A stretch of 64,000 bases of DNA from Rhodobacterales bacterium (GTDB lineage: Bacteria; Pseudomonadota; Alphaproteobacteria; Rhodobacterales; Rhodobacteraceae): assembly GCA_038209775.1 (NCBI GenBank), contig JBBQXK010000008.1, positions 6,649 through 70,648 on the forward strand, read 5' to 3'. Both the position numbers and the translations under genes were made by a program. Below, in pieces: positions 1-64,000 of the stretch. The notes under the pieces are model-generated. The model was not told the DNA's origin. It did not search any database and saw only the letters and a program-made list of their open reading frames with translations. Positions within the stretch are counted from its first letter, which is position 1; every line of letters starts with the position of its first letter.

Positions 1-539
1 TTTCGACCGAGAACTGGAAGCGGTCCACCGAAGAGGTGCTGGGCCTCATGTCGATCTTTGCCCGCTATATCCAGCGCGAGGCTGACCGGCTGGCGGCCGA
101 GGGTGTGCGGATGCGCTTCATCGGCGACCGCACAAGGCTTGACCCCAAGCTGCAACGCCTGATGGCGGGGATCGAGGCGCGGACGGCGGGCCTGACGCGG
201 CTGAACCTGACGGTCGCGATCAACTACGGCGGCCGTGACGAGATATTGCGCGCCGTGCGGGCCGTGGCGCGTGAGGCCGCCGACGGGCGGCTGGACCCTG
301 CCGATCTGACCGACGCCGCCCTGTCGGGCTGGCTGGATACGGCGGGCCTGCCCGACCCCGATCTGGTGATCCGCACCAGCGGTGAGACGCGCACCTCAAA
401 CTTCCTGCCCTGGCAGTCGGCCTATGCCGAATACGAATTCACCGAAACCCTCTGGCCCGACTTCACCCAAGCCGAGCTTGCCGCCATCCTTGACCGCTTT
501 GCCGCCCGCGACCGGCGCTTTGGCGGGGTGGCGCGGTGA
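1..539 (+). CDS. uppS: Undecaprenyl diphosphate synthase, C-terminal part (5' end lies outside the window)
   Basis: Frame 3 reads through from nt 3 (STENWKRSTEEV...). It contains the typical UppS C-terminal blocks INYGGRDEI, PDLVIRTSGE.R.SNFLPWQ.AY.E. It sits upstream of cdsA as in the conserved cluster. Confidence 0.9.
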   Translation, partial: STENWKRSTEEVLGLMSIFARYIQREADRLAAEGVRMRFIGDRTRLDPKLQRLMAGIEARTAGLTRLNLTVAINYGGRDEILRAVRAVAREAADGRLDPADLTDAALSGWLDTAGLPDPDLVIRTSGETRTSNFLPWQSAYAEYEFTETLWPDFTQAELAAILDRFAARDRRFGGVAR

Positions 540-1354
540 GTGTGCCCGCCCGCTGGCACGACCTGCGCACCCGGCTTTTGTCGGCGGCGGTGATGATCGG
601 AGTGGGCGCGGTTGAACTCTGGCTGGGCGGGCCGACCTTTGCCGCACTGGTGATCGTGCTGACGGCGGGGATGGTGTGGGAGGTTGCGCGGATCACTGCC
701 CCCGCGCACCGCGAGAACGCCGTGGCCCTGGGTCTGATCGCCGGGGCTGCGCTGCTGCTGGCCTTCACCAGCCGCGCCGAACTGGCAGCGGCGTTCCTGA
801 TGGCACCGGCCCTTGCCGTGGCCCTGACACCCCGGCGCGACCGCAGGCTGGCGGCGGGATGGGCGGCGGCGGTGATGGTGGCGGGCTATGGCCTTGTCAC
901 GCTGCGCGAGGCGGGCGGCACCGAGGCGGTGCTGTGGCTGATACTGGTGGTCGTGGTGTCGGACGTGATGGGGTACTTTGTGGGGCGTACCGTTGGCGGT
1001 CCGAAATTCTGGCCCAGCCTCAGCCCCAAGAAAACATGGTCGGGCACGGTTGCAGGCTGGGTCGGCGGCATTGCCGTGGCGGTGGGCTTTGTGGTGGCGG
1101 GGCATGCGTCGTGGTGGCTGGTCGTTCTGTCGCCGCTGGTGGCGCTGGCGGGCCAGATGGGCGACATCGCTGAAAGCTGGCTGAAACGCCGCGCCGGGGT
1201 CAAGGATTCGTCGCGCCTGATCCCCGGGCATGGCGGGCTTCTGGACCGGTTCGATGCGCTGACCGGCGCGGCGGTGTCGGTGATGGCGCTGGGGCTGTTC
1301 CTGAACCTGCCCTTGCCGGAACCCGCACCCTTTGCCACGGTAGCGGAGCCCTGA
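536..1354 (+). CDS. cdsA: Phosphatidate cytidylyltransferase
   Basis: Polytopic membrane protein with the CdsA signature SDVMGYFVGRTVGGPKFWPSLSPKKTWSG and C-terminal GHGGLLDRFD. The GTG start overlaps the uppS stop. Confidence 0.9.
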   Translation: MSVPARWHDLRTRLLSAAVMIGVGAVELWLGGPTFAALVIVLTAGMVWEVARITAPAHRENAVALGLIAGAALLLAFTSRAELAAAFLMAPALAVALTPRRDRRLAAGWAAAVMVAGYGLVTLREAGGTEAVLWLILVVVVSDVMGYFVGRTVGGPKFWPSLSPKKTWSGTVAGWVGGIAVAVGFVVAGHASWWLVVLSPLVALAGQMGDIAESWLKRRAGVKDSSRLIPGHGGLLDRFDALTGAAVSVMALGLFLNLPLPEPAPFATVAEP

Positions 1355-1357
1355 CCC

Positions 1358-2542
1358 ATGCGCAGCGTATCGGTCTTCGGGGCCACAGGGTCCATCGGCG
1401 AGAACACGTTTGACCTTCTGATGCGGGGCGGCGGGCCGGACGCCTATCGTACTGTGGCGCTGACCGGCGCGCGGAACATCACGCGGCTGGCCGAAATGGC
1501 CCGCGCCTTGCGCGCTGAGGTCGCGGTGACGGCAGAGGACGCGCTGCTGCCCGACCTTCGGGCAGCACTGGCCGGATCAGCCACCGAGGCCGCTGCTGGT
1601 CCGCAGGCGATTGCCGAGGCCGCCGACCGGCCCGCCGACTGGGTGATGAGCGGCATCGTGGGTGCCGCCGGCCTCGTGCCGGGGCTGAACGCACTGCGCA
1701 ACGGCGGTACGCTGGCGCTTGCGAACAAGGAGAGCCTGGTCACGGCAGGGCCGCTTCTGCTGGCCACGGCTGCCACCTATGGGGCGCGTATCCTGCCGGT
1801 GGACAGTGAACATTCCGCCGTTTTCCAGGCCCTTGCCGGTGAGGATATCGCCGCGGTCGAGCGGGTGATCATCACCGCGTCGGGTGGGCCGTTCCGCACC
1901 TGGGACCGGGCGCGTCTGGCGGCGGCCACAGTGCGCGAGGCGGTGGCGCATCCGAACTGGTCGATGGGGCAGCGGATTTCGATCGACAGCGCATCGATGT
2001 TCAACAAGGCGCTGGAACTGATCGAGACCCGCGAATACTTTGGCTTTGCCCCCGCGCAGATCGAGGTGCTGGTCCATCCGCAAAGCATCGTTCACGCAAT
2101 GGTGGGGTTTGTCGACGGCGGAGTGATGGCGCATATGGGCGCTCCCGACATGCGCCACGCCATCGGTTATGCCCTGCACTGGCCCGACCGCAAGCCCATC
2201 CCCGTGGCGCGGCTTAACCTCGCGCAGATTGGCAGCCTCAGCTTTGAAGCACCTGATCCTGAACGGTTTCCCGCGTTGCGGCTGGCCCGTGCCGTGATGG
2301 ACACGCGCGGCCTTGCGGGCTGCGCTTTCAACGCGGCCAAAGAGGTGGCGCTGGACCATTTCATCGCAGGCGGACTGCGGTTTCCGGAGATGGCCGATGT
2401 GGTCGAGGCCACACTCGACCACCTTTCGCGCGGAAATAGCCTTGGAAAAGCCGCCTCGACCCTTGAGGAGGTACAGGCGATGGACCATCTCGCACGAAAG
2501 ACCGCCAGCGAAGCGGTCGTCACACGGCAGCAAAGCAGGTAA
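1358..2542 (+). CDS. dxr: 1-deoxy-D-xylulose 5-phosphate reductoisomerase
   Basis: N-terminal GATGSIG NADPH motif, LANKESLV, PVDSEHSA and HPNWSMG blocks typical of Dxr. Conserved uppS-cdsA-dxr-rseP context. Confidence 0.95.
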   Translation: MRSVSVFGATGSIGENTFDLLMRGGGPDAYRTVALTGARNITRLAEMARALRAEVAVTAEDALLPDLRAALAGSATEAAAGPQAIAEAADRPADWVMSGIVGAAGLVPGLNALRNGGTLALANKESLVTAGPLLLATAATYGARILPVDSEHSAVFQALAGEDIAAVERVIITASGGPFRTWDRARLAAATVREAVAHPNWSMGQRISIDSASMFNKALELIETREYFGFAPAQIEVLVHPQSIVHAMVGFVDGGVMAHMGAPDMRHAIGYALHWPDRKPIPVARLNLAQIGSLSFEAPDPERFPALRLARAVMDTRGLAGCAFNAAKEVALDHFIAGGLRFPEMADVVEATLDHLSRGNSLGKAASTLEEVQAMDHLARKTASEAVVTRQQSR

Positions 2543-2545
2543 CCC

Positions 2546-3883
2546 TTGGATCTGATCGGCCTTATCCCCAGCTTCGGCAACCTTGCCTTCACCATCGTGG
2601 TCTTTGTGGTGGCCCTGTCGGTCATCGTGGCAGTCCACGAATACGGGCACTACATCGTGGGCCGCTGGTCGGGCATCCATGCCGATGTATTCTCACTGGG
2701 GTTCGGGCCGGTACTGTTCCGCCGGACCGACAAGCGCGGCACCCGCTGGCAACTGGCGGCGCTGCCCCTTGGTGGCTATGTCAAGTTCCGCGGTGACGCC
2801 GATGCGGCCTCGGGCAAGGACGGCGCAATGATGTCGCGCCTATCACCCGAAGAGCGGCGGCGCACGATGCACGGCGCACCCCTGTGGGCGCGGTCGGCCA
2901 CGGTGGCGGCGGGACCGGTGTTCAACTTCATCTTCTCGATCGTGATCTTTGCGGGCTACTTCCTTATCAACGGTATCAGCGGCGATACCCCGGTGGTGGG
3001 CAGCCTGAAACCGACCCCCTATGCCAACGAATCCCTTCTTCCGGGTGATCGCATCACCGCCGTCAACGGCATCGACACCCCCGACATGGAGAAGTTTGTA
3101 GAAGTCGCACGTGCCCTGCCGCCGACGCCTGCAGTGGCCTACACGGTGGACCGGGCGGGGCAGGTGGTGACCTTCGACGGCCCCTATCCCTTCCCCCCGT
3201 TGGCCGACCGGGTGCAACCGCAATCGGCGGCGCAGGATGTGGGGGTGGCGGCGGGCGACGTGGTGCTGTCCATCGACGGCACACCGGTGACAAGCTTTGA
3301 CGAATTGCGCACCATCGTCGGCGCGTCTGACGGCAAGCCGCTTTTGCTGAACGTCTGGCGCGCCGGGGAAACGGTGGACATCGCCCTTGTGCCCCGCCGG
3401 ATGGACCTGCCGAAACCCGAAGGCGGGTTTGAAACGCGGTGGCTGATCGGGCTGTCGGGGGGCCTCGTGTTCGTGCCCGAAACCCGCACGCCGGGGGTGT
3501 TCGAATCGGTCAGCCTCGCGGGTCAGGAAACCTGGCGCATCGCCACCACCTCGCTGTCGGGGTTGTGGCACATGGTGTCGGGCGCAATTTCGTCGTGCAA
3601 CCTGCAGGGCCCCATTGGCATTGCCGAAACCTCGGGTGATGCGGCGTCGCAGGGGGTGGAAAGCTTTATCCTGTTCATCGCGATGCTGTCCACTGCCGTG
3701 GGCCTTCTGAATCTGTTCCCGGTCCCGGTGCTGGACGGCGGCCATCTGGTGTTCCACGCCTTTGAGGCCGTGACGGGCCGCCCGCCCAGCGACCGCGCCC
3801 TGCGGATCCTGATGACGGCGGGGATCACGCTGGTGCTGGGGCTGATGGTTTTCGCGCTTGGCAACGATCTGTTCTGTCCCTGA
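2546..3883 (+). CDS. rseP: RIP zinc metalloprotease RseP (site-2 protease, PDZ-containing)
   Basis: HEYGHY zinc motif in the first TM region, internal PDZ-like segments, and a C-terminal NLFPVPVLDGGH motif. TTG start at 2546. Confidence 0.9.
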   Translation: MDLIGLIPSFGNLAFTIVVFVVALSVIVAVHEYGHYIVGRWSGIHADVFSLGFGPVLFRRTDKRGTRWQLAALPLGGYVKFRGDADAASGKDGAMMSRLSPEERRRTMHGAPLWARSATVAAGPVFNFIFSIVIFAGYFLINGISGDTPVVGSLKPTPYANESLLPGDRITAVNGIDTPDMEKFVEVARALPPTPAVAYTVDRAGQVVTFDGPYPFPPLADRVQPQSAAQDVGVAAGDVVLSIDGTPVTSFDELRTIVGASDGKPLLLNVWRAGETVDIALVPRRMDLPKPEGGFETRWLIGLSGGLVFVPETRTPGVFESVSLAGQETWRIATTSLSGLWHMVSGAISSCNLQGPIGIAETSGDAASQGVESFILFIAMLSTAVGLLNLFPVPVLDGGHLVFHAFEAVTGRPPSDRALRILMTAGITLVLGLMVFALGNDLFCP

Positions 3884-4266
3884 GCGCAATCTGTCATCAG
3901 TGCCGCCGCAGACTTGCCACAATCGCGGATTAGAAAGCCGCCATTCGTGGGTGAGGAGTGGCGTCAGATGCAGACCATGGTTCAAGGATATCGCGGCTTG
4001 CGGCTGTTGGTGAACCTGAACTGGGGTCACCTGTTTTCGGTCTGCATCATCCTGATCTCGATGTTCACCTGTGCCTTCGCCATCGACGCGATGACACCGC
4101 GCTGAACCGCCGGTACCAACTTATCAACAGCCATCTTGCAGGCCCTTGCAGCGATTGCCGAAACCCCTCGTCGCCGCTTTTGACAAGCCCCGCCATACCC
4201 GTTAGTCAGACCTGAGACGTAGTTTGCAGGCGAGGCTAGACGATGGATGTTGCGGCAGGAACCACC

Positions 4267-6606
4267 ATGACGCGCAAGATGTTGGGCCTGTCACCCCTCC
4301 GCCGGGCGCTTTTGACGGTTTTCCTTGCCCTTGCAACGCTTTGCATTGGAACCTTGACACAGGCCCGCGCCCAGACCTTTTCCTTTTCGAACGTTGTCAT
4401 CGAGGGCAACGAGCGCGTTGATCCTTCGACCATCCTCGCATTCGCGGGAATCGGGCGCGGACAGCCGGTTACGGCGGGGGGGCTGAATGATGCCTACCAG
4501 CGTCTGGTCGACGCCAATCTCTTTGAAACTGTCGAACTTGTGCCACAGGGTGGAACGCTGTTGATCCGGGTGCAGGAGCTGCCCACGATCAACGTGATCG
4601 ACTTTCAGGGCAACAAGCGGCTGAAGGACGAGGCCCTGGCGGCCATCGTCCGCTCACAGGCCCGGCGCGCCTATTCGCCCTCGCAGGCCGAGGCGGACGC
4701 GGCGGCCATCACCGACGCCTACGAAGAGGCGGGCCGCTATGCCGCCACGGTCGAACCCCGCATCATCCGCCGCGATGGTAACCGCGTCGATCTGGTGTTC
4801 GAAGTGCGCGAAGGTGCCGTCGTCGAGGTCGAGCGTCTGGCGTTTGTCGGCAACCGCGCCTATTCCGACCGCCGCCTGCGTCAGGTGCTGCAGACCAAGC
4901 AGGCCGGCCTGTTTCGCCAACTGATCGGGCGCGACACCTTTTCGGCCGACCGCGTGGAATTCGACAAGCAGCTTTTGCGCGACTTCTACCAATCGCGCGG
5001 CTTCATCGACTTTCAGGTTCTGGATGCCGGTTCCGAAATCACCCGCGAACGCGATGCGTTCTTCATCACCTTTACGGTGCGGGAGGGTCAAAGCTACCGG
5101 ATCGGTGATGTGTCGACCGTGTCCGAGGTTGAGGGCATTGATGCAGCCGAATTCGGGGCGCTGGTCAAGTTGCGCCCGGGGGTCACCTATTCGCCGTCGA
5201 TCATCGACACCAACATCACCCGGCTGGAGGGCCTTGCGCAACGCAAGGGGCTGAACTTCATCCGGGTTGAGCCGCGGACCACGCGGAACGACCGCAATCT
5301 GACGCTGGACATCGAGTTTGCCATCGTCCGGGGCGAGCGGATCTTTGTCGAACGCATCGACATCGAGGGCAACACCACCACCCGTGACGACGTGGTGCGC
5401 CGCCAGTTCCGCAGCGTCGAGGGTGACCCCTTCAACCCGCGCGAAATCCGCCAGGCCGCCGAACGCATCCGCGCGCTTGGCTTTTTCACCACGGCTGATG
5501 TCGAGGCTGAACCGGGGTCGGCGCCCGATCAGGTGGTGGTCAACGTGGACGTGGCCGAGCAACCAACCGGCACATTGGGCTTTGGCCTGACCTATGGCGC
5601 GGATTCCGGGCCGGGCATATCGGTCAACTTCGAAGAGACGAACTTTCTCGGGCGTGGCCAGACAGTGGGCCTGAGTGTGCAGTCGGGCACCGACAACGCT
5701 GACGCCAGCTTCAACTTTGCCGAACCGGCCTTCCTTGGGCGCGATCTGCGGTTCGGGTTGGAACTGTACTACCGCGAGACTGACAACCAGAATTCGGCCT
5801 ACAGCACCCGCAACCTGGGCTTTCGCCCGTCGCTTGGGTTTCCCGTGGGCCAGAACACACGTCTTGACCTGCGCTATCGGATATCCCAGGACGAGATCAG
5901 GAACGTGCCCGTCGGCAGCTCGGCCATTCTGCAGCGCGAGGGGGCACTGGGCGCTCTGGTCACCTCATCGCTTGGCTATACGCTCAGCTATGACACGCGT
6001 CGCACGGGGTTGAACCCCAAGGGTGGCGTGCTGTTCCGGTTCTCGCAGGATTTTGCGGGGCTGGGCGGTGACACGACCTATGTCTCTACGACGGCCCTGG
6101 CACAGGTCGAACAGCGTATCCTGAACGACGATGTGACGCTGCGCGCCGTGTTCGAGGGGGGCGTCCTTGCCACCAGCGGCGACAGCCCGTCGCGGCTGAC
6201 CGAGCGGTTCTTTGGAAACGGCAAGATCCGGGGTTTCGAAGGCAATGGCATCGGCCCGCGTGATCTATCGTCGCCGAACCAGGATGGGCTTGGCGGCAAT
6301 GCCTTTGTCGCCGCCCGGTTCGAGGCCGAGTTTCCGGTGGGTCTGCCGGAAGAGTACGGCATCCGGGGCGGCGTGTTCCTGGACGTGGGCTCGGTCTGGG
6401 GCCTGGATGACCGCAATGGAACCGGCGCGCAGCCGAATGGCGATGCACTTGTCGATGACAGCTTTCAGCTGCGGTCGGCCATCGGGGTGTCGATCTTCTG
6501 GACGACGCCGATCGGCCCGTTGCGGTTCAACCTGTCCAAGGCGCTGGAAAAGCAGGACTATGACAACGAGCAGACCTTTGATCTGACGATCTCGACCTCA
6601 TTCTGA
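4267..6606 (+). CDS. bamA: Outer membrane protein assembly factor BamA
   Basis: Signal peptide (MTRKMLGLSPLRRALLTVFLALATLCIGTLTQARAQ), POTRA-like repeats (I.V.GN.R), a C-terminal beta-barrel and a terminal aromatic residue (..TISTSF). The start is chosen at the Met preceding the signal peptide; the ORF track starts at 4243. Confidence 0.93.
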   Translation: MTRKMLGLSPLRRALLTVFLALATLCIGTLTQARAQTFSFSNVVIEGNERVDPSTILAFAGIGRGQPVTAGGLNDAYQRLVDANLFETVELVPQGGTLLIRVQELPTINVIDFQGNKRLKDEALAAIVRSQARRAYSPSQAEADAAAITDAYEEAGRYAATVEPRIIRRDGNRVDLVFEVREGAVVEVERLAFVGNRAYSDRRLRQVLQTKQAGLFRQLIGRDTFSADRVEFDKQLLRDFYQSRGFIDFQVLDAGSEITRERDAFFITFTVREGQSYRIGDVSTVSEVEGIDAAEFGALVKLRPGVTYSPSIIDTNITRLEGLAQRKGLNFIRVEPRTTRNDRNLTLDIEFAIVRGERIFVERIDIEGNTTTRDDVVRRQFRSVEGDPFNPREIRQAAERIRALGFFTTADVEAEPGSAPDQVVVNVDVAEQPTGTLGFGLTYGADSGPGISVNFEETNFLGRGQTVGLSVQSGTDNADASFNFAEPAFLGRDLRFGLELYYRETDNQNSAYSTRNLGFRPSLGFPVGQNTRLDLRYRISQDEIRNVPVGSSAILQREGALGALVTSSLGYTLSYDTRRTGLNPKGGVLFRFSQDFAGLGGDTTYVSTTALAQVEQRILNDDVTLRAVFEGGVLATSGDSPSRLTERFFGNGKIRGFEGNGIGPRDLSSPNQDGLGGNAFVAARFEAEFPVGLPEEYGIRGGVFLDVGSVWGLDDRNGTGAQPNGDALVDDSFQLRSAIGVSIFWTTPIGPLRFNLSKALEKQDYDNEQTFDLTISTSF

Positions 6607-7178
6607 TGCGCGTGGCGCTGGTCCTGGCGGCGGCGCTGTTGCTGCCAACGGGGGGCATGGCACAGGAGGTGATCCCGCAAGAGGCACCCCGCGCGCCGGT
6701 ACCGCCGCCGGTGCTCGTGGTGAACCAGGACGCGATGTTTGAGCAATCGGCGTTTGGGCGCGCTGCCAAGACCCGACTTGAAGCGGCATCGGCGACGCTT
6801 GTATCCGAAAACCGCGCGATCGAAGCCGCGCTGGAAGCGGAAGAGCGCAGCCTGACCGAACGGCGTGCCAACCTGCCACCTGCCGAGTTCCGCGCCCTGG
6901 CCGAGGCGTTCAACACCAAGGTGGAAGGCATCCGAAAGGCGCAGGATTCCAAGTCGCGGTCGATCACGCGCGTGCGCGACGAAGACCGTCAGCAGTTCTT
7001 TGCCGCCGCAGCACCGGTCCTGGAACAGATCCTGCGCGAACAGGGTGCCGTGGTGGTGCTGGAACGACGGCAGGTCGTCCGCAGCCTGGAGCGGATCGAC
7101 ATTACCGCCCTTGCCGTCCGGCGAATGGATGAAGAGATCGGCACTGGCACATTGTCTGCCGAGCCGCCGCAACCCTGA
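6606..7178 (+). CDS. OmpH/Skp-family periplasmic chaperone
   Basis: Signal peptide followed by a long charged coiled-coil-like region. Located immediately downstream of bamA, with start and stop overlapping (TGATG). Confidence 0.75.
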
Positions 7179-7267
7179 CAAACCCGGCCGGTGCGGGCTG
7201 TCGCCGACTTGCCGCGTGCGGTGTGACTTGCTACTCAGAAATCAGGACCGTCAAGAAGGACACCGCG

Positions 7268-7756
7268 ATGCCTGCAGACCATCCGGCGACCCCCGCCCTA
7301 GGCACTGCTTCCACCACTGCCGACCTTGACCTGATCCAGCGGATCATTCCACACCGCTATCCGTTTCTGCTGATCGACCGGGTGCGCGATGTGGTGGTTA
7401 ACCAGTCCTGCGTCGGCATCAAGAACGTCACCTACAACGAGCCGCAGTTCCAGGGCCATTTCCCGGGGATGCCGATCCTGCCCGGGGTCATGATCATCGA
7501 GGCGATGGCGCAGACGGCGGGTGTGCTGGTCGGGTTGTCGATGGATCTGGTGGACCGCAACGCCAAGGTGTTCTTCATGGGCGTCGAGGGGGCCAAGTTC
7601 CGCCGCAAGGTGATTCCCGGCGACGTGCTGGAACTGCATGTCAAGGCGTTGCGCGGTGGAGGCCGGGTGTGGAAATTCGAGGGCCGCGCCATGGTCGGGG
7701 CCGAGCTTGCCTGTGAGGCGATCTATACTGCGATGTTCGAAGTGCCCAAGGCATGA
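7268..7756 (+). CDS. fabZ: 3-hydroxyacyl-ACP dehydratase FabZ
   Basis: [14 protein letters not shown] and HFPG.PI.PGV..IEA.AQ hot-dog motifs. ATG at 7268; the ORF track starts at 7223. Confidence 0.93.
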
Positions 7757-8547
7757 CCCACCCCACGGCCCGTATCCACCCCACGGCCCTGGTCGATCCG
7801 GCGGCAAGCATCGGTGCAGGGGTTGCCATCGGCCCCTTCGTGGTGATCGGCCCCGAGGTGACGCTGGCACCCGGTGTCACGGTCAAATCCCACGCCGTTG
7901 TCACCGGCTGGACCGACATCGGCGAGGGCAGCACGATCTTTCCCTTTGCGACCGTGGGCGAGGTACCGCAGGATCTGAAATATGCGGGCCAGCGCACCCG
8001 GCTGTCCGTCGGTGCCCGCTGCCGCATCCGCGAAGGGGCGACGCTGAACACCGGCACCGAGGGCGGCGGCGGCGTGACGCGGGTGGGCGATGACTGCCTG
8101 ATCATGACCGGCGCGCATGTGGGCCACGATGCCCAGATCGGCAACCGGGTGATCCTTGTCAATCATGTGGCGATTGCCGGGCATTGCCATTTGGGGGATG
8201 ACGTGATCGTGGGCGGCCTGTCGGGCGTCCACCAATTCGTGCGCATCGGGCGCGGGGCGATCATCGGGGCGGTCACCATGGTGACGAACGACGTCATCCC
8301 CTTTGGTCTGGTGCAGGCCCCGAGGGGAGAGTTGGACGGGTTGAACCTTGTCGGCCTGAAACGCCGGGGGGTCGAGCGGGCCGAGATCACCGCGCTGCGG
8401 GCGGCCTATCAGATGTTGGCGCAGGGGGATGGCACGTTCCTTGACCGCGCGCGCAGGCTGGCCGATGAAACCGACAGCCTTCATGTGCGCGAGTTGACCG
8501 ACTTTATCCTGTCGGCTTCCGACCGCAGCTTTCTCACCCCCAAATGA
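7753..8547 (+). CDS. lpxA: Acyl-ACP--UDP-N-acetylglucosamine O-acyltransferase
   Basis: Left-handed beta-helix hexapeptide repeats, IHPTA N-terminus and a C-terminal helical domain. fabZ-lpxA context. Confidence 0.93.
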
Positions 8548-9362
8548 CCGGCCGCACCGCGCTGATTGCCGGCCGTGGCACCTTGCCCGCCACGCTGTTC
8601 AGCGCCGCCGCCACCCCCCCGTTCGTGGCCGCAATCGAGGGGTTCCCCCCCGATGGCCTGACCCCCGACCTGACCTTTCGTCTTGAACGTCTGATGCCAT
8701 TCCTTGCCGCGCTGCATGATGCGGGGGTCGATCGGGTGGTCTTCGCAGGGGCCGTCACCCGCCCCGCCAGCATCGAGGCCGGCCTGGTCGATCCGGCCAC
8801 CGCAACCGTCCTGCCAGCACTTCTGACAGCAATGCGGGCAGGCGACGACGACGCGCTGCGCGCCGTGATCGCGTTGTTTGAAGGAAATGACCTTGCCGTT
8901 GCAGGCCCGGGTGACCTTGCCCCGGACCTCATGCCGGCCGCGGGCCTGCTGACCGGCACCCTGTCGGCCCGGGATGAGGCTGACGCCGCCCGTGCCGCGC
9001 TGATCGTCGATGCCCTTGGCCGCGTCGATGTGGGGCAGGGGGCTGTGGTGCAGCAGGGCCTTTGCCTTGCGGTCGAGGCACTGCCGGGCACCGATGCGAT
9101 GCTGGCCGATGTGGCGCGCATTGCCCCCGCGCTGCGCCCCGGTTCGGCCATGGGAAGGGGTCTGTTGTACAAGGCCCCGAAACCCGGGCAGGACCGCCGC
9201 ATCGACCTGCCCACCATCGGCCCAGCCACCGTGGCCGCAGTGGCGGGTGCGGGCCTTGGTGGCATTGCGTTTCAGGCAGGGGGCACCATTCTTCTGGACC
9301 GCGCCGCCACCATCGCCGCCTGTGACGCGGCGGGCCTGTTCCTGTGGTCGCGCGCACCATGA
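8544..9362 (+). CDS. lpxI: UDP-2,3-diacylglucosamine pyrophosphatase LpxI (DUF1009 family)
   Basis: Lies between lpxA and lpxB, as in alphaproteobacteria that lack lpxH. N-terminal LIAG.G.LP and C-terminal DLPTIG motifs. Start and stop overlap both neighbours. Confidence 0.8.
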   Translation: MTGRTALIAGRGTLPATLFSAAATPPFVAAIEGFPPDGLTPDLTFRLERLMPFLAALHDAGVDRVVFAGAVTRPASIEAGLVDPATATVLPALLTAMRAGDDDALRAVIALFEGNDLAVAGPGDLAPDLMPAAGLLTGTLSARDEADAARAALIVDALGRVDVGQGAVVQQGLCLAVEALPGTDAMLADVARIAPALRPGSAMGRGLLYKAPKPGQDRRIDLPTIGPATVAAVAGAGLGGIAFQAGGTILLDRAATIAACDAAGLFLWSRAP

Positions 9363-10489
9363 AGCTGTTCCTCGTGGCAGGCGAGCCTTCGGGTGACCGG
9401 CTGGGGGGCGCGCTGATGGCCGGGCTGGCTAGCCTCGCCCCCGGGATCGCCTATGACGGCATCGGCGGGCCCGAGATGGAGCGGCAGGGACTGCACAGCC
9501 GATTTCCCATGCAAGAGTTGTCGGTGATGGGCATTGCCGAGGTGCTGCCGAAATACCGGCACCTGAAACGCCGCATTGCCGAGGTGGCGGCGGCGGTGAT
9601 TGCCATGAACCCCGACGCCCTTGTCACCATCGACAGCCCCGATTTTTGTCTGCGCGTGGCAGCACTGGTCAAGGCGGCGCGGCCCGATCTGCGGACGATC
9701 CACTATGTGGCACCTTCCGTCTGGGCGTGGCGGCCCGGGCGCGCGGCGAAAATGGCGCGGGTGATCGACCACGTTCTGGCGCTGTTGCCGTTCGAGCCGC
9801 CCCTTATAACCGCCGCCGGCATGACCTGCGATTTCGTGGGCCACCCTGTGGTCGCCGAACTGCTGGCCACACCGCGCGAATCAGACGTGTTGCGCGGGTC
9901 CAGCCCGCTGATCCTGGCCCTGCCCGGATCGCGCAAGGGCGAGGTTATCCGTCTGGCTCCCGTCATCGGCACGACCCTTGCCTTGTTGAAGCCCCGCTTT
10001 CCCGGCCTGCGCGTGGCCTTGCCGACGGTGCCGGCGCTTGGCCCCCTTGTCCGCGATCTGGTGCGCGACTGGCCGGTTCGCCCCGAGGTGATCGAACAGG
10101 CGGACCGCAAGCGTGCGGCTTTTGGCGCGGCGGATGTCGCGATTGCAGCGTCGGGCACAGTATCGCTGGAACTGGCTGCGAATGCCTGCCCGATGGTGAT
10201 TGCCTATGACATGCACCCGATCACCCTGTGGTTGATGCGGCGCATGGCGCAGGTGGATACGGTGACGCTGGTGAACCTTGTCAGCGAAACGCGCGTCGTG
10301 CCCGAGTTCATCGGCCGCGACTGCCGAGCCGCCCGCATCGCCCCCGCCCTTGCACGGCTTTTGACCGACCGGCAGGCGCAAGAGGCACAGCGCGAAGCGA
10401 TGGCGGTGACGATGCTACGATTGGGGCAGGGGGGCGAGGCACCGGGGGTGCGGGCCGCGCGGTCGGTGCTGTCAGTCCTCGGCGCGTAG
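9359..10489 (+). CDS. lpxB: Lipid-A-disaccharide synthase
   Basis: MKLFLVAGEPSGD N-terminus, IHYV.PSVWAWR and ASGTVSLE blocks. ATG at 9359; the ORF track starts at 9344. Confidence 0.9.
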   Translation: MKLFLVAGEPSGDRLGGALMAGLASLAPGIAYDGIGGPEMERQGLHSRFPMQELSVMGIAEVLPKYRHLKRRIAEVAAAVIAMNPDALVTIDSPDFCLRVAALVKAARPDLRTIHYVAPSVWAWRPGRAAKMARVIDHVLALLPFEPPLITAAGMTCDFVGHPVVAELLATPRESDVLRGSSPLILALPGSRKGEVIRLAPVIGTTLALLKPRFPGLRVALPTVPALGPLVRDLVRDWPVRPEVIEQADRKRAAFGAADVAIAASGTVSLELAANACPMVIAYDMHPITLWLMRRMAQVDTVTLVNLVSETRVVPEFIGRDCRAARIAPALARLLTDRQAQEAQREAMAVTMLRLGQGGEAPGVRAARSVLSVLGA

Positions 10490-10538
10490 CGCAGGGTTTA
10501 CCCCGCCAACCACCGCGACCGGCGGGGTGAACCCCGCC

Positions 10539-11687
10539 CTACCGCCCCCGCCAGATCCAGCCGCCGCCCAGTACCCGTGACCCCTCGGGTGCATAGAACA
10601 CGCAGGCCTGACCGGGGCTGACCCCCTCTTCCGGGGACAGAAGCTCCACCTCGGCCTCGGTGTCCGACAAGGGCCGGATCACCGCCTCACGCGGGAGGCG
10701 GGTGGACCGGACGCGTGCCATCACAGGCCATTCGGTGCGCGAGGTCAGGGGCGCGTCGCCCAGCCAGTTGATTTCGCGCAGCGGCACCACACGGGTCGAC
10801 AGCGCCGCCTTCGGCCCTACGATCACCCGCCGCGTCGCGGGGTCCAGCCGCACGACATACAACGGATCCTCCAGCCCCCCGATCCCCAGCCCCTTACGCT
10901 GTCCGATGGTATAGTGGATCACCCCCCGGTGCGTGCCCAGAACGGTCCCCGCCATATCCACAATCTCACCCGGGTCCGCCGCCCCCGGCCGCAGCTTTTC
11001 GATCACTGCCGCATAATTGCCGTCGGGAACGAAACAGATGTCCTGACTGTCCGGCTTGTCCGCCACCGGCAGCCCGAACCGCGCGGCCAACGCCCGCGTT
11101 TCGGCCTTCGACTGCAGATGCCCCAACGGGAAGCGCAGGTAATCCAGTTGTGCCGGGGTGGTCGAGAACAGGAAATAGCTTTGATCCCGCGCCGCATCCG
11201 CCGCTTGGTGCAGTTCCGCCCCCGCAAGCCCCATTTTGCGCTGGATGTAATGCCCGGTCGCCATGCAATCGGCATCCAGATCGCGCGCGGTTGCCATCAG
11301 GTCCTTGAACTTCACCCGCTCGTTGCAGCGGATACAGGGCACCGGCGTGGCCCCCGCAAGATAGGCATCGGCAAACTCGTCGATCACCGCGTCGCGAAAG
11401 ATGTTCTCGTAATCCAGCACATAATGCGGAAAGCCCATCGTCTCGGCCACCCGGCGCGCGTCATGGATATCGCGCCCGGCACAGCAAGCCCCCTTTTTCG
11501 CAAGGGCCGCGCCGTGGTCATAAAGCTGCAGGGTCACCCCCACCACATCATACCCCTCAGCCGCCAGCACCGCCGCCACCACCGACGAATCAACGCCGCC
11601 CGACATCGCCACCACGACGCGGGTATCGGCAGGGGCCTTGGGCAGGCCCAGCGAATTCAGGGGTTGGTCAAGCATGTGCGGGGCCAC
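10539..11687 (-). CDS. mnmA: tRNA 2-thiouridine(34) synthase MnmA
   Basis: PP-loop [13 protein letters not shown], catalytic Cys blocks (CCAGRD.., IPCIRCN), DSQDICF. Confidence 0.93.
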
Positions 11688-11799
11688 CTTTCAGACCCGC
11701 TGCAATATAGGAAAATGCAACACACTCGCAACCCACGCGTTTCACCCTTGCTTAAGCGTGATCCGCCTAGAGTGGCCGTCAAGAGATGAGGGTTCCGTG

Positions 11800-12078
11800 A
11801 TGTATCTCAAACGTGTTGACGGTCCGCGTCAGATCACCCTGCCGGACGGCAGCGTGCTGTCGCGCGCCGATCTGCCTCCGGGCGACACCCGTCGTTGGGT
11901 GGCCAGCCGCAAGGCAGTCGTGGTGCGGGCCGTGGTCTATGGTCTGATCACCGAATCCGAGGCGCTGGAACGCTATGCGTTGTCGCCCGAAGAGTTCGAT
12001 CTGTGGCGCCGCGCGATCGAGACGCATGGCGAGGCGGCCCTCAAGGTCACCACGATCCAGAAGTATCGACAACTTTAG
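11800..12078 (+). CDS. sciP: SciP-like small transcriptional regulator (DUF1153 family)
   Basis: 92-aa protein with LPP.DT.RWV.SRKA.VV.AV..GLI....A..RY.LS.EEF..W......HG..ALKVT..Q.YR, matching the Caulobacter SciP/DUF1153 pattern. It lies directly upstream of ctrA, as described for Rhodobacter. ATG at 11800 inside ORF 11638..12078. Confidence 0.75.
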   Translation: MYLKRVDGPRQITLPDGSVLSRADLPPGDTRRWVASRKAVVVRAVVYGLITESEALERYALSPEEFDLWRRAIETHGEAALKVTTIQKYRQL

Positions 12079-12116
12079 GTTGTTTTTCACTCAGGCTCTG
12101 GCAGAGTAACGCTCGA

Positions 12117-12144
12117 TTAACCATTGGCCTCCAATGTCGTTAAC
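12117..12144 (+). promoter_or_regulatory. Candidate CtrA-box half sites upstream of ctrA (TTAACCAT at 12117..12124, GTTAAC at 12139..12144)
   Basis: The exact 8-mer TTAACCAT lies about 50 nt upstream of the ctrA ATG. A second TTAAC lies 23 nt further on. The inverted repeat CCATTGG/CCAATG overlaps the site. Confidence 0.3.
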
Positions 12145-12173
12145 AATGATGGCGCTGATGCGGAGTTTTGAAG

Positions 12174-12887
12174 ATGCGGTTGCTGCTGGTTGAAGATGAC
12201 CCCACCACCTCGCGCAGTATCGAATTGATGCTGACCCACGCGAACCTGAACGTCTATTGCACCGACCTTGGCGAGGACGGGATCGACCTGGCCAAGCTGT
12301 ATGACTACGATCTGATCCTGTTGGATCTGAATCTGCCGGACATGTCTGGCCACGATGTGCTGCGACAGTTGCGCATGGCACGGATCGACACGCCGATCCT
12401 GATCCTGTCCGGATCTGACGATACTGACAGCAAGATCAAGGGCTTCGGCTTTGGTGCCGATGACTATATGACCAAGCCCTTCCATCGTGAGGAGCTGGTC
12501 GCGCGCATCCACGCGATCATCCGACGGTCCAAGGGCCACGCGCAATCGGTGATCCGTACGGGCAAGGTGGCGATCAACCTTGATGCCAAGACCGTGGAGG
12601 TTGAAGGCAAGACGGTGCATCTGACCGGCAAGGAATATCAGATGCTGGAACTGCTGTCCTTGCGCAAGGGCACCACGCTTACCAAGGAGATGTTCCTTAA
12701 TCACCTGTACGGCGGGATGGATGAGCCGGAACTCAAGATCATCGACGTGTTCATCTGCAAGTTGCGGAAAAAGCTGGCCGAGGCGACCGGCGGGCAGAAC
12801 CACATCGAAACGGTCTGGGGTCGCGGCTATGTGCTGCGCGATCCGGGTCCGGCCACTGCGATGCCGCGTCTTGCCATCGGCGCCTGA
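12174..12887 (+). CDS. ctrA: Cell-cycle response regulator CtrA (OmpR-family)
   Basis: MRLLLVEDD...[14 protein letters not shown]...[10 protein letters not shown] receiver domain plus a winged-helix output domain ([12 protein letters not shown]). Very high resemblance to alphaproteobacterial CtrA. GGAG lies 8 nt upstream of the ATG at 12174. Confidence 0.93.
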
Positions 12888-12897
12888 CTTGTCCTGA

Positions 12898-17159
<4,262 letters not shown>

Positions 17160-17261
17160 GGTGCGAAGATCATCCTTTGTCCGCAAATGTTCTATTAATG
17201 TTCTTTACATCATCCGCAAGATATGAGAACAAGATGGCAACAAAAGCAAAGGAGTTGCCAG

Positions 17262-17384
17262 ATGCTGAACGAAGTCAAGGCGGCAGTCGAACGGTCTTCT
17301 ACCACCATGCTGCAGGATGTCGCCGGCGTGGTCTCGCTCTTTGCGATGGTTTTCCTCGGGCTGTCGATGCCGGGGCTTTTCTGA
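17262..17384 (+). CDS. Candidate 40-aa small membrane protein (MLNEVKAAVERSSTTMLQDVAGVVSLFAMVFLGLSMPGLF)
   Basis: Too short to appear in the ORF track. AAGGAG lies 8 nt upstream of the ATG. GC-rich third positions. C-terminal hydrophobic helix. An AT-rich region lies upstream and a strong terminator about 105 nt downstream. Confidence 0.4.
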   Translation: MLNEVKAAVERSSTTMLQDVAGVVSLFAMVFLGLSMPGLF

Positions 17385-17488
17385 CGATACTGCCTGCGAT
17401 CTGCGTACCTCGGGCCCGCTGCACTTGTCCCGGTGCAGCCCTGCGCGCCTTGCCTCGCGCCACACGGCCCTACCAGATGCGCGACTTG

Positions 17489-17521
17489 CCGCCGCCTTCC
17501 CCGGAAGGCGGCGGTTTTTTT
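17489..17521 (+). terminator. Rho-independent terminator (GC stem CCGCCGCCTTCC/GGAAGGCGGCGG followed by T8)
   Basis: Near-perfect 12-nt GC-rich inverted repeat followed directly by TTTTTTTT. The T-run overlaps the stop codon of the convergent minus-strand gene. Confidence 0.65.
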
Positions 17522-17978
17522 ATCCCTGAGCCGCCGTTGCGGCCCCTTCGGCCAGAGCCACAGCCTCGGCCGCCGCCTCCATCGCCAGAAGGATCGACGC
17601 ATGCCGGTTCCGGTAGTCGCGCGCCGGCAGCAGCACCTCGAACCCGTCCCACGGGGCAGGCGGCACCGGGCCTGCATCCTTGAGCATCGCGCGCAGAGCA
17701 TCGCGCCCGGCCTCGATCTCGGCCCGGGTCCGCCCGATCAGCGCCTGCCCCATCACCGACGCCGCCGCTTGCCCAAGAGCGCAGGCTTTGACGTCCTGCG
17801 CAAATCCTGAAACCCGGCCTGCGTCCAGCATGACATCCACGGTCACGACCGATCCGCACAACGGCGAGCGTCGCCGTGACATCCCTTGGGGTGCAGGCAG
17901 GCGCCCGGTATGGGGAACATCGGCGGCCAGTTCCAGAATCCGGCCGGAATAGAGCTTGATCAGATCGCTGTCGCTCAT
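17520..17978 (-). CDS. NifU/IscU-like iron-sulfur cluster assembly scaffold protein
   Basis: LY...I.E.......G.L......R.SPLCGS.V.VD.......V..F...V.AC.LGQA.AS pattern of the IscU/SufU-like N-terminal domain. Confidence 0.75.
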   Translation of the reverse strand: MSDSDLIKLYSGRILELAADVPHTGRLPAPQGMSRRRSPLCGSVVTVDVMLDAGRVSGFAQDVKACALGQAAASVMGQALIGRTRAEIEAGRDALRAMLKDAGPVPPAPWDGFEVLLPARDYRNRHASILLAMEAAAEAVALAEGAATAAQG

Positions 17979-18040
17979 CACTTCCCCCTGTGCAAAGGGA
18001 AAGATAGACCGATTGCAGCACCTTGCAAAGGACCCCGCCC

Positions 18041-18397
18041 ATGCCCTTCGATCCTGCCTCGCTGAAATATGATGCCCTTGGCCTGATCCCGGTCGTGGCG
18101 CAAGACCATCTGACCCGCGAAGTGCTGATGTTCGCCTGGATGAATGCAGGGGCCGTCGCCCAGACGCTGGAAAGCGGGCGGGTTACCTATTGGTCGCGGT
18201 CGCGGGCGGCGTTCTGGGTCAAGGGCGAAACCTCGGGGCATGTGCAGGCGCTGGTTGAAATGCGGATCGACTGTGACCGCGATTGCCTGCTGGTTCTGGT
18301 CGACCAGACGGGGCCGGCCTGCCACACCAACCGGCAAAGCTGTTTCTACACGGCGCTGCGCGACGGCGCAGAGGTGCAGATCCTCGACCCGCTATAG
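18041..18397 (+). CDS. hisI: Phosphoribosyl-AMP cyclohydrolase
   Basis: GLIPVVAQD......LM.AWMN..A...T......YWSRSR...W.KGETSGH......IDCD.D.LL..V.Q.GPACHT...SCFY signature. Confidence 0.9.
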   Translation: MPFDPASLKYDALGLIPVVAQDHLTREVLMFAWMNAGAVAQTLESGRVTYWSRSRAAFWVKGETSGHVQALVEMRIDCDRDCLLVLVDQTGPACHTNRQSCFYTALRDGAEVQILDPL

Positions 18398-19201
18398 CCC
18401 CACCATCCGCCGGATATCGGCAGGGCTGGCTCCGTCTGCCCGGTACAGGGACAGCGCCCGCGCATCGTCGCGTTTGGCCAAGCGGTTGCCGTCATTGTCC
18501 CGGATAAGTTCATGATGGTGGTAACTTGGCGTCGGAAGCTCAAGCAACCTCTGAAGAACCAGATGGATCGCGGTGGCCGTGAAAAGATCAGCCCCTCGCG
18601 TCACCAGTGTAACACCTTGTTCCGCATCATCGACCACGACGGCAACATGATAGGAGGTCCCGATATCCCGACGCGCCAGCACGATATCACCGACCGATCG
18701 CACCAGATCATCACCATACCTGTGCTGTCCGGCATGGAGCGGCCCCGTCTCGTGAAACGACACTCCACCCAGACGCGCCATCGCCGCCGCCATATCCAGC
18801 CGGATCGCCGCGCCCGCAACCGCGTGCCCCTTACCCCGGCAAGTGCCCGGATAGACCGGCCCCTCTGGCCCCTCTTGCGGCGCGCTGATGGCAGCCCGGA
18901 TATCGGCGCGGGTGCAGGTGCAGGCATAAGCCATTCCCATCGCCAGAAGCCGGTCCACGGCCGCCCGATACTGCGCCAGGCGTTCCGACTGGCGCAGAAC
19001 GGGTTCCTCCCACCGCAGGCCAAGCCATTGAAGATCATAGAAGATCGCCCGCTCCCAATCGGGACGGCACCGCGCCACGTCGATATCCTCGATCCGCAGC
19101 AGAAACCGCGTGCCCCGCGCGGCGGCGGCCAGTGCGGCAAAGGCATGGCCCAGATGCAACGGCCCTGTGGGGGATGGGGCAAAGCGGGTTACGTCAGCCA
19201 T
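18392..19201 (-). CDS. gluQ: tRNA glutamyl-Q(34) synthetase GluQRS
   Basis: Truncated GluRS-like catalytic domain: [15 protein letters not shown] (HIGH), LLRIEDID, Cys cluster CTC...C, and no anticodon-binding domain (269 aa). Confidence 0.85.
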
Positions 19202-20514
19202 GCCGCAAAGGATGCCTTGGCGCGGTCGGTATAGGCTTTGTAGCGGTCCTTGCGCCCCTTGCGCCCAGCTTTGGCATCGATGGGGGGGAAGAGGCCGAAG
19301 TTCACGTTCATCGGCTGGAAAGTCTTGGCATCCGCGCCGCCCGTTATGTGATGCAGCAAGGCACCCGTCGCCGTGTCCGGCGGTGGGGGCGGCAAGGTGC
19401 GCCCCAGCATCTCTGCCGCCGCCATCCGCCCCGCCAAAAGCCCCATCGCGGCACTTTCGACATAGCCCTCGACGCCCGTGATCTGCCCGGCAAAGCGGAT
19501 GTTAGGGCGCAGCTTCAGCCGCATCTGCGCGTCCAGAAGCGTGGGCGAGTTGATGAAGGTGTTCCGGTGGATGCCCCCTAGGCGCGCGAACGACGCCTCC
19601 TCCAACCCCGGAATCATCCTGAAAACATCCACTTGCGCGCCGTGCTTCATCTTGGTCTGGAAGCCCACGATGTTGAACAGGGTGCCAAGCGCATTGTCCC
19701 TGCGCAACTGGACGACCGCATAGGGTTTTTCTGGACGGTGCGGGTTGGTCAGGCCAACAGGTTTCATCGGGCCAAAGCGCAACGTCTCGCGTCCGCGCTC
19801 GGCCATCACCTCGATGGGCAGGCAGCCGTCAAAATATCCCGCCGTCTCGCCTGCGTGAAACGTGGTCTTGTCGGCTGCAAGGATCGCATCGATGAAGGCG
19901 TTGTACTGGACCCGGTCCATCGGACAGTTGATGTAGGCAGTCTGTTCTTCAGGGGTCTCGCCTTTGTCATAGCGCGACTGCATCCAGGCCAGCCCCATGT
20001 CGATGCTGTCAGAATGCACGATGGGGGCGATGGCGTCAAAGAATGCCAATGCCTCGGCACCGGTTGCAGCACGGATGCTGTCAGCCAAGGCACCAGAGGT
20101 CAAAGGCCCGGTGGCGACGATCCATTTTCCGGTCGAGGGAAGGTCCGTAACCTCCTCAAAAGACGTCGAAATCAGCGGATGCTCGCGCAGGCGCCCAGTC
20201 ACGCTTTCGGCGAAGGGGTCGCGGTCCACGGCCAAGGCGCCGCCTGCAGGCAGCCGGTGTTTTGCGGCCATTTCCATGATGAGGCCGCCCGCCGCCCGCA
20301 TCTCCCAATGCAAAAGGCCTACCGCATTGCGCTCGTCATCATCCGAGCGGAACGAGTTCGAACAAACCATTTCAGCAAAATTTCCGGTCCGGTGGGCAAA
20401 GGTTCCGACGCCCGGGCGCATCTCGTGGATCACCACCGGCACGCCCATTTCCGCCGCTTGCCAGGCCGCCTCGGAACCCGCCATGCCGCCGCCGATGATG
20501 TGAAGGGGATCCAT
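19189..20514 (-). CDS. trmFO: Methylenetetrahydrofolate--tRNA-(uracil-5)-methyltransferase TrmFO
   Basis: FAD motif [37 protein letters not shown] blocks. Confidence 0.93.
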
Positions 20515-20523
20515 TTGCGCGGT

Positions 20524-20826
20524 CTATCCCTGCCGCCGGTGCACTTCAAGACGCTGCGCTTGAACAAAGGCCGCGCGGTCGGGGATCGCCACGCCCAGCG
20601 ATTGTGCCTTTGCAAAGAACCCCTCGGCAGGCAACCCGAACCCAAGTCGGGCACGGCACACAACCGCGCGAAAGGGGAGCCCTGCAGCGGCATCGACTTC
20701 CATCAGCCGTTCAAGACCTGCGGTCAATTCGGCCATGCTTACCCCCAGCTCCCGGGCCAATGCGCCATAAGTCATTGTATCGGCGCGCAATGCCAGATCG
20801 GCCAGCCGCACCTCAACCGGTGTCAC
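20524..20826 (-). CDS. Hypothetical 100-aa protein, possible HTH
   Basis: Fills the gap between gyrA (4-nt overlap) and trmFO (9-nt gap) on the same strand. The segment [23 protein letters not shown] looks like a helix-turn-helix. No family recognised. Confidence 0.5.
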
Positions 20827-23537
20827 GCGGGATCGTCTCCCTGCTCCGCCACCCGAGCCACCGACACAACCTCCTCCTCCGCCGCCACGTTGAACACCCG
20901 CACCCCACCGGCCGCGCGCGACCGGAACGACACCTGATCGACCGGCACGCGAATCGACTGGCCGGTCGAGGTAGCCAGCATGATCTGGTCGGACAGCGTG
21001 ACCGGGAACGAGGCCACGATACGACCGCCCCTAGGCCCGGGCGAGATTGCCTTGACGCCCATCCCGCCGCGCCCGCGCACCGGATAATCGTGGCTGGACG
21101 ACAGCTTGCCCGATCCGCCTTTGGTCACAGTCAGGATCAGATCCTCGGCCGCAGACATCGCGGCATAGCGTTCTGGGGACAACTGGCCAGCAGGTACATC
21201 GTCGTCGTCTTCGTCCGTTTCATCCTCGGTGATTCCGGCCACCAGGCGGCGCTGCTTGAGGTAGGCGGCGCGTTCGGATGGATCGGCCTCGAAATGCCGG
21301 ATGATCGCCATCGACACCACGCGGTCGTCGGTTGCCAGCCGGATGCCACGCACCCCGGTTGAACCGCGCGACTTGAACACCCTGATTTCATTGGTGGAAA
21401 ACCGGATTGCGCGGCCAAGTGCGGTGACTAGCATGACATCGTCATTCTCGTCGGCGATTGCGGCATTCACCAGAAACACGCCTTCGGGCAGGTTCATCGC
21501 GATCTTGCCGTTGCGTTTCACGTTGGTGAAATCCGACAGGTCGTTCTGGCGCACATCGCCGTCGCTGGTGGCAAAGACGATCTGCAGGGTCGCCCATTCC
21601 TCTTCGGGCACGTCCACTGGCATCAGGGCGGCGATGGACACGCCGCCCTCGATCGGCAGGATGTTCACGATGGCCTTGCCCCGCGCCGTGCGCCCCGCAA
21701 GCGGCAGGCGCCAGGTCTTGAGTTTGTAGACCATGCCATCGGTTGTGAAGAACAAGAGCCAAGTATGCGTATTTGCAACAAAAAGGGTCGTTACAACATC
21801 GTCTTCCTTGGTCTGCATACTGGCCAGACCTTTGCCGCCCCGGTTCTGCGCACGGAACTCGGCAAGGGGGGTGCGCTTGATGTAGCCGCCCGAGGTGATG
21901 GTCACGACCATATCCTCGCGCTCGATCAGGTCTTCGTCTTCCATGTCGCCCGACCAGTCGACAATCTCGGTCCGGCGGGGGACGGCGAACAGCGCGCGCA
22001 CCTCGCGCAACTCATCCGAAATGATCGCCATGATCCGGTCGCGCGAGCCGAGGATTTCGAGGAAGTCGCGGATTTTCCCTGCAAGTTCAGCCAGTTCGTC
22101 GGTGACTTCCTTGACGCCAAGTGCGGTCAGGCGTTGCAGGCGCAGGTCCAGAATGGCGCGGGCCTGGATCTCGGACAGGTTATAGGTGCCGTCCTCGTTG
22201 ATCGTGTGGGTGGGGTCGTCGATCAGTTTGATGTAGCCCGCAATGTCCTGCGCGGGCCAGCGGCGGGTCATCAGGTGTTCGCGGGCCTCTGACGCATCGG
22301 CAGAGGCGCGGATGGTGCGGACAACCTCGTCAACGTTCGACACGGCAACCGCCAGACCGCAGAGGATATGGCTGCGTTCGCGGGCCCGACGAAGTTCAAA
22401 GGCGGTGCGGCGTGCCACAACTTCCTCGCGGAAGGTGATGAAATACGTAAGAAAATCGCGCAAGGTCAGTTGTTCAGGGCGGCCGCCGTTCAGGGCCAGC
22501 ATGTTGCAGCCAAAGCTGACCTGCATCGGGCTGAAGCGGTAAAGCTGGTTCAGGACGACGTCCGCTGTTGCGTCGCGTTTCAGTTCGATCACCACGCGCA
22601 CACCGATGCGGTCGGATTCGTCCTGGACGTGGGAGATGCCTTCGATCTTTTTCTCGCGGACCGCTTCGGCGATGATTTCGATCATCCGCGACTTGTTCAC
22701 CTGATAGGGAACCTCGTCGATGATGATGGCATAGCGGTCTTTGCGGAGTTCCTCGATATGGGTCTTGGCGCGGATGATGACCGAGCCGCGACCCTCCAGA
22801 TAGGCCTTTCTTGCGCCGGACCTACCAAGGATGGTGGCACCTGTGGGGAAATCGGGGGCGGGGATGATCTCCATCAGCGCCTCCATCGACAGGTCGGGGT
22901 TGTCGATCAGGGCCAGCGTGCCGTCGATGACCTCGCCCAGATTGTGGGGCGGGATGTTGGTGGCCATGCCGACGGCGATACCGCCCGCGCCATTGACCAG
23001 CATGTTCGGAAAGCGGGCGGGAAGGACGGTGGGTTCACGGTCTTTTCCGTCATAATTGTCCTGAAAATCGACGGTGTCCTTGTCGATATCGGCCAGAAGA
23101 AAGGCCGCAGGCTTGTCCATACGGACCTCGGTATAGCGCATGGCAGCGGCGTTGTCGCCGTCCATCGAGCCGAAATTTCCCTGTCCGTCCAGTAGCTTGA
23201 GCGACATCGAGAATGGTTGCGCCATACGCACCAGAGCGTCGTAGATCGCAGAATCGCCGTGGGGGTGGTACTTGCCCATGGTGTCGCCGACGGGGCGGGC
23301 GGATTTGCGGTAGGCCTTGTCGTGGGTGTTGCCGGAATCCTGCATTGCGTAAAGAATGCGCCGATGCACAGGCTTTAATCCGTCGCGCAGGTCGGGGATG
23401 GCGCGGCTGACGATCACGCTCATCGCGTAGTCGAGGTAGGCCGTTTTCATCTCATCCGCGATGGAAACCTGCGGGCCGAGATGCGGGTTTATCGGCTTTT
23501 CTTCAGGCTTTTCAATGTCGTCCGGGGTGTCGCTCAT
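20823..23537 (-). CDS. gyrA: DNA gyrase subunit A
   Basis: [41 protein letters not shown] (QRDR), the catalytic Tyr region AAMRYTE and C-terminal beta-pinwheel repeats. Confidence 0.97.
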
Positions 23538-23705
23538 GCGGCGGGGGGCCTGCTGTTGGAGGGGTTGGCAAGACCTTACACCATGGCGGACAGGGGCCGC
23601 AAGGCGGTGGCGAAGCGTCGTTGGCAGCCGTGACGGGTGAGTGACAACATATTGTTTTTATTGACGTTTTGTGACGATGGCGCATCATTTTTATTGGGGG
23701 GCAGG

Positions 23706-23999
23706 ATGGAGAATGGGATGACTGCAGCGACCACACGCAACGAGACGGAGCTGATGCTGAAGGGGTACGGGCTGACGACGGCGCAGATTTACTATCGGAT
23801 GCCCGATTATCGCAATGTTCTCAATACCTTCGTCTGGCAGAAGTACGATCTGGCACCCGATTATCCCGAGTTGTTCAAGTTCATCGAGTTCTGGCAGAGC
23901 AGCATCGAGGGGCCGCTGCATTCTGTGCAGTTCGCCCATCGCAAGCTGATCGGGCCGGGTGAGTGGCGGCATGTGAAGGGCGAGTTTCTGCTGCATTAG
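23706..23999 (+). CDS. Usg-family protein
   Basis: GYGLTTAQI.YRMPD....L..FVWQ.YDLAP.YP.L..F..FW...I.GPLHSV pattern typical of Usg-like proteins. The start could be 23706 or 23718. Confidence 0.7.
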   Translation: MENGMTAATTRNETELMLKGYGLTTAQIYYRMPDYRNVLNTFVWQKYDLAPDYPELFKFIEFWQSSIEGPLHSVQFAHRKLIGPGEWRHVKGEFLLH

Positions 24000-24001
24000 G
24001 G

Positions 24002-24034
24002 GCATGCACAACGCATGCACAACCGATGCACACC
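24002..24034. repeat. 11-nt tandem repeat GCATGCACAAC x2 plus a degenerate third copy
   Basis: Read directly in the 57-nt convergent gap between the usg-like gene and ocd. Followed by the small hairpin ATGCAC-ACCCC-GTGCAT. Confidence 0.5.
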
Positions 24035-24056
24035 CCGTGCATACGCCGATGCGGGT

Positions 24057-25088
24057 CTAGCTGGCGCGCAGGATCATGCCGAAGAGGTCGCGCGGATCGT
24101 CAGGGTCGGCGATCATGTCGAGGTTTTCGAACAAGCCGGTCTCGCGGGCGCGGGCCAGCACATAACGGAGTGCCGCGAAATCTTCGATGGCGAAACCGAC
24201 GCTGTCGAAGAGGGTTACTTGTGCCGGGGAGGTGCGGCCTGCGACCTGACCGCAGATGACCTGCCACAACTCGGTGACGGGGTGGTCGGGGGGCAGTTGC
24301 TGAATCTCGCCCTCGATGCGGGTCTGGGCGGGGTATTCGACGAAGATCTGCGAGCGCAGCAGAATGTCACGGTGCAACTCGGTCTTGCCGGGGCAATCGC
24401 CGCCGACGCCGTTGATGTGGACGCCCGACCCAAGCATGTTGTCGGTCAGGATGGTGGCGTTGGTCTTGTCGGCGGTGACGGTGGTGATGATTTGTGCGCC
24501 AAGGATCGCCTCTTCGGCGGTCTTGCATGACACGATCTTCAACCCCGACCCCGCCAGATTGCGCGCGCATTTTTCGGTGGCGGCGGGGTCGATGTCGTAA
24601 AGGCGCATTTCGGTCAGGCCGCAGATCGCCTTGAAGGCGAGCGCCTGAAACTCGGCCTGCGCGCCGTTGCCGATCAGGGCCATGGTGGTGGCGCCTTTGG
24701 GGGCAAGCCATTTCGCGGCCATGGCCGAGGTGGCGGCGGTGCGCAGGGCGGTGAGGATGGTCATTTCGGACAGAAGGACGGGGTAGCCCGTGGCGACATC
24801 GGCCAGAAGGCCGAAGGCGGTGACGGTCTGGAGGCCGCGCTTCATGTTGGACGGGTGGCCATTGACGTATTTGAAGCCGTAGGTTTCGCCGTCGGAGGTG
24901 GGCATGAGTTCGATCACGCCGACATCGGAGTGGGATGCGATGCGGGGGGTCTTGTCGAACAGGGGCCAGCGGCGGAAGTCAGCCTCAATCTCAGCCTCAA
25001 GGTCGCGCAGCATGCGTTCGATGCCGAGGTGGAGGACCAGTTTCATCATCTTGTCGACGGACACGAAGGGGACGAGGTTCAGCATCAT
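24057..25088 (-). CDS. ocd: Ornithine cyclodeaminase (mu-crystallin family)
   Basis: GFKYVNGHP.N...GL.TV.A.G.L.D...GYP...SE...LTALRTAA.SA.AAK and GNGAQ.EFQ Rossmann block. Overlaps the upstream arginase gene by 4 nt. Confidence 0.85.
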   Translation of the reverse strand: MMLNLVPFVSVDKMMKLVLHLGIERMLRDLEAEIEADFRRWPLFDKTPRIASHSDVGVIELMPTSDGETYGFKYVNGHPSNMKRGLQTVTAFGLLADVATGYPVLLSEMTILTALRTAATSAMAAKWLAPKGATTMALIGNGAQAEFQALAFKAICGLTEMRLYDIDPAATEKCARNLAGSGLKIVSCKTAEEAILGAQIITTVTADKTNATILTDNMLGSGVHINGVGGDCPGKTELHRDILLRSQIFVEYPAQTRIEGEIQQLPPDHPVTELWQVICGQVAGRTSPAQVTLFDSVGFAIEDFAALRYVLARARETGLFENLDMIADPDDPRDLFGMILRAS

Positions 25089-26008
25089 TTGCTCCGGGTG
25101 GGACGGTCGAAGACCTTTTTGCCCATCAAGGACCCAACAAGGTCCACGATCAGGCGGGCGGTCATGCCGCGGTCGTCGAGGAAGGGGTTGAGTTCGACAA
25201 GGTCGAGGGATGTGACCAGACCCGATTCGTGCAGAAGCTCCATCACCAGATGCGCCTCACGGAAAGTGGTGCCACCGGGCACGGTGGTACCGACGGCGGG
25301 GGCGATGGCGGGGTCGAGGAAATCGACGTCGAGCGAGACGTGCAGCATGCCCTGGCGTTCGGCGACCAGTTCAAGGAAGGCGCGAAGGGGGGCGACGATG
25401 CCGTGTTCGTCAAGAACGCGCATGTCGTTGATCGCGATGTCATGGTCCAGAAGTGCGGCGTGTTCGGCGGGATCGACGCTGCGGATGCCGTAGAGGCAGA
25501 TGCGGTCGGCGGGGATCGGGGCCGGGAAGGGGGGGAAGGCATCGAACCCCGCGCGGCCGGCGATGTAGGCCACGGGGGTTCCGTGCAGGTTGCCGCTGGT
25601 GGTGGTCATCGGCGTGTGGAAATCGGAATGGGCGTCGAGCCACAACAGGAACAGCGGGCGGTCCTGACGTTTGGCAAAGGTGGCGGCCCCCGAGACCGAG
25701 CCCAGAGCCAGCGAATGGTCGCCACCAAGGATGATCGGCAGGGCCCCTGCCGACAGGGCATCATCGACGCGGTCGGCGAGGGTGTCGGTCCACGCCAGGG
25801 TTTCGGCCAGCGAATGCACCGCCGGGTTGGGGTGGGGCAGGGGCGCCACGTCGGGCAAAGGCAGGTCGCCCCAGTCATCCACCGTATGGCCCATGCTGCG
25901 GATCGCCTGCGCGAGGCCGGCCACACGGTAGGCCGCCGGGCCCATCAGGCAGCCGGGGCGTTTCTGCCCGGTATCGATGGGGGCGCCGATAAGGACGGTC
26001 TGGGGCAT
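25085..26008 (-). CDS. rocF: Arginase
   Basis: Ureohydrolase Mn-binding blocks GGDHSLA, LWLDAHSDFHTP, SLDVDFLDP. Operonic with ocd (arginine to ornithine to proline). Confidence 0.9.
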   Translation of the reverse strand: MPQTVLIGAPIDTGQKRPGCLMGPAAYRVAGLAQAIRSMGHTVDDWGDLPLPDVAPLPHPNPAVHSLAETLAWTDTLADRVDDALSAGALPIILGGDHSLALGSVSGAATFAKRQDRPLFLLWLDAHSDFHTPMTTTSGNLHGTPVAYIAGRAGFDAFPPFPAPIPADRICLYGIRSVDPAEHAALLDHDIAINDMRVLDEHGIVAPLRAFLELVAERQGMLHVSLDVDFLDPAIAPAVGTTVPGGTTFREAHLVMELLHESGLVTSLDLVELNPFLDDRGMTARLIVDLVGSLMGKKVFDRPTRSK

Positions 26009-26116
26009 GGCATTCTCCTTTCAGCGCAGGGTCTGCGCATCTTGCGGCGGTTGCCAGCGGTGAAAACGGTCGATACGGGGTATGGATTACGCGAAACGGC
26101 AAGGGAGACGACCGGA

Positions 26117-26548
26117 ATGGACGATACGGACATCCGCCTGATCGGAGAGCTGCGCCGCGACGGGCGGGCGGCGCTGTCGGATCTGGCGAACCGGCTGGGT
26201 CTGAGCCGCACCACCGTGCGGGCGCGGATGGAGCGGCTGGCGGCGCGGGGCGAGATTGCGGGGTTTAGCGTGCTGACGCGGGCGGATGTGACGGCGGCGC
26301 CGGTGCGGGGCCTGATGCTGATCGGGATCGAGGGGCGGGGGGCGGAGCGGATCATGGCGCGGCTGAGCGGGTTGCCGCAGGTGATGGCTGTGCATTCGAC
26401 CAACGGGCGGTGGGATCTGATTGCCGAACTTGGGGCGCAGACGTTGCAGGAACTGGACGAGGTGATCTTTCGCATCCGCGAGGTCGAGGGGGTGATGTCG
26501 AGCGAGACGAACCTGTTGTTGTCGACGCGCAAGGCGGGGCGGCGGTAG
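26117..26548 (+). CDS. Lrp/AsnC-family transcriptional regulator
   Basis: 143 aa. N-terminal HTH (D..LI..L..DGR....DLA..LGLSR.TV..R...L) plus a RAM/AsnC_trans_reg domain. Divergent from the arginase operon. It is the 3' part of the artefactual ORF 24935..26548. Confidence 0.85.
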   Translation: MDDTDIRLIGELRRDGRAALSDLANRLGLSRTTVRARMERLAARGEIAGFSVLTRADVTAAPVRGLMLIGIEGRGAERIMARLSGLPQVMAVHSTNGRWDLIAELGAQTLQELDEVIFRIREVEGVMSSETNLLLSTRKAGRR

Positions 26549-26699
26549 ACGCGGTTGGCCGGCGGCGCGCTTGTTCAGCCGTGGGCAACGGGGGGTTTCA
26601 CACCCCCCGCACCCCCCGTGGAGTATTTGTGCAAGGTGAAGCGGGAAGAGCGCCGCGTTCTTGCCGCCCGCTGCCGGATCGGCTAGGACGCGGGCGGCA

Positions 26700-26775
26700 G
26701 GGTGATTAGCTCAGTTGGTAGAGCGTCTCGTTTACACCGAGAATGTCGGCGGTTCGAGCCCGTCATCACCCACCA
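26700..26775 (+). tRNA. tRNA-Val (anticodon TAC)
   Basis: Manual cloverleaf: acceptor GGGTGAT/ATCACCC, D arm GCTC-AGTTGGTA-GAGC, anticodon stem TCTCG/CGAGA with loop TT-TAC-AC, T arm GGCGG-TTCGAGC-CCGTC, and an encoded CCA. Confidence 0.95.
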
Positions 26776-26784
26776 TCAGCCCCC

Positions 26785-29700
26785 CTATTCAGCCGCGTGT
26801 GGCGTGGCGGTGCGCAGGCCCGGGCGGGATGCGGATTCGAGGTCACCGACGCGGCCCGACAACAGGCTGGTGTCGACCGTCAGTTGCCCGACGCGCGAGG
26901 CGAGCGCATGGGTGTCGACATCCTCAGGTTCCTGTTCCTTGGCGCCGACGACGCCGCGGAAGATGCGGGCGAGGAGGTTCGAGAGGTCGTCCATGATGAG
27001 GAAGAACGACGGCACCACGATCAGCGACAGGACGGTGGACACGATGATGCCGCCGATCACCGCCGTCGCCATGGGGGCGCGGAACGAGCCGCCTTCGCCG
27101 ACGCCGAGCGCCGAGGGCAGCATACCTGCGGACATCGCGATGGAGGTCATCACGATGGGCTGGGCGCGTTTGTGGCCGGCCTCGATCACCGCCTGAAGGC
27201 GGGTCATGCCGCGCACCCGCATCTCGATCGCGAAGTCGATGAGGAGGATGGCGTTCTTGGTGACGATGCCCATCAGCATCAGGATGCCGATGAGGACCGG
27301 CATCGACAGGGCACTATCGGTCAGGATCAGCGCCGCCGCCACGCCGCCGATGGCGAGGGGCAGCGAGAAGAGGATGGTGAAGGGCTGGATGACCGAGCCG
27401 AACAAGAGAATCAGCACGGTCAGCACCAGCATCAGGCCCATGATCATCGCATTGCCGAACGAGGCCATCAGTTCCTGCTGCACCTCGGCGTCGCCTGCTT
27501 CGGCCACGCGGACACCGGGGGGGAGGGTGACAAGGGGGGCTATGCCGTTGGCGGGGTCGCCGAACACCACTTCGTTGACGCGGGCCGAGGCGGTGCCAAG
27601 GGCGACACCGACGGGAAGGTTTGCGCCGATGGACGCGAGGCGTTCGCGGTTCAGGCGTTCCACCGTGGCCGGGCCTTCGGCAATCGCGATATCGGCCACG
27701 GCCGACAGGGGCACCGTGGCGCCGGTTGCGGTGGTGATACGCAAGGCGCTGATCCGGGCGAGGTCTTCGCGCGAGGCGTTATCAAGGCGGACGCGGACCG
27801 GGATCAGGCGGTTGTCGAGCGACAGTTTCGCCAGCGCCGCGTCGATGTCGCCGATGGTGGCCACGCGGACCACGGACGCGATGGCGGCGGTGGTGATGCC
27901 CAGACGTGCGGCCTCTTCGGCGCGGGGGGTGATCTGAATTTCGGGGCGTGGCAGGGCGCCTTCAGAGGCGACGTTGGCCAGAAGGGGATCGCCTGACAGC
28001 GCCTCTTCCAGAAGCGCCACGGCCTGATTGAGGCTGGCCTCGTCATCCGAGAGGATCGAGAAGGAAATGTCACGCTCACCCCGGTCGTTCAGCTTGAAGG
28101 CGCGGATGTCGGGCACCGATGCGAGGCGGCGGAAAATTTCGGCCTCGACCTGATTTTGGGGAATGGTGCGGCCCTTGTTTTCAACTTCGGGGACGAAGGG
28201 GCCGATGACCGGGATCTTGCGGGCGGTCTGGCTGAGTTTCAGCAACAGGCCATGGTCCAGCCGGTTCAACAGCACGGTGACCGAGGCGCGGCGCACGTCC
28301 TGATCGCCGGTGGGGGATGAGCCGCCAAGGACGAAGATGTCGCGCACGCCTTCCACATCCCTGATCGCCGCGACCATGGCCTGCGTTGTACGGTCGGTTT
28401 CGTCGAGCGTGGAGCCCGGCGGCAGTTCGACCGAGATCGGGATGCGGCTGACGTCTTCGGGCGGGATGAACGATCCCGGCACCTTGAGCATGAAGTGGAT
28501 CGACACCGCCAGGATGCCGATGGCCCCCACCAGCGTGATGTAGCGGGCGGGAAAGCGGAAGGTGGCGGGGCGGAACATGGCCCCGATGACCGGCAGATAG
28601 CGCAGCGGGTACAAGAGCCACAGCGGGTTGGGCAGACGCGGGCCGACGCCGGTGGTCTTGGCGACCACCCAGAGGTAGCCGCGCATGAAGAGGCCATCTT
28701 TGTGGTCGCCGTGGCCTTGGGCGTCCTTGGTGGTCATCAGGTAGGCGGCCATCATCGGGGTGATGAGGCGCGCCACCAGAAGTGAGAACAGCACGGCAAT
28801 GGCGACGGTGAGGCCGAATTGTCGGAAATACTGACCCGGGATGCCGGGCATGAACGACACCGGCACGAACACCGCGACGATGGTGAAGGTGGTGGCGATG
28901 ACGGCAAGGCCGATTTCATCTGCCGCCTCGATGGCCGCGCGGTAGGGGGTTTTGCCCATGCGGATGTGGCGGGCGATGTTCTCGATTTCCACGATGGCGT
29001 CATCGACAAGGATGCCGGTGGCAAGGGTCAGGGCGAGGAACGACACGAGGTTGAGCGAGAAGCCCAGAAGGTCCATCACCCAGAACGTCGGCACCGCCGA
29101 CAGGGGCAGGGCCACGGCGGTGATGAGCGTGGCACGCCAGTTCTTCAGGAAGGCGAACACCACGAGGACGGCCAGAAGGGCACCCTCCAGGAGGGTATGG
29201 AGCGCGGCCTCGTAATTGCCATAGGTGTAGAACACCGTCTCATCGACCAGCTTGATCGCCACCTGGGGGTGGTCGGTCTTGATCTTGTCGAGCGTGGCAT
29301 TGACCACCTCGGCCACCGACACCTCGGACGCACCCTTGGCGCGGAACACCGAGAAGGTGACCACCTGTTCGCCGTTCAGGCGCGAGAAAGAGCGAAGTTC
29401 CTCATAGGTATCAATGATTTCGCCAAGGTCGGTCAGGCGCACGAAGCGGCCCGAGGGGGTGGCGATGGTCATTGTGGCAAGGTCGGCCACGGTACCCGCA
29501 TCGCCAAGGGTGCGGATCGCCTGTTCGCCCGCACCGAGTTCCGAGCGGCCCGAGCCGAGGTTGGCGTTGGTGGCCGACAACTGCTGTGACACGGCCTGTG
29601 CGGTGATGCCGTAGCTGTCGAGCTTGATCGGGTCGAGTTCGATGCGGATCTCGCGGTCGGCCCCGCCGTAGCGGTCGACGCGGCCGATGCCGGGGCGGCC

Positions 29701-30198
29701 CTGCAGGGCGCGGGTGATGGTGTCATCGACGAACCACGACAACTCCTCGATGGACAGGTCGGGCGCGGACACGCCGAAGGTCATGATCGCCTGACCTTCG
29801 ACGTCGATGCGGGTGACGATCGGGGCCTCGATATCACCCGGCAGGTCGCCGCGGATCTGGTCGATGGCATCCTTGGTGTCCTGCACGGCCTTTTCGGTGG
29901 GCACGTCCATGCGGAATTCGATGACGGTGGTCGAGCTTCCGTCGGTGACGGTGGAGGTAACACTTTTGACGCCGGTGATGCCTGCGACGGCATCCTCGAT
30001 TTCCTTGGTGACCTGCGCCTCCATCTCGGCGGGGGCGGCGCCGGACTGGCCGACGTTCACGGCCACAAGGGGCACGTCGATGTTGGGGAAACGGGTGATC
30101 GGCAGGGCGTTGAATGCCTGCCAGCCGAGGACCATCAGGATGAAGAAGGCCAGAAGGGGGGCGATGGGGTTGCGGATGGACCAGGCGGAAAAGTTCAT
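26785..30198 (-). CDS. RND efflux transporter permease (AcrB/HAE1-like)
   Basis: 1137 aa, 12-TM RND architecture with two large periplasmic loops. N-terminus MNFSAWSIRNPI, typical of the AcrB family. Downstream of the MFP gene. Confidence 0.93.
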   Translation of the reverse strand: MNFSAWSIRNPIAPLLAFFILMVLGWQAFNALPITRFPNIDVPLVAVNVGQSGAAPAEMEAQVTKEIEDAVAGITGVKSVTSTVTDGSSTTVIEFRMDVPTEKAVQDTKDAIDQIRGDLPGDIEAPIVTRIDVEGQAIMTFGVSAPDLSIEELSWFVDDTITRALQGRPGIGRVDRYGGADREIRIELDPIKLDSYGITAQAVSQQLSATNANLGSGRSELGAGEQAIRTLGDAGTVADLATMTIATPSGRFVRLTDLGEIIDTYEELRSFSRLNGEQVVTFSVFRAKGASEVSVAEVVNATLDKIKTDHPQVAIKLVDETVFYTYGNYEAALHTLLEGALLAVLVVFAFLKNWRATLITAVALPLSAVPTFWVMDLLGFSLNLVSFLALTLATGILVDDAIVEIENIARHIRMGKTPYRAAIEAADEIGLAVIATTFTIVAVFVPVSFMPGIPGQYFRQFGLTVAIAVLFSLLVARLITPMMAAYLMTTKDAQGHGDHKDGLFMRGYLWVVAKTTGVGPRLPNPLWLLYPLRYLPVIGAMFRPATFRFPARYITLVGAIGILAVSIHFMLKVPGSFIPPEDVSRIPISVELPPGSTLDETDRTTQAMVAAIRDVEGVRDIFVLGGSSPTGDQDVRRASVTVLLNRLDHGLLLKLSQTARKIPVIGPFVPEVENKGRTIPQNQVEAEIFRRLASVPDIRAFKLNDRGERDISFSILSDDEASLNQAVALLEEALSGDPLLANVASEGALPRPEIQITPRAEEAARLGITTAAIASVVRVATIGDIDAALAKLSLDNRLIPVRVRLDNASREDLARISALRITTATGATVPLSAVADIAIAEGPATVERLNRERLASIGANLPVGVALGTASARVNEVVFGDPANGIAPLVTLPPGVRVAEAGDAEVQQELMASFGNAMIMGLMLVLTVLILLFGSVIQPFTILFSLPLAIGGVAAALILTDSALSMPVLIGILMLMGIVTKNAILLIDFAIEMRVRGMTRLQAVIEAGHKRAQPIVMTSIAMSAGMLPSALGVGEGGSFRAPMATAVIGGIIVSTVLSLIVVPSFFLIMDDLSNLLARIFRGVVGAKEQEPEDVDTHALASRVGQLTVDTSLLSGRVGDLESASRPGLRTATPHAAE

Positions 30199-30213
30199 GA
30201 CTGCGTTGCCCCG

Positions 30214-31380
30214 TCAGTTCGTCACGGCAGGAACCGGGTTGATCCGGTCGCCGTCGCGGACAAAGGCGCCGGCCTTTGTCACAACCGTCTCGCCCGGTGC
30301 GAGCCCCTCGGTAATCTCGACCCAGCCGCTGTCGCGGATGCCGGTCTTGACGGCGATGCGTTCGACCAGTCCGTCGCGCACCCGCATCACGGCAGGCTTG
30401 CCTTCGAACGTACCCACGGCGGTGACCGGGATGGCGGCGGTGTCGCGTTCGGCCACGATGATTTCGGCATCTGCGAACATGCCTGCAACCATCGGCGAGC
30501 CGGGTTCGATGGAGATGCGGACGCCGCCCAGACGGGTGGTGCTGTCGATCAGCGGTGACACCAGCCGGATCTTGCCGGTCAGGGGTTCCGTCATGCCGAC
30601 GCCACGGATCAGGGTGCGCTGGCCGGGCTTCAGGCGGATGAGGTCCGTCTCGGCCACCTCGGCGTTCAGTTCCAGTTCGTTGTCACGCACGATGATGAAC
30701 ATCGGCTGACCTGCGGCACTGGCGATGCCGCCGACCTGGGCGTTGCGTTCGACGATCTGGCCGGCCACGGGGGACTTTACGTCGGTGCGGTTGCGTTGCA
30801 GTTCGATATTGGCAAGCTGCGCTTCGGCCAGCGTCACCTGCGCCCGCGCCGCCGCCTGCGACTGGCGGGCCACAAGGACGCGGGCGGTGGCAGAGAGGGC
30901 GGACGATTGCGCCTGTTCGGTGGCGGCCTGGGTGGCGTTGCCGCGTTCCTTGAGCGCCTTGGTACGCTGATAGACGCGTTGCGCCTCGTCGTCCGAGGCC
31001 TGCGATTCCAGCAGCTGCGCATCGGCCTGGGCCACAGTGGCGCGGGCGGCGGCAAGGGATGCCTCGAACTGGGCGCGTTGCAGGTCAAGCGTGGTGACCG
31101 ACAGGGTGGCGAGCGTCTGGCCCTCGGCCACCATATCGCCGACATCTGCGGTCAGTGTTTCGATCGGCTGGCCTTCGATCAGGGGTTGCACCTGCACCCG
31201 CTCGACCGCACCGACAAAGCCCGACGCCAGCACCCGGTCGCGCATCGGGCGGGTGCCCACCGATGATACGGTGATGGCGGGCAGGCTGGCGGCGGCCGGT
31301 TCGGCAGGCGCTGCCGTTTCGGCAAGGGCGGCAAGCGGCATCAGCGACAGGAGTGCGGCGAGGGACAGACGGAGCATCAT
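30214..31380 (-). CDS. RND efflux periplasmic adaptor (membrane fusion protein, HlyD family)
   Basis: Signal peptide, coiled-coil hairpin (Q/A-rich), and barrel-sandwich and beta-barrel segments. Overlaps the tetR stop by 4 nt. Confidence 0.9.
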   Translation of the reverse strand: MMLRLSLAALLSLMPLAALAETAAPAEPAAASLPAITVSSVGTRPMRDRVLASGFVGAVERVQVQPLIEGQPIETLTADVGDMVAEGQTLATLSVTTLDLQRAQFEASLAAARATVAQADAQLLESQASDDEAQRVYQRTKALKERGNATQAATEQAQSSALSATARVLVARQSQAAARAQVTLAEAQLANIELQRNRTDVKSPVAGQIVERNAQVGGIASAAGQPMFIIVRDNELELNAEVAETDLIRLKPGQRTLIRGVGMTEPLTGKIRLVSPLIDSTTRLGGVRISIEPGSPMVAGMFADAEIIVAERDTAAIPVTAVGTFEGKPAVMRVRDGLVERIAVKTGIRDSGWVEITEGLAPGETVVTKAGAFVRDGDRINPVPAVTN

Positions 31381-32030
31381 GCGGGCTTTCGGGCGATAAG
31401 GGGGATGGCAGGCAGCGCGTCGGCGGCCACGGCGTCAAGGGTGTCGTCGATGATACGCAGGACCATCTCGGTCAGATGCATGTCTTGCGCATCGCGTTCG
31501 GCAGGCTGCATCGTGCAGGCCTTGACCAGCATCACGATCAGGCGCGCGCGGGTGCCGTGGCGTGCCAGTGCCACCTCGGGCGAAGTGTTTGTCACGCGGG
31601 CAAAGATCGACGTGAGATGCGCCACGATGGCCATTTCCATCCGCTGGGCGGCAGCACCGATTTCGGGCTTGCGCAGGGCGGCGGCGGTAATCTCGGCCCA
31701 GATCTGGCCATCGGCGGCGCATTCCTCAAGCGTCACGCGGGCGCGGATCTTGGCGCGCAATGCCTCCATCGGTTGCGGGGCGGTCAGGATGGTGCCGAAA
31801 TCCTGTTCCATCTCGGCAAGGTCACCGGCAATCAGCGCCTCGACGATGGCCGCCTTGGAGGGGAAATAGCGATAGAAGTTGCCAACGCTCATCCCCGCCG
31901 TGCGGGCGAGGTCCTGCATGGATGCGCCGTCGAAGCCCTTTTCGGCAAAGGCCTGACGCACGGACATGAGGATGCCCGCGATACGTTGGTCCAGAAAGGC
32001 CGGGGTATGGATCGGAAGGGAAGTTGCCAT
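31377..32030 (-). CDS. TetR-family transcriptional regulator (first gene of the efflux operon)
   Basis: N-terminal HTH A...F.EKGFDG.SMQDLAR.AGMSVGNFYRYF.SK. Start chosen at ATG 32030, which has GAGG upstream; the ORF track extends to 32072. Confidence 0.85.
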   Translation of the reverse strand: MATSLPIHTPAFLDQRIAGILMSVRQAFAEKGFDGASMQDLARTAGMSVGNFYRYFPSKAAIVEALIAGDLAEMEQDFGTILTAPQPMEALRAKIRARVTLEECAADGQIWAEITAAALRKPEIGAAAQRMEMAIVAHLTSIFARVTNTSPEVALARHGTRARLIVMLVKACTMQPAERDAQDMHLTEMVLRIIDDTLDAVAADALPAIPLIARKPA

Positions 32031-32058
32031 CGCCTCGCCTGATGCCGCAGCGCGGCAA

Positions 32059-32074
32059 GAATGAATGTTCATTC
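32059..32074. promoter_or_regulatory. Perfect 16-bp palindrome GAATGAA-TG-TTCATTC, candidate TetR operator
   Basis: 7-bp perfect inverted arms with a 2-nt spacer, 29 nt upstream of the tetR ATG, in an otherwise GC-rich region. Confidence 0.5.
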
Positions 32075-32580
32075 AGGAGATAGGCAATAGGGCAGAAAGG
32101 TCAATACCGGACATGAAAGGCCGGGCGCATGACCGCGCGTTTTCGATGGGCTTGCACCAGTACGGCCCGAAAAATCAGCTTTCCCGATGCCAGACAGGTA
32201 CGCGGCACCACAAAAGCCTGGCCACCGTTGGCTGTCCCGCAGGTTGGCGGCGTATCATTGGGGCAAAAGCACCTCTGGTGGCGGGTCGTTGCCGCCACCG
32301 CAGACCGCGACGCAGACAAGGATCAGGACCATCAGCGGGATCAGGACGCCGCCCGCCTTTGCGCAGCACATGAAAGGCATCGCGCAGGGGAACTTGTCGG
32401 CGTTGGGTGGGGCGGGGGCAGGTACTATGTGCCGAACGTCCAGTCCCACAGGGCCAGAGCCGCTCTTTCGTCATGGTGGCGCTGGTGTTGTGCTGTGGCG
32501 CGCAGGGCCTCTGCTGTCGCGGCACTTTCCGTGGCGCGCGCCCCGTTCCATATTGGCAGCACCCCCGAAAGGAACGCGTG

Positions 32581-33519
32581 ATGAGCTGGAACCCCGCACT
32601 CGACCCCCACATCCCCATCGGCGATGCGGTGGACAGTATTGAAACCGTCATCGTCCCCCGCGCCCGCGATCTGGGCGGGTTCGAGGTGCGGCGGGCGTTG
32701 CCGTCGGTGGCGCGGCAGATGGTGGGGCCGTTCATCTTTTTCGACCAGATGGGCCCGGCCGAGTTCCTGACCGGGCAGGGCATCGACGTGCGTCCCCATC
32801 CGCATATCGGACTTGGGACGGTGACTTACCTGATGCGCGGGCGCATCCATCATCGCGACAGTCTGGGCACCGACCAGTGGATCGAACCCGGCGCAGTCAA
32901 CTGGATGCTGGCGGGGAAGGGGATCACCCATTCGGAACGCACTGACGGTACATCAAGAGCCGCGCCGATGTCCTTGTTCGGATTGCAGACCTGGCTTGCC
33001 CTGCCGCTGGCGCACGAAGATGACCCTGCCGAATTCGTCCATACCCCCGCCGCCGCGCTGCCGGTGCTGGAGGGTGAGGGCAAGGCGGTGCGCCTGATCA
33101 TGGGCACCGCCTGGGGTGAGCATGCGCCGTTGGCGCTGCCGCTGGACCTGTTCTATGCCGACGCGACGCTGGCACCCGGTGCCGCCATTCCGCTGCCGGA
33201 CGATCACGAGGACCGGGGGGTCTATGTGCTGGCGGGCGAGGTGACGGTGGGCGGGCAGACGTTTCCTGAAGGCCGCATGCTGGTGTTCCGCCCGGGTGAC
33301 AGGATTTCGCTGCGGGCAGGCGACAAGGGTGCGCGGTTGATGATGCTTGGCGGGGCCACGATGGACGGGCCACGCTTCATCTGGTGGAACTTCGTGGCGT
33401 CATCGCGCGACCGCATTGACGCCGCGCGTGAGGCGTGGCGCGCAGGCGACTGGGCACACGGGCGGTTCAGGTTGCCGTCGGGGGATGATGCCGAATGGAC
33501 GCCGGCACCGGACCGCTAG
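32581..33519 (+). CDS. Pirin-family protein
   Basis: G.GF.V.R.LP......VGPFIFFD.MGP...........PHPH.GL.TVTYL..G...HRDS.G bicupin signature. ATG at 32581; the ORF track starts at 32407. Confidence 0.9.
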   Translation: MSWNPALDPHIPIGDAVDSIETVIVPRARDLGGFEVRRALPSVARQMVGPFIFFDQMGPAEFLTGQGIDVRPHPHIGLGTVTYLMRGRIHHRDSLGTDQWIEPGAVNWMLAGKGITHSERTDGTSRAAPMSLFGLQTWLALPLAHEDDPAEFVHTPAAALPVLEGEGKAVRLIMGTAWGEHAPLALPLDLFYADATLAPGAAIPLPDDHEDRGVYVLAGEVTVGGQTFPEGRMLVFRPGDRISLRAGDKGARLMMLGGATMDGPRFIWWNFVASSRDRIDAAREAWRAGDWAHGRFRLPSGDDAEWTPAPDR

Positions 33520-34349
33520 CCGTGGGGGGCATAGCCGGGGCAGGCGGCCAGCAGGCCCTCGACAGCCGCCGCCACTTCGCCGGGCTTTTCCCAATGGGGG
33601 TTGTGTCCGGTGTTCGCGATGACCAGGCGGGTTGCAAGGGGCAGGCAATGCGCCGTTTGTGCCAGATGGGACGGCGGAAACAGCGGGTCGTCCGTGCCAT
33701 GCAGGATCAGGCCCGGCACCGAGATTGAACCTGCAGCCAAGGTCAGATCAGCCGCCCCCAGCAAGGCCAGACAGCGCAGCCAATCGGCACGGCGCATGCC
33801 GGTGCAGGCCGCCTTGAGTTTTGCCGTGAATGCGGGCGGTACGGGGTTCCGGGTGTGGTACCATTCTGCCAGAAAAGGGGCGTCGGGCGGCAGCGGGTCC
33901 GGTAGCGCCGCCACTTGGCGGGCGATGTCGGACAGGGTCGGGCTTGCGGGTTGCAGGCTGCCGGAAAGCAAGACCATGCCCAGCATCGGCAGGGGGTGCC
34001 GGGATGCCAGCAATACCGCCACGAGCGCGCCCATCGAATGCCCCAGCACGACCGCCGGTGGCAGCCGCATCACGCGCGCCGCCGCCGTGACGTCGGCGGC
34101 AAGATCATCAAGCGCGGTGATATCGGCGCGGAACGAGGCGCCGTGGCCGCGCAAATCGAACATCACGATGTGGCGGCCCGGCAGATGCGGCAGCAACAGC
34201 TGAAAACTATGCGCGCAATCGGTCAGGCCGTGCAGGAAGATGAGACAAGGCCCGGCACCAGTCTGGACATGGGCCGACAGCCACCCGCCACCGGGCAGAT
34301 CGACCCTTTGAGCGGATGGAAATGCGGGCAGTCTGTCCAACTGCCCTGC
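33516..34349 (-). CDS. Alpha/beta-fold hydrolase
   Basis: HG motif (IFLHGL) and nucleophile elbow GHSMGA. C-terminal His (GH). Start chosen at Met 34349, 9 nt after the upstream gene's stop. Confidence 0.8.
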   Translation of the reverse strand, partial: AGQLDRLPAFPSAQRVDLPGGGWLSAHVQTGAGPCLIFLHGLTDCAHSFQLLLPHLPGRHIVMFDLRGHGASFRADITALDDLAADVTAAARVMRLPPAVVLGHSMGALVAVLLASRHPLPMLGMVLLSGSLQPASPTLSDIARQVAALPDPLPPDAPFLAEWYHTRNPVPPAFTAKLKAACTGMRRADWLRCLALLGAADLTLAAGSISVPGLILHGTDDPLFPPSHLAQTAHCLPLATRLVIANTGHNPHWEKPGEVAAAVEGLLAACPGYAPHG

Positions 34350-34357
34350 CATGGCGT

Positions 34358-35284
34358 TCACTGCAACGCGGCTTTGACAACGTCCAGACCGGGTTGGCCG
34401 TCCATCGTGGTAACGCCGTTCAGCCACGCGTCCAGCACCTGCGGATTTTCCTGCAGCATCTTGCGGGCGGCGTCACGGGGATCCATGCCATCATCGATCA
34501 GATAGCTCATGCCCTTGTTTTCATACTCGATGTCAAAGGTCAGGTTGTTCAGCAGCGCGGCCACATTCGGGCATTCCTGCATGTACCCCTTGCGGACCTG
34601 CGTGCTGACCGTTGCCGCACCGAGGTCGGGACCGTACTGACGGTCGCCGCCGGTCAGATACCGGATCGGAAACCGCGTATTCATCGGATGGGGTGCCCAG
34701 GCCTGAAAGACGATGAACTCTTTCCGCTCCACCTTGCGCGCCACTTCGGCCAGCATCCCGCTTTCAGACGATTCCACCACATCCCACCCAACCAGACCAA
34801 AGGCCTTGTCCGCGATCGCGTCGAACATCAACTGGTTGGACCCCGACTCGATCCCATACATCTTGTGGTCGAAATCATCGGCGAATTTTTGCAGATCGGC
34901 AAAATCACGGACGCCCGCGTCATAGACATAGTCCGGCACGCCGAAGGTGTACTTCGCGCCGGCAAGGTTCACCCGCACGCGTTCGACGGAACCATCCGCC
35001 TCATAGGGGGCGGCGTAGGTCTGCATGGCCGGGTCCCAATAGCCCAGGAACAGATCAAGGTCGTTCGAGGCAAGGGACTGATAGATCACGGGAATACCGA
35101 GGATGCTTGACTGTGTCTGATAGCCAAGCGCGTCGAGGATGACCGAGGCGGTTCCTGTGGTCAGCGCAAGGTCGTTCCAGCCGGGTTCTGCCATGCGCAC
35201 CGTCGAACAGGTCTCGGGGTCAGCGGCGGTTGCGGCTGTGGCCATCACGATCAGAAGGGCAGAGGCAGGGATCGACAGGTTCAT
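34358..35284 (-). CDS. choX: Choline/glycine-betaine ABC transporter substrate-binding protein (ProX/ChoX type)
   Basis: Signal peptide followed by W.D......A..IL..LGY......L......Y..L....LD.F.G.W.P. and GIE.GS blocks typical of the OpuAC domain. Divergent from betI. Confidence 0.8.
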   Translation of the reverse strand: MNLSIPASALLIVMATAATAADPETCSTVRMAEPGWNDLALTTGTASVILDALGYQTQSSILGIPVIYQSLASNDLDLFLGYWDPAMQTYAAPYEADGSVERVRVNLAGAKYTFGVPDYVYDAGVRDFADLQKFADDFDHKMYGIESGSNQLMFDAIADKAFGLVGWDVVESSESGMLAEVARKVERKEFIVFQAWAPHPMNTRFPIRYLTGGDRQYGPDLGAATVSTQVRKGYMQECPNVAALLNNLTFDIEYENKGMSYLIDDGMDPRDAARKMLQENPQVLDAWLNGVTTMDGQPGLDVVKAALQ

Positions 35285-35316
35285 CGCGCTCTCCAGTTTG
35301 TTCGGATGGTTCAGGG

Positions 35317-35334
35317 ATTGACCCGTTGGACAAT
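35317..35334. promoter_or_regulatory. Imperfect 18-bp palindrome ATTGACCCGTTGGACAAT in the choX-betI divergent region (possible BetI operator)
   Basis: 12 of 18 positions are symmetric (ATTGxCC....GGxCAAT). An AT-rich stretch lies next to it. Weak evidence only. Confidence 0.25.
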
Positions 35335-35408
35335 ATACATACCAAATAGTCAATACTTGATTTTGCCAGTTGAATGGCCGACCAAGCCCACAGCCATGGA
35401 GGGCCCGC

Positions 35409-35990
35409 ATGCCGCTCAGATCAATCGCGGATATTCGCAGGCAGGAACTGCGCCGGGCGGCGTTTCAGGTTCTGCAACAAGAGGGCGTGGCCGGGACCAC
35501 GCTGGAAAAGGTGGCGGCACAAGCCGGGGCGTCGAAGGGCATCGTGCTGCATTACTTTGGGTCCAAGGCCGAGATGTTCGCCCAGGTCATGCGCGAGGCC
35601 AATCTGGTGCTGCGCGACCGTGTGGTGGCGCGGCTGAAGCGCGCGACGGGGCCGCGGGAGAGGCTGGTTGCGGTGATCGAGGGGAACTTCGAACCCGATC
35701 TGTTCACGCCGCCGGTCTGCCACGCCTGGCTGTCGCTTTGCGCCGAAGTGCCGCGCGACGCGGCCCTTGCCCGTATCCAGCGGGTGATCCATGCCCGGAT
35801 GCAATCCAATCTGGTGCATGCCCTGCGCGGCCTGATGCCCGACGGTGAGGCCAAAGCGACCGCCCTGGTGCTGAGCGCGCTGATTGACGGGTTGTGGCTG
35901 CGGCTGGGGCTGAACCCGACGGCGCTGACGTCGGAAAGGGCGGTTGCACTGACCATGGAGGTCCTGACCGCGCGGCTTGCAAGACCCTGA
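35409..35990 (+). CDS. betI: TetR-family regulator, BetI-like
   Basis: RR.EL..AA..V...EG...TTL..VA..AG.SKGIVLHYF.SK and W.......P......R. blocks typical of BetI. Adjacent to the choline-binding protein gene. Confidence 0.75.
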   Translation: MPLRSIADIRRQELRRAAFQVLQQEGVAGTTLEKVAAQAGASKGIVLHYFGSKAEMFAQVMREANLVLRDRVVARLKRATGPRERLVAVIEGNFEPDLFTPPVCHAWLSLCAEVPRDAALARIQRVIHARMQSNLVHALRGLMPDGEAKATALVLSALIDGLWLRLGLNPTALTSERAVALTMEVLTARLARP

Positions 35991-36134
35991 GCGACGCGGC
36001 CCCGCATCAATGATCCGCCTGCATGCAAAGCGCGTATGCCGGGGGGGTGTGCCCTGCGCCTCAACCATCGGGCCACATGGGTCGACCAGTCCCGCCTCCA
36101 TTCTGGTAGACTACCCAAATAGCGCGGCCTTGCT

Positions 36135-37889
36135 ATGAAAAGGCACCGGGCTTATCCAACTTGGATGACCGACCCCCGCACCCACCGCCGCCTTGCCGCG
36201 ATACTGGCCGCCGATGTGGTGGGCTATTCCCGCCTGATGGGCGTGGATGAGGCGGGAACGCTGGCCGCCCTGCGCACCCGCTGGCGCGACGTGCTGACGC
36301 CCGGGGTGGCCGCGCACAAGGGCCGGGTGGTCAAGGTGATGGGCGACGGCGTGCTGGTCGAGTTTGGCAGCGCCGTCGATGCCGTGGAATGTGCAATGGC
36401 GGTGCAGGCGGGGTTTGCCAGTGCCAATGAAGGGAAGCCAGCGGACCGCCAGATCACGCTGCGCATCGGCATCAATCTGGGCGATGTGATTGTGGAGGGG
36501 TCTGACCTCTATGGCGACGGCGTCAACATCGCGGCGCGGCTGGAGGCGCTGGCGGAGCCGGGGGGCATCTGCATTTCGGCCTCGGTCCACGATCAGGTGC
36601 GCGGCAAGGTTTCCGCCGGATTTGATGCGCTGGGTCCGCAGGCGCTGAAGAACATCGCCGAACCCGTGCCGGTATTCCGCGTCAAGGCTGTGGCCACCGA
36701 GGCACCCCCGCTGGCACTGCCCGAAAAACCCTCGATCGCCGTGCTGCCCTTTACCAGCATGTCCGCTGACCCCGAGCATGAACACTTCGTCGACGGGCTG
36801 ACCGAAGACCTGATCACCGACCTGTCGCGCAACGCCGACCTGTTCGTGATCGCCCGCAACTCGACTTTTGCCTACAAGGGCCGGTCGGTGGACGCACGCC
36901 AGGTCGCCCGCGAGTTGGGGGTGCGCTATCTGCTTGAAGGCTCGGCCCGCCGGTCGGGCGCGCGGGTCAGGATCAACGTGCAACTGATCGACTCTGTCGG
37001 TGGCGGGCATCTGTGGGCCGAACGGTTTGACAGCGAGATGCAGGACATCTTCGACTTGCAGGACGCGGTGACGGCGCGGATTGTCAGCGAGTTGTCGGGG
37101 CGGCTGGTGGCGGTGCCGGTCCGGCGTCGGACCACCAGCATCGACGCCTATGATCATTGCGTGCGGGGCAGGGCATTGATCACCAATGGCGGGGGCAAAC
37201 CTGTGGTGCTTCTGGCGGCGGTCGCCAGAATGGAAAGCGCGCTGGCGCTGGACCCGCTCTATGCCGAACCGCATCGCTGGATCGCCTTCAGCCGGTTGTT
37301 GTGCTGGGTGCACAACATGGAAACCGAGGGGCCGCACCGCGCGCTGGCCGTCGAACACGCCCGAACCGCCGTGCGGCTGGACCCGCAGGATGCCGCAAAC
37401 CAATGGGTGATGGCCTGGGTTCTGTCCTACGAACATCTGATCCCCGAGACCGAGCAGGCGTTCGCCAAGGCACTGGCGCTGGACCCCAGCAATGCGGACG
37501 CCTGGGCCACCTTTGCCGACATCAGCGCGGTGCTGGGCAAAACCGGGCTAGCGCTGGACGCCATTCGCCGCGCGATGCGGCTGGAACCCCACACGCCGTT
37601 CTTCTACTACTGGTTCGAGGGGTTCATCCTGTATTGCGACCGGCAATACGAGGCCGCCGCAAGAACCGTGCAACGGTCCGAGGTCTTTGGCACCGCGTCG
37701 CATCGCATTCTGGCAGCAGCATTGGCGCAATTGGGGCGGATCGACGACGCAAAGCGCGCCGGGGCGCTGTACTGCGCCAGTACGCCGGGGTTCCGGATCA
37801 GTCGCTGGGTTGCGTTGCATTCCTATGGCGATGCGGCGACGATTGAACATTATGCCGAAGGGTGCCGGATGGCTGGGCTGCCGGAGTGA
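36135..37889 (+). CDS. Class III adenylate/guanylate cyclase with TolB-N-like and TPR domains
   Basis: LAAILAADVVGYSRLM...KVMGDGVLVEFGS....RIGIN.GDV......YGDGVNIAARLE cyclase homology domain, then PSIAVLPF...D.....F.DGL.EDLIT.LS, then TPR-like helical repeats. Confidence 0.85.
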   Translation: MKRHRAYPTWMTDPRTHRRLAAILAADVVGYSRLMGVDEAGTLAALRTRWRDVLTPGVAAHKGRVVKVMGDGVLVEFGSAVDAVECAMAVQAGFASANEGKPADRQITLRIGINLGDVIVEGSDLYGDGVNIAARLEALAEPGGICISASVHDQVRGKVSAGFDALGPQALKNIAEPVPVFRVKAVATEAPPLALPEKPSIAVLPFTSMSADPEHEHFVDGLTEDLITDLSRNADLFVIARNSTFAYKGRSVDARQVARELGVRYLLEGSARRSGARVRINVQLIDSVGGGHLWAERFDSEMQDIFDLQDAVTARIVSELSGRLVAVPVRRRTTSIDAYDHCVRGRALITNGGGKPVVLLAAVARMESALALDPLYAEPHRWIAFSRLLCWVHNMETEGPHRALAVEHARTAVRLDPQDAANQWVMAWVLSYEHLIPETEQAFAKALALDPSNADAWATFADISAVLGKTGLALDAIRRAMRLEPHTPFFYYWFEGFILYCDRQYEAAARTVQRSEVFGTASHRILAAALAQLGRIDDAKRAGALYCASTPGFRISRWVALHSYGDAATIEHYAEGCRMAGLPE

Positions 37890-37890
37890 C

Positions 37891-37950
37891 CGGGGTCATG
37901 GATTTTCGGGGGTCACGGATTTGCGGGGGTCACGGATTTTCCGGGGTATG
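37891..37950. repeat. 17-nt tandem repeat (GGGGTCA[T/C]GGATTT[T/G]C) x3 plus a partial fourth copy
   Basis: Read directly. Copies are phased at 37893, 37910 and 37927, with a partial copy at 37944. The array begins just after the cyclase stop codon (37887..37889). Confidence 0.6.
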
Positions 37951-38117
37951 CGCAGATATGCACGATGGCCCGCAGCCCGACCTTCGGTGAGGGATCAGAT
38001 GCGCAGGTCAGCCCTGCCTGACCAGTCAGGACTTTCCGCCCAAAGTCCGCTTGACGCCGCCGCGCCGCTTCCGTAATACCCCCCCACGCCCGGGGTGACC
38101 CGGGGGGGAATGATCGC

Positions 38118-38194
38118 GCGGTGGTAGCTCAGTTGGTTAGAGTACCGGCCTGTCACGCCGGGGGTCGCGGGTTCGAGCCCCGTCCACCGCGCCA
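38118..38194 (+). tRNA. tRNA-Asp (anticodon GTC)
   Basis: Acceptor GCGGTGG/CCACCGC, D arm GCTC-AGTTGGTTA-GAGT, anticodon loop CT-GTC-AC, T arm GCGGG-TTCGAGC-CCCGT, and an encoded CCA. Confidence 0.95.
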
Positions 38195-38217
38195 CTTTCC
38201 CCGTTGAATTGCCAGCC

Positions 38218-38832
38218 TCAGCGCAGCAGCCAGACCTTGTCCTGATCGTCCGGCGGGCCTTCGGTTGCGATCAGCGTGACCCTGTGCTGCGGGCCGTACA
38301 GCCGGGCAATCTCGTCCGCGTAGACCGGGAACGGCGGGCCGTCATCGGGCGCGCGGCCATCCTCGAACGACAGCAGCAACTGCGGTGCACTGCCGGTGAT
38401 CGACGTCATGTGGGCGGCATAGCGTGACCGCATCGCCGGCGGCAGGGCGATCAGGGCGGCGCGGTCATAGACGGCATCGACGGCACCCAGTGCCATCGCA
38501 GTCAGATCGAAGATGTCGCCCTGATGCACCACCAGCCCCGGCGCGCTCAGCCGGGTCAGCGGCCCCTGCACTTCAACCAGCGGCGTCAGCCCTAGGTCCG
38601 CGAACAGGCCCGCCACCGCCAGCGGGCTGATCTCTGCCGCCACCACCTGGCACCCCTGATCCCGCAACCACCCGATATCACGCGTCTTGCCGCACAAGGG
38701 CACGAACACCCGCGCGCCCGGCGGCAGCGCCAGCGCCGCGAAGTGCCGGACCAGCAGCGGATGCGCCACCGCCCCGTGAAACGGGATGCGTCCGCGTTCC
38801 CAGATGCCCAGCCAGAAGTCGCGGTCCATCAC
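38218..38832 (-). CDS. tpm: Thiopurine S-methyltransferase-family (TPMT) SAM-dependent methyltransferase
   Basis: FW...W..G...FH.......L......L......RVFVPLCGK..D..WL...G..V.. pattern of the TPMT family. Confidence 0.85.
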   Translation of the reverse strand: MMDRDFWLGIWERGRIPFHGAVAHPLLVRHFAALALPPGARVFVPLCGKTRDIGWLRDQGCQVVAAEISPLAVAGLFADLGLTPLVEVQGPLTRLSAPGLVVHQGDIFDLTAMALGAVDAVYDRAALIALPPAMRSRYAAHMTSITGSAPQLLLSFEDGRAPDDGPPFPVYADEIARLYGPQHRVTLIATEGPPDDQDKVWLLR

Positions 38833-39275
38833 CCCTCCTGCAGAATGATCCGATAGCGGATATGTCCGTCATGGGGGGCATAGCTGTCGTACAAAGCCCG
38901 CGCCCGCGCGTTGCCCTCATCGGTATGCCAGTACAACCGCGACCAGCCCTGCGCGCGCGCCAGCGCCAGCAGATCGTCGATCAACGCCCGCCCCAGCCCC
39001 ATGCCCCGGGCGGCATCCGACACGAACAGATCCTCCAGAAACCCGTCCGCCCCCAGCCCCCAGGTGGACAGATGCCAGTGGTGCAGGGCAAAGCCCATGA
39101 CGCGGCCCCCGGCCTCGGCCACCCGCCCGGTCAGCGGCGACAAAGGGTCCATCGCCCGGTCCCAGGTGCGGTCGGTGACGGCGGCGGGCAGGGTGACGGC
39201 GTAGAAAGCCAGGTACTGCGCCCAGAGGTCGCGCCAGACGGGCTCATCGGCGGGGAGGAGAGGGCGGATTTGCAT
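38829..39275 (-). CDS. GNAT-family N-acetyltransferase
   Basis: 148 aa. Acetyl-CoA pocket motif RG.GLGRALI. 4-nt overlap with the downstream TPMT gene. Confidence 0.85.
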   Translation of the reverse strand: MQIRPLLPADEPVWRDLWAQYLAFYAVTLPAAVTDRTWDRAMDPLSPLTGRVAEAGGRVMGFALHHWHLSTWGLGADGFLEDLFVSDAARGMGLGRALIDDLLALARAQGWSRLYWHTDEGNARARALYDSYAPHDGHIRYRIILQEG

Positions 39276-39292
39276 GGGGGTGGCGGCACTTT

Positions 39293-40960
39293 CTATAGTG
39301 GGTTCCCCTTGCCTGCGGCGTCACGCGCCAGGTGCGCATCGTCCAATACTGCCTTGAGGCGGGCGCGTTCGTCGGGCGCAAGTCCTTCAAGGAAGTCCCG
39401 AATTGCGTCACCTGCGGCGTCGAGAAAATCGCCAGCCTTCTCACCCAGTTCATAGCGATCACTCAATTCGGGAACAACATCGGAGGCGACAAGGGCCAAC
39501 GTGCCAAATGCAGCCGCTGTCGCCCAGCCTGCAACCGAAACCATGTTGATCAGGCCCTTGACCGTCACCGTGGCGCTTTTCTCGGCCTGTTTGCCCGTGC
39601 CCTCCGCGACGCCCTGAACATGCTGCATCAGCGCCACGCTTTTCGGTTCGACGAATTCTGTCCGCAACGCGGTTTCCAGCAGGGCAAAGATCGTCTCGCG
39701 CGTTACCTTGCGGCGCGAAAAGGTTGCGTGTTCGTCGTCCAGCTCCCGCGCCTCGGGGAAGGACCGTACGAGGCCCGATGCGACACCCAGCAACGTGTCC
39801 AGCGCCGCCCGGGCCTCGGACGGCAGCAGGTCCAGTGGGTCACGCCTGTCGCGCGCGCCGGTGTCGTTGGACTCCAACAGCGCGCCAAGAGCGACCAGAC
39901 TGGCCCACAGTTCCAGCGACCGCAGTGCGAGCGGGCGGCTGGTGTCGGCAAGGATGCCCTGGAACCGCAGCGCTTCTTCATGCACCTCTTGCCGCAGGCC
40001 GCCTGCGTTGATCCGGGGGCCAAGGCTTGCCAGCAGCTTGGCCGCCCGTTCGCCCGCCATGCGCGCCAGCAGGTCCTGCCGCGCCTCGGTCGGTGGGTTG
40101 CGCACGAACAACTCCATCGCCCCATGCGTGGGCGAGAACCGCCACCCCGCCAAATCCTGCGCCTCGATCAAGGCCGTCACCGTCAGGGGTGGTTCGTCTG
40201 GGAGATCGGGGTCCGATTCTGCCTTGGGCGCCAGCCACGGCAAGGGCGTGGGCCAAGGGGGAAGGGAGTTCAGATAGTCGAGGATCTGGTTGGTGCGCTC
40301 GGCGTTGTTCTCGATTGCGGACAGCCGGGCAAGTTCGGGGTCGTGCCGGGTGGCGGGGGTGTCTTGGAAGGACAGGCCCGAAAACGGGCCATCTTTTGCC
40401 TCCTCCTTCCGCACCATTCCCGCAATGGGACGCAGATCGGCCACGGCGGTTTGGTTGAGCAAAAGAAACTCCAGCCCGGTCAGACCCTGCAGGGGGCCGA
40501 GGTCGGCCACGGCGGTCTGGTCGAGCGAGAGCACCTGCAGTCCGGTCAGGCCCTGCAGGGGGCCGAGGTCGGCCACTGCGGTCTGGCTGAGCGTGAGCAT
40601 CTGCAGCCCGGTCAGGCCCTGCAGGGGGCCGAGGTCGGTCACGGCGGTCTGGTTGAGCACGAGCATCTGCAGCCCGGTCAGGCCCTGCAGGGGGCCGAGG
40701 TCGGACACGGCGGTCTGGTCGAGCCAGAGCGTCTGCAACCCGGTCAGGCCCTGCAGGGGGGCGAGGTCGGCCACCTGCGTGTTGTCCAGATCGAGCAACA
40801 GCAGCCCCTCGATCCCCCGCACCTCTTCGGGAATGCGGGTCAGGGCGCGGAACGGCTTGGCGTCGAAACTCAGGCGCGTTTCCCCCGCCTTGCGGACACG
40901 TTCGATCTCGGCCAATGCCGCCTCATAGGCGCGATCTTCGGGGGTGGCTTGATCGGTCAT
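39293..40960 (-). CDS. Leucine-rich-repeat protein (six 22-aa LRRs) with an unassigned helical C-terminal region and one hydrophobic segment
   Basis: The translation shows L.GL.GLQ.L.L.QTAV.DLGP repeated with a 22-aa period (residues about 55-195). The remaining ~360 aa are not assignable. The hydrophobic stretch VSVAGWATAAAFGTLALVASDVV lies near the C-terminus. No N-terminal signal peptide. Confidence 0.85.
   Translation of the reverse strand: MTDQATPEDRAYEAALAEIERVRKAGETRLSFDAKPFRALTRIPEEVRGIEGLLLLDLDNTQVADLAPLQGLTGLQTLWLDQTAVSDLGPLQGLTGLQMLVLNQTAVTDLGPLQGLTGLQMLTLSQTAVADLGPLQGLTGLQVLSLDQTAVADLGPLQGLTGLEFLLLNQTAVADLRPIAGMVRKEEAKDGPFSGLSFQDTPATRHDPELARLSAIENNAERTNQILDYLNSLPPWPTPLPWLAPKAESDPDLPDEPPLTVTALIEAQDLAGWRFSPTHGAMELFVRNPPTEARQDLLARMAGERAAKLLASLGPRINAGGLRQEVHEEALRFQGILADTSRPLALRSLELWASLVALGALLESNDTGARDRRDPLDLLPSEARAALDTLLGVASGLVRSFPEARELDDEHATFSRRKVTRETIFALLETALRTEFVEPKSVALMQHVQGVAEGTGKQAEKSATVTVKGLINMVSVAGWATAAAFGTLALVASDVVPELSDRYELGEKAGDFLDAAGDAIRDFLEGLAPDERARLKAVLDDAHLARDAAGKGNPL
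40437..40832 (-). repeat. 66-bp in-frame tandem repeat array encoding the LRR units (five near-identical copies plus one diverged)
   Basis: Exact 66-nt phasing of TCGG(C/T/A)CAC at 40437, 40503, 40569, 40635, 40701 and 40767. The block CCCGGTCAGGCCCTGCAGGGGGCCGAGGTCG is almost invariant between copies. Confidence 0.9.
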
Positions 40961-41074
40961 CCTGCGGGCTTACCCTCTCAACTCATGCGTGGTTTTCAGA
41001 TGCAGATGGGCCGCTTCGCCTTGCGGCGCAAGCACGGGGGGAAATCGGGCCGGAATTCCCCCCTTTGGCCCCGC

Positions 41075-42454
41075 TTACCGCACCAGCCTGTCCAGCACCC
41101 TTGCCCAACTGCGGATGCCCTTGTGGAAGCTTTCCACGTCGTATTTCTCATTCGGGCTGTGGATCTGGTCGTCGTCGCGCGCAAAGCCGATCAGCATGGC
41201 GTCCATGCCGAGATAATCCTTGAAATACCGCGCGATGGGGATCGACCCGCCGGCGCCGACATAGACCGCCGGTTGGCCCCATTCGTCGGTCAGGGCGTGG
41301 CGGGCGGCGTCGAAGGACGGGTTGTCGACCGACATCACACCTGCGGGGCTGTTGCCGTGGCCCTTCCAGGTGACGGTGCAATCGGCGGGCAGTTGCGCCT
41401 GTACCCAAGACCGGAAGGCGTCGCGGATCTTGTCGGGGTCCTGGCGGGACACCAGACGGAAGCTGACCTTGGCATGGGCCTCGGACGGCAGCACCGTCTT
41501 GAACCCGTCGCCGGTATAGCCGCCCCAGATGCCGTTCACCTCGGCAGTCGGGCGCGACCACAGCATCTCCAACGGTGTGCGGTCGTGTTCGCCTGCAGGG
41601 ACCGACAGGCCGACGTCGCCAAGGTACTTGGCGTGGTCGAACGACAGGCCCTGCCACTGGGCGCGGATCGCCTCGGGCAGTTCGTCCACGTCGTCATAGA
41701 AGCCCGGCACCTGAATGCGGCCCTGCGCGTCGTGCAGACCGGCCAGCACCCGCGACAGCACCCGGATCGGGTTGATCGCGGCGCCGCCGTACTGGCCCGA
41801 GTGCAGGTCCTTGTTGGCGCCGGTGATCGTCAGCTCTTCCCCCAAGAGGCCGCGCAGCATGGTGGTGATGGCGGGGATGTGATCCTCATGCAGACCCGTG
41901 TCGCAGATCATCGCGATGTCAGAGCGCAGTTCGGCGGCGTTGTCCTGCATGAAGGGGATGAGGGAGGGCGAGCCGGATTCCTCTTCCCCCTCCAGAAACA
42001 CGGTGATGCGGCAGGGCAGGGTGCCGTGTTCGGCCTTCCATGCGCGGAACGCCTCGACAAAGGTCATCAGCTGACCCTTGTCGTCAGAGGTGCCACGACC
42101 ACGCAGGACGCGGCCCTTGGGTGTATCCTCGATGGCCGGATCGAACGGGTCGCGGTGCCACAGCGACAGGGGATCGACGGGCTGCACATCGTAGTGGCCG
42201 TAGAACAAGAGGTGCGGGCCAGAGGTGCCGGCATGCGCCACCACCATCGGATGGCCGGGGGTGGGGCGCTTGGAGGCGTCAAAGCCGATCGAGGTGAGGT
42301 CGGCCACCAGCCAGTCTGCGGCGCGGTCGCAATCGGCCTTGAAGGCGGGGTCGGTCGAGATCGAGGGGATGCGCAGGAGGTCAATCAGCCGGTCGAGTGC
42401 GCCGGGAAGATCGGCGTCGATACGGGCCAGCACGGGTTCAAGGGTCATCATCAT
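41075..42454 (-). CDS. M20-family metallopeptidase (ArgE/DapE/ACY1/CPG2 type)
   Basis: LI.IPSIS.DP, LLFYGHYDVQP, GRGTSDDKG, EGEEE.GS blocks. Three consecutive ATGs at 42454..42446 follow AGGAG. The ORF track extends to 42676. Confidence 0.88.
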   Translation of the reverse strand: MMMTLEPVLARIDADLPGALDRLIDLLRIPSISTDPAFKADCDRAADWLVADLTSIGFDASKRPTPGHPMVVAHAGTSGPHLLFYGHYDVQPVDPLSLWHRDPFDPAIEDTPKGRVLRGRGTSDDKGQLMTFVEAFRAWKAEHGTLPCRITVFLEGEEESGSPSLIPFMQDNAAELRSDIAMICDTGLHEDHIPAITTMLRGLLGEELTITGANKDLHSGQYGGAAINPIRVLSRVLAGLHDAQGRIQVPGFYDDVDELPEAIRAQWQGLSFDHAKYLGDVGLSVPAGEHDRTPLEMLWSRPTAEVNGIWGGYTGDGFKTVLPSEAHAKVSFRLVSRQDPDKIRDAFRSWVQAQLPADCTVTWKGHGNSPAGVMSVDNPSFDAARHALTDEWGQPAVYVGAGGSIPIARYFKDYLGMDAMLIGFARDDDQIHSPNEKYDVESFHKGIRSWARVLDRLVR

Positions 42455-42557
42455 CTCCTGATCTGTTGATCGCTGGCGGGACCCTAGCAGCGATCCGGCC
42501 CCTGTCCAGAGCGTGCGCCTTGCGCTAATAGTGGCACCAGGCGGCGGGAGTGGTGCG

Positions 42558-43127
42558 ATGCGGGTGCTGGTGTTGGCGACGGGTGTTCTGGGGATGGCGG
42601 GGGCGGCGATGGCCGAGCCGTTGGCGTCAGCGGAGGCGCGCAAGGCGCTGTGGCCGGCCAAGACGGCGCTGGCCATCGTGATGCGTCCGCACCCGAAACT
42701 GCCCGAGGATCAGGGGAAACTTTTGGCCGCGGTGGCGTCGGGGCAGCCCTATTACGGTGCCATCGCGTTTTCGCCCGATGAGGGGATCCTGGTCGAGGCG
42801 ACGGTGGCGGCAGTGAACCACCATTCGGTGGGCGCGGCAGAGGCGGCGGCGCTGGCGGATTGTGACGCCAAACGCAAGGGCGATACACCCTGTGCGGTGG
42901 CGGTGGTGCTGCGGCCCGACGGGTGGGAGGCGCGTCCGTTCGAGGTGTCGCAGTCAGCGACCGAGGCCCTGCGCAAGGAATACGGGCGAAGCGGGCCGCG
43001 CGCGATGGCCGTGTCGGCGGCAACGGGCGCATATGGTCTGGGCGCGGGCGAGGGGGCGGCAGAGGTGGCGGTGATCGCCTGTGCGGCGGCGGGTGCCACG
43101 GATTGCGCGGTGGTGGTGGCGGACTGA
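42558..43127 (+). CDS. Secreted DUF4189-like protein
   Basis: Signal peptide MRVLVLATGVLGMAGAAMA. Two Cys-pair modules (YYGAIAFSPDEG....AEAAALADC......C.V and AYGLGAGEG.AE.A.IAC......C.V). Family call is from motif memory only. Confidence 0.55.
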   Translation: MRVLVLATGVLGMAGAAMAEPLASAEARKALWPAKTALAIVMRPHPKLPEDQGKLLAAVASGQPYYGAIAFSPDEGILVEATVAAVNHHSVGAAEAAALADCDAKRKGDTPCAVAVVLRPDGWEARPFEVSQSATEALRKEYGRSGPRAMAVSAATGAYGLGAGEGAAEVAVIACAAAGATDCAVVVAD

Positions 43128-43229
43128 GGTTTTTTGGGGGGGGGCGGCAAATTGCCGTCCTGAAATCTGTAGCGCAGACCCGATATGTGTGCTGCACCGA
43201 ACGACCGCACCGCGACGGAGACCCAGTGG

Positions 43230-44453
43230 ATGGACTATTCCCAGGCCCTTGATGCAGCCCTGACGCGCCTGCACGACGAAGGCCGTTACCGCGTGTTTAC
43301 ACCGATCCTGCGCCGACAGGGTCATTTCCCGCGTGCCGTCTGGCAACGCCCCGACGGGACCGAGCGCGATATCACGGTGTGGTGCGGCAACGACTATCTG
43401 GGGATGGGGCAGCATCCGGCGGTGCTGGCCGCGATGCATGACGCGCTTGGGGCGGTCGGGGCGGGGTCGGGTGGCACGCGGAATATCTCGGGCACCACGG
43501 CGCATCACCGCGCACTGGAGGCGGAACTGGCCGATCTGCACGGGAAAGAGGCGGCGCTGGTGTTTACCTCGGCCTATGTCGCCAATGATGCGGCGCTGTC
43601 GACGCTGCGGGACGTTTTTCCGGGGCTTATCATCTATTCCGATGCGCTGAACCACGCCTCGATGATCGAGGGGATACGGCGGGGTGGTGGCAGTAAGCGA
43701 ATATTCGGTCATAATGATGTGGCACATCTGCGCAGGCTGCTGGAGGCGGACGATCCGGCGGCGCCGAAGCTGATCGCGTTCGAATCGGTCTATTCGATGG
43801 ACGGTGATTTCGCGCCGATGCAGGCAATCTGCGATCTGGCCGAAGAGTTCGGCGCGCTGACCTATCTGGACGAAGTGCATGCGGTTGGCATGTACGGGCC
43901 GCGCGGGGCAGGGGTGGCGGCGCGTGACGGACAGATGCACCGGATCGACATGGTGAACGGCACGCTGGCCAAGGCTTATGGCGTGTTCGGCGGCTATGTT
44001 GCTGCAAGTGCGAAACTGGTCGATGCGCTGCGGTCCTATGCGCCCGGGTTCATCTTTACCACGTCGCTGCCGCCTTCCGTTGCGGCAGGTGCGGTGGCGT
44101 CTGTGCGGTGGCTGAAGGGTGACCAATCATTGCGCGATCAGCATCAGCGGCAGGCGCGGATCCTGAAGATGCGGCTGCGCGGGCTGGGTCTGCCGATCAC
44201 CGATCACGGGTCACATATTGTGCCGGTGCATGTCGGCAACCCCATCCATTGCAAGATGCTGTCGGATATGCTGCTGGAACAGCATGGAATCTATGTGCAG
44301 CCGATCAACTATCCCACGGTGCCGCGCGGCACCGAACGGCTGCGGTTTACCCCGTCACCACAGCATGATGCAGCCATGATCGAACATCTGGTGCAGGCGA
44401 TGGATGCACTGTGGGGGCAATGTGCGCTGAATCGCGCCGAAGCCAGCGCCTGA
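43230..44453 (+). CDS. hemA: 5-aminolevulinate synthase
   Basis: MDY...L...L..L..EGRYR.F....R..G.FP.A.W.......[14 protein letters not shown] and PLP-Lys region [10 protein letters not shown].. / TL.KA.G. Hallmark of alphaproteobacteria. Confidence 0.95.
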
Positions 44454-44575
44454 CGGGCGTTACTGCATGTGCAAAGCGACTTGCCATATGTTAGCCTTTC
44501 GTCAATAGACCGGAATCGCGTAGGCTTATAACAAGCGACTCGCCGGCCACTTGGGGCAAGGGATACGGGGACAGG

Positions 44576-45805
44576 ATGATCGGGCGAAGGAACGTACCTT
44601 CGACGCCAGAGGTCACAAAGCCAAAGGGCTTTGACGATTTCGATCTGCGTCTTGGCGACCTTATGCGCGGCGAACGCGCGACGCTTGGCAAATCCTTGCT
44701 GGACGTGCAGCGCGAGCTGAAGATCAAGGCCACCTACATTGCCGCAATCGAGAACGCCGATGTGTCGGCGTTCGAGACGCAGGGTTTTATCGCGGGCTAT
44801 GTGCGGTCTTATGCGCGCTATCTGGGGATGAACCCGGACTGGGCCTATGAGAAGTTCTGCCGCGAGGCGAATTTCACGCTGGCGCATGGCATGTCACAGG
44901 CGGCATCGCCCGCACGCATCACCGCTGTGCGCAACCGCGCGGCGGAATACCGCGATCCGCTTGCCGACCCAAACGCATCGTTCGTGCCCCGCGCCGAAAG
45001 CCTGTTCAGCCGGATCGAACCGGGTGCCGTGGGATCGCTTGCGGTGCTGGTCGCGTTGATTGCGGGCATCGGGTATGGCGGCTGGTCGGTGCTGCAACAG
45101 GTGCAGCAGGTACAGCTTGCCCCCGTCGATCAAGCGCCGCGCGTGGTGACCGACATTGATCCTCTGGGCAATGTGCCGGGCAGTGCGACGAATGTGCGGT
45201 CGGCGCCCGATGTGGCGGTGGCGGCTGACGTGCCGCCTTCGGGCACGATTGCCGCCGATATTGCCGGGGTGGACGGTGCCGACCGCCTGTCACGCCCCGA
45301 GGCCCTGGATGTGCCGGTGCTGGTCGCGCGGGACGGGCCGATTGCGGCCATCACGCCGAACCGGCCGCCGGTGGACGGGATTGCGGCGGCTGTGGCCGAG
45401 GCTGTGGCGGCAGAGCCCGGTGCGGGTGTGCAGGTGCTGGCCGCAACCGGCCCGGGAGTGGAGCTGTTTGCCGTGCGCCCGTCATGGGTGCGGGTCAAGG
45501 CCGCCGACGGGACTGTGCTGTTCGAAAAGATCCTTGATGCGGGTGAGCGGTATGTCGTGCCGCAGATGGAAACCGCGCCGCTGCTGCGGGCCGGCAATTC
45601 GGGGTCGGTGTATTTCCTTGTGAACGGCCAGACCTATGGCCCGGCAGCCCCCGGCGCGCAGGTCGTCAACAACGTCGATCTGTCGCCCGCCGCGCTGACC
45701 ACCACCTATGCGCTGGCCGACCTGACGCAGGACCCTGACCTGACCCGCTATGCATCGAACGGAGATCCTGTTGTGGTGCCGGGTGTGGAAGTGCCGCAAA
45801 ACTGA
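44576..45805 (+). CDS. rodZ: RodZ-like helix-turn-helix / DUF4115 protein
   Basis: N-terminal XRE-type HTH (LG..L...R...G.SL.DV...L.I...Y..AIE), a TM segment (LAVLVALIAGIGYGGW) and a C-terminal DUF4115-like beta region (V.V.A.DG.VLF...L..G....VP). Lies upstream of ispG, as for rodZ-ispG in other bacteria. Confidence 0.7.
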   Translation: MIGRRNVPSTPEVTKPKGFDDFDLRLGDLMRGERATLGKSLLDVQRELKIKATYIAAIENADVSAFETQGFIAGYVRSYARYLGMNPDWAYEKFCREANFTLAHGMSQAASPARITAVRNRAAEYRDPLADPNASFVPRAESLFSRIEPGAVGSLAVLVALIAGIGYGGWSVLQQVQQVQLAPVDQAPRVVTDIDPLGNVPGSATNVRSAPDVAVAADVPPSGTIAADIAGVDGADRLSRPEALDVPVLVARDGPIAAITPNRPPVDGIAAAVAEAVAAEPGAGVQVLAATGPGVELFAVRPSWVRVKAADGTVLFEKILDAGERYVVPQMETAPLLRAGNSGSVYFLVNGQTYGPAAPGAQVVNNVDLSPAALTTTYALADLTQDPDLTRYASNGDPVVVPGVEVPQN

Positions 45806-45874
45806 CCCTCGGTTGCGCCGGGCACGCGCCGACGCTACATCTTGGCCGATGATCCCGGTCAAAGGACTGCGCCC

Positions 45875-47002
45875 ATGACGCACAACCCGATCCGCCCCTG
45901 GCGCAACATCGACCGGCGCGTGTCGCGTCAGATACGCGTGGGCAAGGTACTGGTCGGTGGCGATGCGCCGATTTCGGTGCAGACGATGACCAACACCCTG
46001 ACGACAGATGTGGCGGCAACGCTGGAACAGGTGCAGCGCTGTGCGGTTGCAGGCGCGGATATCGTGCGGATATCCACGCCCGACCGCGAAAGCACGGCGG
46101 CGCTGAAGCACATTGTGGCCGAAAGCCCGGTGCCGATCGTGGCCGACATCCATTTCCACTACAAACGCGCGATCGAGGCGGCAGAGGCGGGGGCGGCCTG
46201 TCTGCGGATCAACCCGGGGAACATCGGCGATGCCAAGCGTGTGGCCGAGGTTGTGAAGGCCGCCAAGGACCATGGTTGTTCCATCCGCATCGGGGTGAAC
46301 GCGGGGTCGCTGGAGCGGCATCTGCTGGAAAAATACGGTGAGCCTTGCCCGGATGCAATGGTGGAATCCGGGATGGACCATATCAAGCTGTTGCAGGACA
46401 ACGATTTTCACGAGTTCAAGATTTCGGTCAAGGCGTCCGACGTGTTCATGGCCGCCGCCGCCTATCAGCAACTGGCGGGCGTCACCGATGCGCCGATCCA
46501 TCTGGGGATCACCGAGGCAGGGGGGCTGACCTCGGGCACGGTGAAATCGGCCATCGGGCTGGGGTCGCTGTTGTGGTTCGGGATCGGCGATACCATCCGG
46601 GTATCGTTGTCGGCGGACCCGGTCGAGGAAGTGAAGGTCGGCTTTGAAATCCTGAAATCGCTGGGGCTGCGGCATCGGGGGGTGACGATCATTTCCTGTC
46701 CCAGTTGCGCGCGGCAGGGGTTTGACGTGATCAAGACCGTGACGGCCTTGGAACAACGGCTGGCGCATGTGACCACGTCGCTGTCGCTGTCGATCATCGG
46801 CTGCGTGGTGAACGGGCCGGGCGAGGCGCTGATGACCGACATCGGGTTTACCGGGGGCGGGGCGGGCAAGGGCATGGTGTATCTGGCGGGCAAGACCGCG
46901 CATACCATGGGCAACGACAAGATGGTCGACCACATCGTCGAACTGGTCGAGGCCAAGGCGGCCGAGATCGAAGCGGCAGAGGCGGCCCAAGCGGCAGAAT
47001 AA
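45875..47002 (+). CDS. ispG: 4-hydroxy-3-methylbut-2-en-1-yl diphosphate synthase (flavodoxin)
   Basis: [38 protein letters not shown] and [11 protein letters not shown] Fe-S Cys motifs. Confidence 0.95.
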
Positions 47003-47098
47003 CTGTGCATTCGGGACAGGACAGACCTGCGTTCGGGCAGGTTTGGAACTGGTCTGCGCAGGGCTAGGTTACCGCTGGCCATTGAAGGAGTGTCGCTT

Positions 47099-48310
47099 GT
47101 GACCAACCCCACCCATGCCCCCGCACCCGGCACTTTTGTGACCGTGGCCGTGCTGTTGCTGGCGTCGTTGACGATCATGGCGAATGCGACCATCGCGCCG
47201 GCCTTGCCGGGGTTACGCGCGCATTTCGCGCATGTGGCGGGGATCGACACACTGGCGGGGTTGTTGCTGACGCTGCCATCGGCGGCGATCATGCTGACGG
47301 CGGGGGTTATCGGCTGGCTTGCCGACCGGGTGAACCGGCAGTGGTTGCTGGTGGGGTCAGCGCTGGCGGTGGCCTTGGGCGGCGCGTCGGGGCTGGTGGC
47401 CGAGACATTGCCGATGATGCTGGCGGGGCGGATTGTGCTGGGGGTTGGCGTGGCCGGCACGATGACGCTGGCGCTGACCTGGGGGGCGGACCTGTGGCAG
47501 GGGCCGGCACGGGCGCGGTTTCTGGGGATGCAGGGCGCGACCATGTCGGCGGGGGGTGTGGTGGTGATGCTGTTGGGCGGTGCCTTGGCGTCGTTGCACT
47601 GGCGCGGGGCGTTTGCGGCGTATCTGGTGGTGGTGCCGGTGGCGGTTCTGGCGCTGGTGGCGCTGGCGCCTTATGTCCGGGAGCGCAGCGCGCGGGGGCG
47701 GGTGGCGGCGATGGCGGCAGCCGGACAGTTCCCATGGCGGGCGTTTGCGCTGGTGGGGCCCTTGGCGTTCATCTTCATGCTGACCTTCTACATCATGCCG
47801 ACGCGGCTGCCCTTCCTGTTGTCGGACATGGGGCTGACCAACCCTGCGCTGATTGGCGCGTCGATGGCGCTGATGACGCTGGTGTCGATCCCGGGGGCGC
47901 TGATGTACGGGCGGCTGCGGCGGCATGTGTCGGCGATGGCGGTATTCGCGGGATCGTTCGGGTTCATGGGGGCAGGGCTGCTATTGGTGGGGCTGTCGCC
48001 CACGCTGCCGGGGGTGATCGCAGGGATTGCACTGACGGGCGTGGGAATGGGGCCGTCGATGCCCAATTACAGCACCTATTTCATGAGCTTTGTGCCCCCC
48101 GGGATGCGCGGCCGCGCGTCGGGCCTGTTGACCACGGCGTTCTTTGCCGGGCAGTTCGCGTCGCCCCTTGCCACCGCACCGCTGGTCGGGGCCTACGGCG
48201 CGCGGGGGGCGTTCGAGGTGATGGGGTTGACGCTGATCCTGCTCTGTGGCGTCTTGGGGATCACAGCGCTGCGCACCAGACCCGTGCCAGCCCCGCAACC
48301 CGGAGAGTGA
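47099..48310 (+). CDS. MFS transporter
   Basis: 12 predicted hydrophobic spans and a G...DR..R-like loop (GWLADRVNRQ). Start moved to GTG 47099, 9 nt after AAGGAG; the ORF track starts at 47090. Confidence 0.85.
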   Translation: MTNPTHAPAPGTFVTVAVLLLASLTIMANATIAPALPGLRAHFAHVAGIDTLAGLLLTLPSAAIMLTAGVIGWLADRVNRQWLLVGSALAVALGGASGLVAETLPMMLAGRIVLGVGVAGTMTLALTWGADLWQGPARARFLGMQGATMSAGGVVVMLLGGALASLHWRGAFAAYLVVVPVAVLALVALAPYVRERSARGRVAAMAAAGQFPWRAFALVGPLAFIFMLTFYIMPTRLPFLLSDMGLTNPALIGASMALMTLVSIPGALMYGRLRRHVSAMAVFAGSFGFMGAGLLLVGLSPTLPGVIAGIALTGVGMGPSMPNYSTYFMSFVPPGMRGRASGLLTTAFFAGQFASPLATAPLVGAYGARGAFEVMGLTLILLCGVLGITALRTRPVPAPQPGE

Positions 48311-48316
48311 CCCCGC

Positions 48317-48823
48317 GTGCCTGACACCCCCCATCCATCCATTATTCGCTGGGAGGCTATCGAGGCGGGCGACTGGACCTATCGCGGCGACGACGAGCCG
48401 ATGGGCAGGGATGCCGATTATTCGCGGCATTTCGGGCTGAAACGGCTGGGCATCCATCATCTGCGACTGCAACCGGGGCGGCGCACGTCGTACCCGCACG
48501 CTGAGAGCGCCGAGGATGAGTTTGTCTATGTCATCGCGGGCACGCCGGATGTCTGGCTGGACGGGCACCTGCACCGGCTGTCGCCCGGCGATGCAGTGGG
48601 GTTTCCGGCGGGAACAGGGCTGTGTCATACGTTCCTGAACAACACGGATGCCGAGGTCATGCTGATCGTGGTCGGCGACCGGCCAAGGCCGGAGAACCGC
48701 ATCTTTTATCCGAGGAACCCCGAACAGAGGGTGGTCCGTGACGACTGGTGGGACGCGGTACCTGAACGCGCGCTTGGCCCGCATGACGGGCTGACGGATG
48801 CGCGGCGCGGGCAGGGTGGTTAG
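48317..48823 (+). CDS. Cupin-domain protein
   Basis: G.....PH.H..EDEF.YV..G......DG....L.PGD..GFPAG.G..H.F.N conserved cupin barrel motifs. Confidence 0.75.
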   Translation: MPDTPHPSIIRWEAIEAGDWTYRGDDEPMGRDADYSRHFGLKRLGIHHLRLQPGRRTSYPHAESAEDEFVYVIAGTPDVWLDGHLHRLSPGDAVGFPAGTGLCHTFLNNTDAEVMLIVVGDRPRPENRIFYPRNPEQRVVRDDWWDAVPERALGPHDGLTDARRGQGG

Positions 48824-48826
48824 CCT

Positions 48827-49687
48827 TTGACGCGGGTTCATGGCTATATCCGGTTCTCTTACCTCGGGCGCAGTGATGCCCGCGCGTCGCGCAACGGCCT
48901 GTCGGAGGATGAGCGTGCCGCGATCCTCTATGCCGCACCGCGCATGGCGCAGAGGTTCCACCTGTTCGAACACATCTGTCTGCCATCGTTGCGTGCCCAG
49001 TCGCACCCGGATTTTCGCATTACCGTGCTGGCGTCACCCCTGATGCCCGAGGCGGACCGGCTGCGGCTGCAAACGCTGGTGGCGACGCTGCCGCAGGGTG
49101 AGGTTTTGTACAGCGATGCGGCCAGCGTGGTCGAGGCGCTGAACCCGGTCATCACCGGGGTCACGGCCAAGGCCACCGGCATGACGTTCCATTTCCGGCT
49201 GGACGACGACGATGCGCTGTGCCGCACCGCGATCCAGACCATGGACCGCTATTGCGATCTGGCCGTGGCGGACGAGTTGATGACGTTTCCGCGCGGGTTC
49301 CTGCTGATCCGGGCTGAGGGCGAAGTGCGGCTGTTGCGCAAGCAAGAGGATTTCATCGCCATCGGGCTGGGGTTTTTTGCAGCCCCCGGCACGCTGCGCA
49401 ACCCTTATTCGGGCAGTCACCGCAAGATCTACCGGCTGGTGCCGACGCGGATGGAGCCCCGGCTGCCCGCGTATATCCATGTGGCCCATGATGCGGCGGA
49501 TACCGCCCGGACGACCGACCACAAACTGCTGACCGCCGCCCGGGACGACCCGAACCATGCCGCCGAGCAAAAGGCAATCTCGCGGCTGATGGAACAGCAT
49601 TTCCCGTTCAAGGCCCGGCAACTGCGGCGGATACTGCAGGAAATGCCCGGTGCAGCCCCCCTTGCGCCCGAGCCTGCATCCGGCTAG
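48827..49687 (+). CDS. Hypothetical protein, possibly a glycosyltransferase (putative rhamnosyltransferase-like)
   Basis: Coding-like composition and tight spacing after the cupin gene. The N-terminal pattern IRFSY......R..LFE..CLPSL..Q....F.......... and R.DDDD recall a GT family, but the assignment is weak. TTG start. Confidence 0.45.
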   Translation: MTRVHGYIRFSYLGRSDARASRNGLSEDERAAILYAAPRMAQRFHLFEHICLPSLRAQSHPDFRITVLASPLMPEADRLRLQTLVATLPQGEVLYSDAASVVEALNPVITGVTAKATGMTFHFRLDDDDALCRTAIQTMDRYCDLAVADELMTFPRGFLLIRAEGEVRLLRKQEDFIAIGLGFFAAPGTLRNPYSGSHRKIYRLVPTRMEPRLPAYIHVAHDAADTARTTDHKLLTAARDDPNHAAEQKAISRLMEQHFPFKARQLRRILQEMPGAAPLAPEPASG

Positions 49688-49805
49688 ACGAGCGCCACTT
49701 CACAGGCGTGGTGCGGGCTTTGGGACAGACATCCCCCGAAGTCCACCGGTTGGGGCAATGCCCTGAAATCACCGCGACCGAGGCGCAAACCGGAAAGGAC
49801 ACTGA

Positions 49806-50564
49806 ATGGCGCTCCCCGAGTTCTCGATACGTCAGCTTTTGGAAGCTGGCGTACACTACGGCCACCAGACCGCCCGCTGGAACCCCCGCATGGGTGAGTT
49901 CATCTATGGCGAACGCAATGGCATCCACATCGTCGATCTGACGCAGACCGTTCCGCTGTTGGACGCCGCGCTGAAGGTGGTGCGCGATACCGTCGCCAAG
50001 GGCGGCCGTATCCTGTTCGTCGGCACCAAGCGGCAGGCACAAAAGGCCGTCGCCGAAGCTGCCGAGAAATCGGCGCAGTTCTATATGAACCACCGCTGGC
50101 TGGGTGGCACGCTGACCAACTGGCAGACCGTGTCGAAGTCGATCCAGCGGTTGAAGCAGATTGACGAAGTGATGGCCCACGGGGCCGAAGGCATGACGAA
50201 GAAGGAACGCCTTGGGCTTGAGCGCGAGCAGGGCAAGCTGCAGGCGTCACTGGGCGGCATCCGCGAAATGGGCGGCGTGCCGGACCTGTTGGTGGTGATC
50301 GACGTGGGCAAAGAGGACCTTGCGGTTCTTGAGGCCAACAAGCTGGGCATTCCGGTGGTGGGTATCGTCGATACCAACTGCTCGCCCAAGGGTGTGACGC
50401 ACCTGATCCCCGGCAATGACGATGCGGCGCGGGCGATTGCGCTGTATTGCGACCTGATCAGCCGTGCGGCCCTTGACGGGATGTCGGCGCAGATGGGTGC
50501 GGCAGGCATCGACGTCGGTGCGCTGGAAGAGGCCCCGGTCGAAGAAGCCGTCGCCGAAGTCTGA
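49806..50564 (+). CDS. rpsB: 30S ribosomal protein S2
   Basis: [17 protein letters not shown]...I.G.RN.IHI.DL..T and LGGTLTN blocks. Confidence 0.97.
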
Positions 50565-50635
50565 GGGCTGTTGCAGGCCTGTCATCGGGCGGGGTTAAAC
50601 CCGCCCGCATTTCATTCGTATTCAGGAGACCTGAC

Positions 50636-51535
50636 ATGACCGTCACCGCACAAATGGTGAAAGAGCTGCGCGATTCGACCGGCGCAGGGATGATGGACGC
50701 CAAGAAGGCGTTGGTTGAGACCGATGGCAACATGGAGGCGGCGGTTGACTGGCTGCGCACCAAGGGCCTGGCCAAGGCCGCCAAGAAGGCCGACCGCGTC
50801 GCCGCCGAGGGGCTGGTTGGCGTGGCCGTGTCGGGGAACCGGGGTGTGGCGGTCGAGGTGAACTCGGAAACCGACTTTGTCGCCAAGAACGGCGATTTCC
50901 AGAACCTGGTGCGGGGCGTGACCAAGACCGCGCTGCGCTGCCCCGATGTCGAGGTGCTGCGCACCGCTGACATGAACGGCGTGCCGGTTGGCGTGGCGAT
51001 TGCCGAAACCGTGGCGGTGATCGGCGAGAACATGACCCTGCGCCGTATGGCGGCGGTCGAGGGCGATCATGTGGCGTCCTACGTCCACAACGCCGCTGCC
51101 GATGGCATGGGGCGGATCGGCGTGCTGGTGGCCGTGAAGGGCACCGACAACGGCATCGCCAAGCAGATCGCCATGCATGTGGCCGCGACCAATCCCTTGG
51201 CGCTGTCCGAGGCCGATCTTGATCCGGCGGTCGTTGAGCGTGAACTGGCCGTGCAGACGCAGAAGGCGATGGAAGAGAATGCGACCTCGGCCAAGCCCAA
51301 GCCCGATGCGGTGATCCAGAACAACATCATCCCGGGACGGATGAAGAAGTTTCTGGCCGAGAACACGCTGATGGGCCAGATGTTCGTGATGAACCCCGAG
51401 ATCACCGTGGCGCAGGCGGCCAAGGATGCGGGTGTTACGGTCACGGGCTATGTGCGGATGTCGGTGGGCGAGGGCATCGAGAAAGAGAAAGAGGACTTTG
51501 CGGCGGAAGTGGCAAAGATGAACGCACCGCAGTAA
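50636..51535 (+). CDS. tsf: Translation elongation factor Ts
   Basis: VKELR..TGAGMMD.KKAL.E..G..E.A.DWLR.KG UBA-like N-terminus. Follows rpsB. Confidence 0.97.
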
Positions 51536-51562
51536 GCGGCTGTTCTTGCGTGGAAATGTCGA

Positions 51563-51592
51563 ACGGGGCAGTCTAACGACTGCCCCGTTTTT
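51563..51592 (+). terminator. Rho-independent terminator after tsf
   Basis: Perfect 11-bp stem ACGGGGCAGTC/GACTGCCCCGT with loop TAAC, followed by TTTTTG, 28 nt after the tsf stop. Confidence 0.8.
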
Positions 51593-51799
51593 GTTGCCGC
51601 GCGTCTGGGGATGAGAACGGCAATCGACGTCAGGGACCAACATCGTGCGGCTGCAAAATCACGCCGCCCGATGGTACGACAGGGCAGGGGGAGCAACCGT
51701 CCCACCCCGTTCACAAGGGCCCCGCAACCCCGGCCAAAATTCTGGCAACGGGTCTTGGGGCGGTGTTCCAAGGGGTAATCCCCTGCTCACGGAACATGA

Positions 51800-52633
51800 T
51801 CAGATTGCAACTTTCCGTGACCGCATGACAGTAGGGGAATCCATACCATCCCCGGACGGACGCACGAAGATCAGGTTCAGAAGCGTGCCCTTGGCCACCG
51901 CATGCGCCGTGGTGTCCACATTCAGCGCCTCACGCGCCAGACGCAGATGCTTTTCCACCATCGCCGCCGATACGCCCATCAGGACCGCCACATCGGCCAT
52001 CGTCTTGCCGTCGGCCGCCCATTCCAGCGCTTCGCGCTGGCGCGCGGTCAGGTCGCGGCGGACGTGGGCGGCGGGCAGGCTGGCGATGCGCAGGTGCATC
52101 ATCTGCGCCACGGCCATCATCGACGGACCTTGCGCGTCCCAGATCCGGTCAACATCGTCATGGCCAAGCCCCGCATCCGCAGTCAGCCCAAGCGCGCCCT
52201 TGGTCCGGCTGGCCACTTCGGGGAAACTGATGGCGATGCCCGCGACGATGCCGAAGCGCGCGTTCAGGCGCACCGCCTCGGCCTCTTCGTCGGGCAGGCG
52301 GCCTGCGGCATAGTCCTGTTGCACCCAACGCCATGTGGTCATGCCGGTATTCCGCAGCGCCCAGCGATAGACCGGCGTCTTCGCATAGAACCCGCCACGG
52401 AAGTACAACCGCGAATACTCGGGGTCGGAGGTTGAAAGATACAGCGCATCATCGGGATCGCCGATCGAGCGTTCGGTGCGGAACCGGGTAAGTCCATAGT
52501 TCAGCCGCCGAAACCCCAGTTCGGCAAAATACGCGCAGGCCGGTGCCCAGGCAGCATCCACGCAGTCGGCCTGCGCAATGCACCCGAGAAGTTGCAAGAC
52601 TTCGGCCACCTGATCCTGTCCGTGCAGTGCCAA
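51800..52633 (-). CDS. LuxR-family transcriptional regulator (autoinducer-binding-like N-domain plus GerE HTH), solo
   Basis: C-terminal LT.RQREAL.W.A.GKT..D.A..MG.S...V..HL......L HTH. The N-terminal domain has Y...Y........TP and G...G spacing like QS LuxR receptors. No luxI-like gene in the window. TTG start; exact start uncertain. Confidence 0.8.
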   Translation of the reverse strand: MALHGQDQVAEVLQLLGCIAQADCVDAAWAPACAYFAELGFRRLNYGLTRFRTERSIGDPDDALYLSTSDPEYSRLYFRGGFYAKTPVYRWALRNTGMTTWRWVQQDYAAGRLPDEEAEAVRLNARFGIVAGIAISFPEVASRTKGALGLTADAGLGHDDVDRIWDAQGPSMMAVAQMMHLRIASLPAAHVRRDLTARQREALEWAADGKTMADVAVLMGVSAAMVEKHLRLAREALNVDTTAHAVAKGTLLNLIFVRPSGDGMDSPTVMRSRKVAI

Positions 52634-52736
52634 CCGATGGTCAGCATCTCATCCCACCGTAATTGTAGCGCCGATACATTTCCGGTGTCGAGGGGCAAGG
52701 CTATGGGATCGGCTGATGTCGGGTGGATTGGGCTGC

Positions 52737-52778
52737 CTGTCTGGATTACATAATATTGATTATAGGATAATCAGACAG
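52737..52778. promoter_or_regulatory. Long imperfect palindrome CTGTCTG(G)ATTA-N19-TAATCAGACAG enclosing a 28-nt AT-rich core
   Basis: Read directly. It lies 105-145 nt upstream of the LuxR-solo start and overlaps the stop codon (52771..52773) of the flavoprotein gene. It could be a regulator site, a promoter element or a terminator-like hairpin. Confidence 0.3.
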
Positions 52779-53946
52779 CCTGACCGGCCACCCAAGCCGA
52801 CGACCAGGCCCATTGAAAGTTGTACCCCCCCAGCCACCCCGTCACATCGACCACCTCACCGATGAAGTGCAGCCCCGGCACCGCGCGCACCTCCATCGTG
52901 CGTGCGTCCAGTGCGTCGGTGTCGACGCCGCCCAGCGTGACCTCGGCGGTGCGGTAGCCTTCGGTGCCGACGGGTTTCAGTTCCATTGCATGGACTTGTG
53001 CGGCGATCCTGTCGAGGGTTGCATTACCCTGATCGGCCAGATTGCCTGTGGCGTTGCTGCGCTGTTCGACAAGGCGGGCCAGCCGTTCGGGCAGAACCTG
53101 CCCAAGGGCCGTGCGCAAGGCGATCCGGCCCGAGGTGGCCCGCTGGGCACGCAGATAGGCCGCCATATCGTGATCCCGCGCCAGATCGACCACCACGGGC
53201 ATGCCGGGCGACCAGTAGCTTGACGCCTGCAGCACCGCCGGGCCCGAAAGGCCACGATGGGTGAAAAGGATAGCCTCATCAAACCCTTGTCGGCCGGCAT
53301 TCACCCTGCCGTTGACAGACACCCCGGCCAATGGGCGCAGCCATTCAAGCTCTTGTTCGGCAAAGGTCAGGGGCACAAGCCCGGGGCTTGTTTCGACCAA
53401 GGGTACACCAAACGTGCGGGCAATGTCATAGCCCGCACCGGTGGCCCCCATCTTGGGAATGGACTTGCCGCCGGTGGCCACGACCACCCTGCCCGCCGTT
53501 ACCGTACCGCGTGAGGTTTCAACCGCAAAGCCTTGTTTATCTTTCATAACACTGGCGAAACTTGTGCCCGTCCACAGTGTGACCCCCGCCCGTTCGGCAT
53601 CGCTTCGCAACATGGTCACGATCTGTTTCGCCGACCCGTCGCAGAACAACTGCCCCAGCGTCTTTTCATGCCAGGCAATGCCCGCCGCGTCGACACGCGC
53701 GATGAAATCGCGTGCGGTGAACCGGCGCAGTGCGGATATCGCAAAGCGCGGGTTGCGGCCCAGGAACCGGGCCGGGTCCACCCCCAGATTGGTGAAGTTG
53801 CACCGCCCCCCGCCCGAGATCCGGATCTTTTCGCCGACCGTCGCGCCATGCTCGATCAACAGCACGCGGCGGCCGCGCCGTGCCGCCTCGGCCGCGCAGA
53901 ACAGTCCCGCTGCCCCTGCCCCAAGAATGACGACATCAACCTGCAT
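52771..53946 (-). CDS. NAD(P)/FAD-dependent oxidoreductase (HI0933/BaiN-like flavoprotein)
   Basis: N-terminal VVILGAGAAGLFCA dinucleotide motif, GGGRCN and a C-terminal GE..DV.G..GGYN.Q.A..SG block. Confidence 0.85.
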   Translation of the reverse strand: MQVDVVILGAGAAGLFCAAEAARRGRRVLLIEHGATVGEKIRISGGGRCNFTNLGVDPARFLGRNPRFAISALRRFTARDFIARVDAAGIAWHEKTLGQLFCDGSAKQIVTMLRSDAERAGVTLWTGTSFASVMKDKQGFAVETSRGTVTAGRVVVATGGKSIPKMGATGAGYDIARTFGVPLVETSPGLVPLTFAEQELEWLRPLAGVSVNGRVNAGRQGFDEAILFTHRGLSGPAVLQASSYWSPGMPVVVDLARDHDMAAYLRAQRATSGRIALRTALGQVLPERLARLVEQRSNATGNLADQGNATLDRIAAQVHAMELKPVGTEGYRTAEVTLGGVDTDALDARTMEVRAVPGLHFIGEVVDVTGWLGGYNFQWAWSSAWVAGQAV

Positions 53947-54047
53947 GTTGCAGGACTACCCTGCCCGAAAGGCCCCCGCAACCACCGGGCAAGGCACCCG
54001 AAACACCCTTGCAGCCCCGGGCAGGCTTCGCTAGAAGAACCGCCAGT

Positions 54048-54122
54048 TGGGGCGTCGCCAAGCGGTAAGGCATCGGTTTTTGGTACCGACATACCTAGGT
54101 TCGAATCCTAGCGCCCCAGCCA
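54048..54122 (+). tRNA. tRNA-Gln (anticodon TTG)
   Basis: Almost co-linear with E. coli tRNA-Gln: TGGGGCG-TC-GCCAAGCGGTAAGGC-A-TCGGT-TT-TTG-GT-ACCGA-CATAC-CTAGG-TTCGAAT-CCTAG-CGCCCCA-G-CCA. Confidence 0.95.
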
Positions 54123-54128
54123 ACATTC

Positions 54129-54749
54129 CTATTCTTCGGGTGCGTCGTCGTCGCCCACATCTTCGACCACCAGCGCCGGTTTTGCCTTGCGTGCGGCGCG
54201 TTCGGCATCGGTCGGGGTGACCGGAACGCCGGTTGCGCCGACGAACTGCGGGTTGGGTGACGGTGTCGCACCCGAGGGCGGGAATGGCGTCAGCGACACC
54301 GCGCGGAAGATGTCCGGCCCAAGCGTGACGCCCGCGTCACCCACATCAACCTCGACCCGGTAGGGCAAGGGGATCGGGGCGCTGTAGGCGAAGAACACCA
54401 GCCTGGTGCCTTGATAGGCGGGCGCGGTGATCCCTGCGAAATCGGGCATCCCGTGATCGCGCAGGCGGTAGACGCCGGCCTTCCACGCCGCACCCGGGTC
54501 TTCGCCCGCCACCTGTGCGCGATACGACGCCTCATACCCTGCCGGGTCGGTGATCACGCGGTAATCGGTGCCGCTGGCAAAATGCGCCACTGCGCGCGCC
54601 ATGGACGTGGCCGCATCCGGATGCAGCAGGCCCGGCGCCGCCGCCACCAGTGCGGCCAGCGAGCCGACTTCGGTATCGCCTTCGACGATGACCACGCTCT
54701 GGCTTGCGTCGTCCACGCCGAGAACCACCTGAGGAATGCCGTCTGTCAT
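54129..54749 (-). CDS. Hypothetical 206-aa protein with an acidic C-terminal tail, partner of the large upstream protein
   Basis: AAGGA lies 8-9 nt upstream of the ATG, within a 28-nt AT-rich spacer after the upstream stop. Host-like GC3. No signal peptide, TM segment or recognisable family. The stop is 7 nt from the tRNA-Gln 3' end. Confidence 0.6.
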   Translation of the reverse strand: MTDGIPQVVLGVDDASQSVVIVEGDTEVGSLAALVAAAPGLLHPDAATSMARAVAHFASGTDYRVITDPAGYEASYRAQVAGEDPGAAWKAGVYRLRDHGMPDFAGITAPAYQGTRLVFFAYSAPIPLPYRVEVDVGDAGVTLGPDIFRAVSLTPFPPSGATPSPNPQFVGATGVPVTPTDAERAARKAKPALVVEDVGDDDAPEE

Positions 54750-54777
54750 GTGTTTTTCCTTTTTGTATCAGGTGTTG

Positions 54778-57700
54778 TCAGTCGATCTTCGCCCATTCGG
54801 CATCAATCCAGTCGCGCGTGACCTTTATCAAAGACCCGGGCGGCACGATTTTCTGCCACATGACCGGATCGCCTGTGTTGGGATCAGGTGCGATGACAAA
54901 GAACCTGTGATCCGCGCCGCTGCCCCAGTTGGTATCGGCAATCACAAACTCGGGTGCGCCGAGGTCGGTCATCATCCGCTGGGTCAGCTTGTCGGTCAGG
55001 ACCTTTTCATAGGCGGCGGCCTCTTCGACCTTGCGCTTGTCGAAATCGGTGTCCGACACCACTTCACCCTTGTCGGTCTTGCCCTTCTTCCAGTCCGCGG
55101 CATCCTTGTCACCGCGGATCTTGTTGGCGTCCTTGCTTGCCGCCTTGACGGCAGCCGTCAGTTCGGCCGGGGTTACCGGAGCCGTCGGTTTGTGGGCGGC
55201 GATGCCGTCGGTGTAGGCCTTTTTGAGTTCGGGGGTCTTTGCCCCGTCAAGCCAGGGCTGCAGTTCCTTCATGAACATCTCGACCGCCTTGTCGACGGGC
55301 ACCTTGGTGTCGCGCAGATCGCGGCCGGGTTTCAGAAGATTGTCCTCCATCGCCTTGTCGCGCTTGGTCTGGGTGTCGCCCTTGAGTTTGTCCAGCGACG
55401 GGTGGTTCGGCAGGGCGTTGAAGCCGTGCATGCCGACGGTGCGCAGGGTGATCATGTCGTCGGTCTTGCCGGTCATGCCGGTCATAAAGCCCGCGAGAAG
55501 ATCCTTGGTGCGGGTGGGCTCATCCGGTGGCGGTTTACCGGCCCCGGCGGTCATCTGCGTTTGGCTCAGGGTGGCACCGTGCAGGGCCTGCGTCGCTTCG
55601 GTGGTCTGGCCGCCGCTGCCAAGTTCCCAGGGCAGGTATTCATCGTCTTTCGCGGCGCCGAACACCTGGGTTACGGCGTTGATGAAGGCGTCGGATTTCA
55701 CATGATCCTTGACCGTGGCAGCCTCGGGCGCATCCTTGTCGATGCCAAGGGATGCCAATGCGACGGTTGTCATCGCTTCGATGAAGTCTTCCTTCTTGCG
55801 GATTTCCTTTTCGGGGCTGAGCAGCTTGAGGATATAGCGCCCGCGATCGGACGAGCCGTCGTTGCTGTCTTTGACCTCGTCCATCGGGTCGTAGATGAAG
55901 CTGAAGGCCGCGGCCACGTCACCCTTCAGCTTGGTCAGGCGCAGCGCCGCTTTCTTGTCTTCCTCTTCTTGCTTCTTTTTCTGTTCTTCGGGCGGCAAGC
56001 CGCTGTTTCCAGACAGGTTCTTGGTCTTGATCGCGTCGCTCAGCGTGGTCAGGCCCGCGTTGTTGGCTGACCCGAGGCTGGCCTTGGTGGAACTGGTGGC
56101 GCGCTGTGCGGTCGAGGTGGCCAGCGAATATTCCCAACTGCGCATGACCGGATCGTCGCCGGGGGGCGTGTTGGTGACGACGGCCACTTCGGGGCCAAAG
56201 GGCGGCTTGTACTTGCCGGTGCCCGCGATCTGGGCATAGGCCCCCATCGCGCCCAAGGGATCGGTTTCGCGCATCCGCCGCGTCGGTGCCGTGGAAAAGC
56301 ACGATCCGACCGGCCCCTGATCCAGAGGTTTGAGCATCGAGGCCATGACCGAATTGCGGACGTCGTCCTTGTCCACCGCATCGGTATCGCCCTTGCCCGT
56401 GGCGCGGCGGACAAGGCTTTGTGCATTGGGATCAGTCGGTTCCGGCACACCCTTCAAGATATCGCCGGCCTTTGTCGCGTTGGCGGGATCCTTGAGGAAC
56501 CCTACGGTCTTGAGCATATGCGACGACAGCGCCGGGCGCGGGTTCGACAGGACATCGGGGTTGAACAGCGCGTCGCCGATGGCACCCTTGGCCTCGTCGC
56601 TGTCAACATCGACTGACCCGTCGTCCTTGACCATGGCTTTGCCGACCGACATCGTCCGGCGCTGTTCAAGTTCGCCAAAGCTGCCCGATCCCGCCTCACC
56701 CGTCGGATCATCACCGAACTGGCGACCGGTGGCCATGTAGCCATCGATCCGGTCAAAGTATTCCGGGCCGACGCTGCCACCCATCTTTAGCAACTGGTCG
56801 GCGTACTTTGCCGAATATTCCTCGGACATCGTCGAGGTGCCGTCGGTGAACCCTGCATCCTTGAGGTCGATCATCTTGCCAAGGTTGCCCGCCACCGCCT
56901 CGTGGTGATCGCCGGTACGGACGGATTCGAGGGCCGTGGCCGTCAGGTCGGGGTCGCGGCTCGCACCCTTGATGATTTCCAGCGCCCCCCCGCCCGAGAA
57001 TTTCTTGGGTGCGTTTGGCGACAGCGGACCGGTCGTGATCGCATCTTCGATCACCTTCTTGCCCTTGGCGGCCTTTTCATAGGCTTGCGCCTTGGACAGC
57101 GCCGCCTGCGCGTCGGCGATGGCCTTTTGCGCGGCCTTGACGGCCTTGTTGCGCTTGCCGCCCTTGCGCATCGCGTTGGCGTCTTCAAGGGCCTGTTGCG
57201 CATCCGACAGCAAGGTCTTGGCGGCGCCGGTATCTTCGGATGCCTTGGCCAGCACCTCGGGGGTGATTTCGATGTCACCGCCCAGGGTTTCGTCAAAATC
57301 CTGAAGTGCCGCCTGCGCGGCAAGTGCGGCCTCGGGATAGTCGCCCGCGATGGCCAGAAGTTTGGCGTTGTCCTTCACGAACTCGGCCGCCTTGCCGAGA
57401 CCGTCCTTGACCGCCTGGCTGATCTTGTCGACCAGCGACATCACGTCACCCACGATGCCGCCACCGCCTTCAACGGTGTCTTCAGTCTTTTTGCCGCCAA
57501 AGACGCCCTTCACCGTTTCCTTGATCTTCTTGAAGATGTTGCCATCACCCGCGCCGTCACCTTCGGGGCCTGCCAGTCCGTCGCCCTGCGGCGGGCCACC
57601 GGCGTTGTCGTTGCCCTGCGGCGGCGGCGGTGCCGTTGGCGGCTGCACGCCGGTGTCGCCCGGCTGGGCCTTGGCGAGTTCCGAGGTCGCCATGTTGCGC

Positions 57701-58554
57701 AACAGCGACAGGATCTGTCCCGATTTCTTGAGGTCACGCTCAATCTCGGCCTTGAACATGCCGATAAGCGAGGTCACCTTGCCGGTCACAGCCTTGTCCG
57801 CACCTTGAAGCAACGTGCGAAGATCGCCGCCCATCACACTGAATTCCTGCACAAGCTTTTCGCGCAGACCAGCCTCGTTCTCACCGCTGTTGTTGCCGCC
57901 GCCGGCCAATTGCCGCAGACCGGCCTCAACCGCCTCGATCAGCTTTTCAGCGCGGTCAAGGCCCGCATTTGCCATCTCGGTGGCGGCGGTCTGGACGGCC
58001 TTTGACAGCTTGTCGACACCCGGCAGGGCGCGGGCAGCGGCGTCGCGCAACTGGGGCACGATTGCCTTGATGCGGTTCGCCAGCGCCGCCTTGCGCGCGG
58101 CATCGGGATCGTCCTGCGTCTGGGCCGCCTCGGCCACGGTTTCGGCAACCGCGACCTCATTCCCCTCGGTCACTTCGACGTTGCCGTCGTCATCGCTGTC
58201 TTCGATGCGCTGGCCGTTCGGCAGGATCACCACCACCTTCAGCGGCAGTTTCATCGACATGAAGTGCTTTTTGGCCAGTTTCGGCAGGTTGGCAGGGAAT
58301 TCGTCTGTCGTGACCGTCATCTCCAGCGTCTTGCCAGAGGCGGTCATCGTGCCCGTCATCGAAATGGCGGGAAGGCCGCCTGCATCCTTGGCGGCGCGGA
58401 ACATGACATCGCAGCTTTTCAGCGGATGCGCCTTGAGAACCACGCCCTCTTTTGCCTTGAGAAGGGCAAAGTTATGGGGCTTTTTCTTGCAGTCCCTGAC
58501 GATCTCTTCCAGTTCGGCAACCGAATTGCCGATCGTGGCGTCATCCTTGGCCAT
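54778..58554 (-). CDS. Large (about 1,258 aa) uncharacterised multidomain protein with a Pro/Gly-rich linker and a putative papain-like Cys motif
   Basis: Single uninterrupted ORF (the track gives 54778..58632). GGAGG lies 6 nt upstream of ATG 58554 (MAKDDATIG...). Lys/Asp/Ala-rich. No signal peptide, TM segment, P-loop, RTX, Rhs or YD motifs seen. LDQGPVGSCFSTAP motif at 56284..56325. Confidence 0.8.
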   Translation of the reverse strand: MAKDDATIGNSVAELEEIVRDCKKKPHNFALLKAKEGVVLKAHPLKSCDVMFRAAKDAGGLPAISMTGTMTASGKTLEMTVTTDEFPANLPKLAKKHFMSMKLPLKVVVILPNGQRIEDSDDDGNVEVTEGNEVAVAETVAEAAQTQDDPDAARKAALANRIKAIVPQLRDAAARALPGVDKLSKAVQTAATEMANAGLDRAEKLIEAVEAGLRQLAGGGNNSGENEAGLREKLVQEFSVMGGDLRTLLQGADKAVTGKVTSLIGMFKAEIERDLKKSGQILSLLRNMATSELAKAQPGDTGVQPPTAPPPPQGNDNAGGPPQGDGLAGPEGDGAGDGNIFKKIKETVKGVFGGKKTEDTVEGGGGIVGDVMSLVDKISQAVKDGLGKAAEFVKDNAKLLAIAGDYPEAALAAQAALQDFDETLGGDIEITPEVLAKASEDTGAAKTLLSDAQQALEDANAMRKGGKRNKAVKAAQKAIADAQAALSKAQAYEKAAKGKKVIEDAITTGPLSPNAPKKFSGGGALEIIKGASRDPDLTATALESVRTGDHHEAVAGNLGKMIDLKDAGFTDGTSTMSEEYSAKYADQLLKMGGSVGPEYFDRIDGYMATGRQFGDDPTGEAGSGSFGELEQRRTMSVGKAMVKDDGSVDVDSDEAKGAIGDALFNPDVLSNPRPALSSHMLKTVGFLKDPANATKAGDILKGVPEPTDPNAQSLVRRATGKGDTDAVDKDDVRNSVMASMLKPLDQGPVGSCFSTAPTRRMRETDPLGAMGAYAQIAGTGKYKPPFGPEVAVVTNTPPGDDPVMRSWEYSLATSTAQRATSSTKASLGSANNAGLTTLSDAIKTKNLSGNSGLPPEEQKKKQEEEDKKAALRLTKLKGDVAAAFSFIYDPMDEVKDSNDGSSDRGRYILKLLSPEKEIRKKEDFIEAMTTVALASLGIDKDAPEAATVKDHVKSDAFINAVTQVFGAAKDDEYLPWELGSGGQTTEATQALHGATLSQTQMTAGAGKPPPDEPTRTKDLLAGFMTGMTGKTDDMITLRTVGMHGFNALPNHPSLDKLKGDTQTKRDKAMEDNLLKPGRDLRDTKVPVDKAVEMFMKELQPWLDGAKTPELKKAYTDGIAAHKPTAPVTPAELTAAVKAASKDANKIRGDKDAADWKKGKTDKGEVVSDTDFDKRKVEEAAAYEKVLTDKLTQRMMTDLGAPEFVIADTNWGSGADHRFFVIAPDPNTGDPVMWQKIVPPGSLIKVTRDWIDAEWAKID

Positions 58555-58739
58555 CAATTCCCTCCAAAACGGCAGGTTCCGGGGCCGGTCACGCACAATT
58601 TCCGGTACGGAACAGATCACAACAATCGTCATGTCCTAGCATGCTGCCGGTCGGCCTGTAAACCGGCTTGATCGGGTTTCCGGTCACCGGGCAAGCCCGG
58701 GGGCGCGCGGAAATTCTGTGTGTCAACTGTATGACAGGA

Positions 58740-59846
58740 CTAGGATAATTCATCTTGAAGAAGGGTCTGCACCGATTGGGGCGGTACATTCTCTGCGACG
58801 AAGGCCTGCCCGATCCCGCGTGCCAGCACAAAGCGCAGGCGTCCGTCGATCACCTTCTTGTCCTGCCCCATCAGTGCCAGCAGCGCCGCCGCATCGGGCA
58901 GGTCGCCCGCAATGTCGCGCAGGCCCGATTTCATGCCCATCGCCACCAGATGCGCGCGCACGCGGCCAGGCTCTTCCTGCGCGTACAGGCCCAGCCGTTG
59001 GCTCAGATCAAAGGCCAGACCACAGCCGATGGCCACCCCTTCGCCATGCAGCAGCCGGTCGGAGTATCCGGTGGCCTTTTCCAGCGCGTGACAGAAGGTG
59101 TGCCCAAGGTTCAAAAGCGCGCGCTCGCCTTCTTCCGTCTCATCCCGTTCGACGATGCCCGCCTTCATCTGAACCGAGCGCAGGACGGCATGCTGGCGCA
59201 GGTCGCGGTTGCCAAGGGCTATGGCCGGGCCGTTGACCTCAAGCCAGTCGAAAAAGCCTGCGTCCCCGAGAAGGCCATACTTCACCACTTCGCCGTACCC
59301 CGCCAGAAGGTCGCGGCGCGGCAGCGTATCCAGAAGGGCGATGTCGGCCAAGACCAGCGAAGGCTGGTGAAACGCGCCGACCAGGTTCTTGCCCTGCCCC
59401 GTGTTGATGCCGGTCTTGCCGCCGACCGAACTGTCAACCTGTGCCAGAAGCGTTGTGGGGATCTGCACGAAGCGCACACCGCGGCGCAGGATGGCGGCGG
59501 CGAACCCCACCAGATCGCCGATAACGCCGCCGCCAAAGGCAACGACGACATCGCGACGCTCGACCTTCGCCTCCAAGAGCCATTCGACACAGCGGGCAAG
59601 CTGAGCCCAGCCCTTGGTCGCCTCGCCTGCAGGCAAGACCAGCGCCTGCACCGCGATGCCCTGGGCGGCAAAGGCACTGCGCAGCCGGTCCAGATGCAGC
59701 GCTGCGACGGTCTCGTCGGTCACCACCGCCACCCGCGGCCGCGTCAGAAGGGGGGCTATTTCCGCACCCGCGATATCGGTCAGACCGGGGCCGATCCGCA
59801 CGTCATAAGACCGGGCACCCAGTGCCACGCGAACGACATCGATCAT
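58740..59846 (-). CDS. aroB: 3-dehydroquinate synthase
   Basis: GGGVIGDL.GFAA, GGKTGIN and HT..HA.E metal-binding blocks. Overlaps aroK by 4 nt. Confidence 0.95.
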   Translation of the reverse strand: MIDVVRVALGARSYDVRIGPGLTDIAGAEIAPLLTRPRVAVVTDETVAALHLDRLRSAFAAQGIAVQALVLPAGEATKGWAQLARCVEWLLEAKVERRDVVVAFGGGVIGDLVGFAAAILRRGVRFVQIPTTLLAQVDSSVGGKTGINTGQGKNLVGAFHQPSLVLADIALLDTLPRRDLLAGYGEVVKYGLLGDAGFFDWLEVNGPAIALGNRDLRQHAVLRSVQMKAGIVERDETEEGERALLNLGHTFCHALEKATGYSDRLLHGEGVAIGCGLAFDLSQRLGLYAQEEPGRVRAHLVAMGMKSGLRDIAGDLPDAAALLALMGQDKKVIDGRLRFVLARGIGQAFVAENVPPQSVQTLLQDELS

Positions 59847-60388
59847 GTTGGCTCCAGCACATCAGGGCGGTTAAGGGCCAGCGCGGTTTCGACCTTGCGC
59901 GCCATGCCGTCAACCGAAAGATCGGTTTCCGAATCCACCGCCAGATCGGCCAACGCATAGACCGGCGTGCGCGCGGCATAAAGGGTGGCAAGGGTTTCGC
60001 GGGGGTTGGCGGTGCGCAACAGTGGCCTTGTGGATTTGTGGCGCACCCGCGACCACAAAAGATCAAGGTCGGCGCGCAGCCAGACCGACACGCCGTGCGC
60101 CGCAATCTCGGCCCGGTTCGGTTCCGCCATGAACGCACCACCGCCGGTCGACAGCACGCAAGGCGCGCCGCGCAACAGGCGGGCGATCACCTGCGCCTCT
60201 TTCAGGCGAAAGAACGGCTCGCCATCGCGGGCAAAGATTTCAGCGATGCTGCGATTGGCGGCGCGCACAATCTCGTCATCGGAATCAAGGATCGGCACGC
60301 CCAGATTGCGCGACAGGGCCGTGCCGATGGCCGTCTTGCCGGCACCCATCATGCCGACCAGCACCACCGACTTCAGCAACCGACCCAT
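59843..60388 (-). CDS. aroK: Shikimate kinase
   Basis: P-loop LVGMMGAGKT, DSD..I and GGG lid motifs. aroK-aroB operon. Confidence 0.93.
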   Translation of the reverse strand: MGRLLKSVVLVGMMGAGKTAIGTALSRNLGVPILDSDDEIVRAANRSIAEIFARDGEPFFRLKEAQVIARLLRGAPCVLSTGGGAFMAEPNRAEIAAHGVSVWLRADLDLLWSRVRHKSTRPLLRTANPRETLATLYAARTPVYALADLAVDSETDLSVDGMARKVETALALNRPDVLEPT

Positions 60389-60539
60389 CCGCGCCGCCCC
60401 CGGCTGTTACGGCGGTCCCTTGCCGCCCTGCCCGCTTTTGTGCCTGAATGGCGTGAACCCGGATGAAATGCCATATACAATCCGAAATGACAGGCGCAGG
60501 ACCAAACCTGTGCCGCCAATGAGTGCAGGCAGGGCGGAC

Positions 60540-60674
60540 ATGGGACGGATCATCAAGGCGGTGGCGGTGCTGGTGGTGCTGGGGTTCATCGGGCTGACGG
60601 CCTATGCCTATCTGGCCGACCTGACGCCCGCGCAGACCGAGGTGACCAAGCCGGTGGTGCTGGATGGGCAATAA
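60540..60674 (+). CDS. Candidate 44-aa single-pass membrane protein (MGRIIKAVAVLVVLGFIGLTAYAYLADLTPAQTEVTKPVVLDGQ)
   Basis: Hydrophobic helix and high GC3. It overlaps the start of the downstream 512-aa gene by 11 nt, which suggests translational coupling. An alternative ATG is at 60519. It is the tail of the artefactual ORF 59985..60674. Confidence 0.4.
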   Translation: MGRIIKAVAVLVVLGFIGLTAYAYLADLTPAQTEVTKPVVLDGQ

Positions 60675-62202
60675 GGCGCGGATGGCGGTTCTGTCGCTGG
60701 TCTTGGCCGGGCCGCAGGCGGCTTGGGCCGAAGCGCCGATGTCGGCCATCGACTGGCTGTCCGAATCGGTATCGACGGCTGCCGTGGCCGTGGCCCCGGC
60801 CGAGCCGCCGGTGTCGGGGCCTGTCACAGTGCCCGAGGTGGCGGTGACGGTGCTGGGTCAGCCCACGCTTGATGCGGCGGGGGTGCTGCCGTCATCGGTC
60901 ACCGGCCTGCCGCGCGCGCTGTGGGGGCTGGGGCGGACGGATGAGATTGTGGCCGAACTGGCGGTCGACCGGTCTGATGTGCTGCCGGCGCTGAAGGGCA
61001 TGCTGTTGACCGTGCTGCTGGCCGAGGCCGAGGCGCCGGCCGACAGCAACGGCAAGGGCGCGCTGTTGCTGGCGCGGCTGGACAAACTCTTGGCACTGGG
61101 CGCGCTGGATCAGGCCGAGGCGCTGTTGCAGGCGGCGGGCGTGGCCAGCCAGCCCGACCTTTTCCGCCGCACGTTCGATGTGGCACTGTTGACCGGAACC
61201 GAGGACCGGGCCTGCGAGACGATGCGGTCCACTCCGAACCTTGCGCCGACGTTTCAGGCCCGCATCTTCTGCCTTGCCCGCTCCGGTGACTGGAATGCCG
61301 CCGCCCTTACCTTACGCACCGGCGTGGCGCTGGGGCACCTGACGCCCGCGAACGAGGCGCTGTTGTCGCGGTTTCTGGACCCTGCCCTGTCCGACGGCGC
61401 GCCACCCCTGCCCCCGCCCCATCCGGTGACGCCGCTTGACTGGCGGATGATGGAGGCCATCGGCGAGACGCTGCCCACCGGCAACCTGCCCCTTGCCTTC
61501 AGCCATGCCGAGTTGCGCGACACTGCCGGCTGGAAAGCCCAGATCGAGGCGGCCGAGCGTCTGTCGCGGGCGGGGGTGGTGGCGCCGAACCTGCTGCTGG
61601 GTCTGTATACCGCACGGTCTCCGGCGGCATCGGGCGGCGTGTGGGACCGGGTGGCGGCGTTCCAGCGGTTTGACGCGGCGCTGACGCGCGGCGATGTGGT
61701 GGCGCTGGACACCGCCCTGCCCCGCGTCTGGAACGGCATGGTCGAGGCCGAACTGGAGGTGCCGTTCGCACAGCTTTACGCCGAGGCGTTGATGCGGCAA
61801 CCGCTGACCGGGCCTGCGTCGGACCTCGCCCTGCGCATCGCCCTTCTGGCACCGCAATATGAAAAGGCGGCACTGACGCGCGATCCGGGGGGCGATGCGG
61901 TCGAGGCGTTCCTGTTGGGCGTGGCGCGGGGTGATGTGGCGGGGCTGACCGCGCCCGATTCGCTGGCGCGCGCCATTGCGGCCGCCTTTGCCGCCCCCGA
62001 TCCCGGGCCGGACCTGTCGGCGTTGCTGGATGGCAACCGTCTGGGCGAGGCGATCCTGGGGGCCATCGACCGGGTTGCGCTGGGCGTTCAGGGCGATCTT
62101 TCGGGGGTGACGCAGGGGCTGTCACTGCTGCGCCGCGTGGGGCTTGAGGATGTGGCGCGGCGCACGGCGCTTGAGTTGCTGCTGCTGGAGCGGCGCGGAT
62201 GA
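60664..62202 (+). CDS. Secreted Ala/Leu-rich hypothetical protein (512 aa)
   Basis: Signal peptide MGNKARMAVLSLVLAGPQAAWA followed by a helical-repeat-like composition. 4-nt overlap with xerD. No family recognised. Confidence 0.65.
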   Translation: MGNKARMAVLSLVLAGPQAAWAEAPMSAIDWLSESVSTAAVAVAPAEPPVSGPVTVPEVAVTVLGQPTLDAAGVLPSSVTGLPRALWGLGRTDEIVAELAVDRSDVLPALKGMLLTVLLAEAEAPADSNGKGALLLARLDKLLALGALDQAEALLQAAGVASQPDLFRRTFDVALLTGTEDRACETMRSTPNLAPTFQARIFCLARSGDWNAAALTLRTGVALGHLTPANEALLSRFLDPALSDGAPPLPPPHPVTPLDWRMMEAIGETLPTGNLPLAFSHAELRDTAGWKAQIEAAERLSRAGVVAPNLLLGLYTARSPAASGGVWDRVAAFQRFDAALTRGDVVALDTALPRVWNGMVEAELEVPFAQLYAEALMRQPLTGPASDLALRIALLAPQYEKAALTRDPGGDAVEAFLLGVARGDVAGLTAPDSLARAIAAAFAAPDPGPDLSALLDGNRLGEAILGAIDRVALGVQGDLSGVTQGLSLLRRVGLEDVARRTALELLLLERRG

Positions 62203-63149
62203 CCGTGCCCGACGATGCGCAGCGCTGGATTTCGACCTTTCTCGATGCGCAGGCGGCCGAGCGGGATGCGGCGCGGAACACCCGGCTGGCCTATGGCCGT
62301 GACCTTCTGGATTTCGCGGGGTGGCTGGCGCACCGCAATGCCGATTTCGCCGGGGCGACGCGCGCCACCGTCGAAAGCTATCTGGTCGGCTGCGACGCGC
62401 AGGGCCTGTCCAAGGCCACCCGCGCCCGGCGGTTGTCGGCGATCCGGCAGTTATACCGCTTTGCCGTCGAGGAGGGCTGGCGCAGCGACAACCCTGCGAT
62501 CCGCATCACCGGGCCGGGGCGCGATGCGACGCTGCCGCAGACCCTGACCCTGCCCGAGGTCGAGGCGATCCTGACTGCCGCCCGCGATACCGGGCGCAGT
62601 CCCGGCGACCGTCTGCGCAACATCTGCCTTTTTGAGATGGCCTATGCCACCGGCATGCGTGTGTCGGAACTGGTGGAACTGCCCGTGGTCGCCGCGCGCG
62701 GAAACCCTGCGATGATCCTCGTGCGCGGCAAGGGCGGGCGCGAACGCATGGTGCCGCTGTCGACCCCCGCCCGCGCGGCACTTGGCGATTGGCTGGTCCA
62801 CCGCGATCAGGCCGAAGAGGTCGCGCGCAAGACCGGCACGCCGCCGTCCCGCCACCTGTTCCCCGGGCGCGGCGAGGCCGGGCACCTGACGCGCCAGCAG
62901 ATGTTCATGCTGGTCAAAGAGGTGGCGCTTGCCGCCGGTGTCGATCCCGCCCGGGTGACGCCCCACACCCTGCGCCACGCCTTTGCCACGCACCTTCTGG
63001 CGGGGGGGGCAGATTTGCGGGTGATCCAGACGCTTCTGGGCCATGCCGACCTTTCCACCACCGAGATTTACACGCATGTGCTGGACGACCACCTCAAAGC
63101 CCTTGTATTCGACCACCACCCCCTGGCGCGCGACCCTGTCACCGACTGA
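62199..63149 (+). CDS. xerD: Site-specific tyrosine recombinase XerD
   Basis: N-terminal SAM-like domain (FLD......R....NT..AY.RDL..F..WL), catalytic ARG...LVRGKG.RER.VPL, HTLRHAFATHLL..GADLR.IQ.LLGHADLSTTEIYTHV with the catalytic Tyr. XerD rather than XerC is inferred from motifs and context. Confidence 0.88.
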   Translation: MTVPDDAQRWISTFLDAQAAERDAARNTRLAYGRDLLDFAGWLAHRNADFAGATRATVESYLVGCDAQGLSKATRARRLSAIRQLYRFAVEEGWRSDNPAIRITGPGRDATLPQTLTLPEVEAILTAARDTGRSPGDRLRNICLFEMAYATGMRVSELVELPVVAARGNPAMILVRGKGGRERMVPLSTPARAALGDWLVHRDQAEEVARKTGTPPSRHLFPGRGEAGHLTRQQMFMLVKEVALAAGVDPARVTPHTLRHAFATHLLAGGADLRVIQTLLGHADLSTTEIYTHVLDDHLKALVFDHHPLARDPVTD

Positions 63150-63164
63150 ACCATCAGGAACATC

Positions 63165-64000
63165 ATGAATACCCTCGACACTGCATTCTGGCTGACGGCC
63201 GCGCTGATCGGGCTTTTGCTGGTGCTATCGGCCTTCTTTTCGGGGTCGGAAACCGCACTGACCGCGTCGTCACGCGCCAAGCTGAAATCGCAGGCCGACA
63301 AGGGGTCACGCGGGGCGGTGGCCGCGATGAATGTGACCGAGGACAGCGAGCGGATGATCGGCGCGCTACTTCTGGGCAACAACATCGTCAACATCCTGTC
63401 GGCGTCGCTGGCAACCGCCCTTCTGACCCGCATCTTCGGCGATTCGGGCGTGGCCTTTGCCACCATGGGGATGACGGCGCTGGTCCTGATCTTTGGCGAG
63501 GTGCTGCCCAAGACCATCGCCATCACCTTCCCCGAGGCCTTTGCCATCCGGGTGGCACCGGTCATCCGGGTTCTCATCATGGTGTTTTCGCCCGTGGTCA
63601 CGGTCGTGCGCGCGCTGGTCCGGGCCATCCTGCGGCTGTTTGGCGTGCGGGCCGACCCGAACAGCAAGATCCTGGCCCTGCGCGAGGAAATCCTTGGCGC
63701 CATCGCCCTTGGCCATTCCGAGGGTGCGGTTGAAAAGGCCGACCGCGACCGACTTCTGGGTGCGCTCGACCTTGGCAGCCGCACGGTCGAGGAAGTGATG
63801 CGCCATCGCCGCCGGATCGAGATGATCGACGCCGACCGCACCCCGGACGAGATCATCACCCAGGCCCTCGCGTCGCCCCACACCCGCCTGCCGGTCTATC
63901 GCGGCGATGACGAGAACATCCTCGGCGTGGTCCACGCCAAGGACCTTCTGCGCGAGGTGGATCGTCTGGTGCGGGGCGAGACGGCGGACATCGGGCGGCT
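63165..64000 (+). CDS. HlyC/CorC-family (CNNM, DUF21-CBS) transporter, N-terminal part (3' end lies outside the window)
   Basis: Not in the ORF track because no stop falls within the window. My own translation from ATG 63165 gives MNTLDTAFWLTAALIGLLLVLSAFFSGSETAL... (DUF21 motif) and then CBS-like V.EVM..R..I.....D......I........H.R.PVY. Confidence 0.88.
   Translation, partial: MNTLDTAFWLTAALIGLLLVLSAFFSGSETALTASSRAKLKSQADKGSRGAVAAMNVTEDSERMIGALLLGNNIVNILSASLATALLTRIFGDSGVAFATMGMTALVLIFGEVLPKTIAITFPEAFAIRVAPVIRVLIMVFSPVVTVVRALVRAILRLFGVRADPNSKILALREEILGAIALGHSEGAVEKADRDRLLGALDLGSRTVEEVMRHRRRIEMIDADRTPDEIITQALASPHTRLPVYRGDDENILGVVHAKDLLREVDRLVRGETADIGR

What the first reader, a model, noticed from the sequence alone, without database searches (positions are those of the whole stretch)
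54129..58739. Orphan two-gene module (about 1,258-aa protein plus 206-aa partner) wedged between tRNA-Gln and aroB
This is the least explainable coding block in the window. A single 3.8-kb gene (54778..58554, GGAGG 6 nt before the ATG) is followed by a 206-aa gene (54129..54749) after a 28-nt AT-rich spacer carrying its own AAGGA. The second gene's stop is 7 nt from the 3' end of a convergent tRNA-Gln. The large protein has no signal peptide, TM helix, P-loop, RTX GGxGxD, Rhs/YD or hexapeptide motifs that I can see. It reads as: a ~125-aa N-terminal globular segment (KKKPHNFALLKAKEGVVLKAHPLKSCDVMF...VVVILPNGQRIEDSDDD), an Ala/Lys/Glu-rich helical region, a Pro/Gly-rich linker (AQPGDTGVQPPTAPPPPQGNDNAGGPPQGDGLAGPEGDGAGDGN, nt 57538..57669), a second helical region, and a ~750-aa C-terminal region containing a Cys motif and a poly-charged insert (PPEEQKKKQEEEDKK). 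The Lys/Asp-rich composition contrasts with the surrounding housekeeping proteins. Third-codon positions are still G/C-rich, so it does not look like a very recent import. The partner is acidic-tailed (VVEDVGDDDAPEE) and unassignable. A tRNA-flanked position, a very large modular protein and a tightly coupled small partner together resemble an effector or toxin with a chaperone or immunity protein. No secretion system or mobility gene is present in the window to support that.
Basis: partly seen in the sequence, partly recalled or inferred. Interest (0 to 1): 0.8.

Follow-up and report, generated by a model that had tools for sequence, protein, structure and literature searches.

The report
Uncharacterised cysteine-enzyme and partner gene cassette
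The two genes are real and belong to a sizeable, never-described family, mostly in Rhodobacterales, in which a large protein with a strictly conserved Cys/His/Asn centre is almost always followed by a small acidic partner that co-evolves with it, which looks like an enzyme-plus-neutraliser (toxin/immunity-like) cassette that is swapped between genomes at fixed chromosomal slots.

Summary
The module consists of a 1,258-aa gene (54778..58554, minus strand) and a 206-aa gene (54129..54749) lying between aroB and tRNA-Gln, and neither has a Pfam, NCBIfam, PDB, PADLOC or PHROGs match. It is not an orphan. The C-terminal ~760-aa module defines a family of 713 clusters (50% identity) and was found in 47 loci from species-representative genomes, nearly all Rhodobacterales. 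The partner lies directly downstream in 52 of 52 informative loci, and the two proteins co-evolve (r = 0.84). Searching from the partner's side gave 10 of 11 paired and one orphan partner. Residues Q746, C752, H1043 and N1209-W1210 are conserved in about 200 sequences, in the papain order and with papain's Gln-x5-Cys spacing. However, every formal test of membership in a known peptidase family or fold failed. The N-terminal third is interchangeable between family members. At the aroB/tRNA-Gln slot the flanks are 71–79% identical, while the pair can be only about 31% identical. The similarity breakpoints fall at the end of aroB and exactly at the tRNA 3' end, so this is a replaceable cassette. 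No secretion, mobility or defence genes accompany it. My best reading (confidence 0.45) is a novel thiol hydrolase held in check by a cognate inhibitor or immunity protein, working in some form of biological conflict. The delivery route and the target are unknown.

The parts
54778..58554 (-). Large gene, 1,258 aa. It comprises an N-terminal domain, helical regions and a linker, and a conserved C-terminal module.
   Evidence: ORF. The start is fixed by the homologues' MAKDD N-terminus and the GGAGG upstream. The protein is 100% identical to P0001.
58561..58565 (-). GGAGG ribosome-binding site, 6 nt before the ATG at 58552-58554
   Evidence: Read directly from the sequence
58180..58554 (-). N-terminal ~125-aa domain ('N125', KKKPHNFALLKAKEGVVL...), one of several interchangeable N-terminal types in the family
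   Evidence: Conserved in A1. Present in 51-52 of 133 full-length relatives. There is only a weak, inconclusive similarity to SUMO/beta-grasp.
57058..58179 (-). Variable helical regions (residues ~126-295 and 340-499) flanking a Pro/Gly-rich linker (residues 296-339, nt 57538-57669)
   Evidence: This is the least conserved part of A1. The length of this region varies from 71 to 1,046 aa across relatives.
54781..57057 (-). Conserved C-terminal module (residues 500-1258), the family-defining unit
   Evidence: The profile finds 713 clusters. The AF2 model has pLDDT 87.7 and pTM 0.82.
56290..56319 (-). Motif Q746-G-P-V-G-S-C752-F-S-T755, holding the candidate oxyanion Gln and nucleophile Cys. In the model the Cys sits at the first residue of a helix.
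   Evidence: Q and C are 203/203 conserved. The helix begins at model residue 253, which is C752. This is the only stretch that still aligns at DNA level between cassette types.
55849..55860 (-). Invariant D899-G-S-S902 motif, role unknown
   Evidence: D899 and S902 are 205/205 conserved
55417..55428 (-). H1043-G-F-N1046, the candidate general-base His, at the start of a beta-strand
   Evidence: H is conserved in 214/216. The strand spans model residues 544-548.
54922..54936 (-). D1207-T-N1209-W1210-G1211, the candidate third catalytic residue plus a shielding Trp
   Evidence: N and W are 215/215 conserved and D is 211/215. The motif follows the strand at model residues 704-708.
54750..54777 (-). 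28-nt AT-rich spacer with AAGGA (54757-54761). A gap this short suggests co-transcription.
   Evidence: Sequence. The equivalent gaps in other loci are at most about 60 nt, or the genes overlap slightly.
54129..54749 (-). Partner gene, 206 aa. It has a conserved acidic alpha/beta core (residues ~1-155) and a variable Pro-rich, acidic tail (residues ~156-206).
   Evidence: ORF. The family is shown. The AF2 core has pLDDT above 95 and the tail is low-confidence. The median core pI is 4.2.
54048..54122 (+). tRNA-Gln(ttg). Its 3' end marks the downstream boundary of the variable cassette.
   Evidence: ARAGORN. Nucleotide similarity to L036 and L040 resumes exactly here.
58740..59846 (-). aroB (3-dehydroquinate synthase). 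Its 3' end marks the upstream boundary of the variable cassette.
   Evidence: The syntenic orthologue's product in L002 carries DHQ_synthase and DHQS_C domains, as does that of L040. Similarity to L036 and L040 ends about 50 nt before the aroB stop codon.

Best explanation
The module is a member of an undescribed two-gene cassette family. The large protein's conserved ~760-aa C-terminal module is most likely a thiol hydrolase (a peptidase, amidase or related enzyme). It would use C752 as nucleophile, H1043 as base, N1209 (with D1207) to orient the His, Q746 as oxyanion-hole residue and W1210 as a shield. This is the papain-type arrangement, heavily decorated with helical insertions. The small acidic partner is most likely made from the same transcript and is its cognate binding protein. 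It would neutralise or gate the enzyme inside the producing cell, as an inhibitor or immunity protein does. The N-terminal third (the N125 domain here, other motifs elsewhere) and the variable helical spacer are exchangeable targeting or delivery parts. The cassette takes part in some biological conflict and is exchanged between genomes by recombination in conserved flanking housekeeping genes. The following are shown: the genes exist, the family exists, pairing is near-obligate, the two proteins co-evolve, a small set of residues is invariant, the cassette boundaries are sharp, and known domains and linked machinery are absent. The following are inferred: catalysis, physical binding of the partner, neutralisation, co-transcription, and the conflict role.
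For: A partner homologue lies directly downstream, on the same strand, in 52 of 52 informative loci and in 10 of 11 loci found from the partner's side. Pairwise identities of the module and the partner correlate at r = 0.84, Mantel p about 0.001. Only 16 of ~760 module positions are invariant across 29 divergent members, and they include Q746, C752, H1043, N1209 and W1210. These residues are conserved in 203-216 sequences. The order Gln-x5-Cys ... His ... Asn-Trp-Gly matches papain's Gln19/Cys25/His159/Asn175/Trp177 (own knowledge of family C1). In the confident AF2 model the Cys opens a helix after a loop, the His opens a beta-strand, and the Asn follows the next strand. The cassette is hypervariable between conserved flanks, with sharp breakpoints. 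Divergent paralogous and tandem pairs occur within single genomes. One orphan partner exists. The partner core is small and acidic. [quoted passage not shown]
Against: No profile or fold method links the module to any peptidase family. Negative results came from Pfam on the full-length protein and on the insert-free core, PDB profile searches, hhalign against family C1 (probability 5%), and Foldseek against PDB and BFVD. The Asn is immediately before the Trp (N-W), not two before it as in papain (N-S-W). The partner has no match to any inhibitor, immunity or chaperone family or fold. There is no signal peptide, no known delivery domain and no linked secretion system in any context. The domain logic is the reverse of classical polymorphic toxins, because here the C-terminus is conserved and the N-terminus varies. 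Some loci sit stably in housekeeping synteny.
Confidence: 0.45

Rival explanations
1. The pair is an intracellular anti-phage (abortive-infection type) system. The variable N-terminal and helical-repeat region would sense a phage cue, the C-terminal Cys/His module would be the effector protease, and the partner would be its inhibitor, a decoy, or the substrate it activates.
For: The layout is a variable 'sensor' joined to a conserved 'effector'. The module is hypervariable at a fixed slot and its distribution is patchy, with paralogous and tandem copies. There are no secretion signals or secretion genes, so a cytoplasmic location is the default.
Against: PADLOC gives no hits for five family members. 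None of the ~60 contexts has neighbouring defence genes or a defence island, only housekeeping genes. The module is not found on viral contigs. There is no NTPase or nucleic-acid-sensing domain.
Confidence: 0.2
2. The large protein is a secreted effector aimed at eukaryotic hosts or grazers (algae, protists), for example a ubiquitin-like-protein protease. The partner is its dedicated export chaperone and not an inhibitor.
For: Many host genera are ones I know as alga-associated roseobacters (Sulfitobacter, Epibacterium ulvae, Tritonibacter, Tateyamaria; organism names, ecology from own knowledge). The partner is about 145 aa with pI about 4.2, like class I secretion chaperones (own knowledge). 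The Gln-x5-Cys...His...Asn arrangement is also that of clan CA deubiquitinases (own knowledge). The N125 domain shows a faint SUMO/beta-grasp-like signal.
Against: No secretion system is linked in any context. The partner model matches no solved structure, so it matches no chaperone fold in the PDB either. The partner co-varies with the C-terminal module even though the N-terminus, where chaperones usually bind, is swapped between members. The family also occurs in freshwater Gemmobacter and Pseudorhodobacter and in Acetobacteraceae. The SUMO signal is not significant.
Confidence: 0.12
3. The pair is a non-conflict, lineage-specific cellular protease or scaffold with a regulatory subunit, for example for envelope or polar-organisation functions, and is inherited vertically.
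For: The pair sits among housekeeping genes in conserved synteny, without mobility genes, in several lineages. Its GC content is close to the surroundings. The long helical regions and Pro-rich linker resemble alphaproteobacterial scaffold proteins (own knowledge).
Against: The pair is only about 31% identical between loci whose flanking proteins are 72-79% identical, with sharp breakpoints. Very divergent paralogues coexist in one genome. Apparently disrupted copies exist (L049, L050), as does an orphan partner. The N-terminal architecture is not conserved.
Confidence: 0.13
4. The conserved Cys/His/Asn residues are structural or metal- or ligand-binding rather than catalytic, and the protein is a non-enzymatic binding protein with an obligate partner.
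For: Every homology and fold test against known hydrolases was negative.
Against: There is a single invariant Cys and only three Cys in the whole protein, so it is not a metal cluster. The exact Gln-x5-Cys spacing and the N-W-G motif in the canonical order would be an unlikely coincidence. All of these residues are 100% conserved while the rest of the module averages about 35% pairwise identity.
Confidence: 0.07

Closest known systems
Cpe1/Cpi1 papain-like cysteine protease toxin and immunity pairs (PMC12136450)
   Same: A candidate Cys/His-type hydrolase is followed immediately by a small gene. The reported immunity proteins are 79-239 aa, and the partner here is 145-207 aa. In both cases the identity of the small protein tracks that of the enzyme. 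Both are found in Gram-negative bacteria.
   Different: Cpe1 is a compact C39-like domain fused to PAAR, VgrG, Rhs or CdiA delivery modules. Here the module is about 760 aa, has no detectable similarity to C39 or any other Pfam peptidase, has no known delivery domain, and is not linked to T6SS or CDI genes.
Staphopain/staphostatin, SpeB/Spi and Bacteroides C10 protease/inhibitor operons (PMC3462683)
   Same: A cysteine protease gene is transcriptionally coupled to an adjacent small cognate inhibitor that protects the producer's cytoplasm. The inhibitors of different systems are unrelated to one another.
   Different: Those proteases are secreted zymogens with signal peptides and belong to recognised families (C47, C10). 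Here there is no signal peptide, no family match, and the partner model matches no solved structure, including any inhibitor in the PDB.
Papain family C1 / clan CA cysteine peptidases
   Same: The order and spacing of the invariant residues match (Gln-x5-Cys ... His ... Asn-Trp-Gly). The Cys is at a helix N-terminus, and the His and Asn are on successive beta-strands.
   Different: There is no profile or fold similarity. About 290 aa and about 160 aa are inserted between the catalytic elements. The motif is N-W, not N-S-W. Extra invariant motifs are present (E808, Y888, D899-G-x-S902, W976).
Polymorphic toxin systems (Zhang et al. 2012, PMC3482391)
   Same: Large modular proteins are followed by a cognate small gene, with multiple divergent copies per genome, an orphan small gene, and cassette-like replacement.
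   Different: In polymorphic toxins the N-terminal trafficking part is conserved and the C-terminal toxin varies (abstract). Here the C-terminal module and the partner are the constant unit, and the N-terminus varies.

Membership tests
Peptidase family C1 (papain) | Significant match to the family profile (Pfam Peptidase_C1) or to C1 sequences | tested here: not met
   Pfam finds nothing for the full-length protein or for 27 insert-free cores at E up to 10. The PDB profile search finds no C1 chain. hhalign against a verified C1 alignment gives probability 5%.
Clan CA (papain-like fold) cysteine hydrolases | Catalytic residues in the order Gln (oxyanion), Cys, His, Asn/Asp, with the Cys at the N-terminus of a helix | tested here: met
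   Q746, C752, H1043 and N1209 are invariant in 203-216 sequences. The Gln-x5-Cys spacing is present. The Cys is the first residue of a helix, the His is the first residue of a strand, and the Asn follows the next strand.
Clan CA (papain-like fold) cysteine hydrolases | Three-dimensional similarity to a papain-like fold, with Cys and His juxtaposed | tested here: inconclusive
   Foldseek on the whole 759-aa model gives no hit (best E = 2 against PDB; best E = 0.59 against BFVD). Inserts of about 290 and 160 aa could defeat a gapped local alignment.
Clan CA (papain-like fold) cysteine hydrolases | Thiol-dependent hydrolytic activity | not testable with these tools
   This needs biochemistry.
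Cpe1/Cpi1-type T6SS/CDI protease toxins | Fusion to, or linkage with, PAAR, VgrG, Rhs or CdiA/CdiB delivery modules | tested here: not met
   No Pfam domain was found in the window protein or in six long relatives. No recurrent neighbours other than housekeeping genes were found across about 50 loci.
Cpe1/Cpi1-type T6SS/CDI protease toxins | A downstream cognate small gene that co-evolves with the toxin | tested here: met
   52 of 52 loci have the partner downstream. r = 0.84, Mantel p about 0.001.
Polymorphic toxin systems | A conserved N-terminal trafficking region with variable C-terminal toxin tips | tested here: not met
   The reverse is seen: the C-terminal module is constant, and there are at least four N-terminal types of very variable length.
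Type III secretion class I chaperone/effector pair | A small acidic partner with the chaperone fold, and a T3SS in the genome | tested here: inconclusive
   Size and pI fit (about 145 aa, pI 4.2). However, no solved structure, and so no chaperone fold, matches the partner model, and no T3SS genes were seen among the recurrent neighbours I annotated. Whole genomes were not searched.
Known anti-phage defence systems (PADLOC-DB) | A match to a defence-system protein model, or a defence-island context | tested here: not met
   PADLOC gives 0 families for five members. The neighbours are housekeeping genes.
tRNA-integrated genomic island | An integrase and a direct repeat of the tRNA 3' end at the distal boundary | tested here: not met
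   No repeat family involves 54100-54122. The only recombinase is a syntenic XerC/D-type gene several kb away. Among 30 loci scanned, a tRNA-Gln next to the pair occurs only in the aroB-slot lineage.

The most novel reading that the evidence does not exclude
This is a previously unrecognised conflict system of Rhodobacterales. It would combine a new, highly decorated class of cysteine hydrolase with a neutralising protein of a new fold. Its interchangeable N-terminal elements (the N125 domain, the 'LTxxQxxFLxxYLG' leader-like motif and others) would define one or more new trafficking or targeting signals, independent of the known T1SS-T9SS, CDI and eCIS effector markers.
Probability: 0.25. Interest if true: 0.85.

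Novelty: new variant of a known kind. Interest (0 to 1): 0.64.

Why it matters
Roseobacter-group and related Rhodobacterales are, to my knowledge, dominant and ecologically important marine and freshwater bacteria, and their means of antagonism and defence are poorly catalogued. This family has about 700 sequence clusters, a confidently predicted structure, no annotation of any kind, strict pairing with a co-evolving partner, and cassette-like replacement at housekeeping slots. It is a well-defined and experimentally tractable candidate for a new enzyme–neutraliser system. If the catalytic prediction holds, it would add a new cysteine-hydrolase family and a new inhibitor or immunity fold. If the N-terminal elements are delivery signals, it could expose an unknown export or targeting route. 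The work also provides a ready mutagenesis target (C752, H1043, N1209) and cultured hosts to test it in: Tritonibacter litoralis, Epibacterium ulvae, Sulfitobacter, Tateyamaria armeniaca, Sedimentitalea xiamensis and Szabonella alba.

Tried and rejected
Searches with no result:
- Pfam, NCBIfam, PADLOC and PHROGs on both proteins and on long relatives gave nothing.
- PDB sequence searches with the single protein, the module profile, the insert-free core profile and the partner profile gave nothing relevant.
- Pfam on 27 insert-free cores at E up to 10 gave no peptidase family.
- hhalign of the core against a verified papain-family alignment gave probability 5%.
- Foldseek of the module against PDB and BFVD, and of the partner against PDB, gave no significant hits.
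- A scan of viral contigs found no relatives, so I rejected a phage or prophage origin.

Ideas rejected:
- A tRNA-targeted island: there is no att-like repeat and no island integrase, and the tRNA adjacency is lineage-specific.
- A linked secretion, mobility or defence context: neighbour clustering over about 50 loci and Pfam annotation of the recurrent neighbours showed only housekeeping genes.
- The first in-frame ATG (58632) as the start: the homologues' N-termini and the RBS point to 58554.

Left open or uninformative:
- The N125 domain's resemblance to SUMO/beta-grasp is too weak to use.
- The simple promoter and terminator scans were at background level.
- The first attempt at the metagenome scan, with the broad partner alignment, failed for lack of a conserved stretch. 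It was repeated with a narrower alignment.
Full report
**Observation.** Both genes exist as described. The large ORF runs 54778..58632 from its first ATG. The 206-aa partner (54129..54749) follows after a 28-nt AT-rich spacer that carries AAGGA. tRNA-Gln(ttg) at 54048..54122 is convergent, with its 3' end 6 nt from the partner's stop codon. aroB lies upstream. Neither protein matches Pfam or NCBIfam above noise or any PDB sequence. The large protein has no hydrophobic segment, a pI of 5.3 and only three cysteines. The partner has none and a pI of 4.4. GC content is only slightly below the surroundings.

**Not an orphan.** A word-indexed search found only 14 relatives of the large protein and 19 of the partner, all unnamed or labelled 'hypothetical'. 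More sensitive searches changed the picture. A profile of the C-terminal 759 residues, searched exhaustively, found 713 clusters at 50% identity with E ≤ 1e-3, and 175 with E ≤ 1e-30. A scan of species-representative genomes found 47 loci. Nearly all are Rhodobacterales: Gemmobacter, Pseudorhodobacter, Tritonibacter, Epibacterium, Sulfitobacter, Tateyamaria, Sedimentitalea, Szabonella, Albibacillus and Parasedimentitalea. A few are Acetobacteraceae. Several genomes carry two copies. None was found on viral contigs.

**An obligate, co-evolving pair.** In all six contexts first retrieved, a small gene lies 28-61 nt downstream of the large one. The small genes are homologous down to 31-35% identity over a ~145-aa core. 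A six-frame HMM search over all loci found a partner homologue immediately downstream, on the same strand, in 52 of 52 loci that have downstream sequence. L042 has two tandem big-small pairs. Pairwise identity of the module and of the partner core correlates at r = 0.84 over 1,176 locus pairs (Mantel p about 0.001). Paralogous pairs within one genome are usually very divergent, with modules 26-31% identical. Searching from the partner's side in metagenome contigs gave 13 loci. Ten have the large gene upstream and two are cut by contig ends. L063 holds a genuine orphan partner, preceded by an oppositely oriented radical-SAM-like gene as judged by eye from its translation. Partner relatives are always standalone proteins of 145-207 aa, with no Pfam domains and no fusions, and their cores are strongly acidic (median pI 4.2).

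**Architecture of the large protein.** Relatives share the C-terminal module, but the N-terminal region varies from 71 to 1,046 aa. At least four N-terminal types occur. The N125 domain, as in the window, is present in 51-52 of 133 full-length relatives. A short extreme-N-terminal 'LTxxQxxFLxxYLG' motif is present in at least 45. A 'SWWxKExPxxLKKS' type and zinc-ribbon-like starts are also seen. All are followed by helical repeats of variable number. The constant functional unit is therefore the module plus the partner, and the N-terminus is exchangeable.

**Candidate active site.** Across 29 very divergent members only 16 module positions are invariant: Q746, G747, G750, C752, T755, G780, E808, Y888, D899, G900, S902, W976, H1043, N1209, W1210 and G1211. 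Over 226 family sequences, Q746 and C752 are conserved in 203/203, H1043 in 214/216, N1209 and W1210 in 215/215, D1207 in 211/215, and D899 and S902 in 205/205. The order and spacing (Q-x5-C ... H ... N-W-G) are those of papain-type (clan CA) enzymes, according to my own knowledge of Gln19/Cys25/His159/Asn175/Trp177. The AF2 model of residues 500-1258 is confident (pLDDT 87.7, pTM 0.82). It places C752 at the first residue of a helix that follows a loop. H1043 is the first residue of a beta-strand. D1207 and N1209 are at the end of the next strand, which comes after a ~150-aa helical insertion, and further antiparallel strands follow. This matches the topology of the papain catalytic core.

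**Formal membership tests all failed.** I state this plainly. Pfam on the full-length protein and on 27 insert-free 'core-only' constructs found no peptidase family. PDB profile searches found no protease. hhalign of the core against a papain-family alignment gave 5% probability and did not align the motifs. Foldseek of the model against PDB and BFVD gave no significant hits. The long insertions may explain the Foldseek failure, and I could not reach the coordinates to measure Cys-His distances. 'Works like a clan CA thiol hydrolase' is therefore an inference from motif order, spacing, invariance and secondary-structure placement. Membership of a known family is not established.

**The partner.** The AF2 model has a very confident alpha/beta core (residues ~8-150, pLDDT above 95) and a disordered Pro-rich, acidic tail that only the window's clade has. 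Foldseek against the PDB finds nothing (best E = 0.66, TM about 0.17), and the PDB profile search finds nothing.

**Genomic behaviour.** No gene other than the partner recurs with the large gene across the loci. The recurrent neighbours are lineage-specific housekeeping blocks: aroK-aroB, a MalK-type ABC ATPase, CNNM/CorC, NadA, a NadB/SdhA-like protein, a TRAP transporter, a NuoF-like protein, an aminotransferase, an epimerase, LysR and a XerC/D-type recombinase. At the window's own slot, flanking proteins are 72-86% identical to the window's in L002, L006, L036 and L040 (with L001, L003 and L005 showing the same where their flanks were captured). The large protein there ranges from 77% down to about 31% identity. 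At the DNA level, similarity to L036 and L040 stops about 50 nt before the aroB stop codon and resumes exactly at the tRNA-Gln 3' end. Only a ~200-nt patch inside still aligns, and it encodes residues ~745-813, the Q746/C752...E808 segment. This indicates a cassette replaced by recombination in conserved flanks, or extraordinarily fast divergence. There is no direct repeat of the tRNA 3' end and no island integrase. A tRNA lies next to the pair only in this lineage, so the tRNA adjacency is not evidence of a classical integrated island. Apparently split large genes in L049 and L050 suggest that the pair is dispensable.

**Interpretation.** The points in favour are near-obligate pairing, tight co-evolution, cassette hypervariability, divergent paralogues, an orphan partner, an invariant Cys/His/Asn centre, and a small acidic partner. 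Two characterised precedents fit this pattern. Papain-like protease toxins are followed by co-evolving immunity genes (Cpe1/Cpi1, PMC12136450). Cysteine proteases are co-transcribed with cytoplasmic inhibitors (staphopain/staphostatin, SpeB/Spi and Bacteroides C10 proteases, PMC3462683). What is missing is any delivery route. There is no signal peptide, no PAAR, VgrG, Rhs, CdiA, LXG or RTX domain, and no linked secretion genes. In addition, the domain logic is the reverse of polymorphic toxins. I therefore commit, at 0.45, to a thiol hydrolase neutralised by a cognate partner and acting in some biological conflict. An intracellular anti-phage system (0.20), a regulated non-conflict protease or scaffold (0.13), an anti-eukaryote effector with a chaperone (0.12) and a non-catalytic protein (0.07) are the live alternatives.

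**Novelty and interest.** The kind of system, an enzyme with a cognate neutraliser in a variable cassette, is known. This family, both predicted folds and the architecture (constant C-terminal module and partner, swappable N-terminus, no known delivery module) are undescribed in every library searched, and two literature searches found no description. I rate it a new variant of a known kind, with interest 0.64.

Noticed in passing
P0037-P0160, e.g. P0054, P0092, P0101, P0156, P0160: At least 45 relatives start with a short conserved motif, 'M..(D)LTxxQxxFLxx(F/Y)L(G/K)', in place of the N125 domain. It looks like an amphipathic leader and is faintly reminiscent of double-glycine-type leaders, but the spacing differs. 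Its function is unknown, and it could be a targeting or export signal.
   Followed up: partly
window 58180-58554 (N125 domain); alignment A10: The second half of the N-terminal domain (GKxLEMTV...LPKLAKKHF...KVVVILPNG) aligns weakly with SUMO-2/3, at about 12.6 bits and E about 1 per single chain. Two members touch Pfam CIDE-N. A beta-grasp-like fold is possible but not established.
   Followed up: partly
L042:4890-9791 and L042:10976-15374: Two complete big-small pairs lie in tandem in one MAG. They are only 26% (module) and 36% (partner) identical to each other.
   Followed up: partly
L049:8504-12258 and L050:8252-12287: The large gene is split into two consecutive ORFs in two MAGs. The cause could be a frameshift, pseudogenisation or an assembly error. 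The partner is intact downstream in both.
   Followed up: no
L063:5001-5537: This is an orphan partner gene with no large gene upstream. It lies between an oppositely oriented radical-SAM-like gene and an HNH-motif gene, both judged by eye from the translations. A second partner copy sits at the locus edge (406-858), and its upstream region was not retrievable.
   Followed up: partly
P0039 residues ~100-760: There are about ten tandem ~60-aa helical repeats ('TDPxxA...ALxxLKxERxxAxxALxDxLPTPxQ...AxxAIxAF') in the N-terminal region of a 1,502-aa relative. Repeat number seems to set the very variable length of this region across the family.
   Followed up: no
window 55849-55860, 56135-56137, 55894-55896, 55627-55629: Other residues are conserved as strictly, or nearly as strictly, as the candidate triad: D899-G-x-S902 (205/205), E808 in 'RSWEYS' (201/203), Y888 (201/205) and W976 (205/208). 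They may form a substrate site or a second functional centre.
   Followed up: no
window 56166-56372 versus L040:10799-11005 and L003:3577-3715: The only nucleotide-level similarity left between otherwise unalignable cassette types is the ~200-nt stretch that encodes the Q746/C752...E808 region.
   Followed up: yes
L040:12850-14667: In one Gemmobacter MAG, about 2 kb is inserted between the partner and tRNA-Gln. It encodes a Tat-signal FAD oxidoreductase (sulfide:quinone reductase-like, judged by eye) and a small membrane protein. The slot therefore also accepts unrelated cargo.
   Followed up: partly
window 51800-52633 and 52771-53946: A LuxR-type regulator and an HI0933-like flavoprotein lie just beyond the tRNA. 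The syntenic orthologues in L001, L002 and L006 carry Autoind_bind + GerE and HI0933_like domains respectively. No luxI was seen in the regions I examined, so the regulator may be a LuxR solo.
   Followed up: no
window 60664-62202: A 512-aa ORF with a signal-peptide-like N-terminus (MGNKARMAVLSLVLAGPQAAWA) lies next to aroK. Its syntenic orthologue in L002 has no Pfam hit. It is conserved in synteny in L002, L006, L036 and L040, and its function is unknown.
   Followed up: no
L016, L017, L023-L026, L030, L033, L034, L045, L046: In 11 loci the pair sits immediately next to a MalK-type ABC-transporter ATPase gene (median gap 86 nt). This may be a second recurrent insertion slot, analogous to the aroB/tRNA-Gln slot.
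   Followed up: partly

Follow-up and report, generated by a model that had tools for sequence, protein, structure and literature searches.

A minus-strand gene in the 64,000-nucleotide stretch of Rhodobacterales DNA analysed here (the window) encodes a very large protein, in which the initial annotation had suspected a papain-like catalytic signature at unusual spacings. The question raised by this locus is whether the residues concerned may form a genuine catalytic site, and what such a protein, together with the small gene that follows it, might do for the bacterium.

Layout of the gene and its product

The ORF runs on the minus strand from 54778 to 58632 and gives 1,284 aa on translation. 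Because a GGAGG ribosome-binding site lies 7 nt upstream of the ATG at 58554, this codon was preferred over the end of the ORF at 58632 and is likely the true start. The resulting gene, an effector candidate (54778..58554, minus strand; stop codon 54778..54780), encodes a protein of 1,258 aa, which we named P0002 and which has the residue numbering of the initial annotation. Long plus-strand ORFs within it (54736..56070, for example) are antisense shadows; they lie over the conserved gene, and this alone makes them cluster across loci.

P0002 is composed of distinct parts, all encoded on the minus strand. Residues 1-123 (58186..58554) hold a Lys-rich N-terminal domain of about 115-120 aa that is common to many otherwise unrelated proteins. 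It is followed by a variable, acidic, Pro/Gly-rich coiled-coil linker (residues 124-474; 57133..58185), which is weakly conserved and gives coiled-coil matches only. The C-terminal globular region begins with a conserved all-helical part (residues 475-729; 56368..57132), which is predicted with pLDDT above 90 and was modelled by AlphaFold2 as one body with the catalytic part. The remaining residues, 730-1258 (54781..56367), make up the candidate catalytic domain, with a putative papain-like Cys/His/Asn core and three helical inserts.

P0002 has no Pfam or NCBIfam match, and PDB sequence and profile searches with it returned coiled-coil matches in the linker and nothing else. Searches of P0002 and its 206-aa partner against Pfam, NCBIfam and PADLOC gave nothing recurrent, and we found nothing specific in the literature on this protein family or on type VI secretion system (T6SS) effectors of Rhodobacterales. 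P0002 is probably a protein of no described family, the enzyme, the N-terminal domain and the partner each belonging to an undescribed one.

Conservation of the candidate catalytic residues

The motifs and codons named in the initial annotation were checked directly on the sequence, and all of them lie where it had placed them. The translation of P0002 contains the strings LDQGPVGSCFSTAP, TVGMHGFNALP and ADTNWGSGADHRFFVIAPD, and the corresponding minus-strand codons are CAG at 56317..56319 (Gln746), TGC at 56299..56301 (Cys752), CAC at 55426..55428 (His1043), AAC at 54928..54930 (Asn1209) and CAC at 54907..54909 (His1216). In an alignment of 181 full-length homologous domains (529 columns, identity down to about 27%), 11 columns are 100% invariant, namely Q746, G750, S751, C752, T755, D899, S902, H1043, N1209, W1210 and G1228. 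The annotation had let its proposal stand or fall with conservation of the Gln, Cys, His and Asn among homologues; these four of its five named residues are all among the 11, and the proposal came through intact on this point. The fifth, a second His candidate (His1216), is not conserved, being His in 128 of the 181 sequences. Q746, C752, H1043, N1209 and W1210 are retained even in the outlier P0089, which is 23-31% identical, and Cys752 is the sole Cys in the conserved 784 residues.

The putative nucleophile lies in the block Q746-G-P-V-G750-S751-C752 (56299..56319, minus strand), which reads QGPVGSCF in full and in which Gln, Gly750, Ser and Cys are the invariant positions. The pattern QG..GSC[FWY] was found once in the 5.0 million six-frame residues of the organism's genome; judged by this count, its presence in P0002 is beyond chance. 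A loop between two core strands, D899-G-S-S902 (55849..55860, minus strand), carries two further invariant residues, D899 and S902, and is probably part of the cleft. His1043 is proposed as the general base. In the block D1207-T-N1209-W1210 (54925..54936, minus strand), where conservation is complete for Asn and Trp and 98% for Asp, we propose from sequence and model that N1209 is the third member of the triad and that W1210 has a shielding role.

The His and Asn strands are separated by a charged helical insert of about 147 aa (54961..55401, minus strand), and every family member has an insert there that is no shorter than 114 aa. The distances of 291 residues from Cys to His and 457 from Cys to Asn agree with those of the initial annotation, and its view that they are off the canonical C1 layout and would mark a strongly elaborated or novel variant is borne out by the ranges in the whole family, which are 247-327 from Cys to His and 114-316 from His to Asn (166 in P0002). 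A member with short inserts was sought as a cleaner structure query, but the family holds none, the minimum His-to-Asn distance being 114.

Predicted structure and similarity to papain-like peptidases

The 784-aa AlphaFold2 model has a pLDDT of 96 and a pTM of 0.92. In it, Cys752 is the first residue of a helix (278-290 in model numbering, which runs 474 below that of P0002), His1043 is the first residue of a strand (569-573), and Asn-Trp-Gly stands at the end of a later strand (729-737), so that the order is Cys, His, Asn. This predicted setting fits a papain-like layout split by three helical inserts. Foldseek searches with the model against PDB and the viral structure predictions of BFVD returned spurious helical matches only (best E 0.26 and 0.36) and no papain-like structure; the core is interrupted by inserts of 80-150 aa, too long for a local search to span. 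The papain-like topology suggested here is therefore drawn from secondary structure and motifs and not from a superposition. Mean-field DCA was applied to the pairing of the His strand with the Asn strand; gap-edge artefacts dominated its output (Neff about 180), and it was discarded.

When the core was aligned by hhalign with real bacterial Peptidase_C1 domains, the score was 24.7 (E 0.008), with the QG..GSC blocks aligned to each other. Permutation controls gave 13.7 +/- 2.2 and reached the real score in none of 200 cases. The similarity to the C1 profile is above the controls for the Cys block only (z 5.3); the His and Asn blocks gave a non-significant z of 2.6 against C1 and were also non-significant against C2. 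The comparison of C1 with C2 gave 55.9 (E 3e-7). Calpain (Peptidase_C2) was considered as the relative and rejected, as its score of 18.2 against a null of 13.6 +/- 2.3 (z 2) is not significant and there is no Pfam match. A Pfam scan of 37 diverse family members gave no peptidase family, and no recurrent match of any kind, even at E up to 10. The papain-like reading of the initial annotation is thus upheld in part: residue conservation, the order of the secondary-structure elements and the odd spacing speak for it, while His1216 is not conserved, the C1 similarity of the His and Asn blocks is not significant, and Foldseek gave no fold match.

The downstream gene and the site of insertion

A gene for a 206-aa protein, the immunity candidate, lies 28 nt downstream of the P0002 gene on the same strand (54129..54749, minus). 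Of 75 loci in named genomes, Verrucomicrobia and Betaproteobacteria among them, 73 have a homologue of this partner (150-200 aa) directly downstream, and the pairwise identities among toxin candidates are correlated with those among partners (r 0.74). There are multiple paralogues of the P0002 gene, and the partner of each has diverged with it. A signal peptide is lacking in the partner, in keeping with a cytoplasmic target. It is confidently predicted to adopt a novel fold, and the comparison of this fold with known immunity proteins gave no match. The partner alignment contains no conserved 7-mer. Judged from the sequences, the partner is probably the antidote of P0002.

The two genes are inserted between aroB, which encodes 3-dehydroquinate synthase and forms the left-hand boundary (58740..59846, minus strand), and tRNA-Gln(UUG), which forms the right-hand boundary (54048..54122, plus strand). 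The empty site is seen in a congener (G003), where the aroB stop codon is followed by about 8 nt and then tRNA-Gln; this genome has a T6SS and lacks the module. No direct repeats or att-like duplications were found flanking the insertion. The genes on either side of the module are unrelated between genomes, and its occurrence is patchy, differing between strains even inside a single genus.

[quoted passage not shown]

Of 50 carrier genomes, 49 have TssC, versus 11 of 38 non-carrier relatives (p 8e-13), and the association holds across phyla. Epibacterium ulvae, Tritonibacter litoralis and a Sulfitobacter sp. are among the carriers. A T6SS core gene lies within 6 kb of the module in only one of the 75 loci, and P0002 has no PAAR, VgrG or Rhs part fused to it.

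The N-terminal domain gives a second link. It was found in 6 of 14 T6SS-positive relatives, at 2-12 copies per genome where it occurs, and in none of 27 T6SS-negative ones. Within one genus it is joined to at least 7 unrelated C-terminal families. A domain common to proteins with unrelated C-termini and confined to T6SS-positive genomes is a feature of T6SS cargo effectors with an N-terminal marker of the MIX, FIX, RIX or PIX kind, and this is the pattern seen here. The organism's own genome encodes 6 proteins with this domain, and four genomes of its genus have 6-12 copies each. Genes with the domain adjoin tssA/B/C in the organism's own genome and lie no more than 10 kb from tssC in 9 of 18 other genomes. 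Taxonomically the domain belongs mainly to Rhodobacterales, with sporadic occurrence in Acetobacteraceae, Betaproteobacteria and Verrucomicrobia, and the proteins that carry it range from 165 to 2190 aa. One of about 540 aa is conserved both beside T6SS clusters and beside the module in several genomes.

The domain has no Pfam match, a PDB profile search gave weak SUMO and eL22 matches only, and a word-indexed homologue search with the domain alone returned close relatives only. The other proteins with this domain are long, helical and apolipoprotein-like, and Pfam scans of 13 of them for known toxin domains found none. The reading of the domain as an effector marker is therefore made by analogy, and it may be a T6SS-loading or marker module.

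A candidate effector-immunity pair

With a confidence a little above even, we favour the reading that P0002 and its partner are an orphan T6SS effector-immunity pair with a papain-like toxin domain. The observations behind it are the residue invariance, the secondary-structure context, the obligate gene pairing, the insertion between aroB and tRNA-Gln, and the T6SS linkage at the level of genome and locus. P0002 would be a modular orphan cargo effector of the organism's T6SS, in which the N-terminal domain of about 120 aa would serve for loading or as a marker, the acidic coiled-coil as a variable linker, and the globular C-terminal region of about 780 aa would contain a papain-like cysteine hydrolase whose core is elaborated by three family-wide helical inserts. 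If the triad geometry is as we infer, Cys752 at the helix N-terminus would be the nucleophile, Gln746, six residues before it, would form the oxyanion hole, His1043 at the start of its strand would act as base, Asn1209, possibly with the help of Asp1207, would orient the His, and Trp1210 would shield the pair. Secreted by way of the T6SS into the cytoplasm of a rival bacterium, the presumed toxin would cleave or otherwise modify a protein target. Hydrolysis of a peptide bond would be its most likely chemistry, with deamidation or transamidation possible. The co-transcribed cytoplasmic partner would protect the producer by binding the toxin.

The same Cys-His-Asn enzyme might instead work without being T6SS cargo, as an intracellular conflict module of the toxin-antitoxin or anti-phage kind or by another export route, its co-occurrence with T6SS reflecting shared ecology or lineage. 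In its favour, the module is a self-contained pair of genes next to a tRNA gene, T6SS genes are distant from it in 74 of 75 loci, and its proteins have no export signal and no PAAR, VgrG or Rhs fusion. We nevertheless consider it unlikely, since PADLOC gave no match, the association with T6SS extends across phyla, and the N-terminal domain recurs beside tssABC and never in T6SS-negative genomes. The position of genes with the N-terminal domain immediately beside tssA/B/C can also be taken to mean that their products are not toxins but accessory, structural or regulatory parts of a T6SS subtype; the hydrolase would then act inside the producer, on itself or on parts of the T6SS, with the partner as substrate, regulator or chaperone. 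The helical, apolipoprotein-like character of the other proteins, their lack of recognisable toxin domains, and the 540-aa protein that accompanies both T6SS clusters and the module are in line with this. A congener that has a T6SS without the module argues against it, as do the patchy, strain-variable distribution, the paralogues with their own diverged partners and the insertion, all of them features that characterise effector-immunity pairs rather than core components, and we think this reading quite improbable.

Two further alternatives concern the site itself. It may be real and non-proteolytic, with a papain- or transglutaminase-like scaffold serving glutamine deamidation, transglutamination, or acyl or ADP-ribosyl-cysteine-type transfer to protein or lipid. 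Among the papain-fold enzymes that bacteria inject, many act as deamidases or transglutaminases (the Cif, CNF1, PMT-C3 and TecA classes), and the large extra domains, the additional conserved residues (D899, S902, E808, Y888, W976), which suggest an unusual substrate site, and the missing Pfam peptidase match all point the same way. However, Gln-x5-Cys, an aromatic side chain next to the Cys and an Asn-Trp pair beyond the His strand together make up the signature of C1/C2 peptidases in particular, and the one score above controls came from the C1 profile, which leaves such chemistry rather unlikely. Finally, the conserved residues might not be a catalytic triad but have a structural or ligand-binding role in a domain of other function, the likeness to papain being coincidental. 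The failure to match any papain-like fold, the non-significant C1 similarity of the His and Asn blocks, and spacings far outside any known clan CA family would be expected then, but the only Cys is kept in all 181 sequences, as are the His, Asn, Gln and Trp, each in its canonical secondary-structure position and order, and structure alone would hardly account for this; we hold such a reading to be highly improbable.

We also put forward a wider claim, tentatively and at somewhat less than even confidence: that the enzyme represents a novel clan-CA-like cysteine hydrolase family, a globular protein of about 780 aa with three obligatory helical inserts and no structural relative, and that the N-terminal domain is a novel T6SS marker over a large repertoire of effectors, each with its own novel warhead and immunity protein. 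To our knowledge, essentially no T6SS effectors are known from the Rhodobacterales of marine and fresh waters (roseobacters and Paracoccaceae), which are abundant in algal and animal microbiomes. If the effector reading is right, the N-terminal domain would offer an easy way to search for a large set of uncharacterised effectors, and the C-terminal domain would add to the papain-like hydrolases a very large, confidently foldable family with a putative cytoplasmic target and a novel fold in its immunity protein. The finding that cysteine-protease toxins of the T6SS attack particular essential proteins (GyrB and ParE in the case of Cpe1) is recent, and a second, unrelated family would test how general this is. 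Should the triad geometry fail, a widespread conserved protein family with 11 invariant residues would still be left.

Comparison with known systems

With papain (C1, PF00112), P0002 has in common the block Q-G-x-x-G-S-C-[W/F], with Gln six residues before Cys, and in the model the Cys at a helix N-terminus, the His at a strand start and the Asn, with Trp-Gly after it, on the core strand that comes next; the conserved order of Cys (helix), His (strand) and Asn (next core strand) is that of clan CA. Textbook residue numbering of papain gives about 134 residues from Cys to His and about 16 from His to Asn, whereas these distances are 291 and 166 in P0002. In Peptidase_C1, His and Asn stand about 16-25 residues apart, on neighbouring strands, with N-S-W-G at the Asn, whereas P0002 has N-W-G. 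P0002 also differs in having no pro-region, signal peptide or Foldseek match, and no match to the PF00112 HMM above its gathering score. Calpain (C2, PF00648) resembles it in the motifs Q-G-x-x-G-[SD]-C-[YWF] and N-P-W-G and in being a module of very large bacterial proteins, but the spacings of P0002 are much longer and an HMM match is absent.

As an N-terminal domain common to proteins with unrelated C-termini and found only in T6SS-positive genomes, sometimes beside the T6SS cluster and otherwise at orphan effector-immunity loci elsewhere in the genome, the domain of P0002 resembles those of the MIX, FIX, RIX and PIX cargo effectors (PMC6688995, PMC10435454, bioRxiv 10.1101/2023.07.16.549128). 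It differs from them, as judged by their descriptions only, in being a Lys-rich domain of about 115 aa, mainly of Rhodobacterales and with no Pfam match, and its C-terminal companions are all uncharacterised.

A further parallel is with the papain-like protease toxins of T6SS and CDI that have downstream immunity genes, Cpe1, EvpQ and TsaP, of which Cpe1 cleaves GyrB and ParE (PMC12136450). Like Cpe1-Cpi1 and its kin, the P0002 pair looks like an interbacterial-toxin type of system with a Cys/His/Asn-or-Asp triad in papain order, a candidate cytoplasmic immunity protein that implies a cytoplasmic target, and horizontal spread across phyla; the candidate immunity gene is directly downstream and co-diverges with its toxin candidate, as the 73 of 75 loci and the correlation given above indicate. 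Domains of the Cpe1 type are about 150 aa long, C39-like, and usually fused to or adjoining PAAR, VgrG, Rhs or CdiA (PMC12136450). The P0002 family has no match to Peptidase_C39 or any other Pfam family and is not C39-like by this measure. Its domain, by contrast, is 530-780 aa long, 3-5 times larger, carries three large helical inserts and, at an orphan locus, follows an N-terminal domain of another, undescribed kind.

Gene and conservation of the proposed catalytic residues

The longest frame of the large gene, which encodes the effector candidate P0002, is a 1284-aa ORF at 54778..58632 on the minus strand; the public protein version starts at Met27 (ATG 58554), 7 nt upstream of which lies a GGAGG box, and its 1258-aa numbering is that of the initial annotation, which proposed a papain-like Gln/Cys/His/Asn signature. 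Codon checks located Gln746 at 56317..56319, Cys752 at 56299..56301, His1043 at 55426..55428, Asn1209 at 54928..54930 and an alternative His1216 at 54907..54909, all on the minus strand. The codon positions of the initial annotation were all confirmed, and its spacings of 291 residues (Cys to His) and 457 residues (Cys to Asn) were right. Cys752 is the sole cysteine of the conserved C-terminal 784 residues, and a strict search for QG..GSC[FWY] in the organism's own genome gave a single occurrence in 5.0 million six-frame residues. Long antisense ORFs on the plus strand (up to 444 aa, e.g. 54736-56070 and 56902-58005) overlie the large gene; they were rejected as coding, their apparent cross-locus conservation being due to the conserved gene on the minus strand.

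A word-indexed search detected 88 homologues of the large protein and an exhaustive search 232 representatives at 50% identity, nearly all of 900-1600 aa and annotated 'hypothetical'. The large protein had no match in Pfam, NCBIfam, PADLOC or a PDB sequence search, and no recurrent Pfam family was found among 37 diverse members scanned at E up to 10. A PDB profile search returned coiled-coil proteins only, all in the variable linker.

In an alignment of 181 full C-terminal domains, with identity down to about 27%, 11 of 529 columns were 100% invariant (Q746, G750, S751, C752, T755, D899, S902, H1043, N1209, W1210 and G1228), and D1207 was conserved in 98% of the domains. Since Q746, C752, H1043 and N1209 are among the 11, four of the five residues singled out initially fall in the invariant 2% of columns; the fifth, the alternative His1216, is a His in only 128 of the 181 domains. 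QG.VGSCF, DGSS, the His block and ADTNWG are all retained in a 1778-aa outlier that has 23-31% identity and an additional insert of 250 aa.

Predicted structure and relation to papain and calpain families

An AlphaFold2 model of residues 475-1258, built from 86 sequences, is a single compact body (mean pLDDT 96, pTM 0.92). In this model Cys752 (model residue 278) opens a helix, His1043 (569) opens a beta-strand coming after its hairpin partner, and Asn1209-Trp-Gly (735-737) closes the first of the five strands that make up the C-terminal block, so that the predicted order and secondary-structure setting of Cys, His and Asn match those of a papain-like fold. In papain a strand is followed by N-S-W-G and then by a second strand, and 'EFVIADTNWG...RFFVIAP' of the large protein is locally like this pattern. 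Helical inserts split the core at model residues 328-409, 447-552 and 578-724; the inserts are family-wide, with Cys-to-His spacings of 247-327 and His-to-Asn spacings of 114-316. The papain-like catalytic hypothesis was borne out in conservation and fits the predicted secondary structure; the papain-like fold itself is a candidate. Foldseek of the model against PDB and BFVD returned no significant relative of any kind.

For profile comparison, genomes supplied seven genuine Peptidase_C1 domains of bacteria and six calpain-like ones. The insert-deleted core profile scored 24.7 against C1 (E 0.008) with the QG..GSC blocks aligned, a score reached by 0 of 200 permutations (null 13.7 +/- 2.2). 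It is the Cys block that carries the C1 signal (z 5.3); when joined, the His and Asn blocks aligned His to His with a z of only 2.6, and the core profile against calpain gave a z of 2. As these scores are far below the C1 versus C2 yardstick (55.9, E 3e-7), the family is much more distant from C1 and C2 than these are from each other, and at the profile level the relation is one of resemblance, not membership.

Partner gene, insertion site and distribution

The partner gene, a 206-aa ORF at 54129..54749 on the minus strand, lies 28 nt downstream of the large gene; its product has neither a signal peptide nor a family match. Gene calls in six genomes always placed a homologous 148-188 aa gene next after the large gene, with unrelated housekeeping genes flanking the pair. 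Among 75 loci from named genomes, 73 carry a partner homologue immediately after the large gene and in its orientation; the remaining two are a truncated locus and a locus in which no homologue is detectable. The latter (L062, MAG Paracoccaceae CBDICG010000002.1), the sole complete locus of this kind, holds one of three paralogues in that MAG, and a non-homologous gene may have taken the partner's place there. Pairwise identity of the toxin domain is correlated with that of the partner (r 0.74). The partner was modelled as a confident alpha/beta domain (pLDDT 90.7) and had no relative among solved structures, its top match, the T6SS immunity protein Tni2, being not significant (E 0.72, TM 0.16).

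At one end the partner stop codon abuts tRNA-Gln (54048..54122); at the other, about 100 nt separate aroB from the start of the large gene. The module occupies this aroB/tRNA-Gln site in three of the four genomes of the genus; in the fourth (G003) the site is empty, and only about 8 nt separate tRNA-Gln from the aroB stop. No flanking repeats were found at the insertion, and the large gene is absent from all 36 more distant relatives. Several other genomes have 2-3 paralogues. Carriers at the 75 loci are mostly Rhodobacterales, the others being Rhodopila, other Acetobacteraceae, Pelomonas, Chthoniobacter flavus and a Chthoniobacterales MAG. The pair is found outside Alphaproteobacteria in C. 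flavus Ellin428 (L042), the Chthoniobacterales MAG (L088) and Pelomonas sp. KK5 (L033), with 42% identity in the Verrucomicrobia copies, which indicates that it has been transferred between phyla. A few kb upstream of the pair, L088 has a TssA-like gene and a small N-domain gene.

The N-terminal domain and type VI secretion

In most family members the approximately 120 N-terminal residues form a conserved Lys-rich domain (N-domain; 58186-58554 here), replaced by a different N-terminus in a few. P0021, P0039 (Rhodopila) and P0065 share a mutually similar alternative, MPLDTLTDQQRAFV...KNK.T..AY..YV, which implies, from sequence similarity, that the front-end module is exchanged on one catalytic domain. 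The Rhodopila locus has Hcp-like and DUF4280 genes at a distance of about 6 kb. The C-terminal half of the N-domain (alignment A5) weakly matches SUMO-2/3 (single-domain E about 0.1; tandem SUMO 1e-5) and ribosomal protein eL22 in PDB, which hints at a beta-grasp-like fold.

An N-domain HMM detected five further ORFs of 150-1966 aa, each opening with this domain (about 115 aa), elsewhere in the genome of the organism, beyond the window (C21:11275-12688, C29:9051-10640, C44:21630-22124 and C2:113085-118982), none with a Pfam match. Two of them, at C21:11275-12688, are divergent from a tssA-tssB-tssC-hcp cluster on the same contig; the 1966-aa giant is acidic, coiled-coil and apolipoprotein-like. 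In 9 of 18 other genomes sampled, tssC has N-domain genes within 10 kb. Of 41 relatives, 6 have the N-domain, all of them T6SS-positive (6 of 14 T6SS-positive versus 0 of 27 T6SS-negative genomes, p 7e-4), with 2-12 copies per genome. In the four genomes of the genus it heads at least seven unrelated C-terminal families, none with a known toxin domain; it is probably a new T6SS marker domain.

One of these families is a protein of about 540 aa with a different helical C-terminus, the only other recurring gene at the 75 loci. It is convergent or tandem beside the module in about 8 genomes (L039, L056, L059, L065, L071, L074, L086 and L087, at about 8200-9900 of each locus), adjoins tssC in L094, L096, L099 and L100, and might act as another effector or as an adaptor that is secreted.

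Of 50 genomes with the large gene, 49 have TssC, the exception being a 2.5-Mb MAG, compared with 11 of 38 relatives that lack the gene (p 8e-13). Nearly all module loci are orphans: a T6SS core gene lies within 6 kb of the module at only 1 of 75. One VgrG and one Hcp are encoded in the organism's own genome. Besides the true tssC, a weaker VipB/TssC-like match (E 1e-36 to 1e-49) occurs at C10:4557-5399 in the own genome and in most T6SS-positive relatives; it sits in unusually large open frames (570-2050 aa) adjoining vgrG, 12-15 kb from the true tssC.

Interpretation and known analogues

The best-supported reading of the large protein is an orphan T6SS cargo effector. The N-domain would serve loading onto the T6SS, the C-terminal region would act in the prey cytoplasm as a papain-like Cys-His-Asn hydrolase of a new and heavily elaborated kind, and the co-transcribed cytoplasmic partner would neutralise the effector in the producer. 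We infer the triad geometry, the activity and its chemistry (a protease as against a deamidase or transglutaminase), and likewise toxicity, secretion and immunity. Three less likely rivals were weighed: that the two genes are a conflict module outside the T6SS, that the large protein is an accessory protease of the T6SS, and that its conserved site is non-catalytic. With the cargo effector reading, the broader finding would be a new effector-immunity family.

Among characterised systems the pair is closest to Cpe1, EvpQ and TsaP, papain-like toxins of T6SS and CDI systems whose immunity genes lie downstream (PMC12136450). The present family differs from them, because their domains are small, C39-type and borne on PAAR, VgrG, Rhs or CdiA carriers.
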